Below, piece after piece: positions 1 to 64,000 of a stretch of DNA of 64,000 nucleotides (positions are counted from its first letter, which is position 1; the number at the start of each line of letters is the position of its first letter). The position numbers and the translations under genes are program-made. The DNA comes from Chitinophaga pinensis (lineage in GTDB: Bacteria; Bacteroidota; Bacteroidia; Chitinophagales; UBA10324): NCBI GenBank assembly GCA_945903305.1, contig CAMDOA010000007.1:1027-65026 (forward strand). The letters run 5' to 3'. The notes beneath the pieces are model-generated. The model made no database searches. It saw only the letters and a list, made by a program, of their open reading frames with translations, and was not told the origin of the DNA.

Positions 1-449
1 TGCGATGGAAACGGTTTTTTAACTCCGGTGTTTTTATATCCATGTTTTATATACCATTCCATTAATATTCTACGGTCTGTTAAAACCGACATGTAAACGG
101 CAGAACAATTAACTGCTTTTGCTTGTGATTCTGCTTCCTTCATCATTTCTTTTCCCAGGCCTCGGTTCTGTAATTCAGGCTGCACCGTTAACATGCCGAG
201 GTATAACTTGTATCCGTGTTTTTCTAAATGCACACATCCGATAATTTTATTTTCATCATCCAAATATTTTAATAACATGGAATCTTTTTTCTGAATAAAT
301 TCTTTCAATCGTTCTTCATCCACGCGAATTCCATCCAGCAAATCTGCTTCAGTGGTCCAGCCAATTTTTGATGATTCTCCCCGATAAGCTGAGTTGACCA
401 ATTTATTTATTTCCTGCACATCTGAAATTGTAGCCTTTGCTATTTTCAT
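1..449 (-). CDS. GNAT family N-acetyltransferase (C-terminal end runs off the window edge)
   Basis: Absent from the ORF track because it is truncated. Hand translation from the ATG (rc of 447-449) gives MKIAKATISDVQEINKLVNSAYRGESSKIGW... It contains the acetyl-CoA motif VQPELQNRGLGKEMM (Q-x-x-G-x-G). Confidence 0.75.
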   Translation of the reverse strand, partial: MKIAKATISDVQEINKLVNSAYRGESSKIGWTTEADLLDGIRVDEERLKEFIQKKDSMLLKYLDDENKIIGCVHLEKHGYKLYLGMLTVQPELQNRGLGKEMMKEAESQAKAVNCSAVYMSVLTDRRILMEWYIKHGYKNTGVKKPFPS

Positions 450-480
450 TTTATTATCAACTTTCATTTTCATTTTATCG

Positions 481-1101
481 TCAGCTCAATTTTAACAAAT
501 GATACAATTCTGTCTTTTCCATTTCAATCACATCTCCGCTCAACAAGCTATCTGCGGTCAGGTTTTCAATCTTCCATCTGATCAATCGCAAGGTTGGGAA
601 ACCAACTGCGGCAGTCATTTTTCGCACCTGATGATTTTTTCCTTCGGTCAAAGATAACTCAATCCACGAGGTGGGACTATTTTTTCTAAAACGGATGGGT
701 GGAATTCGTTCGGGAACCACGGGTTCCTCCACTAAAAATTTAACTACCGACGATTTTGTTTTGTGTCGTTCTCCTCTCACTTTAATGGCTAAACCGTTTT
801 CTAATTTCTTTAAGGCTTCATCGGTTATTATCCCTTCTACCTGAACAAGATAAGTTCGGGTGTGCGAATTTTTCGGATCCAGTAATTTATTATTCAAAGC
901 CGTATCATTTGTCAGTATTAGTAAACCTTCTGTGTCTTCGTCTAATCTTCCAACCGGATACACATCTTTTGGGAAATCAAAAAATTCTTTTAGCATTCGT
1001 TTACCTTCCGCAGGCGAAAACTGACTTAATACTTTAAACGGTTTGTACAAAACATAATAACTGTATGAATCAATCCGTTGTGCTTTCTTATTTATCATCA
1101 T
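481..1101 (-). CDS. pseudouridine synthase, RsuA/RluE-type (no S4 domain)
   Basis: 206 aa with the catalytic-Asp motif GRLDEDTEGLLILTND and a C-terminal KNHQVRKM block. Confidence 0.85.
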   Translation of the reverse strand: MMINKKAQRIDSYSYYVLYKPFKVLSQFSPAEGKRMLKEFFDFPKDVYPVGRLDEDTEGLLILTNDTALNNKLLDPKNSHTRTYLVQVEGIITDEALKKLENGLAIKVRGERHKTKSSVVKFLVEEPVVPERIPPIRFRKNSPTSWIELSLTEGKNHQVRKMTAAVGFPTLRLIRWKIENLTADSLLSGDVIEMEKTELYHLLKLS

Positions 1102-1174
1102 ATCCTCTGTTAAATTTCAATTTCTAATGTCACATTTATAAAATTACTTTGCCGATCAAATTTTAAACTTCAAA

Positions 1175-2743
1175 ATGAATCACAAAATTTTTAAACTCTC
1201 TTTTTTAGCCTTCGTTTTTTCAGTTCAGTTGGCATTTGCACAATCGGCTCCGCAAAACTGGTTTTTACTTAACCCGACAACTGATGACTACAAAGGTACA
1301 GCCGCTAATTCAGCATACGATAAATTATTACAAGGAAAAACCGGCTCGCAGGTTATTGTTGCTGTAATTGATGGTGGTGTTGATGTTTCACATCCTGATT
1401 TGGGTTCCAATATCTGGATTAACGAAAAGGAGATTGTAGGAAACGGAATTGATGATGATAAAAATGGCTATATAGATGATATTAACGGATGGGATTTTAT
1501 CGGAGGAAAAGATGGCACTGATGTAAATCAGGATAGTTATGAATTAACAAGAGTATATAAAGATTTGAAAAAAAAGTATGAAGGTGGAAATTCAACCGGA
1601 AATAATAATGAATATGAGTATTTTCTGAAGGTAGAAAAAGCTTTCAAAGAAAAAATGGAAGAAGGAAAACAAAACCTTGAATTTTTTGATAACCTATGTA
1701 CATCCGTTGATGCCATGGTTAAAGATTTAGGTAAGAACCCCATTTCACCAGAAGATTTAAAAAACTACAATCCGACTGACAATAAATTGTTAATGGCAAA
1801 AATGTTTTTGAATGTGTATGCCCAGCAAATGGGAACAACGGATTATCAAAAAGTGATGGATGATTTGCAGGAAGGAAAAAAACAGTTTGAAAGCATGGTG
1901 AACTATGGTTACAATGTCGATTTTGATCCACGGAATATTGTTGGTGATAATTATCAGGATGCCAGTGAAAAAGGTTATGGAAACAATGAAGTAAAAGGCC
2001 CGGATGGTTTGCATGGTACGCATGTATCCGGAATTATAGGTGCAATTAGAAATAATAATTTAGGAATGGATGGGGTTGGAACCAATATTAAAATTATGGC
2101 CATTCGTTGCGTGCCCGATGGCGATGAGCGCGATAAAGATGTGGCGAATGCTATTCGTTATGCAGCAGATAACGGAGCAAAAATTATTAACATGAGTTTC
2201 GGAAAGGGTTTTGGCTACAATAAAGCTGCAGTTGATGAGGCCGTGAAATATGCAGTATCAAAAGATGTGTTGCTTGTGCATGCAGCAGGTAATGATGGAA
2301 AGAACAACGACAACTCCGATAATTTTCCGAATGATAAATATGCTGATGGTTCGGGCTATGCAGCATCGTGGATTGAAGTAGGAGCCAGCGGACCTGATGG
2401 AAGTGCTGCGCCATTTTCAAATTATGGTAAGTCGAGTGTCGATATTTTTTCGCCTGGCGAAGAAATTTATTCTACTGTTCCCGATGGAAAGTATATGAAT
2501 GAACAAGGTACCAGCATGGCATCACCTGTTTGCGCTGGAGTAGCAGCTATTATCCGTTCGTATTTTCCGAATTTAACAGCAGAACAGGTGAAACAGATTT
2601 TGCTTTCATCTGTTTACAAACCAAAAGCTAAATTTGTTTTACCGGGCACTGATAAAAAGAAAACCGGGTATAAAAAAATATGTGTCAGCGGAGGCATTGT
2701 AAATACTTACAATGCGGTACAAGCAGCCATAAATTACAAATAG
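1175..2743 (+). CDS. secreted subtilisin-like serine peptidase (S8 family)
   Basis: Signal peptide present. Asp/His/Ser triad contexts are VAVIDGGVD, HGTHVSGIIG and GTSMASPVCAG. Confidence 0.9.
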   Translation: MNHKIFKLSFLAFVFSVQLAFAQSAPQNWFLLNPTTDDYKGTAANSAYDKLLQGKTGSQVIVAVIDGGVDVSHPDLGSNIWINEKEIVGNGIDDDKNGYIDDINGWDFIGGKDGTDVNQDSYELTRVYKDLKKKYEGGNSTGNNNEYEYFLKVEKAFKEKMEEGKQNLEFFDNLCTSVDAMVKDLGKNPISPEDLKNYNPTDNKLLMAKMFLNVYAQQMGTTDYQKVMDDLQEGKKQFESMVNYGYNVDFDPRNIVGDNYQDASEKGYGNNEVKGPDGLHGTHVSGIIGAIRNNNLGMDGVGTNIKIMAIRCVPDGDERDKDVANAIRYAADNGAKIINMSFGKGFGYNKAAVDEAVKYAVSKDVLLVHAAGNDGKNNDNSDNFPNDKYADGSGYAASWIEVGASGPDGSAAPFSNYGKSSVDIFSPGEEIYSTVPDGKYMNEQGTSMASPVCAGVAAIIRSYFPNLTAEQVKQILLSSVYKPKAKFVLPGTDKKKTGYKKICVSGGIVNTYNAVQAAINYK

Positions 2744-2761
2744 TTAAATCAGAAAATCCGG

Positions 2762-5700
2762 TTATTGTTTATTCGGATTTATTTCTTTTTTACCTGATTC
2801 AATAAATTGCATGCGCGAAACAAAAGTGTTCTTTTTGTTTTCGCTGGCAACAGTGTATTGATATATTTTTCCATCATCAGTTTTTGTTCTTCGCTTTTCG
2901 GGGTCAATGGCATTCAGTTCAATCATCCAGGTTCTATCACCACTTAGTATTTGCATATTATTATTTTGATAGAAAAAATAATAATATTTATCATCATCAC
3001 CGGGGATATATAAATTCATGTAATCACCACTTTTTTTATAGCCGATTTCAAGGTAAGCCCCTTGAATTACACGGTTAATGGCGGTAGGGCCGATATAGGA
3101 TATTCCGATAGGCCCTTTCGAATAAAATGAACGGGTTTCTTTATCCCAGACTAAATGTAAATCGGTAAAGAAAATGGTGTATTTAAATTCTTCTGGTTTT
3201 TTAAAGGTTCCATCCTTGTTCATTTGCTCGTTAAATTTTTTATCATTTTTAGGTGAAATAAATTCTGGTATATTTTTATTAAAATCGTCGCTGAAATAAT
3301 CAATATCTTCCTGACTGAAATTATTTGCAAGCACTGTTTTTCCCATCATTTCAAGCAGGTTTTCTTTTATTTCAAATTGTAAACCCATCAGTAATGTGAA
3401 CTTGTATTCGTTTTTAATAAGATCAGTATTTATATATCCGCCTGCCTGCACATCCACCAATCCGAAATTTAAACCCATATCCATTTTCCCTTCAGCATAA
3501 ACTTTTGCGGTGGCATCATTGTACTTGATAAAATTTCCACGCGCAGTTTCATTCAAAATTTTGTCGGCATTGCCTGCTAAAAATTCTTTCTTGGTTTCGT
3601 CGTAATACACAATTCCATTAGCAAGAAAAAGATTGCGGTCCTTACTTGTTTTTTTTGCCTGAAAAAATGCAGTATATAAATCAGATGAATCGGCTCCGAA
3701 AACAATTCCAACCGTTGCGGGTTTGTGATTTAAATCTTCCGGATCCTGATAATAAATTAATGAAGAATCAGAGGTGAAATTATTGTTGATGCTGAACCAC
3801 TCCGCCCGAACATTCGGGTTATTTAATTGCAACTTGGCATAGCCGGAAAAATTAAGCGGCTCCTCGATGGATTTAATATTTACCAGTCCACGATAATAAA
3901 TTTTTGGAATCAGTTGAAATTTTTGTGAAGTATCAATCGTGGTTTTTGCATAAGTGCGTAAATTTTTTGTACTGTCTTTATAAACTCCGATGTCGGTGAA
4001 ATTTATTTTTTGCTTATTGCCGTTTTTACCTACAAAACTATAATCACCGCTTGCTTTATAACTCTGCTTGCCATAAACATTTGCTGTTACATTAAAAAAA
4101 CTATGAAACTCATTTATTGTATCGGTTATAATTTTTGCTTTAACCAGCGTGCGCATTTTTGCTTCCGGTTCAACCACCACTTTTCCGCTGTCGGGAAAAA
4201 TTTTAGCATCAACCACACTGATGTATGGAACATCACTCACTTTTAATATAAAATCGGTCAGCGAATAATTAGCTGAACTTCCTGTAAAAGTGAGTAAATC
4301 CTGATCGGGATGAATACTGGTAAATTCGGCTTCAGTACCTGCGGGTGCAATAAATTTTAAATTCTTTTTTGCCATGTCCCATTTAAATTCATTCATGGAT
4401 GTTCGGTACTGATTGTATGGAAGTTCGGTAGCAATATCATCAGTATTTGATTTAAACTCACCAATCTGTTTATCAAAATCAATGTTTGCATTTACATTTT
4501 TGGTGGTAAGAGCAAATTTTTTCGGGTCAATGGATTTAATAACAAAATCAGAAGTATCAGCGGCCATTTTATTTTTTCCGAAACTTATGTCGCCCGACTT
4601 CAATGTGGCATCAGCCCAATCAACTGTTCCGCTTCCTTTTAATCCATTAGGTGTTAGTACAAGTGTGCCGGTCATATCGGTTTCTTTACCAAACATTTTA
4701 AATGGAATGGAATCAACGCTAACCATCATACTATCTGAATAGGGTTTCCATAAAACTTTTACTTCACGACCTTCCACGGTCGGGTATTCAACTCCACCAT
4801 AAGTTGAAGCTTTCATATCAAACAATTTCGCTGTCGCTTTAGTTGAATCTGGAAAAAATATAATGTTATCACTTTGTGTTACAGATGGTAAATAATTAAT
4901 CTGTCCTTTTCCAAGTAAACCTTTATTATCTAACGAAATAGTATTTGTATAATTTCCTTTTCCGCCATACATGGGCAGTACAGTTCTTTTGGTTATAAAT
5001 CCAAGCGACAAATCTTTTTGTATTCCGATTGGCTGAACGATATCAGGAAAAATTCCGGCAGAAACTAATTTCCCTTTGAACTCAACCTTTGAGGGTATAA
5101 AGGCATTTAAACTATCGAAAACAAAAGGATCTAATTGATAATAAAATTTATTTTTTTCATAAACATTTTTTTGTGCTGAAGGCCTCTCATAAAAAACAAA
5201 GGAATGATCGGTTGATTTTAAAGATGGAAAGGCCCAGGTTCTAACCTTACCGCTTTTATTAAACTTGCTGTCAATTTGTAGTTCACCAGTTAGTCGTTCA
5301 ATAAAACTATGGATGGGCACAAGAATGGGTGCGCCGGTTTTATCGCGTTGGCCGCTTGGCAAATTAATAAGCATACTGTCAACAGTGGTTAAGTTTAGTT
5401 TCCAGTCGTCGTATTGCAATCCGAATCCTTTACCGTACATATCCACCCTGCCAGCAAATAATTTTCCATCGAAATCCAAATCGCGGTTTTTCTTTTCAAT
5501 TAAACTATCGTTACGGGGAAAAATGACCACGAAATTTGAATCGCTGATCAGCACGCTTTTTACACCTTTGATATTCATGTTATAACTTCCTAAATCAATT
5601 TGCGCATTCGTGTTTCCTTTTGGGGTCGAAAGAATTTTAATATCGTCGTAATCCATTCTTTTCTGATCCGATAAAACATAGTTGATTGTTTTTTGCCGAA

Positions 5701-7222
5701 CAGTTACTAGTTCTTTTGCTTCGTCGTAATAAATAAATCCATCTTCCACTAATTTATAAAGTGTTCGCCTGATAGTTTCGGAGTTATAGGAAGGAGAAAT
5801 AAATTTGGCTAATTCCTCAGTATAAATTTCTTTGGTATTATTTTTTTCAGTGTATTTTTTTATTTGATTAATAATATTAAAGTCAGCAACATTCTGATAT
5901 TTATCTAACCGTCCTTTTTCAAAATAATTAACCGATTCGTAACTCGATTCGCCTGAAGCAGCACCCTGAATTTCACTCATCCTGATGGTGGGTTCATCTA
6001 ATCGCCAGTAAACCGCATCGGCAAAAATTTCATTTTGATGATAGGAGTCAAAAAACGGAGAGCGGGCAATACCATCCTTGCCTCTTTCTAAAACAAGCTG
6101 CTTGGTGCTCACGCGATATTTTAAAGTGACACCTGAATGATAGATGGAGTCTTTGCCGAGATATATTTTTATTTCAGCAGCAGGAGAATAAATATCTTCA
6201 AATTTTTTAATTACAAATGTGTTTGCATAAGCCCGAACACCAATTACCTGATCATATCGTTTTAGCTCCAACATAGCCTTCGCATCTTTAACACCACTGC
6301 AACTCAGTTTGCTTCCCTGAATAGAAATGGCACCGCGCAAAGCCGCATTGTCGGCTACATTATCAATTAAAATATTATGGTCGTAAGTTATAAAGCGTGG
6401 ATAGCTACTGTTTTCAGGTGTATTGTTGGCTAAAAGTTTATCCTGAAACTGACCTTGTAATTCTTTTTTTAAAAAAGGTGAATAGGTTATGTAAGCCGAT
6501 TCAACTGTGTATTCACTTTTGTCTAAATCAATTTTGTATCCATTAAAACGCGCAAACACCTGCGATCCATCTAATCCGGCACGCGACCAGTCAACCATAC
6601 CTTTTGTTCCAATCCACATTTTATCAATCGGATAAAATTTACCCGAAGTGTTATGAATAATAATGGTATCGCCATTTGTAATGCCTAACAATTCAGTACT
6701 GCTGATAATAGCCACCGGAATTTGATCAATAAAATCAAGCGTGAAATCTGATGCGGTTATTTTCCATATTCTTCCCGGTGCAATGTTTAGCGCGTTTTCA
6801 TTGAAAATAGATCGGCTGAAATCAATGTATTCCTGAAAAGCTTTGTTATTGCCTTTTGGTAAATTTTTTACTAATTGTGTAAGCGTGCTGCTCCATTCAT
6901 CAAAAGTGTTTGACGAAATTTTTCCGCCCGCATAAGCATTCACTGCTATAACAAAATCGCGGAAGTAGGGCATCACCAGCATTTTTCTTGTGCGCATTAA
7001 ATTGGCTATTTCAATCATGCTGTTTTGCTGCGAGCCATTTAATTTTAACCACGAAGTTTCAAAATCTTTTGCAGCCTCTACACAATCCGGCTGCTTGGTG
7101 CTGTTCAGCAAATTCATTAATTCTTTTTGAAAGTTCGACGCTTCAAATGCTTTGTCAGATTGTGCGATTGAAATGGTTGTTAAAAAAATTAAGCAGAAAA
7201 AAATTCGAAAAAATAATTTCAT
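2762..7222 (-). CDS. very large (1486 aa) secreted protein of unknown function
   Basis: Uninterrupted 4.4-kb ORF with an N-terminal signal peptide (LTTISIAQS). The ATG overlaps the prmA stop (ATGA). I recognise no catalytic motif. Confidence 0.8.
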   Translation of the reverse strand: MKLFFRIFFCLIFLTTISIAQSDKAFEASNFQKELMNLLNSTKQPDCVEAAKDFETSWLKLNGSQQNSMIEIANLMRTRKMLVMPYFRDFVIAVNAYAGGKISSNTFDEWSSTLTQLVKNLPKGNNKAFQEYIDFSRSIFNENALNIAPGRIWKITASDFTLDFIDQIPVAIISSTELLGITNGDTIIIHNTSGKFYPIDKMWIGTKGMVDWSRAGLDGSQVFARFNGYKIDLDKSEYTVESAYITYSPFLKKELQGQFQDKLLANNTPENSSYPRFITYDHNILIDNVADNAALRGAISIQGSKLSCSGVKDAKAMLELKRYDQVIGVRAYANTFVIKKFEDIYSPAAEIKIYLGKDSIYHSGVTLKYRVSTKQLVLERGKDGIARSPFFDSYHQNEIFADAVYWRLDEPTIRMSEIQGAASGESSYESVNYFEKGRLDKYQNVADFNIINQIKKYTEKNNTKEIYTEELAKFISPSYNSETIRRTLYKLVEDGFIYYDEAKELVTVRQKTINYVLSDQKRMDYDDIKILSTPKGNTNAQIDLGSYNMNIKGVKSVLISDSNFVVIFPRNDSLIEKKNRDLDFDGKLFAGRVDMYGKGFGLQYDDWKLNLTTVDSMLINLPSGQRDKTGAPILVPIHSFIERLTGELQIDSKFNKSGKVRTWAFPSLKSTDHSFVFYERPSAQKNVYEKNKFYYQLDPFVFDSLNAFIPSKVEFKGKLVSAGIFPDIVQPIGIQKDLSLGFITKRTVLPMYGGKGNYTNTISLDNKGLLGKGQINYLPSVTQSDNIIFFPDSTKATAKLFDMKASTYGGVEYPTVEGREVKVLWKPYSDSMMVSVDSIPFKMFGKETDMTGTLVLTPNGLKGSGTVDWADATLKSGDISFGKNKMAADTSDFVIKSIDPKKFALTTKNVNANIDFDKQIGEFKSNTDDIATELPYNQYRTSMNEFKWDMAKKNLKFIAPAGTEAEFTSIHPDQDLLTFTGSSANYSLTDFILKVSDVPYISVVDAKIFPDSGKVVVEPEAKMRTLVKAKIITDTINEFHSFFNVTANVYGKQSYKASGDYSFVGKNGNKQKINFTDIGVYKDSTKNLRTYAKTTIDTSQKFQLIPKIYYRGLVNIKSIEEPLNFSGYAKLQLNNPNVRAEWFSINNNFTSDSSLIYYQDPEDLNHKPATVGIVFGADSSDLYTAFFQAKKTSKDRNLFLANGIVYYDETKKEFLAGNADKILNETARGNFIKYNDATAKVYAEGKMDMGLNFGLVDVQAGGYINTDLIKNEYKFTLLMGLQFEIKENLLEMMGKTVLANNFSQEDIDYFSDDFNKNIPEFISPKNDKKFNEQMNKDGTFKKPEEFKYTIFFTDLHLVWDKETRSFYSKGPIGISYIGPTAINRVIQGAYLEIGYKKSGDYMNLYIPGDDDKYYYFFYQNNNMQILSGDRTWMIELNAIDPEKRRTKTDDGKIYQYTVASENKKNTFVSRMQFIESGKKEINPNKQ

Positions 7223-8055
7223 GAATTCGTTGTGTGTTTTTTAAATTGTATGGCCATCCAGTTTTCCCGGAATTTCCGGTCAATAAATTTCAAATTTAAT
7301 TTTTCCGCTGCTTGCGTTATCAACTTTTCGTCGTCGGTAAGAAAGCCGCTGCAAAATAAAATTCCATCTGGTTTCAGGTTTTGTGAAATGGAATTGAAAA
7401 ATTCAAGTATTACTGTTCGGTTAATATTTGCAAGAATCAGGTCAAATTTATTATCCGAATCAGGGGGCATACTTGATAACTCAGCGATGCACCTGGTTGC
7501 ATTATTTCGTTCAAAATTTTCGTTCATATTATTAAATGCCCACTCTTCATGGTCAATGGCCAGTATTTCAGCAGCACCTGATTTTTCTGCCAGAATAGAA
7601 AGTATACCGGTGCCGGCACCAAAATCAAAAACAATGGAATCAACAAACAGGGATTTGTTTTCGAGCATAAATTCAATCATCATGTGAGTGGTGGCATGGT
7701 GGCCTGTACCAAACGACATTTTAGGGTCAATAATTATTTCTATCGGATATTTTTTTTCAACATGATGAAAAGTGGTTTTGATTAATACCTCATCATTAAT
7801 TTCAATGGGCAATATTTTACTTTCCCATTCTTCATTCCAGTTTTTGTCCGGAATACTTTCAGGAGATGGAATATTTATGCCCAATAATTTGAATTGATAA
7901 ATTAATTCAGGGGTCATATTTTTTTCAGAATCAGTATAAGCAATCAATAATTTTTCTTCTTCCTGAAATCCATTAAAATTATTTTTTGAAAGAACGGCAA
8001 TTAAAATTTCCGCCTGTGCTGAATTACATGCAATTGAATACGAAAAGCAAATCAT
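7219..8055 (-). CDS. prmA: ribosomal protein L11 methyltransferase
   Basis: 278 aa with FGTGHHATT and the SAM-binding motif DFGAGTGILS. Length is typical of PrmA. Confidence 0.9.
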   Translation of the reverse strand: MICFSYSIACNSAQAEILIAVLSKNNFNGFQEEEKLLIAYTDSEKNMTPELIYQFKLLGINIPSPESIPDKNWNEEWESKILPIEINDEVLIKTTFHHVEKKYPIEIIIDPKMSFGTGHHATTHMMIEFMLENKSLFVDSIVFDFGAGTGILSILAEKSGAAEILAIDHEEWAFNNMNENFERNNATRCIAELSSMPPDSDNKFDLILANINRTVILEFFNSISQNLKPDGILFCSGFLTDDEKLITQAAEKLNLKFIDRKFRENWMAIQFKKHTTNS

Positions 8056-8385
8056 TTTTATTAAGTGTTATTTCTGAAATTGGGTATTCATTAAAATTTT
8101 ATTCGAAGGCAATGAAGCAAAAACCTGACTTCAAATAGAAGACTTTTGAATGCATAATTTATATCGATACAAATTTAATTATGAGTAGGAGGGATGTGGG
8201 TTCCAAAAGGGTGCAATTGAAACTCAGTTGTAGAGTAGCATTAAATTTTATTTAACGAAAATTAGACAGGTCGGTTTGGAGTAAATAAGTTTAAATTAAA
8301 ATGAGAAAGGAAGCTCGGCACAAAAAAAATATTTTCATAAACAGGTTTTTGATGATTTTATTTGCAAATACAACAACTAAAAAAT

Positions 8386-8895
8386 ATGAGCGACCCGATT
8401 AACAGTTTACAAAACGACGAACTATTCTTTGAGGCTGACGGGCAAATTGCGCAGGGAAAAATAAGTGAAGCACTCTCCACACTCGAAGCCATTTTACTGG
8501 AAGACCCGACCTATGGAAAAGCATACAATCACATGGGTTGGATTTATGAAACCAAATTCAAAGACTATACAAATGCTGAAGAGTTTTATAAAAAATGCTA
8601 TGCTTATTCACCGGATTATCCGGCTATTTACACCAACCTATCCATTATGCTTTCAACGCTTGGCAAGTATGATGAACTGGAAAGTTTTATAAAAAAAGGA
8701 TTGGAGGTAGCAGGAACTGATAAAGCTGCATTGTATAATGAATATGCAATCATGTTTGAACTGAAAGGTGATTACAATAAAGCGATTGAGCAATTTAAAA
8801 ATGCTGTTCGCTATTCGCTGAACGATGTGAATGTTGAAACCTATTCAAAATCAATTGCCCGTTGTAAAAAGAAAATGGAATTGCTGGGCGAATAA
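8386..8895 (+). CDS. TPR-repeat protein
   Basis: TPR-like Y/A-rich repeats (GKAYNHMGWIYE, AEEFYKKCYAYSPDY, ALYNEYAIMFELKGDYNKAIEQF). The ORF-track start at 8362 is TTG; the in-frame ATG at 8386 is preferred. Confidence 0.7.
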   Translation: MSDPINSLQNDELFFEADGQIAQGKISEALSTLEAILLEDPTYGKAYNHMGWIYETKFKDYTNAEEFYKKCYAYSPDYPAIYTNLSIMLSTLGKYDELESFIKKGLEVAGTDKAALYNEYAIMFELKGDYNKAIEQFKNAVRYSLNDVNVETYSKSIARCKKKMELLGE

Positions 8896-8950
8896 AAAAA
8901 ACGATCCGATCTAAAATCACATCGGTCTTTAACAAAAAATAAATTCAGTT

Positions 8951-9373
8951 CTATAATTCTTCCAGCGTTGTAATGGTTGCTGCATTCACAACATCAGTGG
9001 CCGTAAGTTTTTTCTTATCTGTAAATTCAATATGAAAACTTCCGGCGGTTAACAGAGAATCAGAAGGTGTGATTGATAAAACATCATCTTTTACCAACCA
9101 TGTATAATTGGCTGATACAGAAATCGGAAATCCAAACAGATTATAGGAAATAGTATAAACTCCGTTACAAGGTTCATCCTTTTTTTTACAATCGCTGAAC
9201 TGATACTGAACAGTAGTTCCGGCTGCAATGGCAGCATTTATCGTTGAATCAGTTGAGGTAACTACTTTCCATGTGCCCGATAAATTCTTTCTGATTTTAT
9301 TTTCCTTACTACAGGCTGCAAAAAGCACAATCATTATTAATAATGCTGAGGCTGTTTTTAAAATGTTCTTCAT
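8951..9373 (-). CDS. small lipoprotein, lipocalin-like
   Basis: The internal ATG at 9371-9373 yields MKNILKTASALLIMIVLFAAC, a lipobox followed by SGTWKVV. The longer track start at 9427 lacks a signal peptide. Confidence 0.6.
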   Translation of the reverse strand: MKNILKTASALLIMIVLFAACSKENKIRKNLSGTWKVVTSTDSTINAAIAAGTTVQYQFSDCKKKDEPCNGVYTISYNLFGFPISVSANYTWLVKDDVLSITPSDSLLTAGSFHIEFTDKKKLTATDVVNAATITTLEEL

Positions 9374-9463
9374 TAATTTTTTTGTTTGATGCAAGATTAA
9401 TTGCATTGCTGAATAGTTGCATTTCAAAGGAATGAAATTTATTCACGCCACTTTCAAAATATT

Positions 9464-11542
9464 CTACTTCACTACTATCAGTTTTTTTATTTCCATAAAA
9501 TCAGCAGATTGCAATTGCACCAAATAAATTCCCTGTGAAATATTTTTCAGATTCACCGCTTGAGAATTATAATTTGATTCTTTAACATAAATAGTTTCGC
9601 CAAGCATATTGGTGATTGCGATTTTATATGCTGATAACTCTTTACTTATTACTGTGAATTGCTCACTGGCAGGATTTGGAAAAATCTGAAATCCAAATTC
9701 TGAATTCTCATGTTCATTTATTCCAACTCCGGCAACCGAAAAACAAAAGGAAGTATCAGTGCAACCATTTTGTGTTATTGCGACAGCATAATTTCCGTTG
9801 GCTGTTGCAGTAAAAATCTGATTGGTTGCTCCGCTGATTATTGCAAAACTGCTATCGCAATTGAGCCATTGATAATTTGCGGCGGCGGCGTTGGCAGTTA
9901 GTGTAATGCCACTTTGTGTTAATGAAGGATCAACTGAATTGATTGTGAGATTGATTGAAATGATGCTATCACATCCAGCAACATTTGGAATTGTATCTTG
10001 ATAAATACCTGAGGTTGACCAGATGTAATTACCACTCGGGGAAATATAATTATCGCATGCAGTTAAGCTAAAATTTGCTAGTGTAAAACTACAGAGTGAA
10101 AGTTTACCAACTGAAATATCTAAGGAATAGTTTGCTCCAATATTAATTAATAATGCAGAATCAAATGAAACAGAATCACTATAAAATGAGCCTGCAAAAT
10201 ACAGGAAACCTAAATTTTTAATAGTTATCGAATTACCTTAATCAGTATTTGAACCACCCATTGATTTTACCCATGCAAAATTACCCGCACTACTCAGCTT
10301 AGAAATATACATATCTCTGTTCCCTAATGAAGTTACATTATAAACCCCAACTCCTGGATCAAAATCTACTGTTCCCCAAAAAACACCTGTTGTATAAACG
10401 CTTCCCAAAGCATCAATTTGAATTGAATATGCCATATCATAACCACCACCGGTAAATGGTTTCGCCCACACAAAATCTCCATTGTTGTCAAGTTTAGAAA
10501 TAAAAATATCTCTATTTACTGTCGATACTAAACCAAAATATGATGTGTCAGGATCAAAATCAACAGAACCTAAAAGCCAACCTGTTGTAAGAACATTACC
10601 AAAATCATCCAGTGCAATTGATAAAGGCCCAAGGCTTCCTGAACCTCCAAATGATTTTGCCCAAATAAAATTTCCGGAATTATCTGATTTATAAAGAAAC
10701 ATATCTGAACCACCAGTAGTTGATAATGAAATTAAATTATATACCCCAATTCCTGGGTCAAAATCAACCGTATCTACAAAATTTCCGGTAGTATATATAT
10801 TACCAGCTGAATCTAGTGTAATTGCGGTGCCGGCATTATTGTATGTTCCACCAATATTTTTTACCCATACAAGATTTCCCGTGTTATCTAATTTCGATAT
10901 AAAAATATCAGAATATCCAATTGAAGTCACATTGAATATTCCGGTTCCAGTATCAAAATCCACTGCTCCAGTAAAAAAACCTGTTAAGAAAACATCGCCA
11001 AAATTATTAACATAAATCGAGGTAATCTCATCATAACCCGACCCGCCAATCTGTTTAGCCCAAATAAAATTTCCATTGGAATCAATTTTTGAAATGAACA
11101 TATCTTCATAACCATTCGAAATTAAATTAAAAGTCGCTCCACCTGGGTCAAAGTCAACAGTATCTTCAAAATATCCGGCGAAATAAATATTGCCATACAT
11201 ATCCAGTCCAATTGTTAGCGGAAAGTCATATCCTATTCCACCCATTGATTTAGCCCAAAATAAATTTCCAGAACTATCATATTTGGAAATAAAAATATCA
11301 TAGATACCATTAGAAGTTAAATTTTGAATTCCAATTCCCGGATCAAAGTCAAATGATCCACCAAATGCTCCACCAAATACTCCAACAATATAAATATTTC
11401 CCTTTTCATCTGAGGTCATTGATTTCGAAACTCCACTATGTGATCCTCCTAATCCTTTTGCCCATAACCAATCTGGTGCTTGTGCATTTGATTTTGAAAT
11501 AAAAAGTAAAAACAAAATAAGCGGCAGCAGTATTTTTTTCAT
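9464..11542 (-). pseudogene. SBBP beta-propeller-repeat surface protein with T9SS C-terminal sorting domain, interrupted by one in-frame TAA at 10238-10240
   Basis: The track ORF 10238..11542 has a signal peptide plus about eight repeats of the form GG.G.D...SI..D..GN.Y..G.F.G..DFDPG. Hand translation past the TAA in the same frame stays open for 257 codons. It ends in FQIFPNPASEQFTV...GIYLVQLQSADFMEIKKLIVVK, with the stop at 9464-9466. Confidence 0.75.
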
Positions 11543-11579
11543 TTCTTAATGTATTTATCAAACCTAATCATATTTTTTT

Positions 11580-11648
11580 TCACGCCACTAACATATCCCG
11601 CGCATCAGGTTGCTTCATTAAATCTACATTGGTAATCGCGTCAACTTT
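11580..11648 (-). pseudogene. relic copy of the last ~22 codons plus stop of the DnaE2-like gene
   Basis: Translates to KVDAITNVDLMKQPDARDMLVA-stop, versus the live end KLDFITREDLMKQPDKQDMLVA-stop at 12245-12313. By hand alignment, 54 of 69 nt are identical with no gaps. Confidence 0.65.
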
Positions 11649-11684
11649 TACAAAGTTTTTAGCTTTTGAAAAGTTTTAAAAAAA

Positions 11685-11972
11685 TTATTTTTTCTCCGGA
11701 TTCATACTCGTATGCTTCAATCGATAAATTGCAATTGTTTTTTCTTTTTCATTCACCACAAAATGTACGAGGTATGGAAATTTATTTACGAGACGACAGC
11801 GAACTTCATCGTATCGAACCTGAAAAAACGGATTGGTTTTTAATTCTTTGAATGTTGATTTCACTTTTGTGTGAAACCGTTTTCCTAATCCTGATTGTTG
11901 CTCGTTGTAATAATCAATGGCTGCTTGTATATCATCAATGGCTTCGTGGTAAATAATAATTTTGAAAGCCAT
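11685..11972 (-). CDS. type II toxin, RelE/ParE family
   Basis: 95 aa. The ParE-like pattern is IIYHEAIDDIQAAIDYY...RCRLVNKFPYLVHFVVNEKEKTIAIYRLKH. The start overlaps the stop of the upstream small gene. Confidence 0.8.
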   Translation of the reverse strand: MAFKIIIYHEAIDDIQAAIDYYNEQQSGLGKRFHTKVKSTFKELKTNPFFQVRYDEVRCRLVNKFPYLVHFVVNEKEKTIAIYRLKHTSMNPEKK

Positions 11973-12178
11973 CAGCTCAAACGGAAAGTGTCAACTACAT
12001 CCTTCCATTCCTTCATATCAGCCGGCTTTGCGTTTTTAATTCGGTTGCGGACAATATTTTTTTCTTCTTCGCTTATATCAAAGTCATGGTTGTTCTCTTT
12101 CACAAAATCCAAACTCTTAATCAGTTCAACAAAAAAGTTGTACTTGTTTTCCGGAATATTCAAAATGATTTGTTTCAT
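11972..12178 (-). CDS. putative antitoxin (addiction-module component)
   Basis: 68-aa acidic protein immediately upstream of the ParE-like gene, overlapping it by 1 nt. This is the canonical antitoxin-first arrangement. Confidence 0.6.
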   Translation of the reverse strand: MKQIILNIPENKYNFFVELIKSLDFVKENNHDFDISEEEKNIVRNRIKNAKPADMKEWKDVVDTFRLS

Positions 12179-12244
12179 GGTTTAAAAGTTTCGCACTCCA
12201 AAAATAAAATGAAAACGATTAACAACGGCTAACTATTATTTTTT

Positions 12245-15200
12245 TCAAGCCACTAACATATCCTGTTTATCAGGTTGTTTCATTAAATCTTCTCTTGTAA
12301 TAAAATCAAGTTTGTGCATGGCAGTAATTTCCAAACTGTAAAAACCAAACTCTTCCGCCACTCTTCCCATGATTCGGTAGCAACCTCGCCCGCGAAACGG
12401 AAACATTTTTGTTTCATTTGGAAAATGGGTGGTGTCGAAAAAAAATCCATCTCGGTCGAGCCAGGTGCCAAAGCGCATTTCATCGCCGCGCTTGGTTCGT
12501 GTGTACTTGGTGGTTACGAGGTAGCCAATCATCATAACTATTTTTCCATTGTGGTTTTTTAAATCGTGTGCAAGCCTCACCCCTAACCCCTCTCCTAAGG
12601 AGAGGGGGACAGTCGCTGTATTTGAAGAAGTTGTATCAAACTCCTTCAACAAATCAAAAGGTGAACACAATGGAAAACCGAGCAATTCAATTTCATCGAG
12701 GGCATCATCGAGTTGATGGTGCGAGAGAACGGGTAAAGTAAAATTGGTTGGAGGCATGGCGAAAAGTTCGGGATGCGGAGCGGTGTGTTTTTCGTTGCCG
12801 AGTACGGTATGAATATCCCACAGCAATTGTTTTTTGCTGCGACCAGTGAAACGAAAAGCACCGATGCGCACGAGTATGCGCAACTGATCGAGTGTGCAAT
12901 TCACCCGATTGCAAAAATCTTCAAGGCCGAGAAATGCGCCATGCAATTTCCGTTCAGTTTCTATTCGCTGCGAAGTAGTTGCTTCCATTTCGGCGAGGTG
13001 AATGAAGCCAAGAAAAATATCATCACCAGTAATTGTTGTGAGGTGATTACTTCGGTTAATATCAGGTGCATGAATATTGGCGCCGCTCATGCGCGCTTCG
13101 TGCACATAAAATTCGGTGTGATAAAATCCACCGAAATTATTTATCACGCCCACCATAAATTCTTTCGGGTAATATGTTTTCAAAAACAAACTCTGGTAAC
13201 TCTCCACCGCATACGATGCCGAATGCCCTTTTGAAAAAGCATAGCCGGCAAAGCTTTCAATCTGCCGCCACACTTCGGCTGTAATTTTTCGCTCGTAACC
13301 TTTCGCATCACAATTCGCAAAAAATTTTTCTTTCACTTTATCAAACTCTTCGCGACCGCGAAATTTTCCTGACATGCCGCGCCGCAACATATCAGCTTCG
13401 GTGAGTGTGAGTCCGGCAAAGTAGTGCGCCACTTTTATCACATCTTCCTGATACACCATGATGCCGTAAGTTTCGGCCATCAGCTCCTGCATGAACGGAT
13501 GAATGTAACTACGCTGCGAAGCATCGCGATGGCGAACAATGTATTCGCGCATCATTCCTGAACTCGCCACGCCTGGGCGAATGATGGAACTCGCCGCCAC
13601 GAGCGACAAGTAATTATCGACTTCTAATTTTTTCAGCAGCATGCGCATGGCAGGGCTCTCAATGTAAAAGCAGCCCATGCACCGTGCATCGCGCAGGTTG
13701 GCTTTCATGTTTTCGTCCTGCTTAAATTTTTTTATATCGTGAATGTCAATTTCAATGGTGCGGTTTTGTTTTACAATTTCCACCGTGTCTTTTATGTGTC
13801 CGAGTCCGCGTTGCGAGAGAATATCGAATTTATAAAGGCCCACATCTTCGGCTTCAATCATACTGAATTGCGAAACCGGAAAACCTTTTGGCGGATTACT
13901 CAGTGCCGTATAATAAGTGAGTGGCCTTTCTGAAATTAAAATTCCACCTGCATGAATGCCAAGGTGCGCGGGGAAACCATACAAGCGCTCCACATAACGA
14001 TAAATTAATTTTCCGATTTCGTGCGGTGGTTCGCTTCGTCTGTAATTATCGGAGAGTGAATCAATTTCATTTTTCGGCAAACCAAAAACTTTTCCCAACT
14101 CACGAATCACGGCGTTGGCTTTGAACTCGCTGTAGGTGGCGAGCATGCTGGCGCATTTATTTTTTCCATACTTGTTCAGAATAAATGCAATTACCTCGTC
14201 GCGATCTTTCCAACTGAAATCCAAATCGAAATCGGGCGGGCTGGTGCGCGATGGATTGATGAACCGCTCGAAATACAAATCCAGATCAATGGGGTCAACA
14301 TCCGTTATGCGCAACAGGTAAGCCACCATGCTGTTAGCGCCGCTGCCACGACCGATGTAAAAAAAATTCTTTCGTTGCGCGAACGATACAATGTCGTGAT
14401 TGATGAGAAAGTACGAAGCGAAATTTCCTTCGTGTATCATGCCCAGTTCTTTTTCCAGTCGCTCCAGGATTTTTTCATCTACCGTTTCATAGCGATACTT
14501 CAGTGCCTCGTAACTGAGCTTGCGCAATTGCTGCATATCGCTTTCCACGCTTCCGGTAAACTGTTTTTTGTTCTTGCTTTTTCCGAAATAAAAATCAATG
14601 TTGCATTGCCTCAATAATTTATTTGCATTATCAATGAGGAAAGGAAACAGTGCGAAAATTTTTTGTGCTTCTGATTCTGTCATCATCGCTTCGGTTTCAT
14701 CAGCAGTTTCAGTTTTAGATAATTTGCTGAGCAAAGTATTATTGGCAACAGCACGCAACAACCGGTGAATGTTAAAATCAATTTTGGTGCTGACTGTTAC
14801 CGTACACAGCGCCACTAATTTTTCCGGTTGATTTTTCAGTTTGGAAAAAAGCAGTTTGTTAATGTCGGTATGGCAAATGCCGATGAATTCATTTTCGCTG
14901 AGCGTAGGTGGTTGCTTGCCGAAGGGATAGACGATGAAAACATTTTCACATACCGATGCACGCAAAGGAATCGGTTCTTCGGTTTGTAAATGATGTGTGA
15001 GTAATTCATTCAGTTCGCGAAAACCCTCGTTGTTTTTTGCGATGCCGATGAATTGTTGTTGTGCGCCGTTGCGAAAATCAATTCCAACTACGGGAGAAAC
15101 ATGGTGCTTCGGAGCAAGGCGCACAAAGTCGAGCACACCGGATGTGTTATTGATGTCTGTGAGAGCTATCCGTTGGATGTTATTTTTTTTCGCCTCGCCG

Positions 15201-15265
15201 AGCAACCGCTCAATGCTGAGTGCGCCGTATTTTAAACTGAAGTAACTGTGGCAATTGAGAAACAT
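12245..15265 (-). CDS. dnaE2: DNA polymerase III alpha subunit, short (1006 aa) DnaE2/ImuC-like form
   Basis: N-terminal PHP domain (MFLNCHSYFSLKYG...ALTDINN) and a polymerase core (GRGSGANSMVAYLLRITDVDP, FDILSQRGL, YQEDV). It is far shorter than a replicative Bacteroidota DnaE. Confidence 0.75.
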   Translation of the reverse strand: MFLNCHSYFSLKYGALSIERLLGEAKKNNIQRIALTDINNTSGVLDFVRLAPKHHVSPVVGIDFRNGAQQQFIGIAKNNEGFRELNELLTHHLQTEEPIPLRASVCENVFIVYPFGKQPPTLSENEFIGICHTDINKLLFSKLKNQPEKLVALCTVTVSTKIDFNIHRLLRAVANNTLLSKLSKTETADETEAMMTESEAQKIFALFPFLIDNANKLLRQCNIDFYFGKSKNKKQFTGSVESDMQQLRKLSYEALKYRYETVDEKILERLEKELGMIHEGNFASYFLINHDIVSFAQRKNFFYIGRGSGANSMVAYLLRITDVDPIDLDLYFERFINPSRTSPPDFDLDFSWKDRDEVIAFILNKYGKNKCASMLATYSEFKANAVIRELGKVFGLPKNEIDSLSDNYRRSEPPHEIGKLIYRYVERLYGFPAHLGIHAGGILISERPLTYYTALSNPPKGFPVSQFSMIEAEDVGLYKFDILSQRGLGHIKDTVEIVKQNRTIEIDIHDIKKFKQDENMKANLRDARCMGCFYIESPAMRMLLKKLEVDNYLSLVAASSIIRPGVASSGMMREYIVRHRDASQRSYIHPFMQELMAETYGIMVYQEDVIKVAHYFAGLTLTEADMLRRGMSGKFRGREEFDKVKEKFFANCDAKGYERKITAEVWRQIESFAGYAFSKGHSASYAVESYQSLFLKTYYPKEFMVGVINNFGGFYHTEFYVHEARMSGANIHAPDINRSNHLTTITGDDIFLGFIHLAEMEATTSQRIETERKLHGAFLGLEDFCNRVNCTLDQLRILVRIGAFRFTGRSKKQLLWDIHTVLGNEKHTAPHPELFAMPPTNFTLPVLSHHQLDDALDEIELLGFPLCSPFDLLKEFDTTSSNTATVPLSLGEGLGVRLAHDLKNHNGKIVMMIGYLVTTKYTRTKRGDEMRFGTWLDRDGFFFDTTHFPNETKMFPFRGRGCYRIMGRVAEEFGFYSLEITAMHKLDFITREDLMKQPDKQDMLVA
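12587..12607. repeat. GC-rich perfect hairpin (9-bp stem CCCCTCTCC/GGAGAGGGG, loop TAA) embedded in-frame in the polymerase CDS
   Basis: Read directly at 12587-12607. It encodes part of VPLSLGEGLGVR, and the local GC is far above the surrounding gene. Confidence 0.85.
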
Positions 15266-15270
15266 AATGA

Positions 15271-15312
15271 TTGTAATACAGACAAATATATGCTTGTATT
15301 ACAGTCTTTCAA
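15271..15312 (-). promoter_or_regulatory. Bacteroidota-type promoter (TTG-N19-TATATTTG) bracketed by two TGTAnTACA palindromes
   Basis: On the minus strand, TTG is the rc of 15310-15312 and TATATTTG is the rc of 15283-15290. TTGTAATACAG lies at 15271-15281 and TTGTATTACAG at 15294-15304. The proximal palindrome arm (TGTAATACA, 15272-15280) ends 6 nt from the dnaE2 ATG. Confidence 0.55.
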
Positions 15313-15370
15313 AAAATCCGATATATAAATTCGGTAAACCGAAAATGAACACTCAATTACTTAAATGATG

Positions 15371-16402
15371 TCAACCTGCGGGGTTTATTTCCTTTAAAAT
15401 ATTTTTCACCACAAAAGGTCCTTCATAAATCAATCCGGTATAAAGTTGAATTAAATCAGCGCCCGCATCCAGCATTCGGGTTGCATCATCTGGCGTGTGA
15501 ATTCCACCGACACCTATTATGGCTAATTGACCGTTTGATTTTTTTTTGATGTAGTTAATTATTTCAGTGGAGCGATTGATTAAAGGTTTGCCGCTCAATC
15601 CACCTGCACCAATTGCATTTATTTTTTCAGTTGAAGTTTTTAAACCTTCACGAGAAATAGTTGTATTGGTTGCAACAATTCCATCCAACTTATTGTCAAT
15701 ACAAATCTGAAGTATCAAATCAATTTGTTCGAAACTTAAATCAGGTGCAATTTTTAACAACAATGGTTTAGGTTTTTCCTTTTGAAAATTTCGCTTCTGC
15801 AATTCAGATAATATTTCTCTCAAAGGTTTTTCTTCCTGCAACTCACGAAGGTTGGGTGTGTTTGGCGAACTTACATTCACTACAAAATAATCAACTGCAT
15901 CATACAATTTTTCAAACCCAATAATGTAATCGTTTACCGCTTTTTCATTCGGAGTGATTTTATTTTTTCCAATATTTCCACCAATAATTATCTGAGAATT
16001 TTTTCGAGCGATCATAATTCTTGCAGCAGCTACTTCTACACCACAATTATTAAATCCCATTCGGTTAATGAGTGCTTCATCTTGCGGTAAGCGAAATAAT
16101 CTTGGCTTTTCATTTCCTGTTTGAGGTAATGGAGTTACAGTTCCTATTTCCACAAAACCAAAACCAAGCGCCTGCATTTCTCTGATGTAAAATCCATTCT
16201 TATCAAAACCTGCAGCCAAACCTACAGGGTTCGGAAATTTTAAACCCATCACTTCTTTCTCCAACGAAGGATGATGGTACGAACACATTTTTTCCAATGA
16301 CCATCGAACCGGAGCTTGCCGCATCATTACCGTTGTAAAGTGATGCGCATTCTCTGCAGAGAGATTAAAAAGTAACGGTTTAATAAAAGTTTTGTAAATC
16401 AT
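15371..16402 (-). CDS. pyrD: dihydroorotate dehydrogenase (quinone), class 2
   Basis: 343 aa with [18 protein letters not shown] and [12 protein letters not shown]. Confidence 0.9.
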
Positions 16403-16436
16403 AAATATTGGCTCGCAAAATAATTACTTTGCGGTT

Positions 16437-17702
16437 ATGGATACTATGATTCCGCTCGCTGAAAGAGTTCGTCCGCGAACATGGAATGAATTGGTCGGAC
16501 AAGAGCATCTCGCCGGTGATGGAAAACCATTACGCACGCTCATTGAGAAAGGTGTAATACCCTCCATGATTTTCTGGGGACCTCCGGGAGTTGGTAAAAC
16601 AACTTTGGCTCAAATGATTGCAGAACAAACTGCACTTCCGTTTTTTTCATTGAGTGCTATCAATTCCGGAGTAAAAGATATTCGTGAAGTAATAGAGCGA
16701 GCGAAGCAAAAAGGAAAGGCAATTTTATTCATTGATGAAATTCATCGCTTTAGCAAATCGCAACAAGATTCGTTATTGGGAGCAGTTGAGAAAGGAATCA
16801 TTACACTGATTGGTGCCACTACTGAAAATCCATCGTTCGAAGTTATTTCCGCATTGCTTTCGCGCTGCCAGGTTTTTGTGTTGCAGTTGTTGGAGAAAAA
16901 GGATTTATTAAAGTTGCTTGTTTATGCAATGAAGAAAGATGAATGGCTAAAGGAAAAAAATATTTCAATAAAAGAAGAAGAAGCTTTGCTGCGATTTTCA
17001 GGTGGCGATGCAAGAAAGCTGCTGAATTTGTTTGAGTTGGTGGTGAATACTGCAGATGAAAAAGAAATTATTATAACGAATGATTCAGTGACAAAATCAC
17101 TGAACAAAAAAATGGCGTTGTATGATAAGAGTGGCGAACAACACTACGATATTATTTCAGCCTTCATCAAATCAATGCGCGGCAGCGATCCAAATGCTGC
17201 TGTATATTATTTAGCCAGAATGATTGAAGGGGGTGAAGATCCTTTGTTCATTGCACGACGAATGTTGATTCTTGCAAGTGAAGATATTGGGAATGCAAAT
17301 CCAACAGCGCTTGTATTAGCCAATTCCTGTTTTCAGGCGGTGAATTCAATTGGGTATCTTGAATGTAGAATTATATTGTCGCAAACAGTTGTTTATCTCG
17401 CTTGTTCGTCAAAAAGTAATGCGTCATATATGGCAATTGAAGATGCTCTTTCGTTGGTACGAAAAACCGGTGACCTTTCAGTGCCGTTACACTTGCGAAA
17501 TGCACCAACCAAACTGATGAAGGAACTGAACTACGGAAAAGATTATGATTACGCTCATTCGCATCCGGGAAATTTTGTGAATCTTGAATATCTTCCCGAA
17601 CAAATAACAGGAACAAAAATCTTTGAACCCGGAAATAACACACGAGAAAATGAAATGAGGGAAATGTTGAAGCGCAACTGGAAAGAGAAATACGGTTATT
17701 GA
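16437..17702 (+). CDS. rarA: replication-associated recombination protein A (AAA+ ATPase)
   Basis: Walker A GPPGVGKTT and Walker B FIDEIHRF, plus the MgsA C-terminal block DPNAAVYYLARMIEGGEDP. Confidence 0.9.
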   Translation: MDTMIPLAERVRPRTWNELVGQEHLAGDGKPLRTLIEKGVIPSMIFWGPPGVGKTTLAQMIAEQTALPFFSLSAINSGVKDIREVIERAKQKGKAILFIDEIHRFSKSQQDSLLGAVEKGIITLIGATTENPSFEVISALLSRCQVFVLQLLEKKDLLKLLVYAMKKDEWLKEKNISIKEEEALLRFSGGDARKLLNLFELVVNTADEKEIIITNDSVTKSLNKKMALYDKSGEQHYDIISAFIKSMRGSDPNAAVYYLARMIEGGEDPLFIARRMLILASEDIGNANPTALVLANSCFQAVNSIGYLECRIILSQTVVYLACSSKSNASYMAIEDALSLVRKTGDLSVPLHLRNAPTKLMKELNYGKDYDYAHSHPGNFVNLEYLPEQITGTKIFEPGNNTRENEMREMLKRNWKEKYGY

Positions 17703-17710
17703 AAAAATAA

Positions 17711-17783
17711 AAAATTAGAATTTTAAAATTAGAAACTTTATTGCGACTGATTTCTAACCTCTAATTTTTAATCTCTAATTTAC
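17711..17783. repeat. AT-rich imperfect inverted repeat built from AAATTAGA units
   Basis: The left arm 17711-17736 (aaaattagaattttaaaattagaaac) pairs with the right arm 17756-17783 (aacctctaatttttaatctctaatttac). It fills the rarA-to-hydrolase spacer. Confidence 0.5.
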
Positions 17784-17785
17784 TA

Positions 17786-18463
17786 ATGAAACTTACTTAC
17801 TACGGTCATTCTTGCTTTGGTGTTGAATTGGGTGGAAAACATTTACTCTTCGATCCGTTCATTAACCAAAATCCATTGGCAAAAAATATTGACAGTGAAA
17901 AAGTTCCTGCCGATTACATTTTGATTTCCCATGCGCATGGCGATCATGTGGCTGATGTGGATGCTATTGCCAAACGAACAAATGCAAAAATTATTTCGAA
18001 CTACGAGATTGTTTCGTACTACGAAAAAAAAGGATTGTCAGGACACGGAATGAATTTCGGTGGAAGCTGGCAATTTGATTTTGGTAAAGTGACTTATGTA
18101 GTTGCCATTCACAGCAGTCAGTTTCCTGATGGAACAGTTGGTGGAAATCCCGGAGGGTTTATTATTGAATCGAAAGAAGGAAATTTTTATTTCGCCGGTG
18201 ATACTGCTTTAACAATGGATATGAAATTAATTGGCATCAGATATAAACTGGATTTTGCGTTGCTGCCCATCGGAAGCAATTACACAATGGATTATTTCGA
18301 CGCAGCAACCTGTGCTGAATTTATTCAATGCGATAAAGTGATTGGAATGCATTTCGATACTTTCCCTCCGATAATAATTGATCATCAAAAAGCGATAGAA
18401 GAATTTGAACGGAACGGAAAAGAACTTTCACTGATGGAAATTGGTGAAACGATTGCAATGTGA
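17786..18463 (+). CDS. metal-dependent hydrolase, beta-lactamase fold (UPF0173-like)
   Basis: 225 aa with MKLTYYGHSCF, the metal motif ISHAHGDH, and a typical length. Confidence 0.8.
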   Translation: MKLTYYGHSCFGVELGGKHLLFDPFINQNPLAKNIDSEKVPADYILISHAHGDHVADVDAIAKRTNAKIISNYEIVSYYEKKGLSGHGMNFGGSWQFDFGKVTYVVAIHSSQFPDGTVGGNPGGFIIESKEGNFYFAGDTALTMDMKLIGIRYKLDFALLPIGSNYTMDYFDAATCAEFIQCDKVIGMHFDTFPPIIIDHQKAIEEFERNGKELSLMEIGETIAM

Positions 18464-18505
18464 TTTATTTTTTAATCTTTGATTTTTAATTTTTAATTTC
18501 ATTTT

Positions 18506-19318
18506 ATGCTTCCACAAATTCCATTACTAAAAAATACTGACAGCAATAACTTTTTTTTAATGGCCGGTCCATGTGTTGTGGAGAATGATGAAATGATTTT
18601 TCAAACTGCAACTAAGCTAAAAGAAATTTGTGCGCGATTAAAAATTCCACTCATCTTCAAATCATCGTATCGAAAAGCAAATCGTTCATCAGTCAATTCA
18701 TTCACCGGAATTGGTGATGAAGCAGCTTTAAAAATTTTAGGGAAAGTTCGTGAGCAATTACAATTGGCAATCGTTACTGATATTCATGAAGCACACGAAG
18801 CTGCCATTGCTGCTGAGTTTGTGGATGTGTTACAAATTCCTGCATTCCTATGCAGACAAACCGATTTAATTATTGCTGCTGCTAATACAGGCAAGGCAGT
18901 GAACATTAAAAAAGGACAATTTCTTTCAGCCGCTTCCATGAAACATGCAATTGATAAATGCATGGAAGCTGGGAATAGAAATGTTTTTTTAACAGAGAGA
19001 GGAAATTCTTTCGGTTATTCTGATTTAGTAGTTGACTATCGCAATATTATTGAAATGCAAAAACTGAATGTGCCTGTGGTTCTTGATTGCACACATTCTG
19101 TTCAACAACCTAATAATGCATCAGGAGTTACAGGGGGTAAACCTGAGTTTATTGAAACCATATCCAAAGCTGGAGTGGCGGTTGGTGTTGATGGTTTGTT
19201 TATTGAAACTCATCCGAATCCATCCATTGCAAAATCAGATGGAACAAATATGCTGAAGCTCGATATGATAGAACCGCTGCTTGAAAAATTATTGAAAATC
19301 AGAAGAGCAATTGTTTGA
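18506..19318 (+). CDS. kdsA: 3-deoxy-8-phosphooctulonate synthase
   Basis: 270 aa with FKSSYRKANRSS, IPAFLCRQTDL and FLTERG. Confidence 0.9.
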   Translation: MLPQIPLLKNTDSNNFFLMAGPCVVENDEMIFQTATKLKEICARLKIPLIFKSSYRKANRSSVNSFTGIGDEAALKILGKVREQLQLAIVTDIHEAHEAAIAAEFVDVLQIPAFLCRQTDLIIAAANTGKAVNIKKGQFLSAASMKHAIDKCMEAGNRNVFLTERGNSFGYSDLVVDYRNIIEMQKLNVPVVLDCTHSVQQPNNASGVTGGKPEFIETISKAGVAVGVDGLFIETHPNPSIAKSDGTNMLKLDMIEPLLEKLLKIRRAIV

Positions 19319-19342
19319 TTATATTTCCTGAAATTAATTCTC

Positions 19343-20410
19343 ATGAAAAGAATTTATTTGATTTTTGTATTCCTATTCTACTTTAATTTTTCATTCTCAC
19401 AATGTGTTGGATCAATAGTTTTAGTGTCAAATCCACTTCCTGATTCATTAGGTTGTTTTGCTCAAGGAACAAGTGTCACTTTTAATTTAACAGTAAATGG
19501 ATATGATTCAACGGCTTGGTTTGAAGGATTAAATATTAATTATGGTAATGGTTGGGACATAAATTCATTACAAACAATTTCTCCGGGTAATTCAAACAAT
19601 GGCAATGGAGCTTGGGAATTTTATAATTCTTCAGAAATATATTCTTCGTGTGAAGTATATGGTATTGGATTTTACTACGACATTTTTGATGCTTTTGGTT
19701 TTTTAGATGGCATACCAGGAAATGATTATGGTGATTTTAATTTAACAGGTAATGGTAACTGGACTTTCTCCTGGAGTATTTTTGTAGATTCATTAGCCAC
19801 CAATACTTCTTTGAATGGAAACATCATTCTAATTGGTTATCCTGCAAACACTTCGTTTTGTGAAAGTATTATTTCAATGAATTCAATTCTTGATAGTTCA
19901 GCATGTCATGCTGAATTTTCAATGGCAGGTTCTTTTTTTTCAGAAGATTCAATTCAATTTTCAAATAATTCCTTGGGAAATTTTAACAACATACTTTGGA
20001 GTTTAGGTGATGGAACAACTTACTCTTCTAATAGTTTTATTCATTCTTATTCTGATTCAGGAATATTCAATGTTTGCCTTTTACTTTCTGATTCAACAGG
20101 ATGTTCTGATTCTGTTTGTACCAATGTTAGTATTTGTCCATCTCAGATAAATTCAATTAATAATATTTCAGAAAATCAAATTGAATTATTTGTTTATCCA
20201 AATCCGGTTTCAGATATATTAAATTTAATTATTCCGTTAAGAAAAAAAACTGATTGCGTGATCTTTGATATTCTTTCTTCAAAAAAGTATCTTTTAAAAA
20301 TAAATAAAGGAGAAAATAAAATTGATGTTTCAAAGTTACCTTCAGGAATTTATTTCATTAAACTATTTAACAATCAAGATTCCTTTGTCAGCAAATTTGT
20401 GAAGGAATAG
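19343..20410 (+). CDS. secreted protein with PKD-like domain and T9SS C-terminal sorting domain
   Basis: Signal peptide; PKD-like WSLGDGTTYSSNSFIHSYSDSGIFNVCLLLSDSTGC; C-terminus VYPNPVSDILNL...LPSGIYFIKL. Confidence 0.8.
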   Translation: MKRIYLIFVFLFYFNFSFSQCVGSIVLVSNPLPDSLGCFAQGTSVTFNLTVNGYDSTAWFEGLNINYGNGWDINSLQTISPGNSNNGNGAWEFYNSSEIYSSCEVYGIGFYYDIFDAFGFLDGIPGNDYGDFNLTGNGNWTFSWSIFVDSLATNTSLNGNIILIGYPANTSFCESIISMNSILDSSACHAEFSMAGSFFSEDSIQFSNNSLGNFNNILWSLGDGTTYSSNSFIHSYSDSGIFNVCLLLSDSTGCSDSVCTNVSICPSQINSINNISENQIELFVYPNPVSDILNLIIPLRKKTDCVIFDILSSKKYLLKINKGENKIDVSKLPSGIYFIKLFNNQDSFVSKFVKE

Positions 20411-20570
20411 ATTCGGAAATTTGACAACTATAATTGAATGATTAATTTTAAAAAAGAAGGATTTTATTGAATTATCATAAAATTTGCATCATTTATTCAA
20501 CTTTAAATCTTTTTTAGAATCAATTCGTTACGAGGGTTTGAATATTTAAACACCATTCAAATTCAAACTA

Positions 20571-21485
20571 ATGAAACATCAAATGATTGCTTTAAAAAAG
20601 TTTTTTTGTATTGCCGTTTTGTTGTGTAGTACAAATTTATTGTTTGCCCAACCTTACACTGATTTATTAATCCTGCGGGTTCAATACTTTCCCGGCAGTT
20701 CTTATTTAACTGAATCAAACAGCAAATTGGAAGTAATGCAGTACGATGCAGCTTTCTTGCTTCCGATGGTTCAGAAAAATAAAGATGTGATTTTGTTTGG
20801 TGGCAACTATTCACAGTTAAATTTTCATTCAACCGGCCAAACGAATCAAAAAAAATATTTATACAATACGGGTTTAGCTGTCGGTTACGAAAAGCATTTT
20901 AAAAATGAAAAGTGGAAAGCACTTTTATTGACTCTTCCAAAAATTAATTCAGATAAAATTTCATTTGAAGAAAATAATTTTCAAATGGGTGGTTTGTTGT
21001 TGTTTAATTTTAAGAAAAGTGAAAAATTAAAGTATCATTTCGGCTTGTATTACAATAAAGAATGCTTTGGAGATTTTCTAATGCCTTTGCTTGGTATTGA
21101 ATGGAAACCAAATGACAAATTAAATATCTGGGGAGATATGCCTGCCAACTTAAATGTCGAATACAAACTCGGAAAAACTATGTATGCAGGTGCTTCCTAT
21201 TTATCCATCACTGGTTCATACAATATTTCAAATGCATCAGAAAAACTGTATGTGCGCGATGGTGATAAAAGTTTTGGTCACAATCAGGTAAAAGCATTTG
21301 TTAATTGCTATTTAACAAAAAACATAGTGTGGTTTGCTGAAGGTGGTCGAACATTTGGTCGTATGTATCAGTTGTATAATGGAAACAATGAATTACAGAA
21401 TTCAGATTTTGTGTATCGCCGGAATCTTGATGGCTGGTTTGCCAATACCGGAATCGCATTTCGTTTCAGAACCGATTCAGAATAA
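20571..21485 (+). CDS. putative outer-membrane beta-barrel protein
   Basis: Signal peptide (LLFAQ), alternating hydrophobic strands, and an aromatic C-terminal strand (TGIAFRFR). The family assignment is uncertain. Confidence 0.5.
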   Translation: MKHQMIALKKFFCIAVLLCSTNLLFAQPYTDLLILRVQYFPGSSYLTESNSKLEVMQYDAAFLLPMVQKNKDVILFGGNYSQLNFHSTGQTNQKKYLYNTGLAVGYEKHFKNEKWKALLLTLPKINSDKISFEENNFQMGGLLLFNFKKSEKLKYHFGLYYNKECFGDFLMPLLGIEWKPNDKLNIWGDMPANLNVEYKLGKTMYAGASYLSITGSYNISNASEKLYVRDGDKSFGHNQVKAFVNCYLTKNIVWFAEGGRTFGRMYQLYNGNNELQNSDFVYRRNLDGWFANTGIAFRFRTDSE

Positions 21486-21510
21486 AAAAATTTTATTTTT
21501 AAATAAAGAA

Positions 21511-21540
21511 AGCCGGTCAAACAAATTTGTTTGACCGGCT
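21511..21540. terminator. bidirectional rho-independent terminator
   Basis: Perfect 13-bp stem (agccggtcaaaca / tgtttgaccggct) with loop aatt. It has A/T runs on both sides and lies between convergent genes. Confidence 0.8.
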
Positions 21541-21563
21541 TTTAATTTTAATCAGATTATTAT

Positions 21564-22328
21564 TTACAGGTAACCATTCTCTCGAAGAAAGGTAGCCACA
21601 ATTTTCCGAACACTTTGCGATGGAGCCACTGCAAGTTGGGTAGTTTTATTATCAGAATAAGTTAAAATCATTGCCTGATCAGCATCGTCTATTTTATATT
21701 TTGCCTGAGCCACTTTTGTTCCATCTTTTTTATACCATTCGGTTTCGTGCCACAAGATTTTATCCTGATAGTATGATTTTACTAATTTCCATTCACCTAT
21801 TTTCATTAAATCCTGACTAATTAATTTATCGGCTACAATAATTTCTGAATTGCTTTTGGTTTTTGGTTTTGTTTCAACAGTTGTTTCAGTTGTGCTTGAT
21901 GTGCTTCCACCGTTGTTGTTAATAAAATTTTCTTCCCGGTTTGCAGGCACATCGTTATTCACAAATAAATCATTATTCACTAGGAGCATAGGGAATTTTT
22001 CTTCGTCGGTAATACTCAACTTAACACTTTTTCCGTCCTTCATAAACTTAAAAACATAAGCGCCCATTAATGAGATTTTGGTATCCCACTTTATATAAAT
22101 CAGTTCTTCACCACGAATATTTTTTACACTGTAATCGGGATGATACTCATTCACTTTTATTTCCTTCATTAAACAATAAGGAGTTCCCTTACTGTAAACT
22201 GTGTCGTCTAAGTAAACAACAGGGTCAGCATTCACTGCTTTCAATCTTTTTTCTCCGGTTAAAGTTTTTTGAGCGAAAAGGTTTGCAGAAATAAAAACAA
22301 GCAGGATTGAGTAAATTAGTTTTTTCAT
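21564..22328 (-). CDS. secreted hypothetical protein
   Basis: 254 aa with a signal peptide (ANLFAQK). No recognisable motif. Confidence 0.6.
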   Translation of the reverse strand: MKKLIYSILLVFISANLFAQKTLTGEKRLKAVNADPVVYLDDTVYSKGTPYCLMKEIKVNEYHPDYSVKNIRGEELIYIKWDTKISLMGAYVFKFMKDGKSVKLSITDEEKFPMLLVNNDLFVNNDVPANREENFINNNGGSTSSTTETTVETKPKTKSNSEIIVADKLISQDLMKIGEWKLVKSYYQDKILWHETEWYKKDGTKVAQAKYKIDDADQAMILTYSDNKTTQLAVAPSQSVRKIVATFLRENGYL

Positions 22329-22372
22329 GATTAATTATTTTGAAATTCAGTTGCCGAAAATAATGCCAAAAT

Positions 22373-24313
22373 TTATTGGGTGGAAATAACAGTGAATTCC
22401 GTTCTCCGGTTTTTAGCGCGACCATCATCTGTATCGTTTGTTGCAACTGGTTTTGTTTTTCCATAACCTTTGTAGCTCAGTCGTGTGACAACAGTTCCGG
22501 TTTTTACCAGGTAATCATATACTGACTTGGCGCGATTCTCTGATAATTTATTATTCGATTCATCACTGCCAACATTATCGGTGTGTCCGCCAATTTCAAT
22601 TTTCATTGCCGGATTGTCTATTAACAACTGTACCAATTTATCCAACTCAACCGTTGATTCCTTTTTCAATTCAAATGAATTTGTTTCGAAGAAAATATTA
22701 TTTAACACCACTCGCTCACCAATTTTCACTGGTTGTAATTGAATATTTATTTTAAATGGTTCGGTTGGATTGTGTTCTGCTAACGAAAAATTTTCAGATT
22801 GAAATAAAAATCCGGTCTTTGAAACATTCAACGCATAATTTTTTCCTGAGGGAATAGATATTAAATATTCACCTGATGAAGCATCTGAAGAAAAACTGTT
22901 TATGATATTCCCTGTTTCTAAATCAATCAGTTGAACATCTGCATTTAAAAATTCACCGGTTGATTGATTGGTAATTATACCTTTCAAATAAGTAACCGGA
23001 ATTGGTTTTGCGCTCTCAGGCAAATCGAAATAAAACAAATCGAGATCACCTTTTGCATTTTCTTTTTCACGACTGTAGTACACATGTTTTCCATTCAGAC
23101 TTACAGTAAAACTGTTTTCTTCCACTTTAGTATTTATCGGATAACCCAAATTTATTGGCTCACTCCATTTTCCAGTTGATTCTTTCCTGCAATAAAAAAT
23201 ATCGGCGCTTCCCATTCCCGGATGCCCGAAGCTGCTGAAATACAATGTTTGCCCATCGGAATGAATAAATGGCGTTTGCTCTTCGTACTTTGTATTAAAT
23301 GTGGTGCCGAGATTTACCGGCTTCGTCCATTTTCCTTTCACATCTTTTATTGTCATCCATAAATCACTACCCCCATATCCACCCGGGCGAGTGCTTACGA
23401 AGTACAAAGTTTTTCCATCAGCAGAAATACTTGGCTGTGTTTCCCATGCAACAGAATTTATTGTGGGACCTAAATTTTCAGGCACGCTCCATTTTCCGTT
23501 TTTGCGTTTTGAATAATAAATATCTACACTTCCAAAACCACCTGAACGGTTGGAGGCAAAGTACATTTCGTTACCAAGATTAGTAATTGACATGGCACCA
23601 TCCTGTTGCGGCGAATTCAAATCGCCTCCCATATTTCTGGCAACTGACCATTTACCATTTACATATTTCGTGATATAAAAATCTTCGTTCCAGTCTTTTC
23701 CGTCAGGGTCCTTGCGCATGAACACTAAAGTATTTTCATCGGCGGTAAGAGAGGGAAATAATTCCTGATACTGTGTGTTAATACTATCCCCCAAACTAAC
23801 GGGATTAAAAGGAAGCGGATGTTTCACCGCTTCAATAGCAAATCGTGCATTCGATAAAATGTGTTTTGAATTTTCAATCCACTCTGGCGGTAAATTTTGA
23901 AAATTTAAAAATTTAGTGAGTGCCTTTATCACATATTCATAATCATTCAGATTCCAATAACTTTCTGCGACAAAATAATATGCACTTGCGCGAGCATCTG
24001 CTTTCAAATTAATTGAAGTTTCAAAAGCATTTTTTGCCTTTTCAAACTGCTTCGTTGCATTATATAACTCGCCAAGTATTAACCATGCATCGATGAATAA
24101 AGAATCTTCAGCAACTGCTGCTTCAAATGGTTTTATGGCCTCTGCATCTTTGTATTCTTTCAACAATTCTTTTCCATCCGCATAATACTTCAATGCTTTT
24201 TTAGTAGCAGTATTCAGGTTGTGATATTCCTGTGCGCTGCACTTCGATGTACTAAGTGTGACACTAATTATGAAAAGTGAAAAAGTAAAAACTAAAATGA
24301 TTAATTTCTTCAT
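22373..24313 (-). CDS. OmpA-family protein with N-terminal TPR and TolB-like (PD40) repeats
   Basis: Signal peptide and TPR-like region. Repeated segments include DGKTLYFVSTRPGGYGGSDLW and DGQTLYFSS. The C-terminal OmpA domain reads FFETNSFELK...GHTDNVGSDESNNKLSENRA...NRRTEF. Confidence 0.85.
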   Translation of the reverse strand: MKKLIILVFTFSLFIISVTLSTSKCSAQEYHNLNTATKKALKYYADGKELLKEYKDAEAIKPFEAAVAEDSLFIDAWLILGELYNATKQFEKAKNAFETSINLKADARASAYYFVAESYWNLNDYEYVIKALTKFLNFQNLPPEWIENSKHILSNARFAIEAVKHPLPFNPVSLGDSINTQYQELFPSLTADENTLVFMRKDPDGKDWNEDFYITKYVNGKWSVARNMGGDLNSPQQDGAMSITNLGNEMYFASNRSGGFGSVDIYYSKRKNGKWSVPENLGPTINSVAWETQPSISADGKTLYFVSTRPGGYGGSDLWMTIKDVKGKWTKPVNLGTTFNTKYEEQTPFIHSDGQTLYFSSFGHPGMGSADIFYCRKESTGKWSEPINLGYPINTKVEENSFTVSLNGKHVYYSREKENAKGDLDLFYFDLPESAKPIPVTYLKGIITNQSTGEFLNADVQLIDLETGNIINSFSSDASSGEYLISIPSGKNYALNVSKTGFLFQSENFSLAEHNPTEPFKINIQLQPVKIGERVVLNNIFFETNSFELKKESTVELDKLVQLLIDNPAMKIEIGGHTDNVGSDESNNKLSENRAKSVYDYLVKTGTVVTRLSYKGYGKTKPVATNDTDDGRAKNRRTEFTVISTQ

Positions 24314-24930
24314 TAGTCTATGTTCATGTATTTATGAATCTGTAACGAAATTTCCCATTGCGGATTGCGCTTGACAAAATCAATAATCAAAGGAGTCATT
24401 TTATCCGCATTGCTCCACTCGGGTTGCAAGTAAAGTTTGCAATTCGTTGAAACCAATCGAGCATATTTTTCAGCAAATTCAAAATCACTTTGATTGAAAA
24501 CAATAACCTTCAATTCGTTTGCCACATTATAAATTTCAGTCAGTGGCTCTTTAAATTTTTTTGGTGAAAAACAAATCCAATCCCATTCTCCGGTTAGCGG
24601 ATGTGTTCCGGAAGTTTCCAAATTTAATTTTTTACCCGATGAATGTAATTGTGAAGTTAGTGATTCAAGATTGTGCATCAAGGGTTCGCCACCAGTTATT
24701 ACTACAAGATCAGATGGAAACTGAATAGTAGCAGCAACAATTTCTTCTATAGAATATTTTTTATGTGCATCAGCATCCCAACTATCCTTCACATCGCACC
24801 ACACACATCCAACATCACATCCTCCCAAACGAATGAACACAGCAGCATGCCCCTGAAAAAATCCTTCTCCTTGTATGGAGTAGAATTGTTCCATTACCGG
24901 AAGTAAAATGGAAATAGAATTTGAATTCAT
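24313..24930 (-). CDS. queE: 7-carboxy-7-deazaguanine synthase (radical SAM)
   Basis: YSIQGEGFFQG and the CxxxCxxC cluster CDVGCVWCD. Start moved to the ATG at 24928-24930. The stop overlaps the OmpA-family start by 1 nt. Confidence 0.85.
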   Translation of the reverse strand: MNSNSISILLPVMEQFYSIQGEGFFQGHAAVFIRLGGCDVGCVWCDVKDSWDADAHKKYSIEEIVAATIQFPSDLVVITGGEPLMHNLESLTSQLHSSGKKLNLETSGTHPLTGEWDWICFSPKKFKEPLTEIYNVANELKVIVFNQSDFEFAEKYARLVSTNCKLYLQPEWSNADKMTPLIIDFVKRNPQWEISLQIHKYMNID

Positions 24931-25239
24931 TTTATTTTTGGTTAAAGGAAAGACTTTTGAGGTTCTGATGATTATTAAAAACAATTTCGAAAAAAATGGC
25001 TCGGAAATTTACCTGATTAAATAAACTGTACAGGTTGCATATTTTCCGGTTTCTTACTGGCAATTTTTCATCAATCATCCTTAATAGATGAGAGCACTTT
25101 TTTTGTAAGGTGATAATTTCAGTTAACATTTTTCTAATTGAATTTCAAAAAAAGATTGGAATCGTTCCACGCATTGGTTCATTAAACAATCTTGCATCGC
25201 TCGAATTTTTCTAAAACCACAAAACAACATTTCATTGCA

Positions 25240-25902
25240 TCATTTTCGCTTTGCCGGAAACAGTGAGGCAAATACCAAATCTTCTAAAAACGCGATTACT
25301 TTTCGGTCATCTTTTATGCCTCCAAAATCGGTTAACGCAGGAAGATTGCGCATAAAAAAATTTTGATAATGCGCCATCTCAATAATAGTGCTTGAAAGTG
25401 ACCTTGGAAATTTATATTTTGGATTGCACTCGAGAATAATAACTGCTATGGCCGTGCAAAGGTCTTTATAAGGTTTAAACAATCGCTGCTTATTGTCATC
25501 AGTAACATGCCTTGTCAAGTAGGCTTTAGCACCCTCCATTCGCACAATTTCGTGCAACAACTGTTCATCTACATGCTTGGTTTGCACATCATCTTTAACC
25601 TGAGTGGCAAGTATCTCAATAATTTTTTTAAGTTTTATTTCAGGTGAACTGATATTATTTGTATGAACCATTACTTTGTATTCAAGCCAACTCCAGTACC
25701 AGGAAACTATGTAAACAAGCAAGCGGTGTTTGTTTTCAAAGTAGCGATAAATGCCCGCTTCTGTAGTTCCGATTTTTTCAGCTAATTTTTTAAATGTAAA
25801 CAATTCGAATCCTACTTTGTGAATGAGCACAATGCTATTCAGAATAATTTGTCTGCCAAGGTCTGTTTCTTCCGGATTGCGAAGAAAAAGTTTTTCGTTC
25901 AT
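25240..25902 (-). CDS. TetR/AcrR-family transcriptional regulator
   Basis: N-terminal HTH FTFKKLAEKIGTTEAGIYRYFENKHRLL. Start placed at the ATG at 25900-25902, because the longer track ORF would translate the operator-like repeats. Confidence 0.85.
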   Translation of the reverse strand: MNEKLFLRNPEETDLGRQIILNSIVLIHKVGFELFTFKKLAEKIGTTEAGIYRYFENKHRLLVYIVSWYWSWLEYKVMVHTNNISSPEIKLKKIIEILATQVKDDVQTKHVDEQLLHEIVRMEGAKAYLTRHVTDDNKQRLFKPYKDLCTAIAVIILECNPKYKFPRSLSSTIIEMAHYQNFFMRNLPALTDFGGIKDDRKVIAFLEDLVFASLFPAKRK

Positions 25903-25983
25903 TTTAATTTGTAATGATAAATTCATAAGCTGCTTGCTATTATGATGAATTTTAAAATCTGTGCGAATGTAAATATTTTTATG

Positions 25984-26041
25984 TGATAGTAATACTATCA
26001 AAAAAAATATTAATGCTATCAATATAAATATTAATACTACA
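25984..26041. promoter_or_regulatory. candidate TetR operators: 17-bp perfect palindrome plus three 21-bp-phased TAATrCTAyCA sites
   Basis: TGATAGTAATACTATCA at 25984-26000. Direct copies are taatactatca (25990), taatgctatca (26011) and taatactaca (26032). All lie in the divergent TetR / carbonic anhydrase spacer. Confidence 0.5.
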
Positions 26042-26067
26042 TTTGGCGCGAATCAAAATCAAAGCAA

Positions 26068-26757
26068 ATGTTAAATTTTAAGAACACCACTCTGGTACTC
26101 AGCATGAGCCTAATCATTGCTTCTTGCGGTCAAACCAAAACTGAACCGGTTGAAAGCGAAATGGCTGTGCATGAGCAAATAACCATTAACACTCCGGACG
26201 ATGCCTTGTCAGAACTCAAAAGAGGAAATCAACGATTTGTTGACGGGAAGTTGACTAACACCAATTACAAAGCGCAGATTGAGCAAACGAAAGCAGATCA
26301 GCATCCTCACTCGTTAGTTCTTTCGTGCCTTGATTCACGCATTCCACCAGAAATTATTTTTGATCAGGGAATCGGAAATATTTTTGTAGCCCGCGTGGCA
26401 GGTAATGTAGAAGACCCGAATATTTTAGGCAGTATGGAATTTGCAACCAAAGTAAAAGGAACAAAACTTATTGTTGTGATGGGCCACAATCACTGTGGCG
26501 CTGTTAAAGGTGCTGTTGATGATGCGGAATTAGGAAACCTTACTCAACTTGTAGATCAGATTAAGCCGGCCTTTACCGGCGATACATCAAATATTGCGTT
26601 GTTGCTGGATGAAACATCAAAAAATAATGTTAAAACAACCATTGAGCATATTGTAAAAGATAGTCCGGTTATAGCTGAATTGATTAAAGAAGGCAAAGTA
26701 AAAATTGTTGGTGCTTATTATGATATCACCAAGGGGCAAGTCAGTTTTTTTGAATAA
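26068..26757 (+). CDS. beta-class carbonic anhydrase, lipoprotein
   Basis: Lipobox LIIASC. The zinc-ligand motifs are SCLDSRIPPE and GHNHCGAV. Confidence 0.9.
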   Translation: MLNFKNTTLVLSMSLIIASCGQTKTEPVESEMAVHEQITINTPDDALSELKRGNQRFVDGKLTNTNYKAQIEQTKADQHPHSLVLSCLDSRIPPEIIFDQGIGNIFVARVAGNVEDPNILGSMEFATKVKGTKLIVVMGHNHCGAVKGAVDDAELGNLTQLVDQIKPAFTGDTSNIALLLDETSKNNVKTTIEHIVKDSPVIAELIKEGKVKIVGAYYDITKGQVSFFE

Positions 26758-26802
26758 AACAATAATGAATTTTGAAATTAATAGTTAAAAAAAAATAAAA
26801 CA

Positions 26803-27660
26803 ATGGAAATACATGATTTAAATAATGCAGAAGATTCAATTCGGAATGCATTGAAAAAGGGGCCACTAAGGACACTACTAATTATCGGAGTTATGTTCAT
26901 AGTCTTATTACTATTCAAGCCCTGGGTTCAGATTGGTGCAGGACAAAGAGGGATTGTTCTGAATTTCGGTGCTGTTCAGGATAAGGTATTGAATGAAGGG
27001 CTGCATTTCAAAATACCTATTATGCAACAGGTTGTCTTAATGGATGTCAGGGTCCAGAAAGCGCAAACGGATGCATCGTCAGCATCATCCGATTTACAGG
27101 ATGTGACTTTATCGGTTGCGCTGAACTATCACATTATGCCCGACAAGGCAAATGTGGTTTATCAAACCATCGGGACAGAATTTAAAGAGCGGATTATTGA
27201 CCCTGCAATTCAGGAGGTAACAAAAGCTGTATCAGCAAAGTACTCGGCAGAAGAACTTATCACCAAGAGACCTTCTGTAAGCACTGCTATGAAAGATGCG
27301 CTCAGCGAAAAACTCATGGCCTCAAACATTGCCGTTGATGCAGTTTCAATTGTCACATTCAGTTTCTCGAAAGTATTTATGGATGCCATTGAAGCCAAGC
27401 AAACAGCAGAGCAACATGCATTAAAAGCAAAGCGAGACCTTGACAGAATTAAGATTGAGGCAGAACAAACAATAGCAGCAGCTACTGCAGAGGCAGAGGC
27501 ATTACGATTACAGAAAATGAATATTTCACCAGACTTAATTGAATTGAGAAAAATTGAGGCGAATCTCAAAGCAATTGATAAATGGAATGGAATTCTTCCG
27601 CAGGTTACGGGCGGTGGTGCTATTCCATTTATTGGAGTAGATGAATTGAAGAAAAAATAA
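26803..27660 (+). CDS. SPFH/band-7 (prohibitin-like) membrane protein
   Basis: N-terminal TM helix, an SPFH core (QRGIVLNFGAV...GLHFKIP) and a C-terminal Ala/Glu-rich coiled coil. Confidence 0.85.
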   Translation: MEIHDLNNAEDSIRNALKKGPLRTLLIIGVMFIVLLLFKPWVQIGAGQRGIVLNFGAVQDKVLNEGLHFKIPIMQQVVLMDVRVQKAQTDASSASSDLQDVTLSVALNYHIMPDKANVVYQTIGTEFKERIIDPAIQEVTKAVSAKYSAEELITKRPSVSTAMKDALSEKLMASNIAVDAVSIVTFSFSKVFMDAIEAKQTAEQHALKAKRDLDRIKIEAEQTIAAATAEAEALRLQKMNISPDLIELRKIEANLKAIDKWNGILPQVTGGGAIPFIGVDELKKK

Positions 27661-27685
27661 AAGATTCATTAAATAAATAATCCAA

Positions 27686-27940
27686 ATGATTAGATATATC
27701 ATTCTGATAGTTGTTGCCGGTATTGCAGGAGCAGTTTTAGCAAAGCCAAAAGGACGCAGTCAGCTATTATGGTTTATCCTCTGCGCAATAGTTCCGCTGC
27801 TTGTTGTTGCTATTGCAATGCTTCCATCGGTGGTAGCTAAAGGAATTAACAAAAAATGCCCACATTGTTCTGAGGTAATAAAAGAAAATGCAACATTCTG
27901 TAAATACTGTGGAATGGTAAATCAAAATGAAATACAATGA
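27686..27940 (+). CDS. small membrane protein with C-terminal zinc ribbon
   Basis: 84 aa with two predicted TM helices, then CPHCSEVIKENATFCKYCG. Confidence 0.6.
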   Translation: MIRYIILIVVAGIAGAVLAKPKGRSQLLWFILCAIVPLLVVAIAMLPSVVAKGINKKCPHCSEVIKENATFCKYCGMVNQNEIQ

Positions 27941-28158
27941 AAAATAAAAAATCACGCGACATAGAAAAAGAATATCCGCGCAAACAGTTTATCGCAAAAC
28001 TCAGGCGGCTGGCCGATTCGTTGGAAACAAACAAGCCGTTCAGCATTCAGGTTAAGAATGAACGTCTATACATTCCTGCAAATGCAATTGTAAATATTGA
28101 GCATGAAAGAAACGGTAGTACCGAAGAATTGGAATTTCAACTTAAATTGAAAAAGTAA
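27937..28158 (+). CDS. amphi-Trp-domain-like small protein
   Basis: 73 aa. The pattern FIAKLRRLADSLETNKPFSIQV...LYIPANAIVNIEHERNGSTEELEFQLKLKK matches my memory of the amphi-Trp family. The start overlaps the previous stop (ATGA). Confidence 0.55.
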   Translation: MKNKKSRDIEKEYPRKQFIAKLRRLADSLETNKPFSIQVKNERLYIPANAIVNIEHERNGSTEELEFQLKLKK

Positions 28159-28178
28159 AATGAATTAAAACAAATTTT

Positions 28179-28475
28179 ATGCAAATAGAAATTCAATCCA
28201 TTGACTTTTCTGCTAATCAAGAGCTGAAAAGTTTTGTTTTAGAAAAAGTAAACACACTTGCTCGATATTATAATCAGGTAATTGGCAGTGAAATTTTCCT
28301 TCGGCTTGATAATTCACACACAAAAGAAAACAAGGTTTGCCAGATAAGATTGGCAATACCGGGAAACGATTTGCTGGCCACTGCACAATGCGAAACATTT
28401 GAGAAGGCAATTTTAAAAGTGGTGAAGTTGCTGAAGAGGCAAGTGCAAAAACTAAAAATAAAACAACACAATTAA
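28179..28475 (+). CDS. hpf: ribosome hibernation promoting factor / RaiA family (short form)
   Basis: 98 aa beginning MQIEIQSIDFSANQELKSFVLEKVNTLARYY, typical of the S30AE/HPF family. Confidence 0.8.
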   Translation: MQIEIQSIDFSANQELKSFVLEKVNTLARYYNQVIGSEIFLRLDNSHTKENKVCQIRLAIPGNDLLATAQCETFEKAILKVVKLLKRQVQKLKIKQHN

Positions 28476-28502
28476 AAAGAAAAACAATTAATAAGAAACA
28501 CT

Positions 28503-28757
28503 ATGAAATGTCCTTTATGTAATACAGAACTTAAAATGAGTGAACGCAGTGGAATTGAAATTGACTACTGTCCGCAATGTCGAGGTGTATGGCTCGATAA
28601 AGGTGAACTGGATAAAATAATTGAGCGCTCCGGCTCTAGTTCAAATTTGCGCCAAAACCAAAATGACGATGAAAATGAAAACGACAATTACCGAAATGAT
28701 GAACCTAACAACCAACGAAGAGGCAATTCTTTTCTAGGAAACTTGTTTGATTTTTAA
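28503..28757 (+). CDS. TFIIB-type zinc-ribbon protein
   Basis: MKCPLCNTEL...IDYCPQCRGVWLDKGELDKIIE with a low-complexity tail ending FLGNLFDF. Confidence 0.75.
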   Translation: MKCPLCNTELKMSERSGIEIDYCPQCRGVWLDKGELDKIIERSGSSSNLRQNQNDDENENDNYRNDEPNNQRRGNSFLGNLFDF

Positions 28758-28769
28758 GAACACTTAGAT

Positions 28770-29414
28770 ATGATTGAAACATTTATAGATTATTTTTTAC
28801 ACCTCGACAAGCATTTACTAACCCTGGTAACTGATTACAAATCCTGGGTTTATCTCATCCTGTTTCTAATTATATTTTGCGAAACAGGTTTGGTAGTTGC
28901 TCCACTTTTACCGGGCGACTCGCTGCTTTTTGCGGCCGGAGCCCTTGCTGCATTAGGTGCAATAAATATTTGGCTGCTTATAATTATACTATGTGTAGCT
29001 GCAATTCTTGGCGACAGCCTTAACTACAGCATTGGAAAATTTATAGGCATAAAAGTTTTTGAAAAAAACTACAGATTCATTAATAAAAATCATCTGCTTA
29101 AAGCACAATCATTTTACGAAAAACACGGAGGAAAAACAATTGTTATTGCCCGATTCGTTCCGATTGTCCGAACATTCGCACCTTTTGTTGCAGGCATAGG
29201 CCGAATGAATTACAAGCACTTTATCACATTCAATATTTTAGGTGGAATTTTATGGGTGTTCATTTGCTCGTTTGCCGGTTATTTTTTCGGAAACATTCCG
29301 GTTATAAAGGAAAATTTTTCGATTGTAATAATTGTAATCATTCTTATTTCATTATTGCCAATTGTAATTGAATTTATTAAAACCCGATATTTAAAAACAC
29401 AACATGACAACTGA
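28770..29414 (+). CDS. DedA-family membrane protein
   Basis: 214 aa with PLLPGDSLLFAAG and HGGKTIVIARFVPIVRTFAPFVAG. Confidence 0.85.
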   Translation: MIETFIDYFLHLDKHLLTLVTDYKSWVYLILFLIIFCETGLVVAPLLPGDSLLFAAGALAALGAINIWLLIIILCVAAILGDSLNYSIGKFIGIKVFEKNYRFINKNHLLKAQSFYEKHGGKTIVIARFVPIVRTFAPFVAGIGRMNYKHFITFNILGGILWVFICSFAGYFFGNIPVIKENFSIVIIVIILISLLPIVIEFIKTRYLKTQHDN

Positions 29415-30330
29415 GTTATACTTCTGGATAGCCTTCATACTATTCGTACTAATAATGCTGGCGCTTGATCTTGGCGTATTTCACTGCAAATCTCATTCTG
29501 TATCATTTAAAGAATCACTTGCATGGACAATGGTTTGGATAGGTCTTGCCTTGTTGTTCAGTGTTGTTGTTTATTTCTGGAAAGGTCCCGATAAATCCAT
29601 TGAGTTTCTCACCGGTTATATTATTGAATTATCGCTCAGCATCGATAATTTATTTATTTTCATTTTAGTTTTCTCCTACTTCCATGTGCCACAACAATAT
29701 CAGCACAAAGTTTTGTTTTGGGGAATATTAGGCGCACTCATTATGCGTGTAATATTCATTTTTGCCGGAGTTGCACTCATCACTAAATTTCACTGGATTA
29801 TTTATGTGTTCGGAGCGATAATAATTTTTTCAGGAATAAAAATGCTGTTTCAAAAAGATAAAAAAATTGATCCTGAAAAAAATCCCATCATCCGATTCAT
29901 AAAAAAAATGTTGCCTGTAACAAATGAATTTCATGGAGATAAATTTTTTGTGCGAATTAAAAATGGCGCACTCGCCGCAACACCTCTTTTTATTGTGTTG
30001 GTGTTTGTTGAAATAACCGATTTAATCTTTGCAGTTGATTCCATCCCAGCTATACTCGCCATCACTACTGATACATTTATAGTATTTACTTCAAATGTAT
30101 TTGCCATTCTTGGTTTAAGGTCACTCTATTTTGCGCTCGCCGGGATGCTAAACTTGTTCCGCTTTCTACACATCGGACTTTCATTTATTTTAATATTTAT
30201 CGGGATTAAAATGGTTCTCTCCGATATTTACAAAGTACCGATTGAATATGCACTTTTTGCAGTAATTATTATTTTGCTTTCCAGTATTGCTGCCTCACTA
30301 ATTTTTAAAAAGAAACATGGTCCGCAATAA
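29404..30330 (+). CDS. TerC-family integral membrane protein
   Basis: 308 aa and polytopic. Paired TerC motifs are ELSLSIDNLFIF and EITDLIFAVDSIPAILAIT. It overlaps the DedA gene by 11 nt. Confidence 0.85.
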   Translation: MTTELYFWIAFILFVLIMLALDLGVFHCKSHSVSFKESLAWTMVWIGLALLFSVVVYFWKGPDKSIEFLTGYIIELSLSIDNLFIFILVFSYFHVPQQYQHKVLFWGILGALIMRVIFIFAGVALITKFHWIIYVFGAIIIFSGIKMLFQKDKKIDPEKNPIIRFIKKMLPVTNEFHGDKFFVRIKNGALAATPLFIVLVFVEITDLIFAVDSIPAILAITTDTFIVFTSNVFAILGLRSLYFALAGMLNLFRFLHIGLSFILIFIGIKMVLSDIYKVPIEYALFAVIIILLSSIAASLIFKKKHGPQ

Positions 30331-30501
30331 ACGAATTATGACCTGCAACTAACGGCAACCGAGGTGATTTTGGCAATTACACTTCGTATTGTTATTGCAA
30401 TCGTGATTTGGAGTTCAATACATTTCGATTACCGGTAAATGGATAAAAAACAAATGAAGAAATAAAGTGTAATTCCAATAGGTCATTCTAAAATAAACAA
30501 T

Positions 30502-31335
30502 ATGAAAATACTTGTTACAACCGATTTTTCAACCAACTCAAAAGGAGGGCTTCGCTTTGCTATTTCGTTGTCAAAACTTAATAAAGCGCAATTAATTTTT
30601 TTTCATTCTTGTTTTTTACCTAAACCTACAAGTTGGTCAGAAGCCACCTATGCGCTTTATGTAAAAAATGAAAAGCAAAAACTCCTTACCCGTTTGAACA
30701 AATTTGTTGAATCAGTTTACAAATCAATGAAAGTTTCTTCCGATAAAATCAAATGTGTCATTGAGCAGAGTATCATTCACGAAAGCAGCATTACGGAGTA
30801 CGCAAAAACTCATTCTATAGATTTCATATGCATGAGCACCCGTGGTGCAGGCTCGTTAAACAAAATTTTTGGAAATACAGCAGGCAACCTGATAACCAAA
30901 TCCCAGGTTCCTGTTATTGCGGTACCACAGCATTACAGAACAAAAAATTGTACTCATATTCTTTATGCATCTGACTTAAAAAATTATAAGCAGGAACTGA
31001 ATACAGTTATAGAATTTGCAAAACCCATCAAAGCAGCTGTAGAAGTTTTTCATCTCACTTTTCCGGGAGAAAAATTGATGGATGCTGGTGAAATAACAGC
31101 AAATCTGAAAAAACAATTTAAGTACAATATAAAATTGCTTTTTAAAAATAATGACTTCACCAAGCCGATTGTAACCAATTTGAAAAAAGCAATTGCTTCT
31201 TCAAATCCAATTGCAGTAGTGATGTTCACAGAACAGCGAAGAACATTTTTTCAGCAGTTATTTTTATCAAGCACCTCTGAAAGCCTTGCATTTCAAACAA
31301 AAATTCCCTTGGTAGTATTTAATAAAAACAAATAA
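30502..31335 (+). CDS. universal stress protein, tandem Usp domains
   Basis: 277 aa. MKILVTTDFS..., a G-rich ATP-loop region (MSTRGAGSLNKIFGNTAGNLI) and PVIAVP, followed by a second Usp-like half. Confidence 0.8.
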   Translation: MKILVTTDFSTNSKGGLRFAISLSKLNKAQLIFFHSCFLPKPTSWSEATYALYVKNEKQKLLTRLNKFVESVYKSMKVSSDKIKCVIEQSIIHESSITEYAKTHSIDFICMSTRGAGSLNKIFGNTAGNLITKSQVPVIAVPQHYRTKNCTHILYASDLKNYKQELNTVIEFAKPIKAAVEVFHLTFPGEKLMDAGEITANLKKQFKYNIKLLFKNNDFTKPIVTNLKKAIASSNPIAVVMFTEQRRTFFQQLFLSSTSESLAFQTKIPLVVFNKNK

Positions 31336-31338
31336 TTA

Positions 31339-32424
31339 ATGGACAACATAAAAGATTTTTTTGACATACTGCTCAATTCAGAAAAACTCATTGCATACGG
31401 AGGCTTAACCCTTTTGCTGTTAATCATCTTTGCTGAAACAGGATTGTTTTTCGGGTTTATTTTTCCGGGGGATGCATTGTTGCTTACATCCGGTTTGTTA
31501 TGCAGTACTGAAAATTTTGATGTGAATATTTTTCTTTTGCTTTTCAGTGTTACAGTAGTTGCTATACTTGGAAACAGCACCGGATATTTTACCGGAAAAT
31601 ATTTCGGTAAAAATTTATTTACAAAGAATGATTCTTTATTTTTTAAAAAGAAACACCTTGAAATTACCCGCAACTATTTTCATAAATATGGAGGTGCCGC
31701 ATTAATAGTCGGAAGATTTTTACCCATCGTAAGAACATTTGCCCCAATTATGGCCGGAGCGTCTGAAATAAGTTTTTTAAAATTTAGTTTTTACAATGTT
31801 CTGGGGGCATTTATTTGGGTATGGTCTTTAATTCCGCTTGGATTTTTTCTTGGCAGGCAATTTCCGCTTTTAATTAATGAGATAGAATATATTTTCCTGA
31901 TTGTTGCAGTAATAACTTCGGTGGTATTTATTATTGGATATTTAAAACAGAAAAGGAATATGCACGCCGCTGAAAATCAACAGCGGCAAAACGCAACAAT
32001 TGATCCGGTAAAACAAGAGCAATTTTTTTTAACGCTGATTAATAAAGTAAAAAAATTGGCAACAAAAAAGCTGTTTTGGAACACGATAGGTTTTATTTCA
32101 ATTGGCTTTGGTATAGTCGGATACATTGTACCACTAATGCCCGGGCTTGTTTTTTTTCTAATTGCTGCTTATTGCTTTTCACGCGGAAGTAAAAAATTTC
32201 TGTTCCGGCTTGCCCGCCATAAACATGTAGGGCAGCCTATTCGTGACTTTAGTAAAAAACGCGGTATATCAAAAAGGAATAAAGGAATATTATCCATTAC
32301 AGTTATTCCGGCAATTTTATTTAGTGCTTTAGTGATAGCCAATACATTGTGGTTAAAAATTACCATATGCGCAGTTGCAGTTATGGTGCTCAGCATCATT
32401 TGGCTGGCAAAAACAAAAAAATAA
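31339..32424 (+). CDS. DedA-family domain fused to a YbaN/DUF454-like domain
   Basis: The N-terminal half has FPGDALLLTSG and GGAALIVGRFLPIVRTFAPIMAG. The C-terminal half has IGFGIVGYIVPLMPGLVFFLIAAYCFSRGSKKF. Confidence 0.8.
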   Translation: MDNIKDFFDILLNSEKLIAYGGLTLLLLIIFAETGLFFGFIFPGDALLLTSGLLCSTENFDVNIFLLLFSVTVVAILGNSTGYFTGKYFGKNLFTKNDSLFFKKKHLEITRNYFHKYGGAALIVGRFLPIVRTFAPIMAGASEISFLKFSFYNVLGAFIWVWSLIPLGFFLGRQFPLLINEIEYIFLIVAVITSVVFIIGYLKQKRNMHAAENQQRQNATIDPVKQEQFFLTLINKVKKLATKKLFWNTIGFISIGFGIVGYIVPLMPGLVFFLIAAYCFSRGSKKFLFRLARHKHVGQPIRDFSKKRGISKRNKGILSITVIPAILFSALVIANTLWLKITICAVAVMVLSIIWLAKTKK

Positions 32425-32502
32425 ATTCAAATAAAATTTTCAACCAATTTATTACTTCAAATGATTTAAGTCGGAGAAATCTAAAAATAAAAAACAAATA
32501 GT

Positions 32503-33009
32503 ATGAGCAATAAAATTGAAACCGCATTTGAAAAAATAATTTTCGCCAGCCGATGGCTGCAAGCACCATTGTATGCCGGTCTGATTGTGGGCGCAATATT
32601 ATATGCATATAAATATGTTGTTGAACTCATACACCTGTGTATAACCATCAATTAAATTACTGAAACTGCTTTGATGCTTGGTATACTCACTTTGGTTGAT
32701 ATTACGATGGTGGCCAATCTGCTTATCATGGTTGTTATTGGTGGTTACTCAACATTTGTAAGTCGCATTGATATTGACAAGCACGAAGACAAACCGGAAT
32801 GGTTGCAAAAAATAGATGCGGGAACATTAAAAGTTAAGTTGGCCGGTGCGCTGGTAGGCATTTCAGGTATTCACCTGCTCATAACATTTATAAATATCAA
32901 GACTTATGAATCAGAAGAAATTATGTGGCAGGTAATCATTCATGTTGTGTTTTTATTGTCTTCGGTTATGCTAGCTTGGTCTGAAAGAATTTTACATCAC
33001 AAAAATTAG
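32503..33009 (+). pseudogene. YqhA/UPF0114-family membrane protein interrupted by an in-frame TAA at 32653-32655
   Basis: Hand translation from the ATG at 32503 gives MSNKIETAFEKIIFASRWLQAPLYAGLIVG...ELIHLCITIN-stop. The same frame continues ITETALMLGILTLVDITMVANLL..., which is the track ORF 32671..33009 (TTG start). Together they are collinear with E. coli YqhA as I recall it. Confidence 0.75.
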
Positions 33010-33063
33010 GGTATAAACATTTTTAATATTTTACTTAGTGAAAGAAACAAACTTACCAGATTC

Positions 33064-33885
33064 ATGAACCCGCAAGAGTTAATAAATAAATCGTCGAAAA
33101 AAATATGGCGGAAATGGTCAATCGCATTCAAAATATTACCCTTGATTATTTTGGTGGCTGCACTAAAATTTCTTTCTCATAAATTTGGATTTGAGATACT
33201 GGAACTGAATGCCCTTTTTACCAGCTTAGTGGCCGGAACCATTTTTCTCATTGGGTTTCTTATTAGCGGAGTGCTTTCTGATTACAAGGAAAGTGAAAAA
33301 ATTCCAAGTGAACTGGCTTCTACCATGAAATCATTATTTGACGATACCTACACAATCTTTAAAGCAAAAAATTCTGAAAATGCAAGTCAGTTTCTCACCT
33401 ATCAACAAACTTTTGTAAGTGCATTAATGAATTGGTTTTACAAGAAAGAAAGAACTCAATCTGTTTTAAATAAAGTTAGTTTGATGAATGATTATTTTGT
33501 TGAGCTTGATAAAGAGGGAGTTCAACCGAACTATATAATAAAAATGAAGAACGAACAAAACAACATTCGCAGAATGATAACAAGAATTGACACAATAAGA
33601 GATACCGAATTTGTGGGTTCGGCATATGCAATTGTTGAAGCCATGGGATTTTTAATTGCATTCGGGCTGCTCATTATAAATATTGAACCATTTTATGCGT
33701 CACTTTTTTTTACACTGCTTGTTACCTTCCTTATTTCCTATATGTTTTTATTAATCAAAGACCTCGATAATCCGTTTGATTATTCTGCAAAGGGTGAAAG
33801 CGGAACCGAAATTTCGTTAAAACCACTTCGCGATTTTGAAATTTCTTTTGATGACTTTTTAAACACTAACATCAAAAAAAATTAA
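33064..33885 (+). CDS. integral membrane protein of unknown function
   Basis: 273 aa with two N-terminal and two C-terminal hydrophobic helices. Family not recognised. Confidence 0.55.
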   Translation: MNPQELINKSSKKIWRKWSIAFKILPLIILVAALKFLSHKFGFEILELNALFTSLVAGTIFLIGFLISGVLSDYKESEKIPSELASTMKSLFDDTYTIFKAKNSENASQFLTYQQTFVSALMNWFYKKERTQSVLNKVSLMNDYFVELDKEGVQPNYIIKMKNEQNNIRRMITRIDTIRDTEFVGSAYAIVEAMGFLIAFGLLIINIEPFYASLFFTLLVTFLISYMFLLIKDLDNPFDYSAKGESGTEISLKPLRDFEISFDDFLNTNIKKN

Positions 33886-34074
33886 ACCTTGTTAATTAGC
33901 AAATTAGTTTTGTTTGCAATGAAACTACTTGCCTGACATTTTAGAGAAAGGTAATAAGTACAATAAATTTTAAAAGTGAAATCAATAATCTGAACCAACG
34001 GCTTGGATTTAAATAAATAAATTTCATCAATCAAAATATATATAACGAAAATAATTGAATTGCGGAAAAAATAG

Positions 34075-34962
34075 TCAACTGCCGGTTCTCATCTTACAAG
34101 CATTCATCGTGTTCATCATCAATGAAGCAATGGTCATTAATCCAACTCCGCCTGGAACAGGAGTTATGTAGCTGCACATGGGTGCTACTTCATTGAAAGC
34201 TACATCACCAACAATTCTGTATCCCGATTTTTTTGTTGTATCAGCTAAACGAGTAATGCCAACATCTATAACTATGGCACCATCTTTTACCATATCTGCT
34301 TTAACAAATTCAGCTTTACCGAGTGCAGCAATTAATATATCAGCTTGCAAGGTCATAGCTTTTAAATCCTTGGTGCGACTGTGGCAAATGGTAACAGTTG
34401 CATTTCCGGGCTGTGTGTTTTGCGCCATTAACAAGCTTATTGGTTTCCCAACAATATCACTTCTACCAATCACCACGCAATGCATTCCAGCTGTATTGAT
34501 TTTATATCGTTGCAGCATTAACCATATTCCATACGGAGTTGCGGCTACATGTGCAGGTAATCCTTTAACCATTCTACCAATATTTACCGGATGAAAACCA
34601 TCCACATCTTTCACAGGTGAAATGGCTTCGGTAATTTTCTCAACATCAATGTGTTTCGGTATGGGAAGTTGAACCAATATTCCATCAACATCATCATTAT
34701 TATTTAATCGCAGAACTTCATTCAATAAAATTTCTTCACTCACTGAATCATCAAAACGAATAAGTGTTGATTTGAATCCGATTTTTTCACAATGCTTTAC
34801 TTTACTTGCTACATAGGTTTCGGAGCCACCATCATGCCCGACAAGCACTGCAGCGAGGTGTGGAATTTTTTTATTCTCCGAAATTCTTTGCAGAATTTCC
34901 AATCTCAATTCTTCAATTATTTCTTGTGATACTTTTTTACCATCGAGTAATTCCATATTCAA
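34075..34962 (-). CDS. folD: bifunctional methylenetetrahydrofolate dehydrogenase/cyclohydrolase
   Basis: 295 aa with [37 protein letters not shown] and [10 protein letters not shown]. Confidence 0.92.
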
Positions 34963-34971
34963 ATTGTTAAA

Positions 34972-36762
34972 TCAATCATCAATTTTTAAAACTGCAAGGA
35001 AAGCAGACTGAGGAATCTCAACATTTCCAACTTGCTTCATTCGCTTCTTTCCTTCTTTTTGTTTTTCCAATAGTTTTCTTTTTCGCGAAATATCACCACC
35101 ATAACATTTTGCTGTCACATCTTTTCTCAAAGCACTGATAGTTTCGCGGGCAACTATTTTTTGACCAATGGCAGCCTGAATGGCTATTACGAATTGCTGG
35201 CGTGGCAATAACTCTTTCAACTTCACACAAATTTTACGACCGAATTCTTCTGCACGCACACGGTGTATCAAGGCGGAAAGAGCATCCACATTTTCACCAT
35301 TTAATTTTATATCCAGTTTCACTAAATCACTTTCACGAAAATCCAATGGATGATAATCGAAACTTGCATAACCGCGTGTGATTGATTTCAGTTTGTCATA
35401 AAAATCAAAAACGATTTCTGTCAACGGTAATTCAAAGGCTAATTCTACGCGCGAAGGAGTTAGATATGTTTGCCCTTTAAAAATTCCACGCTTATAAATA
35501 CACAAGTTAATAATTGCTCCAATGTATTCGGGCTTGCAAATGGTAGTTGCTTTAATCCATGGTTCTTCTACATGATCAATCATGGTAGGATCAGGAAAAT
35601 CGGTAGGATTATTTATCACTAATTTTTCACCGCGTGTTGTGTAAGCGAAGAAACTCACATTGGGAACAGTGGTAATCACATTCATGTTGAACTCACGATC
35701 CAATCGTTCCTGAATGATTTCTAAATGCAGCATACCAAGAAAGCCGCAACGAAAACCAAAACCAAGTGCGACTGATGATTCTGGCTCATATGTGAGCGAA
35801 GCATCGTTGAGTTTTAAACGATCAAGTGCATCGCGCATGTCTTCATAGTCATCTGTATCTATTGGATAAATTCCGGCGAACACCATGGGCTTCACCTCTT
35901 CAAAACCTTTAATCACTTCATCAGTTGGTCGTGCAGATAATGTAATAGTGTCACCCACTTTTATTTCTTTCGATTCCTTTATTCCGGTAATCACATATCC
36001 AACATCTCCGGTTTTAATAATCTCACGCGGCGATTTTTCCAGTAATAACACACCTACTTCTTCAGCAATATAATCTTGCCCGGTGTTGAAGAATTTTATT
36101 TTATCTCCTTTTTTTATTTCGCCATTAAATACTCTGAAGTACGCAATGATTCCACGAAATGAATTGAATACAGAATCAAAAATTAAAGCCTGTAACGGCG
36201 CTTCTTCTTTTCCGTTTGGTGCAGGAATGCGGGCAATAACTGCACGCAATATTTCATTCACTCCTTTTCCGGTTTTTCCGCTGGCGAGCATAATGTCTTC
36301 GCGCTTGCATCCAATGAGGTCAACAATCTGGTCCATGGTTTCTTCTACCATCGCACCTTCCATGTCAATTTTATTGACAACAGGAATTATTTCAAGATTA
36401 TTATCAATAGCCAAATAGAGATTCGAAATGGTTTGCGCCTGAATTCCCTGTGAAGCATCCACCAATAACAAGGCTCCTTCGCATGATGCAATGGCACGCG
36501 AAACTTCGTAACTGAAATCAACATGACCGGGAGTGTCAATCAAATTCAGAATATAATCTTCACCATCCTGATTATATTTCATTTGAATGGCGTGACTCTT
36601 AATGGTAATTCCTTTCTCGCGCTCCAAATCCATATCATCGAGCACTTGATTCATCATCTGTCGTTCGGTAATAGTTTTTGTCACTTCAAGTAGTCGGTCG
36701 GCAAGTGTACTTTTCCCATGATCAATGTGGGCGATAATGCAAAAGTTGCGGATGTTTTTCAT
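34972..36762 (-). CDS. lepA: translation elongation factor 4
   Basis: 596 aa with G-domain motifs [19 protein letters not shown] and NKID, plus the LepA C-terminal domain. Confidence 0.95.
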
Positions 36763-36906
36763 AAGGGCGGCAAATATATATGGTGGGTGGCAGTAAGCAC
36801 TACCAAGCCGAAACTGTTAATGGATTTCTTCATTTGAATTATGCCAAAACAATTATTAATAAATTTTTAGAGCACTTTGTTTGTTTATAGAGTTAGTGTA
36901 TTAATC

Positions 36907-37272
36907 TCACATCCCCTCCGCAATTTTTTTAAGCTCTTCAATTTTATCGGGCGATAATTTTTTTATAATGGCATTCAGGTTAGCGCTGTCAACTTTCAGT
37001 TTCAAAGCTTGCAGCGGATGTGTGGGCTGGTCGAGGGCTTTATCTTTTGGTGTCCATATAAATAAATCGTTGGGAGTGCACCATAGTTTTTCGCATATCA
37101 TGGCCAGGTGGTGCATGGGCAGGCCGCGTTTAAACTTACCGTGCAATAATTTGTGCGCGGTGTTGTTTGATATGCCCTGCTTCATCATCCAACTTACCGG
37201 CTTGTCAATTCCTTTAGTCTTAAAAAAGGTTTGGAGGTTCAGCGTGAGCGTTTCTTTAGTGGTTGCGGGCAT
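36907..37272 (-). CDS. small helix-turn-helix (XRE-like) DNA-binding protein
   Basis: 121 aa. HTH-like segment ISNNTAHKLLHGKFKRGLPMHHLAMICEKLWCTPNDLF. A TACATTTG -7-type box (rc of 37302-37309) lies 30 nt upstream of the ATG. Confidence 0.65.
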   Translation of the reverse strand: MPATTKETLTLNLQTFFKTKGIDKPVSWMMKQGISNNTAHKLLHGKFKRGLPMHHLAMICEKLWCTPNDLFIWTPKDKALDQPTHPLQALKLKVDSANLNAIIKKLSPDKIEELKKIAEGM

Positions 37273-37337
37273 TAATCTTTATTGATTGTGAATTCAGGCA
37301 TCAAATGTATGCATTTGTTTAGTATTTGCGAGCATTA

Positions 37338-37535
37338 TTATAAATGGAAGCTAACACATTATAAATGCAATATAAACCTTTATAAATGTAAGATAATAAT
37401 TTATAAATGTAAGATAACTAATAATATCTTTAACATAAATATTACTAACTGTAATATAAATAATTATTAATGGAAGCTAATAAATTATATATGGAAACTA
37501 ATAAATGATATCTGTAAGATAACAAATGATAAATC
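37338..37535. repeat. tandem array of about nine 21-bp units, consensus TTATAAATGTAAGATAAtAAa
   Basis: Units start at 37338, 37359, 37380, 37401, 37422, 37443, 37464, 37485 and 37506, exactly 21 bp apart. Units 3 and 4 are near-identical; units 5 and 6 are degenerate. Confidence 0.85.
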
Positions 37536-37660
37536 TCCGCCGTTGTTGGTCGCCTGACCAACAATTAAAAGTAAGGTTGTATTAACCTACTGCTGTCAGG
37601 CAGCTACAGCAAAGGCAAACCCGCGTTCCGACAAACCCGCGAAGGCAAACCAGAGTGGGC
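37536..37660. other. GC-rich structured island (possible small RNA or processing/termination element)
   Basis: Perfect hairpin ttgttggtc-gcct-gaccaacaa at 37543-37564. A second stem is tgctgt...acagca. Three tandem units of about 15 nt lie at 37612-37655 (aaggcaaacccgcg / ttccgacaaacccgcg / aaggcaaaccagag). Confidence 0.35.
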
Positions 37661-37702
37661 TGTATTCTTTTCCTCCTAAAAAAACTATCGAAAAACGATA
37701 AA

Positions 37703-40126
37703 CTATCCGATCTCCGGAAAATTATTCGGGTCGCTTTCGCGCATCATAGCATACACTGCTTCAAACACATCTTCTGCATTTGGTTTGCAGAAATAATTTC
37801 CATCGCTGGCATAGGCGCCGCGGTTTTCTTTTGCAGTAATTGTTTTTGGTAAACTGTCTAAGTGTTGTAAAGCATTTTGTTCTTCCAAAACTTTCTGCAA
37901 CATAAAAGCAGAGGCACCACCGGGAACATCTTCATCTAAGAAAATAACTCTGTTTGTTTTTTTTATGCTCTCAACAATTCCATAATGTAAATCAAAAGGC
38001 AATAAAGATTGCACATCAACTATCTCCACTGAAATGCCAACTGAAGCGGCTTTTTCGGCTGCTTCTTCTGCAATGCGGCAACAAGAACCATAAGTGACTA
38101 TGGTAATATCATCACCTTCGCGAATCACATCGGGAACTCCGAGCGGAACAGTAAATGCGCCAATGTTGGAAGGTAATTTTTCTTTTAACCTATATCCATT
38201 TAAACATTCAATAACCAATGCCGGCTCATCTGATTGCAGTAGCGTGTTATAAAATCCTGCTGCTTGTGTCATGTTGCGCGGAACACAAAAATTAATTCCG
38301 CGAATTGAATTTAAAATCATTCCGATTGGCGAACCGGTGTGCCAGATGCCTTCGAACCGATGACCGCGTGTGCGAATTATGAGCGGCGCTTTTTGTCCGC
38401 CGGCGGAGCGATATAACAGAGTTGCTAAATCATCACTCAACGGTTGCAATGCATAAAGCAGGTAATCAAGATATTGAATTTCAGCAATGGGGCGAATACC
38501 TCGCATGGCTAATCCAATTCCTTGTCCGATAATAGTTGCTTCACGAATTCCAGTATCAAACACCCGATGTTCACCATACTTTGCCTGCAATCCGGCGAAG
38601 CCCTGATTCACATCACCAATGCGACCAACATCTTCTCCAAAAGCAATTAGCTGATTATTATTTGCAAGCGCATAATCAAAAAATGCATTTAACACTTCAA
38701 AGCCATTTACATAAATCGCATTCTCATCATATTCAGGTTTTACTTCGGCAACTTTTAATGCGGCATATTTTGATTCGCTGGTTAAGTGTGAAGTATAAAT
38801 GCGATTGCCGCGAGCGAGGTAATTATTTTTCCAATCAGCTAATTGTTGTCGTACAGCAAAATTTTCGTTTCGGGTCAACAATAAAATTTCTCTTGCTGTA
38901 ATCAATGCATCTTTACGAATTGCATCTGGCATTTGAATGAGTTCAACTTTTTTCTGTATTATGATTTCAGCAAACTCACTTTGTGAAGCCACCTCTTCCA
39001 ATAAAACAGCTAACTCATCCCGCTCTTCTTTCAATGGTTGATTGAAATCTTTTAATGCACGGCGTGCCGCATCACGAACTTCCATTTTTGAATCGTTTTC
39101 AATTTCATCCAATTCATCTACAGAAGCAATGGCGGTTTTAATAATCCATTCGCGCATTTTTTTGTTGCAATCAAATTCTTTTTCCCAATCTAATCGTTCC
39201 TTGGTTTTATATCTTTCATGAGAACCTGATGTAGAGTGACCTTGTGGTTGTGTTAATTCTTTCACATGAATCAAACAAGGAATATGTGTTGCTCGTGTTT
39301 TTGAAATTGCCTTTGTATAAGTTTCCATCAGTGCAGGATAATCCCACCCGTTGACTATGTAAATATCAATTCCATTTCCGTTCTCATCGATTTGAAATCC
39401 GCTGACGATTTCAGAAATATTTTCTTTCGTAGTTTGATATTTCTGTGGAACTGAAATTCCATAACCATCATCCCAAACCGAAATGGCAAGAGGTACTTTT
39501 AAAACTCCGGCTGCATTTAATGTTTCCCAAAAATGTCCTTCAGAAGTTGAAGAATCACCAATAGTGGCAAAGGTTACTTCATTTCCATTAATTGAAAACT
39601 GATTTTCATTTTTTAAAGCTGCTGACTCTCGATACATTTTTGAAGCCAATGCTAAACCTAAAGCTCGGGGCATTTGCGAGGCTGTTGGCGAAGCATCAGC
39701 AGATGTATTTTTTGATTCAGTATGATTTTTCCATTCGCCGTTTTCATCAATTAATCGGGTAGCGAAATGTGCATTCATCATGCGACCACCGCTGTGCGGT
39801 TCACGCTCAATATTATCATCGGCATACAATTGAGAAAATAAATGTTCGAGTGTAGCAATTCCTGTGGCCAAAGCAAATGTCTGGTCGCGATAATAACCTG
39901 AACGAAAATCGCCATTCTGAAAAACCTTTGCCATGGCAATTTGCGCCACTTCTTTTCCGTCACCGAAAATTCCAAACTTTGCTTTTCCTGTTAAAACTTC
40001 CTTTCGACCCAGTAAACTTGCTTCACGACTTAAACTCACAAGTTTATAATCAGCTAAAATTTCTTTTCTGAAATCACTGAACGATAATGTTTTCTCTGTC
40101 GTACTCTGTATGGATTGCTTCTTCAT
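37703..40126 (-). CDS. 2-oxoacid (branched-chain keto-acid type) dehydrogenase E1 component, fused alpha and beta subunits
   Basis: About 807 aa. The N-terminal half is a TPP-binding E1-alpha region (GDSSTSEGHFWETLN). The C-terminal half is an E1-beta/transketolase-like region (RVFDTGIREATIIGQGIG). Start set to the ATG at 40124-40126. Confidence 0.85.
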   Translation of the reverse strand: MKKQSIQSTTEKTLSFSDFRKEILADYKLVSLSREASLLGRKEVLTGKAKFGIFGDGKEVAQIAMAKVFQNGDFRSGYYRDQTFALATGIATLEHLFSQLYADDNIEREPHSGGRMMNAHFATRLIDENGEWKNHTESKNTSADASPTASQMPRALGLALASKMYRESAALKNENQFSINGNEVTFATIGDSSTSEGHFWETLNAAGVLKVPLAISVWDDGYGISVPQKYQTTKENISEIVSGFQIDENGNGIDIYIVNGWDYPALMETYTKAISKTRATHIPCLIHVKELTQPQGHSTSGSHERYKTKERLDWEKEFDCNKKMREWIIKTAIASVDELDEIENDSKMEVRDAARRALKDFNQPLKEERDELAVLLEEVASQSEFAEIIIQKKVELIQMPDAIRKDALITAREILLLTRNENFAVRQQLADWKNNYLARGNRIYTSHLTSESKYAALKVAEVKPEYDENAIYVNGFEVLNAFFDYALANNNQLIAFGEDVGRIGDVNQGFAGLQAKYGEHRVFDTGIREATIIGQGIGLAMRGIRPIAEIQYLDYLLYALQPLSDDLATLLYRSAGGQKAPLIIRTRGHRFEGIWHTGSPIGMILNSIRGINFCVPRNMTQAAGFYNTLLQSDEPALVIECLNGYRLKEKLPSNIGAFTVPLGVPDVIREGDDITIVTYGSCCRIAEEAAEKAASVGISVEIVDVQSLLPFDLHYGIVESIKKTNRVIFLDEDVPGGASAFMLQKVLEEQNALQHLDSLPKTITAKENRGAYASDGNYFCKPNAEDVFEAVYAMMRESDPNNFPEIG

Positions 40127-40246
40127 ATGATTTGGTATCGCTTCAAAAATAAACAAGATTGGTTCGAATCAAACGGTTTAAAGAATTTGAAAATGTTTTG
40201 GAAAAAGGTTTGCTAATTTCTGTAGCATTGAATTAAATTAGCCACC

Positions 40247-40708
40247 TTGAAAAAATTTTACACTCCCTTTATTCTTTTTTTAGGAATATTTATTCTGAAC
40301 TATTTTTCAGCAATAGCACAAACTACAAATGCGAAAACCGACAGCGCCGTTTTAAGTTTCAAAGAAAAAATTTATGATTTTGGAAATGTAAAACAGGGCG
40401 AATCGGTCACTCACGAATTCAAATTTAAAAATACCGGAAATAAACCATTGGTGATTAGCGATGTGGTGAAAGGGTGTGGATGCACAACCGCAAGATGGAC
40501 ACCAGAGCCTGTATTGCCAGGTGGAGAGGGTTCTGTTTGGGCAACTTTCAATTCTAATATTGGATATGGTCATATTATGAAGCCTTTGCATATATATTCG
40601 AATGCATCAACTCAAAAAATGGAAATTTATATTCAATGCGAACTGTTAAATGAAAAGTTTAACGAGGAGAAAGCAGATTCTATCAAGAATAATTTAGTTC
40701 CTCACTGA
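40247..40708 (+). CDS. DUF1573-domain secreted protein
   Basis: Signal peptide; FKFKNTGNKPLVISDVVKGCGCTTARW. TTG is the only start available after the in-frame stop at 40229. Confidence 0.8.
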   Translation: MKKFYTPFILFLGIFILNYFSAIAQTTNAKTDSAVLSFKEKIYDFGNVKQGESVTHEFKFKNTGNKPLVISDVVKGCGCTTARWTPEPVLPGGEGSVWATFNSNIGYGHIMKPLHIYSNASTQKMEIYIQCELLNEKFNEEKADSIKNNLVPH

Positions 40709-40785
40709 TTTTTGTTTCTTTTGGCACCATCATTGTAAATTTCACAACCCAATAAATAAATTTTAAACCCAAAAAAATCAAAGAA

Positions 40786-41277
40786 ATGAAAAGAATTTTT
40801 GCAACCATGATTTCACTTGCTTTTGTAACAGGTGTTTCATTCGCACAAACAACTACTCCTGTAACAGGAACTACAGCACCAGTAACCACAGCTCCGGATA
40901 ACCCAAATGCGGGTGACTTCAAATTTTCTGAAGAAACTTGGGATTTCACGAATATTCCACAAAACAAACCTGTAACTCACGATTTCACTTTCACTAATAC
41001 CGGTAAAGAGCCAATTGTAATTACAAATGTTCAGGCTTCATGCGGTTGCACTTCACCAAAGTGGCCTAAAGAACCAATTCTTCCTGGTAAATCAGAAACC
41101 ATAGCGGTTACTTTCAATGCTGCACATGCCGGAAGTTTTAACAAATCAATTACGGTTACTTCGAATGCAAAATCACCTACCAAAGTTTTATACATAAAAG
41201 GAAGTGTTGAAGCTGCACCGATTGAGCAAACAACTCCTGAGCAACAACCAAATATGTTGCAAACCACTCCGAAATAA
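40786..41277 (+). CDS. DUF1573-domain secreted protein (paralog)
   Basis: Signal peptide, a Thr/Pro-rich linker, then FTFTNTGKEPIVITNVQASCGCTSPKW. Confidence 0.8.
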   Translation: MKRIFATMISLAFVTGVSFAQTTTPVTGTTAPVTTAPDNPNAGDFKFSEETWDFTNIPQNKPVTHDFTFTNTGKEPIVITNVQASCGCTSPKWPKEPILPGKSETIAVTFNAAHAGSFNKSITVTSNAKSPTKVLYIKGSVEAAPIEQTTPEQQPNMLQTTPK

Positions 41278-41303
41278 TTATTACATACTTAATAAACTTT
41301 GAA

Positions 41304-41337
41304 AACTCCTCTGATTATTCAGAGGAGTTTTTTTTTA
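41304..41337 (+). terminator. rho-independent terminator
   Basis: Stem aactcctctga / tcagaggagtt with loop ttat, followed by a T run. Confidence 0.85.
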
Positions 41338-41434
41338 TAAAAATGCATTCGAATTAAATTATCAGCATTAAGTAGGTTCAAATTTGCGAAGTGCTTAATG
41401 CTGTTTCCTAAAAGCTTGTATATACTTTTGTGCC

Positions 41435-42691
41435 ATGCCGAACATTTCAAAAAAGGGGCTAACAATGCCCGCTTCTCCCATTCGAAAACTGGTTCCTTAT
41501 GCTGAAGCCGCTAAGAAATTGGGTAAAAAAGTTTATCACCTCAATATTGGTCAACCCGATATTGAAACTCCAAAAGAAGTTTTTGATGCGATGAGAAATA
41601 TTGATTTCAAAGTTTTGGAATACAGTCACAGCGCAGGTATTGAATCATACAGAAAAAAATTAGCTGAGAATTATCAATCTAAATATAAAATCAATATTGA
41701 TTTTTCGCAGGTGATGATTACAACTGGGGGCAGCGAAGCACTTTCGTTTGCCATGATGAGTTGCATGAATCCGAGTGATGAAATAATTATCCCGGAACCA
41801 TTTTATGCAAACTACAATGGCTTTGCCTGTGCTGCCGATATAAAAATTGTTCCGGTTACTGCATTGATTGAAACAGGTTTTGCATTGCCGGCAATTTCTG
41901 AATTTGAAAAAAGAATTACTTCAAACACTAAAGCAATTTTAATATGCAATCCGAATAACCCAACAGGATATTTGTATTCAGAAGAAGAATTGAAAGAGTT
42001 AAAAGATTTAGTGGTAAAGCACGATTTGTTTTTGTTTGTGGATGAAGTGTATCGTGATTTTTGTTATGATGGCAAAAAACATTTTTCTGTTTTGAATTTA
42101 GATGGGCTCGATAAAAATGTGGTGGTGGTTGATTCAGTTTCGAAAAGATTCAGCATGTGCGGTGCGCGTGTGGGTTGTGTGATAACACGAAACGCAGAAC
42201 TGATGAATACGATGTTAAAATTTGCGCAGGCAAGATTATCGCCGCCAACATTCGGTCAGGTTGCATCGGAAGCTGCGTTGAAAGTGGCTGATAATTATTT
42301 TGAAGCCATTAACAAAGAATATATCAGTCGAAGAAATTTATTGGTTGAAGGACTGAATAAAATTGAAGGAGTTACTTGCCCCAAACCGGGTGGCGCATTT
42401 TATACAATTGCACGATTACCAATTGATGATTCAGATAAATTCTGTCAATGGTTATTGGAATCTTTTTCATATAAACCTTCAGGGTCTTCTGTGAATGACC
42501 CTGAGGTGACTGTCATGCTTGCACCGGCAACCGGATTTTATTCAACTGTAGGAAAAGGGAAACAGGAAGTTCGGATTGCTTATGTATTGAACAAAACAGA
42601 TTTACAAAATGCGATTGATTGTTTAGCAGAGGCGCTAAAAGTTTATCCTGGTAAAACAATTTTATTGCAAGAAGTAAAAGCTGTTGGATAA
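41435..42691 (+). CDS. PLP-dependent aminotransferase, class I (aspartate/aromatic type)
   Basis: MPASPIRKL, NIGQPD, NPNNPTG and the SVSKRFSMCGARVG lysine motif. A TACTTTTG box at 41423-41430 lies only 5 nt from this ATG, so the ATG at 41465 is an alternative start. Confidence 0.85.
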   Translation: MPNISKKGLTMPASPIRKLVPYAEAAKKLGKKVYHLNIGQPDIETPKEVFDAMRNIDFKVLEYSHSAGIESYRKKLAENYQSKYKINIDFSQVMITTGGSEALSFAMMSCMNPSDEIIIPEPFYANYNGFACAADIKIVPVTALIETGFALPAISEFEKRITSNTKAILICNPNNPTGYLYSEEELKELKDLVVKHDLFLFVDEVYRDFCYDGKKHFSVLNLDGLDKNVVVVDSVSKRFSMCGARVGCVITRNAELMNTMLKFAQARLSPPTFGQVASEAALKVADNYFEAINKEYISRRNLLVEGLNKIEGVTCPKPGGAFYTIARLPIDDSDKFCQWLLESFSYKPSGSSVNDPEVTVMLAPATGFYSTVGKGKQEVRIAYVLNKTDLQNAIDCLAEALKVYPGKTILLQEVKAVG

Positions 42692-42704
42692 TTTTATTTT
42701 CTGA

Positions 42705-43901
42705 TTACAAAACATAATCACTCAGGTAATCAAACTTCGAAGTCAACTGACCATTCTTGGCAATGGTTGCGCGTTCAATAATATTGCTTTCCTGTTCTAT
42801 TAATTCTTCCATTACATATTCAATCAGCTTGTTGCCAAATTCCTCACTGGCTTCGCGTGGCAATTCATTCGGAAGATTACTCACCGCCATCACATCAATT
42901 CCCTGTGGTTGATATGGAGTTTCTTCGGATTCAGTATTTGGGTTATAACCGAAAACAGGATTTGGAATACTTGTATCGCGAATGGTTGATGGTACTGAAC
43001 CATTTACATCGCAGGTAATATCGGCAATCACTTTTATTTTAAAATCAGGTGAGCGCATATCTGCTTTTGTAAAAAACTGCGGAGCTTTCGGACTCCAGTA
43101 AATAGCATTTAGGAATAAGTTAGTGACTTTAGCAAACGGTAAAAATGCTGATTCATACTGCTCAGGATGCTTATGAAAATCTTCACGGTTAAAAGTTTTT
43201 CCATCCTTGCGCTCATACAATTGCGATGTATTTAACACCACAAACACAGGTTCATCAAAAGTTTTTGTCAGGTAATTCTGAACACTTACTATTCTGATAT
43301 TGAGTTTTTCTAAAATTTCAAATACACCTCTCGCCACTCTTCCTGTTCCGGTTACTGCAATTTTTATTGGTGGAATTTTAATGTGTTTGTACTGCTCCAG
43401 CATCTCATCATAATCACTACATAGATGAGCAGGTTTCAAATTAAAAAGTTTGTAACGGTTTCCATAAGTTAAAAATCCATTGTGTGTGCCGACTATTCCG
43501 GCAAAAAATCCGAAGCCAAGAATGCGCTCACCATTTTCCCAAACCAGGCATTCATAATCTATCAACTGAATTTTTTTCTTCAGAATGATTTTTAATAATT
43601 CCTGATTGTGTGGTTGCTTTTTTATAGTGTGCGAAAAGAATAAATATTTTTTTGCGGGAATCAATTGTTCTTTAGGAACTTCCTTAATTCCCATCAGCAC
43701 ATCAGCATCCGAAATATCTTCTTGCAACACAATTCCCTCACTGGAATATTCTTCATCTTTAAAACAACGAACAGGTGATTGCTGAACCACAATTTGCAAT
43801 TCAGGATATTTATTCATGAGCCAGATACATTGCTCGGGTGAAAATGCAACTCGTGTATCAACCGGAATTTTCCCTTCTCTTATCAATGCAATTTTCATCA
43901 A
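42705..43901 (-). CDS. alanine dehydrogenase/PNT-fold oxidoreductase, saccharopine dehydrogenase (lysine-ketoglutarate reductase)-like
   Basis: 398 aa with MKIALIREGKIPVDTRVA and the Rossmann motif AVTGTGRVARG. Confidence 0.65.
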   Translation of the reverse strand: MMKIALIREGKIPVDTRVAFSPEQCIWLMNKYPELQIVVQQSPVRCFKDEEYSSEGIVLQEDISDADVLMGIKEVPKEQLIPAKKYLFFSHTIKKQPHNQELLKIILKKKIQLIDYECLVWENGERILGFGFFAGIVGTHNGFLTYGNRYKLFNLKPAHLCSDYDEMLEQYKHIKIPPIKIAVTGTGRVARGVFEILEKLNIRIVSVQNYLTKTFDEPVFVVLNTSQLYERKDGKTFNREDFHKHPEQYESAFLPFAKVTNLFLNAIYWSPKAPQFFTKADMRSPDFKIKVIADITCDVNGSVPSTIRDTSIPNPVFGYNPNTESEETPYQPQGIDVMAVSNLPNELPREASEEFGNKLIEYVMEELIEQESNIIERATIAKNGQLTSKFDYLSDYVL

Positions 43902-44011
43902 ATTGTTTTTCTATTCCGATTTTTTTCGGAGGTGCCGCAAATGTAATCGGCAAATATTTTTTTTAGCATCGCAGTGGAACTTATTACACCTATTTTTGCT
44001 CCTATTAACCT

Positions 44012-44378
44012 GGGGCTGACAGGAATTGACAGCATCGTTCTTTGTATGTAAGCATGTAGAGCATTGTGGGGCAAGCTCTTTAATATCTATCCTTCAACGC
44101 CCTAATAGGCAACACTTCTTACAGAATGGCTGCTTAATCGCAAAGCGATTTAGTGCCTTCAGTTCCTTGCAGATTTTACCTGAGAAGCTGCAACCCGAAC
44201 TTCGAAAAATCAGGTTGGTTTGACTTTTATCTTTTTGAGTCACGCGAGATACAATGAAAGATAAGATTGAAGTTTGGTTGTTCTGTACCTGCTTCCTTCC
44301 GAAAACCAAACAGAAATACACATGTAGAAATCATATAATGGCATTGTCTGGACCAGGGTTCGAATCCCTGCAGCTCCA
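44012..44378 (+). ncRNA. ssrA: transfer-messenger RNA
   Basis: The 5' end is GGGGCTGACAGGAATTGACAGC and the 3' end is GGACCAGGGTTCGAATCCCTGCAGCTCCA (T-arm plus acceptor). The tag ORF at 44108-44137 reads GGC AAC ACT TCT TAC AGA ATG GCT GCT TAA = GNTSYRMAA. CCA is not fully encoded. Confidence 0.9.
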
Positions 44379-44396
44379 CAAGTTCAACTCTGAAAT

Positions 44397-44433
44397 CCTT
44401 GCAAACATTAAGTTTGTAAGGGTTTTATTTTTT
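44397..44433 (+). terminator. rho-independent terminator of ssrA
   Basis: 10-bp stem ccttgcaaac / gtttgtaagg (one G-U pair), loop attaa, then ttttatttttt. Confidence 0.75.
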
Positions 44434-44633
44434 AAGGGGACAGTAGAGCGGAAACTTATTTTATTTGTTAAATGCCTGGCTATAACTGAAAGTCATTTGT
44501 TTATTAATAAGTAAAATTTCTATCTGACAAATGGCCACGATAAATGTGTAAGGAGTAATTTTTTATGAAAAAAAATTCTACTTCTAACATGAACTTGCAT
44601 AATTCATTTATATGTTTTTTTTATTTTATTGAG

Positions 44634-44663
44634 TTGCCAACTAAAATGTAACCATTACTTTTG
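44634..44663 (+). promoter_or_regulatory. Bacteroidota-type promoter of corA (TTG-N19-TACTTTTG)
   Basis: TTG at 44634-44636 and TACTTTTG at 44656-44663, 37 nt upstream of the ATG. Confidence 0.45.
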
Positions 44664-44699
44664 CCGCGCACCAAATATTAACTGCATAGATGGACGGCG

Positions 44700-45647
44700 A
44701 TGATCAAATACTACAAAACATATGAGGGAAAGCTTAAACAGTTGGATGCGCCGGAGTCTGGTTGCTGGATAAACATTTATCCGCCTTTTAACCATGAAAA
44801 TCTTAAAAAATTAAGCGAACAATACAATATTCCGATTGATTTTTTAATTGACTCTTTAGATATTGAAGAGCGTTCGCGTTTTGAACATGAAGATGACACT
44901 GATTTGATTGTGTTAAAAATTCCAATGGCAAACGATTCAGAAAATGATCGGGAAGCCAGGTTTATCACCATTCCATTAGGAATTATTTTGGTCAATGATA
45001 TTGTGATTACAATCAGTCCTTATGAAAATCAGGTAATAGATTGCTTTTTAAATAACAATGTTAAAAATGTAAATATTGCCGACCGCAGCAAATTTGTTTT
45101 ACAAATATTTGATCGCTGTGTATTTTATTATCTGTATTTTTTGAAAGAAATAAATAATGAAAGCAATGCTTATGAAAAGGAATTGTATGCATCCATGCGG
45201 AACGAAGAATTATTGAAATTACTGAAGATTGAAAAAAGCCTGGTTTATTTCGTTACATCACTTAGAAGTAATGAATTGATGATGCTGAAGATTCAACGAA
45301 CAGATTTTTTAAAAATTAAATCAGATGAAGATCAGCAAGAGTTTTTTAGCGATACAATAATTGATATGAGTCAGGCCCTTGAAATGTCGAATACTTATAC
45401 CAATATTCTGGGAGGAACCATGGATGCTTTTGCCAGCATAATCAGTAATAATCTGAACCTGGTAATGAAACGGCTTACTTCTGTAACTATTGTTATTACA
45501 GTGCCGATGTTAGTGGCCAGTTTGTATGGTATGAATGTGCGAATTCCGTATGAAGAAAATAAATATGCGTTTTATTTTATCATGGCTTTTTGCATAGTTA
45601 CCGCTTTTGGACTGATACTATTGTTTAAGAAATTGAAGTGGTGGTAA
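44700..45647 (+). CDS. corA: CorA-family magnesium/cobalt transporter
   Basis: 315 aa with two C-terminal TM helices and the signature LYGMNV. Confidence 0.9.
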   Translation: MIKYYKTYEGKLKQLDAPESGCWINIYPPFNHENLKKLSEQYNIPIDFLIDSLDIEERSRFEHEDDTDLIVLKIPMANDSENDREARFITIPLGIILVNDIVITISPYENQVIDCFLNNNVKNVNIADRSKFVLQIFDRCVFYYLYFLKEINNESNAYEKELYASMRNEELLKLLKIEKSLVYFVTSLRSNELMMLKIQRTDFLKIKSDEDQQEFFSDTIIDMSQALEMSNTYTNILGGTMDAFASIISNNLNLVMKRLTSVTIVITVPMLVASLYGMNVRIPYEENKYAFYFIMAFCIVTAFGLILLFKKLKWW

Positions 45648-45674
45648 AGGAGATTAGAAATTAAAAATCAGAAA

Positions 45675-46655
45675 TTAAAGATTATTGCACTTTGAATTTT
45701 CTTGATTGAATCTGAATCCTCTTAAAAATTCTTCTGTTTTTATTTTCTTTTTTCCTTCCAGTTGCAATTCAAGAATTTCAAGCAATCCATCTGCACATTG
45801 AATTCTTAAAAATGTTTTTCCGTCGGTTATAATTTCTCCGGGAGAAATTGCTGTTAATTGTGAATTGTCAATCGTCAATATTTTCGAACGAAAAATCTTT
45901 AAAGTTTTACCGTTCAGTTTAGTGAATGCAGCAGGGTAGGGTGATAATCCTCGGATAAGATTGTTAATTTGTTGCGCGGAAATGTTCCAGTTGATTCGGC
46001 AGGATTCAGTAAAAAGTTTTGGTGCTTTTTTGATTTCAGCTGAAAATGTTTGTGGCGTTAATTTATAGTTTCCTGTTTCAATCAGTTGCACAGTTTTTAA
46101 AACCAATTCAGCGCCGAGCAGCATTAATTCATTGTGCAGTTCGCCTGCATTTTCTTCTTCTGTGATTTTTATATTCTGCTGAAGTATAATTTTTCCGGTA
46201 TCAATTTCATGTTCCAGAAAAAAAGTGGTTGCGCCCGATTCTTTTTCTCCATTGATAATTGCCCAGTTGATTGGCGCAGCTCCGCGATATTGCGGAAGTA
46301 GAGATGCATGTAAATTAAAAGTTCCGATGCGTGGCATTTTCCAAACTGCTTCAGGCAACATTCGAAACGCAACAACAATCTGCAAATCAGGATTAAGTAT
46401 TTGTAGTTGCTCAATAAATTCAGGGGACTTTAATTTTTCAGGTTGCAGTATGTTCAGATTATTTTCTCGTGCAAATTTTTTCAGTGCCGATTCATGCAAT
46501 TGCATTCCTCGTCCTGCGCGTTTATCTGGAGCGGTTACAACACCAATAACATCATAATTATTTTCAATCAGAATTTTTAATGAAGGCACCGCAAATTCAG
46601 GTGTTCCCATAAAAACTATTCGCAGCTTCGGTTTATTTTCTGAAGGTAGGCTCAT
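45675..46655 (-). CDS. fmt: methionyl-tRNA formyltransferase
   Basis: RIVFMGTPEFAV and NLHASLLPQYRGAAPINWAI. 326 aa. Confidence 0.92.
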   Translation of the reverse strand: MSLPSENKPKLRIVFMGTPEFAVPSLKILIENNYDVIGVVTAPDKRAGRGMQLHESALKKFARENNLNILQPEKLKSPEFIEQLQILNPDLQIVVAFRMLPEAVWKMPRIGTFNLHASLLPQYRGAAPINWAIINGEKESGATTFFLEHEIDTGKIILQQNIKITEEENAGELHNELMLLGAELVLKTVQLIETGNYKLTPQTFSAEIKKAPKLFTESCRINWNISAQQINNLIRGLSPYPAAFTKLNGKTLKIFRSKILTIDNSQLTAISPGEIITDGKTFLRIQCADGLLEILELQLEGKKKIKTEEFLRGFRFNQENSKCNNL

Positions 46656-47848
46656 TCAAAATCTTTATACAATAAATATTTTTTTCTGGTTTCCTTAAAT
46701 TTAAAAATACCCGGTTGCCATGCCTGATGAATCATAAAATCTGATTGGCCGTTTATGATAGCTGATTTCAACTGATCAGTACCGGCAAGTTTATCAAAGT
46801 AGGGAGTAAAAAATTCATCTTTGTTTTGATAAGTCAAATAAAACTGAATTAACCAACTCAGAAATATTTTTTTATTCTCATAAAAATATCCCCCATTGTA
46901 AACTGCTAGATCTAAACCCAGGCATTGTTGATTAACAAACACAGGATTGGATGCACCGGGTTTGCTAACCGGCGTGAAATATGTTTTTCCGATTTTACTT
47001 CCCGGATAGCCCACCACTTGAAATGGTTTATCAGTTCCTCGTCCAACACTTAACGGTGTTCCTTCAAATAAACAAGTTGATGGATATAAATAAACTGCGG
47101 TCATGTTAGTGAGATTGGGTGATGGTTTTCTTGGCAAAATATATTTCACCGTGTGATCATAACCATCACATAAAACAATATTTAAATCGCATTGTACAGA
47201 GTCTTTTAATAACTTTTCTCCGTTTAAAAAATGCGCGTATTCAGCCACTGTCATGGCATGAACAATTGGAATGGCCTGCATGCCTACAAACGACTCGTAT
47301 TTTTTTTCAAGTATCGGTCCATCAATGTACCACCCATTGGGGTTTGGCCGGTCAAGAATTAAAAGTGGTTTATTATTTTCAGCACAAGCCTCCATCAAAT
47401 ATTGTAATGTACTGATGTAGGTGTAAAATCGGACACCCACATCCTGAATATCAAAAATCAAAATATCTATATCCTCTAAATCTTCAACAGTTGGTTTTTT
47501 ATGATTTCCATAAAGTGAAATAATCGGAAGCTTGGTGGCTGAGTCAATGGAATTTGAAATATTATATCCGGCATCGGCACTTCCTCTGAATCCATGCTCA
47601 GGAGCAAATATTTTTTTTACACGAACACCCAGAGCCAAAAGTGAATCGACTAAATGTGTATTATGAATATAGGAAGTTGCGTTTACTACGAGTCCGGCAT
47701 TTTTATCTTTTAACTGCTCTAAATATTTTTCAGGTTGCTCGGCACCGGTTTTTACAGTTGGAAAAGGTCCGAACGGTTGAGCGATTATAAATTCATTGAA
47801 AAAAATAAATTGAATAAAAACTAAAAAATAAAATGAATATCGCTTCAT
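46652..47848 (-). CDS. DUF1343-family protein (NamZ-like exo-muramidase family)
   Basis: Signal peptide after the ATG at 47846-47848. Motifs are FAPEHGFRG, FDIQDVGVRFYTYISTL and LDRPNP. The stop overlaps the fmt start by 4 nt. Confidence 0.8.
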   Translation of the reverse strand: MKRYSFYFLVFIQFIFFNEFIIAQPFGPFPTVKTGAEQPEKYLEQLKDKNAGLVVNATSYIHNTHLVDSLLALGVRVKKIFAPEHGFRGSADAGYNISNSIDSATKLPIISLYGNHKKPTVEDLEDIDILIFDIQDVGVRFYTYISTLQYLMEACAENNKPLLILDRPNPNGWYIDGPILEKKYESFVGMQAIPIVHAMTVAEYAHFLNGEKLLKDSVQCDLNIVLCDGYDHTVKYILPRKPSPNLTNMTAVYLYPSTCLFEGTPLSVGRGTDKPFQVVGYPGSKIGKTYFTPVSKPGASNPVFVNQQCLGLDLAVYNGGYFYENKKIFLSWLIQFYLTYQNKDEFFTPYFDKLAGTDQLKSAIINGQSDFMIHQAWQPGIFKFKETRKKYLLYKDFE

Positions 47849-47922
47849 TGGTTTGGATTCTTTTCTTTGCAATGATAAATGAGCATATCGTAACTCATCA
47901 TTAAAAATGCCAACTTAACGGA

Positions 47923-49143
47923 ATGAATACTGCATGGTTTATTACACGAAAAATTGCGTTAAGCAACCAGCCGAATTTCAGCCGGTTTATTATTCGGGTA
48001 GCAGTTGCGGCCATTTCATTAAGTATTACAGTGATGATAGTTGCCAGCAGTATGGTCAGCGGTTTTCAAAAGGAAATCAGCACTAAAATATTTGGATTCT
48101 GGGGGCATGTGCGCATTTTTGATTACAACAGTACCATGGGATTTCAGGATAAAGGGGTTTCGGTTCATCAATCATTTTATCCTTCAATAACTGAAATGCC
48201 AGGGGTAAAGCATATTCAGATTTATGCTACAAAGCCCGGAATAATTAAAACCAAAAATAATATTGAAAGCATAGTGGTTCGGGGTTATGGAAATGATTTC
48301 GACAGCAGTTTTATTATTAAGTGCATGCAATCGGGAAAATTTTTTAAGGCCTGCGACACTTCGCAACCCCGAAAAATTCTGATATCGAGTTCAACAGCTA
48401 ACCGTTTAGATTTGAAAACGGATGATGATATAATTATTTATTTTATTCAGCAGCCGCCAAGAGTGCGTAAATTTAAAATTGCCGGTATTTATAAAACCGG
48501 ATTGGAAGAATTTGATAAGATGTATGCGCTTTGTGATATTGCCGATATTCAACAGCTCAATAATTGGTCGGCCGATTCAGTTAGCGGATTCGAAATATTT
48601 ATAAATGATGTAAGTGATATTTCGGCTATGGGAAAAAAAATTAATGAAAATTATATTGGTCAGAATTTAGTGGCGCAAACGCTGAAAGAAATTAACCCGA
48701 ATATTTTTGACTGGCTCGACTTGCAAAATATTAATGAATATGTGATTCTTATTTTAATGACCATAGTGGCAATCATTAATATGTCCACCGCCTTGTTGAT
48801 TTTAATTTTAGAACGAACCAATATGATAGGCGTACTTAAAGCGCAGGGTGCAACAAACGGATTGGTGCGAAAAATTTTTATTTATTATGCCGCTATCATA
48901 ATCATTACGGGAATTGCCATTGGAAATTTTGTTGGATTAGGAATTTGTTATTTACAATCAAAGTACGGTTTCGTGCAACTGCCCGAAGAATCGTACTATG
49001 TGCGTGTGGCACCGGTTCATTTTGATGCCTCGTTTATTTTGATGATAAATGCCGGCGTATTAATTATCAGTTTAATAGTTTTGTTAATTCCAAGTTACTT
49101 AGTTGCGAAAGTGAGTCCGGTAAAAGCAATTCGATTCAGATAA
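47923..49143 (+). CDS. FtsX-like ABC permease, LolC/LolE type
   Basis: 406 aa with an N-terminal TM helix, a large periplasmic loop and three C-terminal TM helices (FDWLDLQN...GVLKAQGAT). Confidence 0.85.
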   Translation: MNTAWFITRKIALSNQPNFSRFIIRVAVAAISLSITVMIVASSMVSGFQKEISTKIFGFWGHVRIFDYNSTMGFQDKGVSVHQSFYPSITEMPGVKHIQIYATKPGIIKTKNNIESIVVRGYGNDFDSSFIIKCMQSGKFFKACDTSQPRKILISSSTANRLDLKTDDDIIIYFIQQPPRVRKFKIAGIYKTGLEEFDKMYALCDIADIQQLNNWSADSVSGFEIFINDVSDISAMGKKINENYIGQNLVAQTLKEINPNIFDWLDLQNINEYVILILMTIVAIINMSTALLILILERTNMIGVLKAQGATNGLVRKIFIYYAAIIIITGIAIGNFVGLGICYLQSKYGFVQLPEESYYVRVAPVHFDASFILMINAGVLIISLIVLLIPSYLVAKVSPVKAIRFR

Positions 49144-49184
49144 ATCAGTAATACCTATTTTTGAATAAATTTTTAATTCTTAGT

Positions 49185-49643
49185 ATGAAAAAATTCAGCA
49201 TCTTTTTATTCCCTGTTTTTTTTTACTTGCTTTTGGGATCCTGTTTGCGTCCGCCCGAATTTTCTGAAACACCGGTTATAGAATTTGTAAGTATAAACAG
49301 TACGCTTATTCAGCAGGAGATTGATTCTATTAAAATGGTAATCAGCTTTAAAGATGGCGATGGCGATTTAGGTTCCATGGTGAATGATACGAGCACCAAT
49401 TGTTTTATCACCGATCACCGACCCGGAAAACCCGATTACACTTATACTTATAAAATTCCATTTATTACTCCCAAAGGAACTACTAAAGATATCTCGGGTA
49501 CAGTGACCATCAATCTTCCCGGCATTACCTGCATTCCGTTTCAGGATACTGATTCAGTTATTTATAAAATTGTCATTATTGACCGTGCAGGTCACAAAAG
49601 CAACGAAGTGCAAACTCCGGTTATAGTAGTGAATTGTTTGTGA
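49185..49643 (+). CDS. small lipoprotein, unknown function
   Basis: The ATG at 49185 gives MKKFSIFLFPVFFYLLLGSC, a lipobox. The track start at 49161 is TTG. Confidence 0.55.
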   Translation: MKKFSIFLFPVFFYLLLGSCLRPPEFSETPVIEFVSINSTLIQQEIDSIKMVISFKDGDGDLGSMVNDTSTNCFITDHRPGKPDYTYTYKIPFITPKGTTKDISGTVTINLPGITCIPFQDTDSVIYKIVIIDRAGHKSNEVQTPVIVVNCL

Positions 49644-49646
49644 GGA

Positions 49647-49749
49647 TAGTTCAATCGTTCATTAGTTGATTAGTTCATTGGTTGATTAGTTGACTAGTTC
49701 ATTAGTTCAATGGAGTATTTGTTCATTAGAGTATTAGTCATTAGTTCGT
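49647..49749. repeat. 13 tandem 8-bp units, consensus TAGTTCAT
   Basis: The units read tagttcaa tcgttcat tagttgat tagttcat tggttgat tagttgac tagttcat tagttcaa tggagtat ttgttcat tagagtat tagtcat tagttcgt. The array starts 4 nt after the upstream stop. Confidence 0.85.
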
Positions 49750-49796
49750 CTGTTTTTTAATGGCTATAAAGTGTATTTACAAATAATTAATAACTA

Positions 49797-50147
49797 TTAA
49801 CTTTTTTTATAACTGCCAAAAGGTATAGTTACATAAATCCATAACACCCGACTATAACGATAGATGTAGGGGAAGAAAAATATAAGCGATACACAAAGTG
49901 TAACCACCATTGGCACCATTTGAAAACCGAAAAATAAAAGCATGAGAAAGAAAATCGGAACCTCAATTGCTATAGAAACCATGTAAGAAATATACATGGC
50001 GCCGTAATAAAAACCAACCTCCGGAAAATAAGATTGATTGCAAATCAGGCAGCGTGGCGGCATGGAATCTAACTTGTTCAGTATCCACGGATTTTTTGTT
50101 TCGAACAAATTACCCTTACGGCAATTTGGGCATTTCATTTTCCACAT
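49797..50147 (-). CDS. DUF983-like membrane protein with N-terminal zinc ribbon
   Basis: MWKMKCPNCRKGNLF...PPRCLICNQSYFPEVGFYYGAMYISY followed by TM helices. Start set to the ATG at 50145-50147. Confidence 0.7.
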   Translation of the reverse strand: MWKMKCPNCRKGNLFETKNPWILNKLDSMPPRCLICNQSYFPEVGFYYGAMYISYMVSIAIEVPIFFLMLLFFGFQMVPMVVTLCVSLIFFFPYIYRYSRVLWIYVTIPFGSYKKS

Positions 50148-50332
50148 TCCTTTTAGTAAAGGAATATTTTTACCTTCTTGCATTTGGCAAAGAAATAAGT
50201 TCAATACTTAACATCAAATTATTGACAATTTGTTTTCTATAATTCTGAACTTTCAGTCTGTTACTCTATTGAAAAAACAAAGCCTCTCGAATACTTTGAG
50301 TGGCTCTGTTGATTTATATAAATCGCAGCTAA

Positions 50333-51973
50333 TTATTTCACAGTAATTTTTGCAAACCGATAAGCAAGCCCATCAGTACAATAAATAATTATTTCATTTC
50401 CATTTAATAAATAACTGGTTTTTGGCTGTGCTTCTGTATCAATCTCTTTAGTGCTGAACAAGGCTTCGGTTGATTGTTTTCCGGTGGCATCAACTTTAGT
50501 GATATATGCTTTAGCGTTATTGATGTTCACCATTTTTTTTGTCGGATCTTCTTTATGGCCATTAAATACCAAAATAATATTTCCTTTTACATTCTGACAG
50601 ATGAACGAAAGAAACTTTGCACCATCACTTATTGATTTCTGTTTTTTATGCACCGCGGTTGACCAAACTACCGACGCATCATCGCGAATGCGAAATATAG
50701 ATGCATCATAATAGCGATAAACAAATTCAATTGAATTGTTATTCGACCGGGTCATGATGATATAATTTTCGGCAACTAACGAATGTGTTCCATCGTCGTT
50801 AGTGAAAACCTTGCGAATATGAATATTGCCGATTTCCGGATCATCGTCACCTTCATCATCTCCTAAAATGGAAGCTATAACGGTTGATGTAAAATCTTTA
50901 TTCGCTTTTTTTGTAACTGTAAAATCAGCGCCAATTGAATAAACATATGCACCGCCGGCTTTTTTGGCGCTGCCTGTTGAATAAAATCCAAATAATTTCA
51001 AATTACCATCCGCTTCTTCTTCCAGATAAGTATCTGTAACCGTTTTTCCGGTAACAGCAACAGGAATATTTTTTAGTGTGGTCATATCCTCGCCGCCTTT
51101 AACAATAAATATTTTATTTCGAACACCACTTTTCTTTTCCACATCGGTAGGCGCTACTTTGGCAATCAGGTAGGCATGCCCGTCGTTCAAAAGCATTTGC
51201 TTAGTGATAATATATTTCTGTGCGTTAAAAGATAATGCATAAGATTTTTTCCAAAGCTGCTTCATCGAAATATCGTAAGCCGAAAGATTTATTTTATCAG
51301 GTGTGCCCTTGGTGTCGGCAGTGTTTGAGTAAACAAGAAATTTTGATTTATCAGATGAAAGTTTTATCCGATAGGCGTTCATGGTATTTGTAAAGGCCGG
51401 ATTCTTTCCAACATTTTCGTCAATATTTGTGAAATCAGGATTTAAAGTTCCATCATCATTAAATGTGGTATGAAATAAAGAAGTTGTGTAGGTGGTTTTT
51501 TCAAATGTGGTTGCAAAAACATGAAATTTACCTTCGACCATTAAAATGGTTTTCATTCGTAAAAAAGTTTCACCCATCATCATGGTAAATTCTTTTGACC
51601 ATAGTTGATTGCAGCTGTTATCATATTTTTGCATAAATAATTTTACTTTGGTAAACATGGTGCCATTCCGTGTTCCCATATAACTTTCTAAATCATAAAG
51701 CCGGCGATCTTCGTCAATCACACCCATGCCGAGTAAGGCGGTCATAACAGCACCGCCCGGATTATCGAGCATTAAAGCTCCTTGCGCGTCATCAGCATCA
51801 ACACCATCCATACGAAGTACAAAGTACCCTTCCGAATCGTTACCTAAAATGACACTTGTTGATCCCGATAGGTTGGTGGTTTTCATTTCGGTTCCAAAAT
51901 TTATTGTTGCATTTTGAGCCGACAATTGGATGCACGAAAAAAAACTAAGGAAGAAGAAAAGTATTTTTTTCAT
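50333..51973 (-). CDS. secreted hypothetical protein (546 aa)
   Basis: Signal peptide (CIQLSAQN). No recognisable motif. Confidence 0.6.
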   Translation of the reverse strand: MKKILFFFLSFFSCIQLSAQNATINFGTEMKTTNLSGSTSVILGNDSEGYFVLRMDGVDADDAQGALMLDNPGGAVMTALLGMGVIDEDRRLYDLESYMGTRNGTMFTKVKLFMQKYDNSCNQLWSKEFTMMMGETFLRMKTILMVEGKFHVFATTFEKTTYTTSLFHTTFNDDGTLNPDFTNIDENVGKNPAFTNTMNAYRIKLSSDKSKFLVYSNTADTKGTPDKINLSAYDISMKQLWKKSYALSFNAQKYIITKQMLLNDGHAYLIAKVAPTDVEKKSGVRNKIFIVKGGEDMTTLKNIPVAVTGKTVTDTYLEEEADGNLKLFGFYSTGSAKKAGGAYVYSIGADFTVTKKANKDFTSTVIASILGDDEGDDDPEIGNIHIRKVFTNDDGTHSLVAENYIIMTRSNNNSIEFVYRYYDASIFRIRDDASVVWSTAVHKKQKSISDGAKFLSFICQNVKGNIILVFNGHKEDPTKKMVNINNAKAYITKVDATGKQSTEALFSTKEIDTEAQPKTSYLLNGNEIIIYCTDGLAYRFAKITVK

Positions 51974-52075
51974 TTTTAATTTTTGTTTTGAATTTAAGGG
52001 TGAATATAAAAATCAATGTTAATTATTAAGTGGTTTACGAATTTGAAGTCAACTTTTTTTCAGGACGAGACACAT

Positions 52076-52112
52076 AAATAAAAAAGCCGCATCAAAATAT
52101 TTTGATGCGGCT
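52076..52112 (-). terminator. rho-independent terminator
   Basis: Perfect 28-bp palindrome agccgcatcaaaatattttgatgcggct at 52085-52112, followed on the minus strand by a T run. Confidence 0.8.
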
Positions 52113-52132
52113 GAAATAAATTTTTATGATTA

Positions 52133-52543
52133 TTACTTAGGCAATTTATCTTTCAATTTACCACCGGATGAATTTTTACTTGGGTCACTGTTTACTTTAT
52201 CTTTCAATTTACCATCCTGAGTTCCTAATTTATCACCCAATTTGCCTCCTTCCTTTTTTGGTTCAGGAGCAGGGGTTGTGGTAGTATTTGTTTTCTTGGT
52301 TCCGCTCTTGCCACCTTTTTTTGCTGCATTCATCATTGAATCGGCCATATACATTCCTTTTTCAGTTGCAGCCATCATGCATGCGTTTATTAATGAATCT
52401 GAAAATGCGGTGCCTTTTGCATTCGCTAAACTGTCTATAGTAGCCCAATCTTTTGCAGCCTGAGCACCATTATCTCCCGATTGGCATGATTGATAACTGA
52501 TTGCAAAAACTATTACTGCTGTAAGTATGATTAATTTTTTCAT
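52133..52543 (-). CDS. small lipoprotein with Gly/Lys-rich tail
   Basis: Lipobox ISYQSC and a low-complexity KKGGKSGTKK...GGKLKDK tail. Confidence 0.55.
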   Translation of the reverse strand: MKKLIILTAVIVFAISYQSCQSGDNGAQAAKDWATIDSLANAKGTAFSDSLINACMMAATEKGMYMADSMMNAAKKGGKSGTKKTNTTTTPAPEPKKEGGKLGDKLGTQDGKLKDKVNSDPSKNSSGGKLKDKLPK

Positions 52544-52579
52544 GGTTGTTTCGTTTTTTTTGTAGGGTTACTTTTTAAC

Positions 52580-52807
52580 TCAATTAGCATTACATATAGA
52601 ATCGCAAACCGCCTTAGTTTTAGCAGCTCCGGCTGTCATACATGCATTTCCGGCTGCATCAATCAGACCTTGTTTTTTAGAATTAAAAACCGAATCGGCT
52701 TTAGCAGTTAAGCCAGCAGCATCCATGGGTTTAGGTGCCTGGCCGCAACTGGCAACCGTGAGCGAGAACAGCCCGGCACTGAATAGAATCAAAAGTGTTT
52801 TTTTCAT
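52580..52807 (-). CDS. small lipoprotein, paralog of the downstream gene
   Basis: Lipobox TVASC. It shares the DS..N.K.....D...NACM.A...K....DS..NA pattern with 52133..52543. Confidence 0.5.
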   Translation of the reverse strand: MKKTLLILFSAGLFSLTVASCGQAPKPMDAAGLTAKADSVFNSKKQGLIDAAGNACMTAGAAKTKAVCDSICNAN

Positions 52808-52972
52808 AAAATGATTTTTGTTAGTTTTTTTTGTGCGCCAAATTTATAGGTTTTAACTGTTCCTTTGCAATAAATTTTTACTATTAGTTTTTAACATAAC
52901 ATTTAATTGATTGTATCGTTTGTAGTTTTGGCTTGCCAATTGAATTAAAAGGGAATAAATAAATTTGAAGAA

Positions 52973-53560
52973 ATGAAAAACGGAATCGGTTATTTACTTG
53001 TTTTTTGGTTGTTTAATTTTATTTCAAACCCTGCAAATGCTCAATCCGGTGGCAGTGCCTATGTTCCTGTCATTATTATAAATAATGATTCGTTTCCGGT
53101 TTTAACATTGCCCGAAATTGTAGTTGTTTCGAAGCGGGTATTTGCTTCATCGTATGAACAGAATAAATTTAATTCGTTGAAAAAAAATATTCTGGCCGTT
53201 TATCCTTATGCAAAAAATGCCGGCGAAATATTTAAAGAAGTTCAGCAGGAACTCGCAAACAAAGACAGCAAGCGCGACCGAAAAAAATTTCTGAAACAAA
53301 AGGAGAAGGAACTTGATGAGCAGTTTCAGGAAAAATTAAAAAACCTGACCACTACGCAAGGCGAAATATTAGTAAAACTAATAGCGCGTGAAACCGGTCA
53401 GAATTGTTATGAATTAATTAAGGAATTTAAAAATCCGATGTCAGCCTTTTTTTGGCAAAATGCCGGGAAACTATGGGGTTATGATTTAAAAATTCCTTAC
53501 GACCCGCAGCAAGATAAAGATATTGAATTGATAGTTCGGGGTATTGAAAATAATTTTTAA
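52973..53560 (+). CDS. secreted protein, DUF4294-like
   Basis: Signal peptide; LPEIVVVSKR and YPYAKNAGE blocks. Family assignment is from memory only. Confidence 0.45.
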   Translation: MKNGIGYLLVFWLFNFISNPANAQSGGSAYVPVIIINNDSFPVLTLPEIVVVSKRVFASSYEQNKFNSLKKNILAVYPYAKNAGEIFKEVQQELANKDSKRDRKKFLKQKEKELDEQFQEKLKNLTTTQGEILVKLIARETGQNCYELIKEFKNPMSAFFWQNAGKLWGYDLKIPYDPQQDKDIELIVRGIENNF

Positions 53561-53572
53561 TTGTTTTTCAGA

Positions 53573-54577
53573 TTAGCTGAAATCTTTTATAAGTGAATTT
53601 ATATTTTGTTGCTTCATACAATTAAAATGTCCTTTCGGGCATTTTTGAAAACCAATTTTAGTGCAAGGTCTGCAGTTCAAGTTTTTTACTTCATGTATAA
53701 ATGAATTGTTTTCGTAGAGCGATAAATATTTTTGCCTGCTTCCAAAATACGGATACATACCAAATGAAGGAACCGTGCTTCCCCAAAATGAATGAATTTT
53801 CTTTTTGAAAGCAGAAGCAATATGCATCATGGCGGTGTCATTCGTTATCACCACTTTCGATAGTTTGATAATCGAAGCCGATTGATTGAGATTATATTTT
53901 CCGCAACCATTGAATACTTTGTATGGAAATTTTTTTTCTAATTCATTACCAATAATGGAATCGGCCTGATCGCCAATGATGACTATTGGAATCAGTAGTC
54001 GCTCACAAATTTCATTCAGTTTTTCAACCGGAAGTTTTTTTGTTTGATGTTGCGCACCAATAGCAAGCGAGGCAAACCCGTGAATGTGTGTAAGCGGAAG
54101 CGAGGTTATACTTACTACTTCTTTTTCTGGTATAAAATAATCGAGCCCTTCACCATCATCGTGTATGCCCAGGCTTTTTGCCGTTTCAATATACCGTTGC
54201 ACAATATGTTTGTCAGGAAGCCAATTCCATTTAAAATTCACCAATAACCATTTGCCGATGTTTAATTTCGAAAACGAACGCACAGGTTTTGCTAAATGCC
54301 ATTTCACTAGAAATGTTCGGATATTATTATGCAGGTCTATTATAAAATCAAAATTTTCATCTTCTAAATTCTTTAATGTTTTTGAAAATTCCGGTGTCAG
54401 GCAGTGCACTTTTGAAATATATGGGTTCGATTCAACCAGAATCGAATAACTTTTTTTTGTTAAAAAATGTATTTCTGCTTCCGGCAATTGTTTTTTAATA
54501 CATCGTATTACCGGAGTGGTTAGAACAATATCGCCAATAGAACTAAACCGGATAATTAATATTTTTATTTTCGACAC
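53573..54577 (-). CDS. glycosyltransferase family 9 (heptosyltransferase-like)
   Basis: ILIIRFSSIGDIVLTTPVIRCIK at the N-terminus and NDTAMMHIASA near the C-terminus. Confidence 0.85.
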   Translation of the reverse strand: MSKIKILIIRFSSIGDIVLTTPVIRCIKKQLPEAEIHFLTKKSYSILVESNPYISKVHCLTPEFSKTLKNLEDENFDFIIDLHNNIRTFLVKWHLAKPVRSFSKLNIGKWLLVNFKWNWLPDKHIVQRYIETAKSLGIHDDGEGLDYFIPEKEVVSITSLPLTHIHGFASLAIGAQHQTKKLPVEKLNEICERLLIPIVIIGDQADSIIGNELEKKFPYKVFNGCGKYNLNQSASIIKLSKVVITNDTAMMHIASAFKKKIHSFWGSTVPSFGMYPYFGSRQKYLSLYENNSFIHEVKNLNCRPCTKIGFQKCPKGHFNCMKQQNINSLIKDFS

Positions 54578-54659
54578 TTGTTTTCTGAAATTTTATACCC
54601 GCGTTAACGAATTCAATTTCCAAATATGCTTCAAATCACTTTATATTGCCAACAGACTT

Positions 54660-55739
54660 ATGCGTCTAATTAGAAAAAAATTGTGGAAACAACACCGACA
54701 AATAATTTCAGTTTTTTTGCTGTTGACTTCTTCTTATTGTTCAAAAGCTCAGGATCCAACTTTTTCGCAGTATTATTTTAATCAGCTTTATGTAAACCCT
54801 GCCTTCACCGGAATTAATTCAGGATTAAGAGCAGGTGTAAATTATCGCGCATTGTGGCCCAGAATTCCCAGTAAATTTCCTACATACTCATTGGCAATTG
54901 ATGCGCAGGATTTAAGTTTAAGCAGCGGCATTGGGCTCAATGCCTGGAGCGATACTGAGGGGGAAGGTTACTTGCGAACTCAATGTATCAGCGGACTCTA
55001 TTCTTACCGGGTTATTTTATCGCCCAAGAATTGGGTGTTTCAGGCCGGATTTAAAACTTCCATTATTAATAAAAAAATTGATTGGTCAAGATTAGTTTTT
55101 AGTGATCAGTTGCATCCATTATTCGGCATTACCGGCCCATCCAGTAATCCGGTTCCATACCAACAATCGCGAACATTTGTTGACTTTACAATAGGAGCAT
55201 TAATTAAGGGCAATCAACGAAGCCGGTTAAAAAATTTAATTGCCACTTACACTTTCGGTGCGGCACTTCATCATGTAACGCAGCCCGACGAAAGCATTAC
55301 AGGGCAAGTTTCCAGATTGCCGCAAAATCTGGTGTTGCACGCAGGAGCAGTAATACCGGTGCGATACGAAGTTAAACGATATAAAATATTATTAGCTCCA
55401 TCCATTATGTGGGAACATCAAACAACCATGCGCGAATTTAATTTTTCATTTAATGTATTAATGAAACCCTTGTTTGCAGGGCTTTCGTATCGCAATCAAA
55501 CTCCTATGTTATTTGAAATTAAAAAAGCAGATGCTATTATTGTTAATGTGGGATTAGCCGGCGATCAGAATAAAGAATCAGTTGTATATAAAATGGGTTA
55601 TAGTTATGATTTAACAATCAGCGATCTCCGGTCAAACACACAAGGCACTCATGAAATTGCGTTAATTATTGAATTCAGAAATTTCAAATTTAATAACCGA
55701 AGCAATCCGAAGAAAAAATTAGAATGTCCGAATTTCTGA
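54660..55739 (+). CDS. type IX secretion system membrane protein, PorP/SprF family
   Basis: The ATG at 54660 gives a signal peptide and then the family signature AQDPTFSQYYFNQLYVNPAFTG. Confidence 0.85.
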   Translation: MRLIRKKLWKQHRQIISVFLLLTSSYCSKAQDPTFSQYYFNQLYVNPAFTGINSGLRAGVNYRALWPRIPSKFPTYSLAIDAQDLSLSSGIGLNAWSDTEGEGYLRTQCISGLYSYRVILSPKNWVFQAGFKTSIINKKIDWSRLVFSDQLHPLFGITGPSSNPVPYQQSRTFVDFTIGALIKGNQRSRLKNLIATYTFGAALHHVTQPDESITGQVSRLPQNLVLHAGAVIPVRYEVKRYKILLAPSIMWEHQTTMREFNFSFNVLMKPLFAGLSYRNQTPMLFEIKKADAIIVNVGLAGDQNKESVVYKMGYSYDLTISDLRSNTQGTHEIALIIEFRNFKFNNRSNPKKKLECPNF

Positions 55740-55804
55740 TTTTGATTTCAGGTAACTGAAGAATAAGTATTTTATAAAAACGATTGTTTATTGATGATAA
55801 TAAA

Positions 55805-58800
55805 TTATCGCTCCAGTATTTTCCGAAGCCAATCAAAATACAAAGTGATATAAAGTGTGAGGGTCATTATCCAAATTATAATCAGGTTGAACCAGAAAGT
55901 ATCCATCTCTATTCTGAAAAAAGATTTTGAATAAGAGAAGAACGGAGCCGATAACATTCCTTTTGATGATGCATTGTAAAACACAGGCTCGAACCGGCGG
56001 ATGATTTTATTTTCTGCCATTAAAATTTTTGGTGTACCCAATGTGCTTTTTGCGTACTCCTCTAATTTTTCGTTGAAATGTTTTTCTTTAAACTCCACGA
56101 ACAATTGATCATCGCCCATTTGCTGAACCCCGGCATTTAATAATTGTTGTTTGCGATCACTTGCTGAATTGTATTCTTTAATCAAAAACTTATTGATGCT
56201 ATCCATATTCCGGTTGCACAGAATAAAAAATTCAGGGTTGGTTGCCATATCTAATTTCTCAAGCATCACCATATTTATTTTCGGAAATTCATTTTGTACT
56301 TCGGCAAATTCATTTTTTATAAATGATGAAATTAATTTCAACGAATCATTTGATGAATTGTGTGAACGAACAAATAACTCAGCATTTCGCAATTGAGTTT
56401 GCATCAATCCAGGCCACCAGTCTTTCCGATAGGTGGTGTTGCTCATTATTTTATCGTATTCAAAATAAGGTTTTTCGTAATCGTTGTTTTTAAACTGGTC
56501 AACTGCCAGTGCCTCGTAAGCCCACCGCGAAGCCATTATGTTTCCAATTAACGGCACCTTTGATTGGCTGCTAACAGCAGGACTTAAATCTTCAAACTTC
56601 ACCATCACACCGCTCAGCATTATTTGCGGAATAACAAGAAATGGAATTAAAATGTAAACGGCTACCCGTGTTTTTAAACCCGACGAAATATTTAAACCCA
56701 ACACATTGGCGAAACAGGAAACGGAAAAGAGAATTAACCAATAATCGTAAAATAAATCGGAAACTTCTAAAATTAAATTTCCGACTAATAAAAACAGAAC
56801 GGTTTGAATGGCCGACACCAGGAACAGAAAGGTAATTTTTGAAAATAGATAACTGCTTCTGCTCAATCGCAAAAAAGATTCGCGCTTCAATATTTTTTTA
56901 TCATGAATTATTTCTTCTGCGCTCACAATCAAGCCAAGAAATAAAGCTACAATCGTGCAGATGAAAATATAGACAGGTATGTTGGGATTATTTCCAAAAC
57001 GATATTCTTCGCCAGGTGCATGTGAACGAAGCGCCACTGCAAGAATTAATGCAAGCAACGGTCCTTCAATTAAAGTGATAGCTAAGTATTGCCGGTTATA
57101 AATTTTCGCCAGAAAATTTCGCTTGAAATAAACTAGGTACTGAATAAATGCACCGGAAACTTTTGAAACCGGTGCTGCTATTTGAGAATAAATACTTTTT
57201 TTCTCTGTACTTGTTTTAACAAAATTTTCATTGAACAATCTATACCATTCTGCGGAAGAAATTTTTCGTTCAGTAGTTGACCTTCCGTATTCATCAACTG
57301 TTTTTGATTCAATAATTTTGAAGTTTTCTTCGGGGTTGATATTGCCACATTCCACACACTCGCTGTTATCGAAATCAACAAAATTCATTTGTTGTTTAAA
57401 ATAAGAAAGGGAGTCAACCGGATTGCCATAAAATATTGGAAAGCCCCCTGTATCAAGCAACAATAATTTATCGAACAGTTTAAAAATTGCCGATGAGGGT
57501 TGATGGATCACAACGAATACCAGCTTGCCCGAAAGCGAAAGTTGCTTCAATAAATCCATCACATTTTCCGCGTCGTTTGATGAGAGACCGGATGTAGGTT
57601 CATCTACAAATAAAATTTCAGGCTGGCGAATTAATTCCAACGCAATGTTCAATCGCTTGCGCTGCCCGCCACTGATAAATTTATTTAAGGGATCGCCAAC
57701 CGTTAAATCTTTCGATTCAAAAAGCCCCAATGAAATCAGGCAGTCATTTACTTTCTGTTCAATTTCTTCATTGCTTAGTTTTCCGAAATAAAGTTTAGCG
57801 CTGAAAAATAAATTCTGAAAAACCGTTAGCTCTTCAATCAATAGATCATCCTGCGGAATATTTCCAATCCACACATGCAGATTGTTTTTATTGGAATGTA
57901 AATCGGTTCCGTTAATTAATATTTTTCCTTTAGTTGGTTTTATGCTTCCGTTTAATAAAGTCAGCAGTGTTGTTTTTCCGGCGCCGCTGTTTCCCATTAT
58001 GCTCACCAGATTTCCGGATGATGCCGAAAAAGTTAAATCGTGTAAGCCAATTTTATTATTCCGGAATGAGTACCCTAATTCTTTTACTTCAAACTGTATT
58101 TGTTTTGATAAATCTGAACCTATAAACTGATGCAGTATATCATTATAAAAAACTGAATTGAGTTTGCTGCCACGAATTACAGAACCTTGTTCAAACACAT
58201 CAACCACACCAACGGCATTCGGAACTATTGCTCTTCCGTTTAAAAATAACTGGTCGCTTCCGTTGTAACGGAAAACAAAAAAGTTGTGCTCTTTAAAAAA
58301 GAGAAAAAGTATTTCGCCCGATAAATTTTCTTTTTGAATATGAAATGATTTATCATCTGATTCAGCGTTCTTGTCAATTAATAAAAATAATTTTTCAGCA
58401 TGCGGAAGTTTGTCCAGCGAAATGCCAGTTAAGTATAAGCAGTTGTCGTAGTTGATTTCATCAATGGAAAAAACTTCGGCCACCGTTTTTAAAAATTCAA
58501 GGTGCTGTTCGTTAATTTCCAATGTGGATGCTTTTACATATTCGAGCAACCGGATTAATACTATTATTTTTTGTTTGTGATCAAGCTCTTTGTTAATGTC
58601 GGTACAAATTCTTAATACTTTAACCGAGTTAACTGAAATCCGTTTTTTGTTTTTGCCCTCTTCAGATTTACCTGTGAGTTGTTCTAAAAAGGAATCAAAA
58701 GTTAAAAGATACTGCTGAACAAAATTGGCACTGAGTTGCCGTTTTAAAAACCTCTCAACAATATCGCGCCCCTTGTTTCCAACTTCCTCTCTGTTTGCAA

Positions 58801-58846
58801 CAATAGCAAACAACTGCATTAAGGCTTTTAAAATCTTATCGCTCAT
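55805..58846 (-). CDS. fused ABC transporter (ATPase plus ABC-2-type permease) with a roughly 250-aa N-terminal extension
   Basis: Walker A GNSGAGKTTLL (about residue 286), signature SGGQRKRL, Walker B LFVDEPTSGLS. Multiple C-terminal TM helices. Confidence 0.85.
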   Translation of the reverse strand: MSDKILKALMQLFAIVANREEVGNKGRDIVERFLKRQLSANFVQQYLLTFDSFLEQLTGKSEEGKNKKRISVNSVKVLRICTDINKELDHKQKIIVLIRLLEYVKASTLEINEQHLEFLKTVAEVFSIDEINYDNCLYLTGISLDKLPHAEKLFLLIDKNAESDDKSFHIQKENLSGEILFLFFKEHNFFVFRYNGSDQLFLNGRAIVPNAVGVVDVFEQGSVIRGSKLNSVFYNDILHQFIGSDLSKQIQFEVKELGYSFRNNKIGLHDLTFSASSGNLVSIMGNSGAGKTTLLTLLNGSIKPTKGKILINGTDLHSNKNNLHVWIGNIPQDDLLIEELTVFQNLFFSAKLYFGKLSNEEIEQKVNDCLISLGLFESKDLTVGDPLNKFISGGQRKRLNIALELIRQPEILFVDEPTSGLSSNDAENVMDLLKQLSLSGKLVFVVIHQPSSAIFKLFDKLLLLDTGGFPIFYGNPVDSLSYFKQQMNFVDFDNSECVECGNINPEENFKIIESKTVDEYGRSTTERKISSAEWYRLFNENFVKTSTEKKSIYSQIAAPVSKVSGAFIQYLVYFKRNFLAKIYNRQYLAITLIEGPLLALILAVALRSHAPGEEYRFGNNPNIPVYIFICTIVALFLGLIVSAEEIIHDKKILKRESFLRLSRSSYLFSKITFLFLVSAIQTVLFLLVGNLILEVSDLFYDYWLILFSVSCFANVLGLNISSGLKTRVAVYILIPFLVIPQIMLSGVMVKFEDLSPAVSSQSKVPLIGNIMASRWAYEALAVDQFKNNDYEKPYFEYDKIMSNTTYRKDWWPGLMQTQLRNAELFVRSHNSSNDSLKLISSFIKNEFAEVQNEFPKINMVMLEKLDMATNPEFFILCNRNMDSINKFLIKEYNSASDRKQQLLNAGVQQMGDDQLFVEFKEKHFNEKLEEYAKSTLGTPKILMAENKIIRRFEPVFYNASSKGMLSAPFFSYSKSFFRIEMDTFWFNLIIIWIMTLTLYITLYFDWLRKILER

Positions 58847-58918
58847 TGTTGTTTGCTGTTAACGGATGAGCCTGAAGGCTCAGATAAAAGGAAATCGTAG
58901 ATTGGTGTTATGCTCAAA

Positions 58919-59788
58919 TTACTTAATGAGCTTGTCTCTGATAATTTTAAACATGCCGATAGTTTTGTCAATAGTTTCAGGAGTATAATCGTCAGTTGAT
59001 TTAATTAAATCATCGTACGATTTTTTCAATTTCTCCAGACTGATCATTAAATCTTTTGAATCTTTATCGGTATATTCTTTATATAAATTGATGAGGTGGT
59101 AGATGTATAATTTCTGATTGTAAACTTTTTCAAATAGTTTTTGATTCTCAGCAGTTTTCGGAACATCACGAATCAGGTTTAAACTCAGGTAATTAATTTC
59201 TATTAATGCGCCAGCAAGCACATGGCTCGCTGCAAGGTAGCGCTCATTCTTTTTTAAATAATTATCGGTTTCGGCAAATGCATGATCAATTAAAGCAATA
59301 ACTGAATCTTTGTTTGATGAATTCTGGCTGAAGCGATTGGCGAATAAATCAAATGCCTGATTGATGTTTAATTCTTTGGCAATTTTTTTTGTAGCCGAAT
59401 AGTAATTCAACAATTCCTGATTCTGACCATAAAAATTTATGTACGATAAATCAATACTGTAAATACCGTAATTAACTTCTTGTTTGAATGCCGAAATGTA
59501 GTTGCTCACATTGCTTGAAGGGTTCAGCAATTCCACTTTGAATGGCGCTTTGTAACTGTATATGTCATTTACAATTTCAAACGGCGAAGGTAAATTCGCT
59601 TCGGTCATGGCGAATTTAAATTCAATGGATTGTTTTTTTTCTTCAGAAAGTGAATCAATGCGATTTGCATCGGAGAGCGATGAATCGGTATTAACTACTT
59701 TGTTTTCAGTGGCGCTGTTGTTGCACGATGCAAGAATTAATAATGAAAAGGCTGAAACAAGGAAGGAATTTGAAATTAATCGCAGCAT
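58919..59788 (-). CDS. lipoprotein of unknown function
   Basis: The ATG at 59786-59788 gives MLRLISNSFLVSAFSLLILASC, a lipobox. It lies 72 bp upstream of the ABC gene on the same strand. Confidence 0.55.
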   Translation of the reverse strand: MLRLISNSFLVSAFSLLILASCNNSATENKVVNTDSSLSDANRIDSLSEEKKQSIEFKFAMTEANLPSPFEIVNDIYSYKAPFKVELLNPSSNVSNYISAFKQEVNYGIYSIDLSYINFYGQNQELLNYYSATKKIAKELNINQAFDLFANRFSQNSSNKDSVIALIDHAFAETDNYLKKNERYLAASHVLAGALIEINYLSLNLIRDVPKTAENQKLFEKVYNQKLYIYHLINLYKEYTDKDSKDLMISLEKLKKSYDDLIKSTDDYTPETIDKTIGMFKIIRDKLIK

Positions 59789-59968
59789 AATTGGGTTGTG
59801 TTTCGACAAAAATAGAAATGAAAAGCAGATAAAATAATTCAAAAGAAAATAATTACGGACCCACAAAATACACAAGGCCAATGCAATCAACTTTTAAAAT
59901 ATTGCTACTTTTATTTTTAATTCAGTATTAAATGTGGAGGCACTTATTATTTTAGCGACTGTTAAACC

Positions 59969-60562
59969 ATGGAATTCGAAAAGGCAAGCCACTACATACA
60001 GGAAGTTTTAAAAACACAACTTTCGCCGCTGTTATTTTATCATAGTTATGACCACACAATGGGAGTTTTAAAAGCTGCTGTTGAAATTGCAAACAATGAA
60101 AATATTCAAAGTGAAGAAGATTTGATATTGTTAAAAACCGCTGCATTGTATCACGACTGTGGTTTTATAAATGCCTATGAAAATCATACCGAGGAAGCGG
60201 CCTGTGTAATTGTAAATGAAGTATTACCAGGTTTTGGTTACAACCGTGCGCAGATTGAAATTATTTGCCAGCTGATTATGAAAACCAAAATGCCGCAGCA
60301 GCCTGAAACGCATTTAGAAAAAATATTATGCGATGCGGATTTGAGTTATCTGGGGCACGATAATTTTGTAAAAATCGGGAATAAATTATTTCAGGAATTA
60401 AATGCAATGGGAAAAAGCATTGATGAAAAGGAGTGGAACATTATGCAGATAGATTTTTTACAAACGCATCATTACTGGACTGCCACTGCTATATCGAACA
60501 GAGAAAAGATAAAAGCCGAACACCTGAAGCGGCTTCAAGAAATGGTGCTGATAAATAAATAA
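59969..60562 (+). CDS. HD-domain phosphohydrolase
   Basis: 197 aa with YHSYDHT...AALYHDCGF and CDADLSYLG. Confidence 0.8.
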   Translation: MEFEKASHYIQEVLKTQLSPLLFYHSYDHTMGVLKAAVEIANNENIQSEEDLILLKTAALYHDCGFINAYENHTEEAACVIVNEVLPGFGYNRAQIEIICQLIMKTKMPQQPETHLEKILCDADLSYLGHDNFVKIGNKLFQELNAMGKSIDEKEWNIMQIDFLQTHHYWTATAISNREKIKAEHLKRLQEMVLINK

Positions 60563-62491
60563 TCAACTTTCCACAAAGTACATATCAATCTGCCCCTTAT
60601 TCTTCGCTTCAATTTTACCACGATGGGTGCAGGTGAATTTATCTTTTATCAATTCATAAGTGGTGCCTGAAATATTTACTTTCTCAATTTGGCCGCTGCT
60701 TTCCATTCGAGAAGCGGTGTTTACAGTATCGCCCCAAATATCATAAGCGAATTTTTTTATCCCAACAATTCCTGCTACAACTGTTCCAGTATGTATGCCC
60801 AAACGCAAATCAAAGTAGGGTTCATTATTTTTTATTCTTTCTGATTTATGTTCGATAATGAATTGCTGCATTTCCAAACCAGCTCGAACTACATCTTCAG
60901 CATGAGTTGCATTCGGTACCGGCAATCCACCAACACACATGTAACTGTCGCCGATGGTTTTTATTTTTTCTATTCCGTGTCGGGTGATAATTCTGTCGAA
61001 CTCGCTGTAGCAATAATTTATTTCAGCCACTAATTCATCTGGAGTCAGGATTTCACTGGCTTGAGTAAAATTTTTAAAGTCGGTAAACATGACTGAAACC
61101 GAATCGAAACTTTTTGCTTTTGCCGTTCCGGTAGCTTTTAATTCTTCAGCAGTTTCTTCAGGTAAAATATTCAGCAGCAATTCATCGCTTCTTTTTTTAC
61201 CCAGCTTAATCTTATTCCGCTGACGGAAAAATATTCCGGCGAATATCAGTACCACTGCAAATCCGCCTATAAAACTATTGCGAACAATTTTTTGTCGTCT
61301 GATTTCCTGCTCCTGAATTTCTTTATCCTTGGTGAGCAAATTAATTTCCGATTGTTTTTTATGTATGTCGAAATCAAACTGCAGTGAACCGAGTTTTTTA
61401 TCGGTATCAATATTATACAGTGTGTCCTTTGTACTGGTTAAAAGTAGTTGATAAGTGAACGCATTTTTATAATCGTTCAGTTTGTTATAAGAATAAGCGA
61501 GCCCCTCATAAATTGTTTTCAATTCATAACTGGCCGAACTGATAGAGAGGGAAATGGATTCGGCATTTTTATAATTTGAAACTGACTCTTTATAATTTCC
61601 TTCTTCCTGTTGTGCTTTCGCTAAACCCATTAACGATTGTGTCATGTATAACTTCGAATCGTTTTTTTGAGCAATGGCAAACGCATCTGAATGATATTTT
61701 TCAGCTGTTTTATAATCTTTTCGCATTAAATAAACTTTGCCAATGTCGTTCAATGCATACGGATATTCTTCGGTTCCTTCATAAGCGCTGAGTGCCAGTT
61801 CAAAATAATAAAGGGCTGAGTCATCCATTTTTTTGGCAAGATAAATTTCTCCGATACCTACTGTAACGGTGCCGAGAATATCAGCATCATCCAACATCCT
61901 ACTGTAAGGCAATGCTTTTAAATAATATACAAGGGCTTTGTCGAGCGTTTGTTTTTTGTTTTGATATACATTGCCAATATTGATTAGTGCGGTTGTTATT
62001 CGGAAATTGTTTTTAATTTCTTCAGCCAAAAAAAGCGATCGCAGATAATATTCAAGTGCTTTAACATCTTCGCTTCTGACAAAATAAACCGACCCGATAC
62101 TGTTTGCAATATTCGATTCTCCAACTTTATCATTAATTGAATTAAAAATATCTATTGATTGCTCAAAAGAAAGTAATGATTCAATAAAATTTTCCTGCTG
62201 GTAATAATAAATTCCAATAAATTTTAAAGCATATGCTTTTCCTCTTTTAAAATCAATTTTATCTGCCAGTTCTGATGCTTTTAATCCAGCTTCAAGTGCT
62301 TCCTTTTTATTTTCTCCTATATATAATTTACATAGTTCAATGAGGGTATTGACTTTTGTTGTGTCATCTTTTTGTCTGGCAATAACATTTTTCAAACTGT
62401 CAATTTCATTGCTTTGACCAAAGCATAAAACCGAAAACAATTGCGTGGAGAGGATTAATAAAAGGCTGAATTTTTTCATTAAAGTTTTCAA
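60563..62491 (-). CDS. TPR-repeat sensor fused to a class III adenylate/guanylate cyclase domain
   Basis: Signal peptide, about seven TPR-like repeats and one TM helix (FIGGFAVVLIFAGIFF). The cyclase domain has VMFTDFKNFT, KTIGDSYMCVGG, LGIHTG and YDIWGDTVNTASRMES. Confidence 0.85.
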   Translation of the reverse strand: MKTLMKKFSLLLILSTQLFSVLCFGQSNEIDSLKNVIARQKDDTTKVNTLIELCKLYIGENKKEALEAGLKASELADKIDFKRGKAYALKFIGIYYYQQENFIESLLSFEQSIDIFNSINDKVGESNIANSIGSVYFVRSEDVKALEYYLRSLFLAEEIKNNFRITTALINIGNVYQNKKQTLDKALVYYLKALPYSRMLDDADILGTVTVGIGEIYLAKKMDDSALYYFELALSAYEGTEEYPYALNDIGKVYLMRKDYKTAEKYHSDAFAIAQKNDSKLYMTQSLMGLAKAQQEEGNYKESVSNYKNAESISLSISSASYELKTIYEGLAYSYNKLNDYKNAFTYQLLLTSTKDTLYNIDTDKKLGSLQFDFDIHKKQSEINLLTKDKEIQEQEIRRQKIVRNSFIGGFAVVLIFAGIFFRQRNKIKLGKKRSDELLLNILPEETAEELKATGTAKAKSFDSVSVMFTDFKNFTQASEILTPDELVAEINYCYSEFDRIITRHGIEKIKTIGDSYMCVGGLPVPNATHAEDVVRAGLEMQQFIIEHKSERIKNNEPYFDLRLGIHTGTVVAGIVGIKKFAYDIWGDTVNTASRMESSGQIEKVNISGTTYELIKDKFTCTHRGKIEAKNKGQIDMYFVES

Positions 62492-62552
62492 ATAGAAACT
62501 GAATGCAATATGAACATTTATGAATAAATAATTAAATACTTTTTATTGCAGC

Positions 62553-62583
62553 AAAAAAAAGAGGGAATGAAAATCATTCCCTC
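62553..62583 (-). terminator. rho-independent terminator
   Basis: Stem gagggaatga / tcattccctc with loop aaa at 62561-62583, followed on the minus strand by T8. Confidence 0.8.
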
Positions 62584-62606
62584 CCCAATATTCATTAAAA
62601 AATTTA

Positions 62607-64000
62607 TTACTGTTTTATAATTTTTATCAGTTCAAATTCATCATGTGTCTTTACTTGGATAAAATATAATCCCGAAGAAAACTTTGATAAATCAACCACC
62701 AATCCTTCAGGTGAAATAGAAGAAATAGATTCGAGTGAATATTTTTTTCCGGCCACATCAAACAATTCAATTTTATTTTCAGCAATTGTTTCACTTGATA
62801 TAATCAGAACTTTATCATTCGTTGGATTCGGATAAACAGTAATAGTAGATTGAGATTCACTCAACACATTTCCATTTTCATCTTCACGGCAACTGAGATT
62901 AACTGTGATTGATTTAGAACGAACAATAGAAGAACCGCATGAATTATTTGCCTTTACGGTAATCGTTGCAGTTGTTGAAGTAGCGGTTGTGAATTTAACT
63001 GTAACTGAAGTTCCGGTCGTTGATCCAACAAATTGAGCACCTCCTGAAATTGTCCATGTGTATGATGAGGCACCGGATACATTGGCAATTGAATAGTTAA
63101 CTGAAGTTTGACTTTTGCAAACAGAACTTGATCCGGTAATTGTTCCAGGTTGATTTGGTGTTGGAAAAACAGCCAGACAAGTTTGAGTACTTGATCCGCA
63201 AGCATTATTTGCCTTTACACAAACGCTACCGCCTACTGAAAATCCACCACCAAATGTTACAGTTATTTGAGTGCCGCTGTTATTGGTAATTGAAGCGCCA
63301 ACAGGTACTGTCCAGGTATATGATGCAGCGCCTGCTACAGCAGCAATGGTATATTTTTTTCCATTTGCATTACACAAATTTGAAGTAGGTCCATTGATTG
63401 CACCGGGAGATGAAAGTGGGGTAGTGCCAACAACCGCAGCTGCAGATTTTGTACATCCTTTAGAATCTGTTACAAGAACAGAATAATTTCCGGAGGAAAT
63501 ATTCGAAGCTGTTTGAGTGGTTTTATTTCCTGGAGTCCATAAGTAAGCATATGCAGGTGTTCCTCCGGATACAGAAACAGTAGCACTTCCATTTGATGTT
63601 CCGCAAGTTGCTGGAGTGGTTGAAGTTGATAATGTTATTTCAGTTGGAACAACAATAGTAGCTGAATTTGATGCAGTGCACCCGTTGGCATCTGTCACTA
63701 TATAGTTATAATTTCCTGCAGAAAGATTAGTAGTAGCAGTAGCATTATAAGTGTAAGGACTTGTTCCACCACTTGCAAATCTGCTTATACTACCTGTTTG
63801 TCCAAAACAATTTGGTTGTGTTGGAGTTGTTGTTAAAATTAATTGTGACGGTGCAGCATTTATTGATGCTGTTGTTGAAGCTGTGCATCCATTCGCATCA
63901 GTAACTGTGTATGAATAATTTCCAGCTGCAAGATTAGTAGTTGCATTTGTTCCAAAATTATAAGCGCCTGTTCCACCGTTTGCATTTAGTGTTACACTTC
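62607..64000 (-). CDS. large cell-surface adhesin with SprB-type and PKD-like repeats and a T9SS C-terminal sorting domain (N-terminus beyond window)
   Basis: The track start at 63698 is GTG. Hand check shows the frame stays open to 64000 (...SAGNYNYIVTDANGC...). Repeated G.Y.V.VTD..GC modules, GA.SYTWT modules, and C-terminus VYPNPTNDKV...SSGLYFIQV. Confidence 0.85.
   Translation of the reverse strand, partial: SVTLNANGGTGAYNFGTNATTNLAAGNYSYTVTDANGCTASTTASINAAPSQLILTTTPTQPNCFGQTGSISRFASGGTSPYTYNATATTNLSAGNYNYIVTDANGCTASNSATIVVPTEITLSTSTTPATCGTSNGSATVSVSGGTPAYAYLWTPGNKTTQTASNISSGNYSVLVTDSKGCTKSAAAVVGTTPLSSPGAINGPTSNLCNANGKKYTIAAVAGAASYTWTVPVGASITNNSGTQITVTFGGGFSVGGSVCVKANNACGSSTQTCLAVFPTPNQPGTITGSSSVCKSQTSVNYSIANVSGASSYTWTISGGAQFVGSTTGTSVTVKFTTATSTTATITVKANNSCGSSIVRSKSITVNLSCREDENGNVLSESQSTITVYPNPTNDKVLIISSETIAENKIELFDVAGKKYSLESISSISPEGLVVDLSKFSSGLYFIQVKTHDEFELIKIIKQ

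Follow-up and report, generated by a model that had tools for sequence, protein, structure and literature searches.

The locus described here belongs to a 64-kb stretch of DNA, called the window below. Its main gene (12245-15265, minus strand), assigned with Pfam and NCBIfam, encodes a DnaE-family (C-family) DNA polymerase alpha subunit of 1006 aa with the Pfam domains PHP, DNA_pol3_alpha, finger and HHH_6. The protein passes the superfamily model TIGR00594 (514.9 bits, cut-off 434) and fails the error-prone subfamily model NF004225 (471.6 bits, cut-off 939). The label dnaE2, which the original prediction had given to this gene, is therefore only putative, since the superfamily model alone is passed. 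Relatives have genes for a Y-family polymerase and a LexA-like protein 2-4 kb from the polymerase gene, which is no more than suggestive of DnaE2 / ImuC. The GC content of the gene is about 44%, the mean for the ORFs of the window being 36% (sd 2.6).

The last codons of the polymerase gene are present a second time downstream of it. The roughly 600 bp between the two copies had been claimed to hold only an antitoxin gene and a ParE-like toxin gene, and the ORF list and Pfam agree: only a 68-aa ORF and a 95-aa ORF lie there, in a unit of 665 bp. The antitoxin gene (68 aa; 11972-12178, minus strand) overlaps the toxin start with its stop codon (TGATG). The toxin gene (95 aa; 11685-11972, minus strand) encodes a ParE/RelE-family protein matching Pfam PF05016 ParE_toxin (E 3e-8, 34.5 bits, cut-off 23). 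None of the NCBIfam models matched the toxin and no phage homologue of it was found; its plasmid homologues, at about 30% identity, carry RelE/ParE toxin annotation. The window antitoxin itself has no Pfam match. It shares 43% identity (E 5e-16) with the antitoxin at locus L095, which passes the cut-off of PF09720 Unstab_antitox. Compared with L093, the second metagenome assembly that contains the same cassette, the window antitoxin gene gives a pN/pS of 0.03 and the toxin gene one of 0.18 (pS 0.17-0.37). Both genes are under purifying selection and do not form a pseudogene pair. Judging from its sequence, the cassette is a functional-looking type II ParE/RelE toxin-antitoxin (TA) module for which toxicity and neutralization are predicted. 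It probably has its own promoter: TATTTTTG (12199-12206, minus strand), seen in the sequence some 20 nt before the ATG of the antitoxin gene, matches TAnnTTTG, the -7 promoter motif of Bacteroidota (Bacteroidetes sigma-A promoters).

An imperfect palindrome (11643-11675, no strand assigned), with a single match in the window, is located between the toxin stop codon and the downstream repeat copy. In the TA-less relative L003 it forms a perfect 15-bp stem (z -4.8 versus shuffles), while the window version (z -0.3) is no more stable than shuffles. As a conserved RNA or DNA structure the palindrome was rejected, being significant in L003 only and not in the window or L093, with no clear covariation. 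No Rfam families, tRNAs or intrinsic terminators were found in or around the cassette, and there is no tRNA in the 64-kb window as a whole.

The downstream copy (11580-11648) and the end of the live gene (12245-12313) share 54 of 69 nt in an ungapped alignment. This reproduces the codon-for-codon repeat of the original prediction, including its named identical runs and the TGA at both ends. Translated from the minus strand, the downstream copy, termed the relic, reads KVDAITNVDLMKQPDARDMLVA and the live copy reads KLDFITREDLMKQPDKQDMLVA, each closed by a TGA stop codon. A repeat search extends the direct repeat to 85 nt (11564-11648 and 12229-12313) with 78% identity and a spacing of 665 nt, which takes in about 16 nt past the stop codon. 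When the 69-mer was placed everywhere in the window on both strands, the mean was 19.3 identities (sd 3.8); the 54 identities are thus about 9 sd out, and the next-best placements gave 42 and 37. The 15-mer GCCACTAACATATCC, with at most 2 mismatches, occurs at the two repeat sites and nowhere else in the window, and none of 100 dinucleotide shuffles contained at least two matches to it. These controls, among them the shuffling that the original prediction had proposed, bear out the repeat. Chance similarity, a piece of another gene family and a generic intergenic repeat are all ruled out by the distance of about 9 sd and the empty shuffles, and we give such an origin practically no weight. The low-complexity A/T runs at the repeat edge would fit it and nothing else would, whereas both copies share their reading frame and the K-x-D-x-I-T motif of the family C-terminus, no further copy exists in the window, and the same structure is seen again in the independent assembly L093. 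An assembly artefact was rejected too, given the identity of just 78% between the copies and the independent occurrence of the layout in L093.

Each copy can be divided into segments by alignment, repeat search and segment comparison with relatives (all minus strand). In the live copy (12229-12313), these are the native segment A1 (KLDFITRE, 12290-12313), the core (DLMKQPD, 12269-12289), the cassette-associated tail B1 (KQDMLVA and stop, 12245-12268) and an A-run after the stop codon (12229-12244). In the relic (11564-11648), they are A2 (KVDAITNV, seen in relics only, 11625-11648), the core (11604-11624), B2 (ARDMLVA and stop, the tail of TA-less relatives, 11580-11603) and again an A-run (11564-11579). 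The GC content is 29.0% in the live end, 43.5% in the relic, 32.2% in the cassette and 44.6% in the body of the polymerase gene.

The relatives used for comparison are about 90% identical (about 10% diverged), with flanks rearranged on both sides and different downstream genes. In line with what had been predicted for genomes lacking the TA pair, six TA-less contigs (L001, L002, L013, L097, L098 and L099) carry a single gene end of the composition A1-core-B2, with the relic-type tail ARDMLVA. In L093, which has the cassette, the live end is KQDMLVA and the relic ends in ARDMLVA. From the six contigs and L093 it follows that the final 8 codons of the live gene go with the cassette and that the host tail was displaced into the relic. 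The idea that the cassette brought a surrogate gene end therefore stands for these 8 codons (B1) and falls for A1, which is native in all relatives. Whether or not they carry the TA pair, all relatives keep 23-24 of the 24 nt of the AT-rich A1, and no polymerase gene ending in the GC-rich A2 was found among database polymerase proteins. The argument from composition, by which the GC-rich relic was the original end and the AT-rich live end came with the cassette, is reversed by these two observations, as it assigned the halves the wrong way round. The segment pattern marks the relic as a hybrid and not as the original end. Moreover, A2 is without the family-conserved C-terminal Arg and is thus no functional allele; provided that crossovers are confined to the core, this fits a segment that is never part of a live gene.

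Against the TA-less contig L001, segment A matches at 23 of 24 nt in the live copy and at 15 of 24 in the relic, while segment B matches at 21 of 24 nt in the relic and at 18 of 24 in the live copy; the core matches at 19-21 of 21 nt across all copies. Segment by segment, the TA-less end is therefore composed of A of the live copy, the core and B of the relic, as is expected in TA-less genomes if the two repeats recombine in the core. Directly after the core, 5 of the first 6 nt differ between the window copies, the live copy reading AAACAG and the relic GCGCGG. A small CCTG...CAGG stem around this variable hexamer was considered and dropped, as it is not conserved in relatives. Differences along the repeat are marginally clustered (permutation p = 0.04), the longest identical run is not significant, and most coding differences of the window pair are non-synonymous.

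In the TA-less L003, a block of A2 plus core is identical to the window relic at 45 of 45 nt and accompanied by the same palindrome. There it is joined to a different host tail (AQHTLKVA and stop) beside a lipocalin-like gene, and this tail is also found in the TA-less L004, L014 and L015. L003 retains both copies, fused in frame in a 66-nt scar, which is best read as a deletion scar. The original prediction held that both copies should not persist in genomes without the TA pair; L003 formally touches on this, and the single ends of the six TA-less contigs conform to it. The window, L093 and L003 do not differ in the 21-nt relic core; segment A of the relic differs at 5 of 24 nt between the window and L093 and looks neutral. 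Every combination of A and B segments was seen except A2-B1, the predicted cassette-borne form; no A2-core-B1 junction was found in a free or donor form. Exact look-ups of the window's toxin and lipocalin-like protein revealed no other assembly of the same strain, and thus no empty site within it. Among 71 more distant DnaE-family loci of GTDB genomes, none had a relic of its own 3' end downstream, only chance matches of 14-19 nt being present. A gene-end relic is thus no general property of the DnaE-family gene.

A second inserted segment follows the relic. Domain scans identified it as an SBBP beta-propeller / T9SS-tail gene of 692 codons (9464-11542, minus strand) with one in-frame TAA at 10238-10240. 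This gene lies between the relic and a third polymerase-tail fragment, and is not at that position in L003, L004, L014 and L015. The third fragment (9443-9458, minus strand; 16 nt, TTTGAAAGTGGCGTGA, translated as ..LKVA and stop), recognized by sequence comparison within the repeat family, is the end of the HTLKVA-type tail, which in relatives directly precedes the lipocalin-like gene, the next gene after the polymerase gene there. The view of the relic as an original end beside its ancestral neighbour does not agree with this order, because the SBBP/T9SS gene and the third fragment intervene before the lipocalin-like gene.

No recombinase had been noticed at the locus, and a Pfam scan of 45 window ORFs likewise gave no recombinase, integrase or transposase domain. 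The scan covered 40 ORFs of at least 158 aa (37 of at least 190 aa) and 5 others, namely the polymerase, the two cassette ORFs, the SBBP ORF and the lipocalin-like ORF, with the large 2762-7222 ORF (minus strand) outside it. The integrase-type mechanism suggested in the original prediction is neither needed nor evidenced. The core pattern GATTTRATGAARCAACCTGAT had no matches in IMG/VR and none in JGI metagenome contigs; the tail pattern GATATGTTRGTGGCNTGA had 8 matches in IMG/VR, approximately the chance number for 16 specified bases. No larger elements were found at the polymerase site in 11 related contigs.

The search for TA pairs at other gene ends, also proposed at the outset, was productive. 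Among 58 testable loci of the window's toxin family, related ParE cassettes are flanked by direct repeats overlapping the 3' end of the neighbour gene at 4: L127 (recX-like gene, 72-nt repeat), L112 (76-nt repeat), L118 (nadC-like gene, 36-nt repeat) and L095 (Pfam T2SSF-family gene, 24-nt repeat). A putative PIN/VapC-like cassette, L145, unrelated to these and called by its N-terminal motif, has a 159-nt repeat. In the target frame, 7 of 8 differences between the L145 copies and 6 of 9 between those of L127 are synonymous, unlike the differences of the window pair, which suggests two alleles that may each have evolved as a working gene end and been juxtaposed later. Repeats were found at 6 of 39 real positions versus 4 of 112 shifted control positions, 2 of the 4 control matches being TA cassettes themselves; the enrichment is modest (p roughly 0.02-0.05, our own estimate from these counts). 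The background amounts to 16 comparable repeat pairs in 1.43 Mb, none of them obviously TA. Most loci of the toxin family are without a flanking repeat, including L094, the closest homologue at another locus, which lies between guaB and the next gene. At some related loci (L107 and L120), TA pairs form tandem arrays whose repeats measure 99-147 nt.

The repeat, its mosaic make-up, the single-copy TA-less ends, the functional-looking TA pair and the recurrence at other genes were observed directly. To explain them, we propose, at about even chances, that the 665-bp ParE/RelE TA cassette with its predicted promoter entered the last codons of the polymerase gene by one reciprocal Campbell-type crossover. 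The exchange would have occurred inside the 21-nt core GATTTAATGAAGCAACCTGAT. One partner would be the chromosomal gene end, A1-core-B(host), and the other a diverged copy of the gene end on the cassette, arranged as palindrome-A2-core-B1. The live gene would then consist of host A1, the core and the cassette tail B1, and the relic of cassette A2, the core and the displaced host tail B2. This scheme would imply a circular or otherwise linked intermediate of the cassette plus gene end, and an insertion in place of repeated losses; recombination by the host, homologous or homeologous, would be slightly favoured over a recombinase acting in trans. The comparison does not fix the polarity of the event, as the relatives with an empty site stand about 10% apart and have rearranged flanks on both sides; an old insertion followed by repeat-mediated losses would yield the same mosaic. 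Several observations count against a single crossover: the A2-core-B1 junction is missing, the clustering of differences is marginal, the window differences are mostly non-synonymous, most toxin-family loci lack the flanking repeat and the enrichment is modest. An identity of 21 nt is, in addition, at or below the usual minimum for RecA-dependent exchange.

The same repeat might have arisen in situ as a long target duplication, with break repair or replication slippage copying about 85 nt. The copies, identical at the start, would have diverged later, the live one constrained by its protein and the relic drifting neutrally. We hold this to be rather improbable. The neutral look of relic segment A and the loss of the conserved Arg agree with it, as do the mostly non-synonymous window differences and the intermediate state of L093 between A1 and A2 (relic A matches the live copy at 15 of 24 nt in the window and at 18 of 24 in L093); the restriction-modification precedent is also called target duplication (PMC2853133). 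However, 5 substitutions in 6 adjacent nt of the live tail would be needed, with the next 18 nt unchanged, and the 45 of 45 nt shared by A2 plus core on two host tails, in polymerase genes 10% apart, are left unexplained. For L145, duplication followed by decay predicts about 40% synonymous differences (own estimate), as against the 7 of 8 seen.

A minor probability is also given to a decayed integrative element of the CIME type, in which an island with an integrase and an attP surrogate end would have been reduced by deletion to the TA pair between attL and attR, or to its variant, a cassette mobilized in trans by a recombinase encoded elsewhere. Such an origin would agree with the hybrid ends, which imply an exchange within a short conserved core, with a relic core that does not vary among three lineages and with the palindrome next to the relic. 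The tandem accretion at the site (second insert and third tail fragment) and the gene-less L003 scar resemble CIME/microCIME arrays at gene 3' ends (PMC7563491). Against it stand the lack of an integrase or recombinase domain in the 45 scanned ORFs, the absence of the core pattern from IMG/VR viral contigs and JGI metagenome contigs, and the absence of relics downstream of the 71 more distant orthologues. Furthermore, the repeats of related cassettes (24 to 159 nt) come from unrelated targets, so that one site-specific system fits poorly, and the same extreme decay would be needed at each locus. An integron-like array, with the repeats as attC-type sites and the TA pair as a gene cassette in an integrase-less cluster (CALIN), is very improbable. 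TA pairs are typical cargo of chromosomal integrons, three repeat copies separate two inserts in the window, and the tandem arrays of L107 and L120 have a similar appearance. Yet the repeat plainly derives from the polymerase coding end, an end conserved also in cassette-less orthologues, no RYYYAAC/GTTRRRY core pair is seen by eye at the repeat edges, the single strand has no stable structure (z +1.4 and -0.55), and there is no intI-like ORF among those scanned. The defining features of integrons (integrase, attC cores and a stable fold) thus contradict this reading.

The movement of chromosomal TA systems is a long-standing loose end, these systems being patchy, horizontally transferred and mostly outside recognizable mobile elements. 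The locus and its relatives offer a testable route, namely a TA pair linked to a gene-end copy and one crossover that leaves a mosaic long direct repeat. If general, this route would tie TA mobility to the unexplained long target duplication of restriction-modification (RM) systems, and a gene-end relic just past a TA pair would serve as an annotation signature by which insertions can be dated and traced. If a trans-acting integrase was involved instead, the 21-nt core would be a new attachment site in freshwater Chitinophagaceae. It is possible, though on balance doubtful, that small TA cassettes constitute a class of recombinase-less mobile units with a decoy of a host gene 3' end as portable attachment site. 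Such units would exit by recombination between the flanking repeats and enter the orthologue of a related genome by a single short-core crossover, their own tail completing the gene. Upstream of its core the decoy would stay unexpressed and decay, while the core itself would be kept by selection on mobility. This might explain why TA pairs are so often found tight against gene ends, and Kobayashi's virus-like cycle of RM modules would then extend to classical TA systems.

Several known systems share features with the locus. Prophages and islands that occupy the 3' ends of tRNA or protein genes have their own tyrosine or serine integrase and restore the target with an attP-borne copy. As in these elements, element-borne sequence completes the gene here and the original 3' part is found displaced to the far end. 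In contrast to them, the locus also has the upstream 24 nt in a decayed copy, an upstream homology not expected of such elements. Homology-facilitated illegitimate recombination (HFIR) in natural transformation, as reportedly described by de Vries and Wackernagel in 2002, deletes recipient DNA and leaves no flanking duplications. The likeness to HFIR is that foreign DNA enters beside a homologous anchor without a mobile-element enzyme, whereas flanking duplications are present here and no microhomology junction was identified. Integron TA cassettes are also compact two-gene units set off by 60-150 nt repeats, but the present locus has no integrase or attC architecture and its repeat is a coding gene end.

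The next closest precedent after the RM systems is provided by CIMEs, deletion derivatives of ICEs/IMEs with known integrase family and target (PMC7563491). CIMEs and microCIMEs occur in streptococci at the 3' ends of protein genes, the gene-carrying forms measuring 1.2-13 kb and the gene-less remnants 130-220 bp (PMC7563491). They similarly lack recombination and transfer genes, have att-like direct repeats at a gene 3' end and often form tandem arrays; the 66-nt scar of L003 is a gene-less remnant comparable to the 130-220 bp ones. The window differs in that no ICE/IME parent, integrase or attP was found and in that 665 bp is below the range of 1.2-13 kb.

Insertion with long target duplication, the closest precedent, has been described for RM systems (2000, Gene 259:99, as cited in PMC2853133). 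Furuta, Abe and Kobayashi (2010) defined it by a complete module in a segment of <20 kb, a flanking direct repeat of >30 bp that aligns with a single copy at the empty locus and does not belong to a multicopy element, the absence of linked mobility genes, and an RM system as cargo (PMC2853133). The mechanism is not settled; a virus-like cycle through the repeats was proposed (PMC2853133; review PMC3874152), and DNA breakage by the restriction enzyme was suggested as a common cause (PMC2853133). The 665-bp unit of the window holds a complete TA pair only and has an 85-nt repeat at 78% identity; the empty locus is single-copy in six TA-less relatives, which are about 10% diverged and have other downstream genes. 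There is no recombinase or transposase in the 45 scanned ORFs, and the core occurs only at two sites in the window. The cargo, in contrast, is a ParE-type TA pair. Both kinds of insertion thus involve a small post-segregational-killing module without a mobility gene, and repeats of tens to about 100 bp that match a single copy in insert-less genomes and differ in length between loci. They are distinguished by the type II ParE/RelE cargo, to which breakage by a restriction enzyme cannot apply directly, and by the imperfect mosaic repeats of the window (78%), with differences mainly at synonymous sites at two other loci. The mosaic and the synonymous differences point to two alleles joined rather than an on-the-spot copy. 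In the literature searched, no paper was found that reports this mode for TA cassettes; in form, the window resembles the long-target-duplication class and lies outside its described membership.

In the region around the toxin-antitoxin (TA) cassette, all genes of the window are oriented on the minus strand. A DnaE-family polymerase gene of 1006 aa (12245-15265) is followed by an antitoxin ORF of 68 aa (11972-12178) and a toxin ORF of 95 aa (11685-11972), which overlap in TGATG, and then by a gene with SBBP repeats whose start is at 11542. The toxin scores above the Pfam ParE_toxin threshold; the antitoxin has no family match of its own and is 43% identical to a homologue passing PF09720, "putative addiction module component". 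The cassette is located between two copies of the polymerase gene end, a live one (12245-12313, translated as KLDFITREDLMKQPDKQDMLVA and stop) and a relic (11580-11648, translated as KVDAITNVDLMKQPDARDMLVA and stop). As originally predicted, these 69-nt stretches align without gaps, with 54 of 69 positions identical, and the composition figures reported for them were correct. A repeat search extended the pair to 85 nt with 78% identity at a spacing of 665 nt, reaching about 16 nt beyond the stop codon. When the 69-mer was placed elsewhere in the window, the mean was 19.3 identities (sd 3.8, best 42), the match being far above chance. The 15-mer core has no further site in the window even at two mismatches, and no shuffled control contained two matches to it.

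Protein search revealed five clusters 92-94% identical to the polymerase, and a GTDB scan added three related freshwater Chitinophagaceae/Bacteroidota MAGs; nucleotide identity over the polymerase gene is about 90% between the window and all of these relatives. The repeat was divided into segment A (24 nt), the core (21 nt) and segment B (24 nt including the stop), designated A1 and B1 in the live copy and A2 and B2 in the relic. Six contigs lacking the TA pair (L001, L002, L013, L097, L098 and L099) have a single end, A1-core-B2, finishing in ..KQPDARDMLVA and stop. Four others without the pair (L004, L014, L096 and L015) have a single end with a tail of the HTL(K/Q)VA type ("B3"), followed by a lipocalin-like gene and a TPR gene, the counterparts of which are found in the window at 9427-8951 and 8362-8895. 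The TA pair is present in L093, an independent Logan assembly (source SRR23086378) with the layout of the window: live A1-core-B1, antitoxin, toxin, palindrome and a relic A2'-core-B2, where A2' is its own version of A2. In L003, which lacks the TA pair, the polymerase ORF passes through A1-"DLM", a palindrome and A2-core-B3, and the lipocalin-like gene follows. The A2 and core block of L003 equals the window relic at 45/45 positions, though the polymerase genes are 10% different. A relic of the gene's own 3' end was found in none of 71 more distant orthologous loci checked.

The L003 palindrome is a perfect one of 15 bp (3403-3435, AACTTTTCCAAAGTT-TTT-AACTTTGGAAAAGTT) inside the polymerase coding sequence, which it lengthens by 22 in-frame codons (fold z = -4.8 against shuffles). 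The palindrome adjoining the relic reaches significant stability in L003 only and is imperfect in the window.

The two copies are mosaic with respect to the relatives. The live A segment is the native one, agreeing with all relatives at 23-24 of its 24 nt. The relic A segment is present in relics only and has lost the Arg conserved in the family at that position. Compared with the tail of the TA-less genomes, the relic B segment agrees at 21/24 positions and the live B segment at 18/24. Directly after the core, the two copies in the window differ at five of six nucleotides. The single end of TA-less genomes is thus composed of the live A, the core and the relic B. Furthermore, the A2 and core block occurs with two different host tails, B2 and B3, and each of these is the tail of TA-less relatives with the corresponding downstream context. 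All combinations of A with B were seen except A2-B1, the predicted cassette-borne form.

Such a mosaic is expected if a chromosomal end, A1-core-B(host), had undergone a single reciprocal exchange in the core with a copy carried by the cassette and arranged as palindrome-A2-core-B1. The best explanation, given about an even chance of being right, is therefore a Campbell-type single crossover, within the 21-nt core, of the gene end with a decoy copy carried by the cassette, i.e., a TA version of insertion with long target duplication. The direction of the event, its physical intermediate and the enzyme are inferred. The original prediction, that the cassette arrived with a replacement gene end, was confirmed in its observation and partly supported in its interpretation. 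Given the segment-wise mosaic, the idea holds for the last 8 codons and fails elsewhere, as the live copy has a native AT-rich half and the GC-rich half of the relic does not represent the original host sequence. Likewise, the relic-type end anticipated for TA-less relatives is found there as the B2 tail in six contigs, whereas their A segment is of the live type.

Rather than being a property of the polymerase gene itself, the gene-end footprint recurs at independent loci. In 64 metagenome loci with toxins 29-57% identical to that of the window, the sequences upstream and downstream of the TA pair were compared, 58 loci being testable. Strong direct repeats were found at several of these, and in four the repeat overlaps the 3' end of a neighbouring gene: a recX-like gene convergent with the TA pair in L127 (72 nt, 87.5%), an unnamed upstream gene in L112 (76 nt, 91%), a nadC-like gene in L118 (36 nt, 94%) and a Pfam T2SSF-family gene inside a secretion/pilus operon in L095 (24 nt, 92%). 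The recX-like and nadC-like names are putative and were read from C-terminal sequences. In L127, the live gene ends within sequence from the cassette side (..VMLR and stop), and the relic runs into another end (..EINRL), stop codon included. With full flanks required, 6/39 real positions were above the threshold versus 4/112 shifted controls, and two of the four control hits were other TA cassettes, namely a MazEF-like unit of the L107 TA array and a putative PIN/VapC-like cassette (L145). The background amounts to 16 comparable repeat pairs in 1.43 Mb, none obviously TA. Most members of the toxin family at the 58 testable loci have no flanking repeat, and none is present in L094, where the closest homologue from a different locus lies between guaB and its neighbour.

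In L145 (4414-5436), the gene tentatively assigned as PIN/VapC-like by its N-terminal motif (MRIYLDTSVIGG...) has the live 3' end of a 236-aa gene on one side and a 159-nt relic of that gene on the other. Tandem arrays of different TA cassettes occur in L120/L121 (2671-3423), where a 99-nt leader with 95% identity precedes two successive antitoxin genes, and in L107 (2795-6276), where ParE-type, RelE-like and MazEF-like pairs are accompanied by another antitoxin of the window's family and a 147-nt repeat spans the mazF-like 3' end. In L090, an 83-nt direct-repeat pair brackets 2.3 kb beside a DnaE-family locus, and a small ORF just outside it (2597-2812) shows by eye a putative SymE/AbrB-like motif (..IKLSGLWLDRLGF..).

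These data bear on two other explanations. The duplication may have been made in place and diverged later, and the 5/24 differences of the relic A segment between the window and L093 are compatible with neutrality. A copy made on the spot and then decaying should accumulate mostly non-synonymous differences, and in the target-gene frame the differences between copies are synonymous in 7/8 cases in L145 and 6/9 in L127. This excess suggests two alleles, each formerly a working gene end, which were later joined, in line with the idea of a replacement end; duplication in place is held to be unlikely. The relic core of 21 nt is unchanged in the window, L093 and L003, which is improbable at neutral rates (our estimate is roughly 0.001-0.02 for a single pair), and the core is therefore constrained or repeatedly homogenised. 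Clustering of differences along the 85 nt was only marginal (p = 0.04). The TA pair itself is under purifying selection: between the window and L093, pN/pS is 0.03 for the antitoxin and 0.18 for the toxin, with pS between 0.17 and 0.37.

The cassette might also be a decayed or trans-mobilised site-specific element, for which the probability appears low. The Pfam scan covered 45 window ORFs (40 of at least 158 aa, 37 of these of at least 190 aa, together with the ORFs of the polymerase, antitoxin, toxin, SBBP protein and lipocalin-like protein, but not the large ORF 2762-7222(-)), and no integrase, transposase or resolvase domains were detected among them, which bears out the predicted lack of a recombinase within this set. 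The neighbourhood of the cassette consists of housekeeping genes; tRNA genes, Rfam families and intrinsic terminators were not found in or around it. The core pattern had no match in IMG/VR or JGI metagenome contigs. Integron attC cores were absent from the repeat on direct reading.

Beyond the relic, a third fragment of the polymerase tail (..LKVA and stop, 9443-9458) lies after the SBBP/T9SS gene and directly ahead of the lipocalin-like gene. The SBBP segment (11579-9459) is bracketed by the short polymerase-tail repeat AGTGGCGTGAA.AAA, which suggests that an insertion had taken place earlier at this gene end. The SBBP/T9SS gene of the window is lacking in the B3-type relatives. The SBBP beta-propeller and the T9SS C-terminal sorting domain form one frame of 692 codons (9464-11542(-)) with a single in-frame TAA at 10238-10240, which could reflect a pseudogene, a sequencing error or read-through. 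The corresponding secreted-protein gene of L093 shares only the promoter and signal-peptide region with the window, and the sequence after it is the pssA promoter region seen in L001-type genomes in place of the lipocalin-like gene.

The polymerase gene is a compositional outlier, with a GC content of 44% versus a mean of 36% (sd 2.6) over 43 window ORFs. Over window 12245-15317, the nucleotide homology of relatives (L001, L004, L013, L014, L097 and L003) starts about 52 nt upstream of the ATG and ends at the gene 3' end. The upstream neighbour varies among close relatives, being pyrD in the window, a GEVED/CHU_C gene in L001 and L004 and fusA in L097. With variable flanks on both sides, the gene therefore lies between rearrangement breakpoints or is itself mobile. 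Alignment columns 300-600 (about 14650-14950 in the window) are a hypervariable or recombined stretch of the N-terminal region, with 69-74% identity to all relatives versus 88-95% in the rest of the gene; about 230 additional nt are present nearby in L015. Genes for a Y-family polymerase (Pfam IMS) and a LexA-like protein (HTH_3 and Peptidase_S24) are located 2-4 kb downstream of the DnaE-family gene in relatives (L003 5493-7758, L096 3645-5827), a hint that this polymerase is part of an SOS-mutagenesis set; both are absent from the window.

Among known systems, insertion with long target duplication by restriction-modification (RM) systems has been defined operationally (PMC2853133): the insert contains only the module and is below 20 kb, the repeat exceeds 30 bp, the empty locus has one copy, and mobility genes are absent. 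The TA cassette has this layout. The mechanism of RM insertion was treated as unknown, restriction-enzyme breaks were suggested as the common cause, and a cycle of invasion, amplification and release via the repeats was proposed (PMC2853133). A 2013 review ascribes such insertion to RM systems only (PMC3874152), and our literature search did not turn up such a description for classical TA cassettes, though one may still exist. The other close analogue is the cis-mobilizable elements (CIME and microCIME) of streptococci, which occupy the 3' ends of genes as units bounded by att sites, carry no recombination genes, are often arranged in tandem and include remnants devoid of genes (PMC7563491). 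To belong to this class, a unit must derive from an ICE or IME that has the cognate integrase, and evidence for such descent was not found for the TA cassette. The finding is of interest because such gene-end footprints recur around TA cassettes at independent loci and can be tested directly.

Follow-up and report, generated by a model that had tools for sequence, protein, structure and literature searches.

The stretch of Chitinophaga pinensis DNA analysed here, 64,000 nucleotides long and referred to throughout as the window, carries on its minus strand a gene for a 121-aa helix-turn-helix (HTH) protein of the Cro/C1 type (36907..37272) with a match to the Pfam family PF13443. On the upstream side of this gene lie a promoter or leader region between the ATG and an array (37273..37337, minus strand), recognized from a reading of the sequence and a family meta-profile, and then the array itself, a tandem series of 21-bp units on the same strand (37338..37534), which was delimited with TRF, a repeat search and an alignment of the units in register. 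The lepA and folD genes are found downstream of the HTH gene, and on the upstream side is the 3' end of a gene for a fused E1-type dehydrogenase of 817 aa. A preliminary description of this DNA had placed the array between housekeeping genes, and this placement holds. lepA has a TATATTTG box of its own, and the cassette formed by HTH gene and array has no tightly coupled downstream gene in the window.

For the array, TRF reports a period of 21 bp with 9.4 copies, 72% matches and a score of 110, the consensus being TTATAAATGTAAGATAATAAT, and a super-period of 84 bp, equal to four units, which is repeated 2.1 times with a score of 196, is the top-scoring repeat of the 64-kb window. The copies recovered by the repeat search are spaced exactly 21 bp apart, which confirms the nine phased repeats upstream of a small HTH gene that had been described initially. 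On the HTH strand the unit consensus reads approximately A(G/T)CTT(A/C)CATTTATAA followed by a variable tail of 6 nt, and the central units are degenerate. When the window was searched with the 17-mer TTATAAATGTAAGATAA at up to three mismatches, six matches were found inside the array and one elsewhere (chance expectation 1.01), and none of 100 shuffles reached seven matches; in the window, matches beyond the array are at chance level. The segment that separates the array from the HTH gene contains a -7 box of the Bacteroidota type, TACATTTG, 30 nt before the ATG, and its position as the reverse complement of 37302-37309, already pointed out in the preliminary description, was read directly from the sequence. 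The proximal end of the array is ~28 nt upstream of this box and lies over the expected -33 zone. TAnnTTTG is likewise present 32-37 nt before the ATG in three related loci (L001, L002 and L007).

Other small features occur near the cassette and elsewhere in the window. A hairpin with a perfect 9-bp stem (TTGTTGGTC-GCCT-GACCAACAA, 37543-37564) abuts the distal end of the array and may be a REP-like element; in L002 a hairpin like it is located after the stop codon of the HTH gene, beside a Y1 (IS200-like) transposase gene. A 107-bp element (37578-37684) is 87% identical to positions 4368-4473 of L001 and begins in both loci 19-26 nt past the stop codon of a minus-strand housekeeping gene, the E1 dehydrogenase in the window and FabD in L001. 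It adjoins the HTH cassette in both loci, but on opposite sides. Three direct repeats resembling GGCAAACCCGCG lie within it; the window has a single copy of the element, and Rfam gave no match. Far from the cassette, at 25986-26039, a 21-bp repeat of 2.6 copies (ATATTAATACTATCAAAAAAA), which contains the palindrome GATAGTAATACTATC, lies between a TetR-like gene (25240-~25900, minus strand) and a carbonic-anhydrase-like gene (26068-26757); it probably represents a duplicated operator for TetR, without relation to the HTH_26 family. Between a pair of convergent ORFs (49161-49643, plus strand, and 49797-50204, minus strand) there is a degenerate tandem repeat of 8 bp at 49647-49747 (TAGTTCAT, 12.8 copies, 69% matches).

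The PF13443 (HTH_26) match covers residues 17-76 of the HTH protein (37.4 bits, the curated cut-off being 22; E 3e-9), and homologues of the protein also have a precomputed match to this family. An AF2 model based on an alignment of 73 sequences (pLDDT 84.7) places helices at residues 13-19, 25-31, 36-44, 53-63 and 67-70, the five-helix fold of lambda-repressor-like HTH proteins, within an N-terminal domain of ~75 aa that has two short flanking beta strands. The C-terminal ~45 aa are modelled as three helices, which include a conserved HPLQAL motif. The best Foldseek matches extend over approximately the first 70 residues and comprise VanU, the Xre protein 3bs3 of Bacteroides fragilis, CylR2 and Stl of SaPI2 (TM on the target 0.65-0.76, with weak E-values of 0.02-0.1), and Foldseek returned no match for the C-terminal extension. 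A profile search of PDB sequences with the HTH family yielded noise only and did not match the P2 C protein (2xcj), and the PADLOC, PHROGs and NCBIfam profiles gave no significant match for either the HTH protein or the ~320-aa partner protein that accompanies it at some loci. The dN/dS values of 0.01-0.17 across thirteen family pairs indicate that the HTH protein is strongly constrained over its whole length by purifying selection. A full profile search at E<1e-10 recovered 668 clusters of the family (clustered at 50% identity), almost all of them ~115 aa long and matched from end to end, together with a few tandem double-HTH fusions of 200-240 aa in which the profile matches twice (P0049, P0104, P0108 and P0138).

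The pairing of array and HTH gene recurs throughout this family. A word-indexed search with the HTH protein of the window gave nine relatives, and on all contigs fetched for them a 21-bp array closely precedes the HTH gene, unit sequence and gene neighbourhood differing from one contig to the next. A pattern scan of 185,579 species genomes, one genome per species, matched 366 stretches, 272 of which encode a relative, and 80 loci were kept, the majority from Bacteroidota and the others from Ignavibacteriota and Acidobacteriota. Cultured carriers among the loci include Pedobacter planticolens LMG 31464 (L014), Limibacterium fermenti me31 (L057) and Rubrolithibacter danxiaensis (L077). Among arrays of at least three copies over all loci, a period of 21 bp was found 56 times, 42 bp 14 times, 63 bp four times and any other period at most seven times. 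An array detectable by TRF, with a period of 20-22 bp (nearly always 21) and 36-255 bp before the HTH gene, is present in 46 of 86 loci, and the arrays hold 3-14 sites; in the loci missed by TRF, a degenerate 21-bp phasing is still visible by eye. Over the 450 bp that precede the HTH gene, lag 21 was the best of 22 lags (12-33) in 70 of 79 loci, as against 7/74, 6/70, 9/77 and 6/70 in four control regions of the same loci and 2/26 upstream of generic HTH_26 genes on viral contigs. Similarly, 52 period-21 arrays fall within 500 bp upstream of the HTH gene, and the other ~700 kb of these loci hold only four. In a meta-profile over 73 loci, the 21-bp signal extends from approximately position -250 to position -1, counted from the ATG, and is absent from the coding sequence, and in the group of loci around L021 the units extend up to the ATG itself; distances between array and promoter are approximate, because the start codons of the other loci were set by alignment.

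Copy numbers are also similar between orthologues. Where the proteins are at least 94% identical, the array has 5.3 copies in five loci of one group and 3.1-5.6 in its other members, 8.9 and 9.2 in a further pair, and 8.9 in both of two identical arrays from independent samples, few such orthologue sets being available in total. Several paralogous cassettes with differing arrays can occur within one genome. These comparisons indicate that the array-HTH pairing is a trait of the family and not a local oddity, being found in ~90% of homologous loci from three phyla, invariably on the upstream side and with a 21-bp period. The earlier suggestion of an operator-like array that belongs to the HTH gene is thereby strongly supported, and the similar copy numbers among orthologues, together with the persistent linkage, differ from the hypervariable and unlinked repeats that a simple minisatellite would have shown. 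The architecture constitutes a widespread family for which searches of protein-family libraries and of the literature on 21-bp repeats with Xre or HTH proteins gave no description.

Within arrays, sequence identity is 0.76 at lag 21 and 0.75 at lag 42, over a baseline of 0.28-0.36 at the other lags from 5 to 41. No sub-period of 10-11 bp (10.5 bp) was detected within the arrays and the consensus units show no dyad symmetry (z = 0.01), so the unit is a single asymmetric element that recurs every two helical turns. Unit sequences vary between lineages, and a core of ~12 bp, GCTTCC..TA, is kept in the clade of the window. Seven loci whose proteins are 36-83% identical to that of the window have GCTT at unit positions 1-4 and TA at positions 10-11, and two paralogues of a single MAG with 94% identical proteins (L008 and L070) share GTCnnAGCTnnCAA in their units. 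In L056 and L064 the proteins are 99% identical at a dS of 1.25, the core GCTTCyyTTTA is kept and the rest of the unit differs; retention of the core at saturated dS while the spacer drifts implies sequence readout. Inside single arrays all positions are similarly uniform, which reflects recent duplication. Unit similarity drops from 0.79 to 0.49 with protein divergence, and its correlation with protein identity is nearly the same for residues 24-48, which include the recognition helix (rho 0.36), and for the rest of the protein (rho 0.35), so that the co-divergence may reflect shared ancestry alone.

In ~10% of the loci, a gene for a protein of ~320 aa is found beyond the array, in divergent orientation; the copy in the window lacks it. 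This partner has no Pfam match and belongs to a family of 34 members. Among the homologues encoded in the loci, 12 of 13 are accompanied by a divergent HTH gene and all 13 by a 21-bp array, and each of three further loci found through the partner protein contains both an HTH gene and a 21-bp array. The partner loci are L001-L003, L007, L015, L067, L070, L073, L193, L195 and L196, with an additional partner gene at L027 633-1577, and their contexts are unrelated, the L195 copy being located beside the rpoA ribosomal-protein operon. The partner is modelled with a pLDDT of 90 as a long helical bundle joined to a jelly-roll, and fold searches gave no whole-protein match, the C-terminal jelly-roll weakly matching PirA, Ena and cupins. 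A few 21-bp arrays stand without an adjacent HTH gene of the family (L134 872-1314, L137 7079-7316, L019 1866-2073, L020 1389-1647 and L027 1812-2069) and reach 18.9 copies. Those of L027, L134 and L137 adjoin the partner or ~320-aa proteins remotely similar to it; the L134 and L137 proteins are related to the partner family at an hhalign E of 0.0015 and to each other at a BLASTP E of 6e-7. Because such arrays exist, an adjacent HTH gene cannot be obligatory, and another factor or reading in trans is possible.

The genomic context of the cassette is variable. Close relatives of the HTH gene of the window lie in different genomic contexts, and when metagenome contigs were scanned with the C-terminal 250 aa of the E1 dehydrogenase, the best relatives were at most 72% identical and in none of 80 loci did a lepA or HTH homologue lie closer than 4 kb, so that the scan yielded no empty site. 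Synteny is stable in some subfamilies, as in the arrangement PrmC-HTH-DinB_2. In a group of nine loci from eight MAGs with proteins 94-100% identical, all comparisons place the beginning of nucleotide homology (89-95%) precisely at the array's distal edge; in L031 the shared block ends 12 bp past the HTH stop codon, and the flanks within the group are mostly unrelated. Two copies encoding an identical protein, L020 and L024, occur in one MAG, and some copies adjoin an IS110 or Y1 transposase gene or a multi-copy intergenic repeat. Inspection by eye of the cassette edges in the L021 group revealed neither terminal inverted repeats nor target duplications. The 126 neighbouring proteins are products of heterogeneous housekeeping genes and include no Rep, Par, integrase or recurrent transposase, nor are actin-, tubulin- or ParA-type families found among their most frequent Pfam families, and apart from the ~320-aa protein there is no conserved neighbour beyond lineage-level synteny. 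The HTH family was not matched in 50,697 phage records, gave one weak partial match in 72,556 plasmids, and in IMG/VR only partial, generic HTH matches without a full-length family member. Taken together, HTH gene and array behave, by comparison of these sequences, as a single cassette that relocates as one, for which no mobilising enzyme or terminal structure was found.

One of the multi-copy intergenic repeats was seen in the same group of contigs. It lies directly 3' of the HTH stop codon in L021 (6376-6750), where further copies are found at 2822-3459, 7401-7581, 10393-10574 and 11024-11210, and it is also present in L019, L020, L024, L028, L040, L041 and L045. Several contigs of the L021 group end inside this repeat, as expected of a repeat that breaks assemblies.

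The pairing, the phasing and the conserved core suggest that the array is probably a helically phased operator of the adjacent HTH protein, the two forming a self-contained, two-part cassette. We infer binding, its stoichiometry, repression and a role of the C-terminal helices as follows. Each asymmetric 21-bp unit would offer one conserved core of ~12 bp, GCTTCC..TA in the clade of the window, and one protein unit would occupy each core, probably as a dimer whose first HTH contacts the core and whose second lies over the variable part of the unit, as has been proposed for P2 C. As 21 bp corresponds to two helical turns, the bound units would lie on one face of the DNA, where neighbours could touch, presumably through the conserved C-terminal helices, and assemble cooperatively into a filament. 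The units nearest the gene adjoin its own -33/-7 promoter or extend into it, and a filled array would be expected to repress the HTH gene with a sharp threshold. Where the divergent ~320-aa 'cargo' is present, the same complex would control the cargo gene as well.

This model is incomplete, because an autoregulator without a target brings no obvious benefit, yet the protein is highly constrained. A more far-reaching proposal, which we offer tentatively and hold to be considerably less probable than the operator itself, is that of an undescribed, widespread kind of two-part chromosomal cassette in Bacteroidota, Ignavibacteriota and Acidobacteriota that would relocate as a whole, with sharp edges at array and stop codon, build a long one-faced filament and provide each paralogue with a portable, sequence-private switch or landmark, in some cases controlling the ~320-aa protein, and that would not be an ordinary local repressor.

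Could the complex of HTH protein and array be the product in itself, acting as a chromosomal landmark, a roadblock to transcription or replication, an insulator, or a titration sink by which a threshold is set for what the protein does elsewhere, with autoregulation as a secondary matter? The very strong purifying selection in spite of the lack of a conserved target gene speaks for such a role, as do the 3-14 sites where two would do for repression and the presence of several paralogous cassettes with different arrays per genome; synthetic decoy arrays are reported to sharpen responses (PMC3322331). However, the unit motif occurs elsewhere in the 64-kb window at chance level only, the cassettes have no consistent chromosomal position or neighbour, and the array is always found on the promoter side and extends as far as the start codon, an arrangement for which a pure landmark would have no use. 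We consider this explanation unlikely.

The array might instead act in cis for a small element that is mobile or once replicated, as an iteron, a centromere-like site or a recombination arm; the HTH protein would be an accessory of this element, and the cassette would move as one piece. The sharp boundaries of the block shared by nine loci in eight MAGs, at the distal edge of the array and in L031 12 bp past the stop codon, the paired identical-protein copies of L020 and L024, the differing contexts of relatives and the IS110 or Y1 transposase genes and multi-copy repeats beside some copies are all compatible with this idea, and the architecture resembles that of iterons and of the parC and tubC centromeres. 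It is nevertheless distinctly unlikely, given that the cassettes have no regular neighbour encoding a Rep, Par NTPase, integrase or transposase, that the phage, plasmid and IMG/VR collections hold no full-length member, that the edges of the L021 group lack terminal inverted repeats or target duplications and that synteny is stable in subfamilies such as PrmC-HTH-DinB_2; errors in MAG binning could also inflate the multi-copy count. The iteron among the initial suggestions is, in the sense of a true replication origin element, accordingly improbable, there being no Rep gene and no full-length member of the family in phage or plasmid records.

The constancy of the period, while unit sequences vary widely, could also mean that the shape of the DNA matters and not its sequence, in-phase bends curving an AT-rich segment that would modulate the promoter or attract a general nucleoid protein, upstream of an HTH gene that is merely regulated. 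The arrays are indeed AT-rich (26% GC as compared with 39% in the flanks), and some are located upstream of cargo-like genes without an adjacent HTH gene. Curvature is predicted for the array in the window: its ratio of end-to-end to contour length, 0.80, is among the lowest 0.9% of window segments, and the curvature is lost once the period is reset to 20 or 22, but against shuffles of the same composition it is not significant (6.7%). Furthermore, a specific core is kept between orthologues at saturated dS, and the near-exclusive tie to one HTH family would be left unexplained, which makes an explanation by shape alone very unlikely.

A neutral minisatellite, a heptad-repeat coding sequence or a repeat RNA gene that happens to lie beside the HTH gene is scarcely credible, even though 21 is a multiple of 3, gene callers set ORFs over some arrays and high within-array identity at some loci points to recent duplication, since the HTH linkage is conserved across three phyla, orthologues have similar copy numbers (5.3 in five loci of a group ranging from 3.1 to 5.6, 8.9/9.2 and 8.9/8.9), no frame or strand is consistently open over the arrays, seven of 30 being closed in all six frames, including that of the window with 1-16 stops per frame, folding reveals no RNA structure in the array of the window (z = -0.47), and an Rfam scan of the window region and two related loci found nothing relevant. 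Equally improbable is that each unit mimics the Bacteroidota -7 element, the array being a cluster of promoters or a decoy for sigma factors: some units of the window do read TACATTTA, one base off TAnnTTTG and similar to the gene's own TACATTTG box, but on the HTH strand no window unit has the strict motif, which occurs five times among ~244 units from 45 arrays, only two window units have the relaxed form TAnnTTT[ACT], the conserved core of the clade is GCTTCC..TA and not TAnnTTTG, the family reaches Ignavibacteriota and Acidobacteriota, where units are GC-richer, and the -7 box of the gene is 4 bp out of register with the array. The initial reading of every unit as a -7 promoter box does not survive these counts, and with it falls the sigma-titrating decoy array, the -7 consensus being absent from the window units and rare across the 45 arrays.

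If the operator reading is correct, the family would represent a large set of natural, mutually orthogonal pairs of protein and array, with at least 668 clusters at 50% identity, each pair joining a tiny HTH protein to a private core of ~12 bp that recurs at exactly two helical turns. It would provide a model for the way in which Cro/C1 proteins read asymmetric direct repeats, for thresholds set by cooperative filaments and for the co-evolution of specificity and site, and would be a possible source of orthogonal repressor/operator parts for Bacteroidota.

Among known systems, the closest folds to the N-terminal ~70 residues, the flanking beta strands included, are those of CylR2, VanU and other small Xre proteins (PDB 1utx, 2xiu, 3tyr and 3bs3), which share the HTH_26 domain but lack the C-terminal extension formed by HPLQAL and the following helices. 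According to reports on CylR2, these regulators bind single inverted-repeat operators, and we know of no arrays for CylR2, VanU or related small Xre regulators. Plasmid iterons, such as those read by R6K pi, pPS10 RepA, RK2 TrfA and P1 RepA, are direct repeats of 17-22 bp that are spaced by about two helical turns, bound by the cognate Rep protein and associated with an autorepressed promoter. They have in common with the arrays described here the contiguous or near-contiguous direct repeats, the two-turn spacing, the protein encoded alongside and a promoter within or next to the repeats; they differ in that Rep is a winged-helix initiator acting in a plasmid context with 22-bp spacing, whereas here the spacing is 21 bp and there is neither a Rep gene nor a replicon context. 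In the partition systems parC-ParR of R1 and tubC-TubR of pBtoxis, phased repeats lie upstream of the gene for the coating protein, which forms a one-sided or helical filament and autoregulates its promoter. The likeness consists in the phased direct repeats immediately upstream of a gene for a predicted array-binding protein, but ParM, TubZ or ParA partners, which those systems possess, are not found among the neighbours here, the DNA-binding proteins of those systems are of the ribbon-helix-helix or winged-HTH type, as against the Cro/C1 HTH type here, and the context of the family of the window is chromosomal and variable.

Two further comparisons concern phage repressors. Monomeric immunity repressors of mycobacteriophages combine an HTH with a second small domain and bind an asymmetric site that is present in many copies (PMC9283540); these stoperators are dispersed over the phage genome and are not tandem or phased, and the protein families are unrelated. 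The nearest precedent is the C repressor of phage P2, for which 8-bp non-palindromic direct repeats are located 22 bp apart across the Pe promoter, and one HTH of each dimer has been proposed to read the repeat specifically and the other non-specifically, with neighbouring dimers acting cooperatively (PMC2995052). Both are small Cro/CI-type HTH proteins with direct repeats two helical turns apart over a promoter (22 as compared with 21 bp). P2 C differs in having two 8-bp half-sites, as against the 3-14 contiguous units of the family of the window, and in belonging to a prophage immunity region, while that family is chromosomal and was not found in phage collections; no sequence similarity was detected between them, and the 45-aa C-terminal helical extension has no structural match. 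The opinion that no element of such form had been described therefore agrees with the literature and database searches as far as the array itself is concerned, but not for its underlying principle, since two-turn direct-repeat operators are known for P2 C (PMC2995052). On present comparisons, the best reading of the cassette is that of a putative direct-repeat HTH operator of this kind which has been expanded into a long, strictly phased and lineage-private array and packaged, together with the gene for its predicted reader, as a relocating unit.
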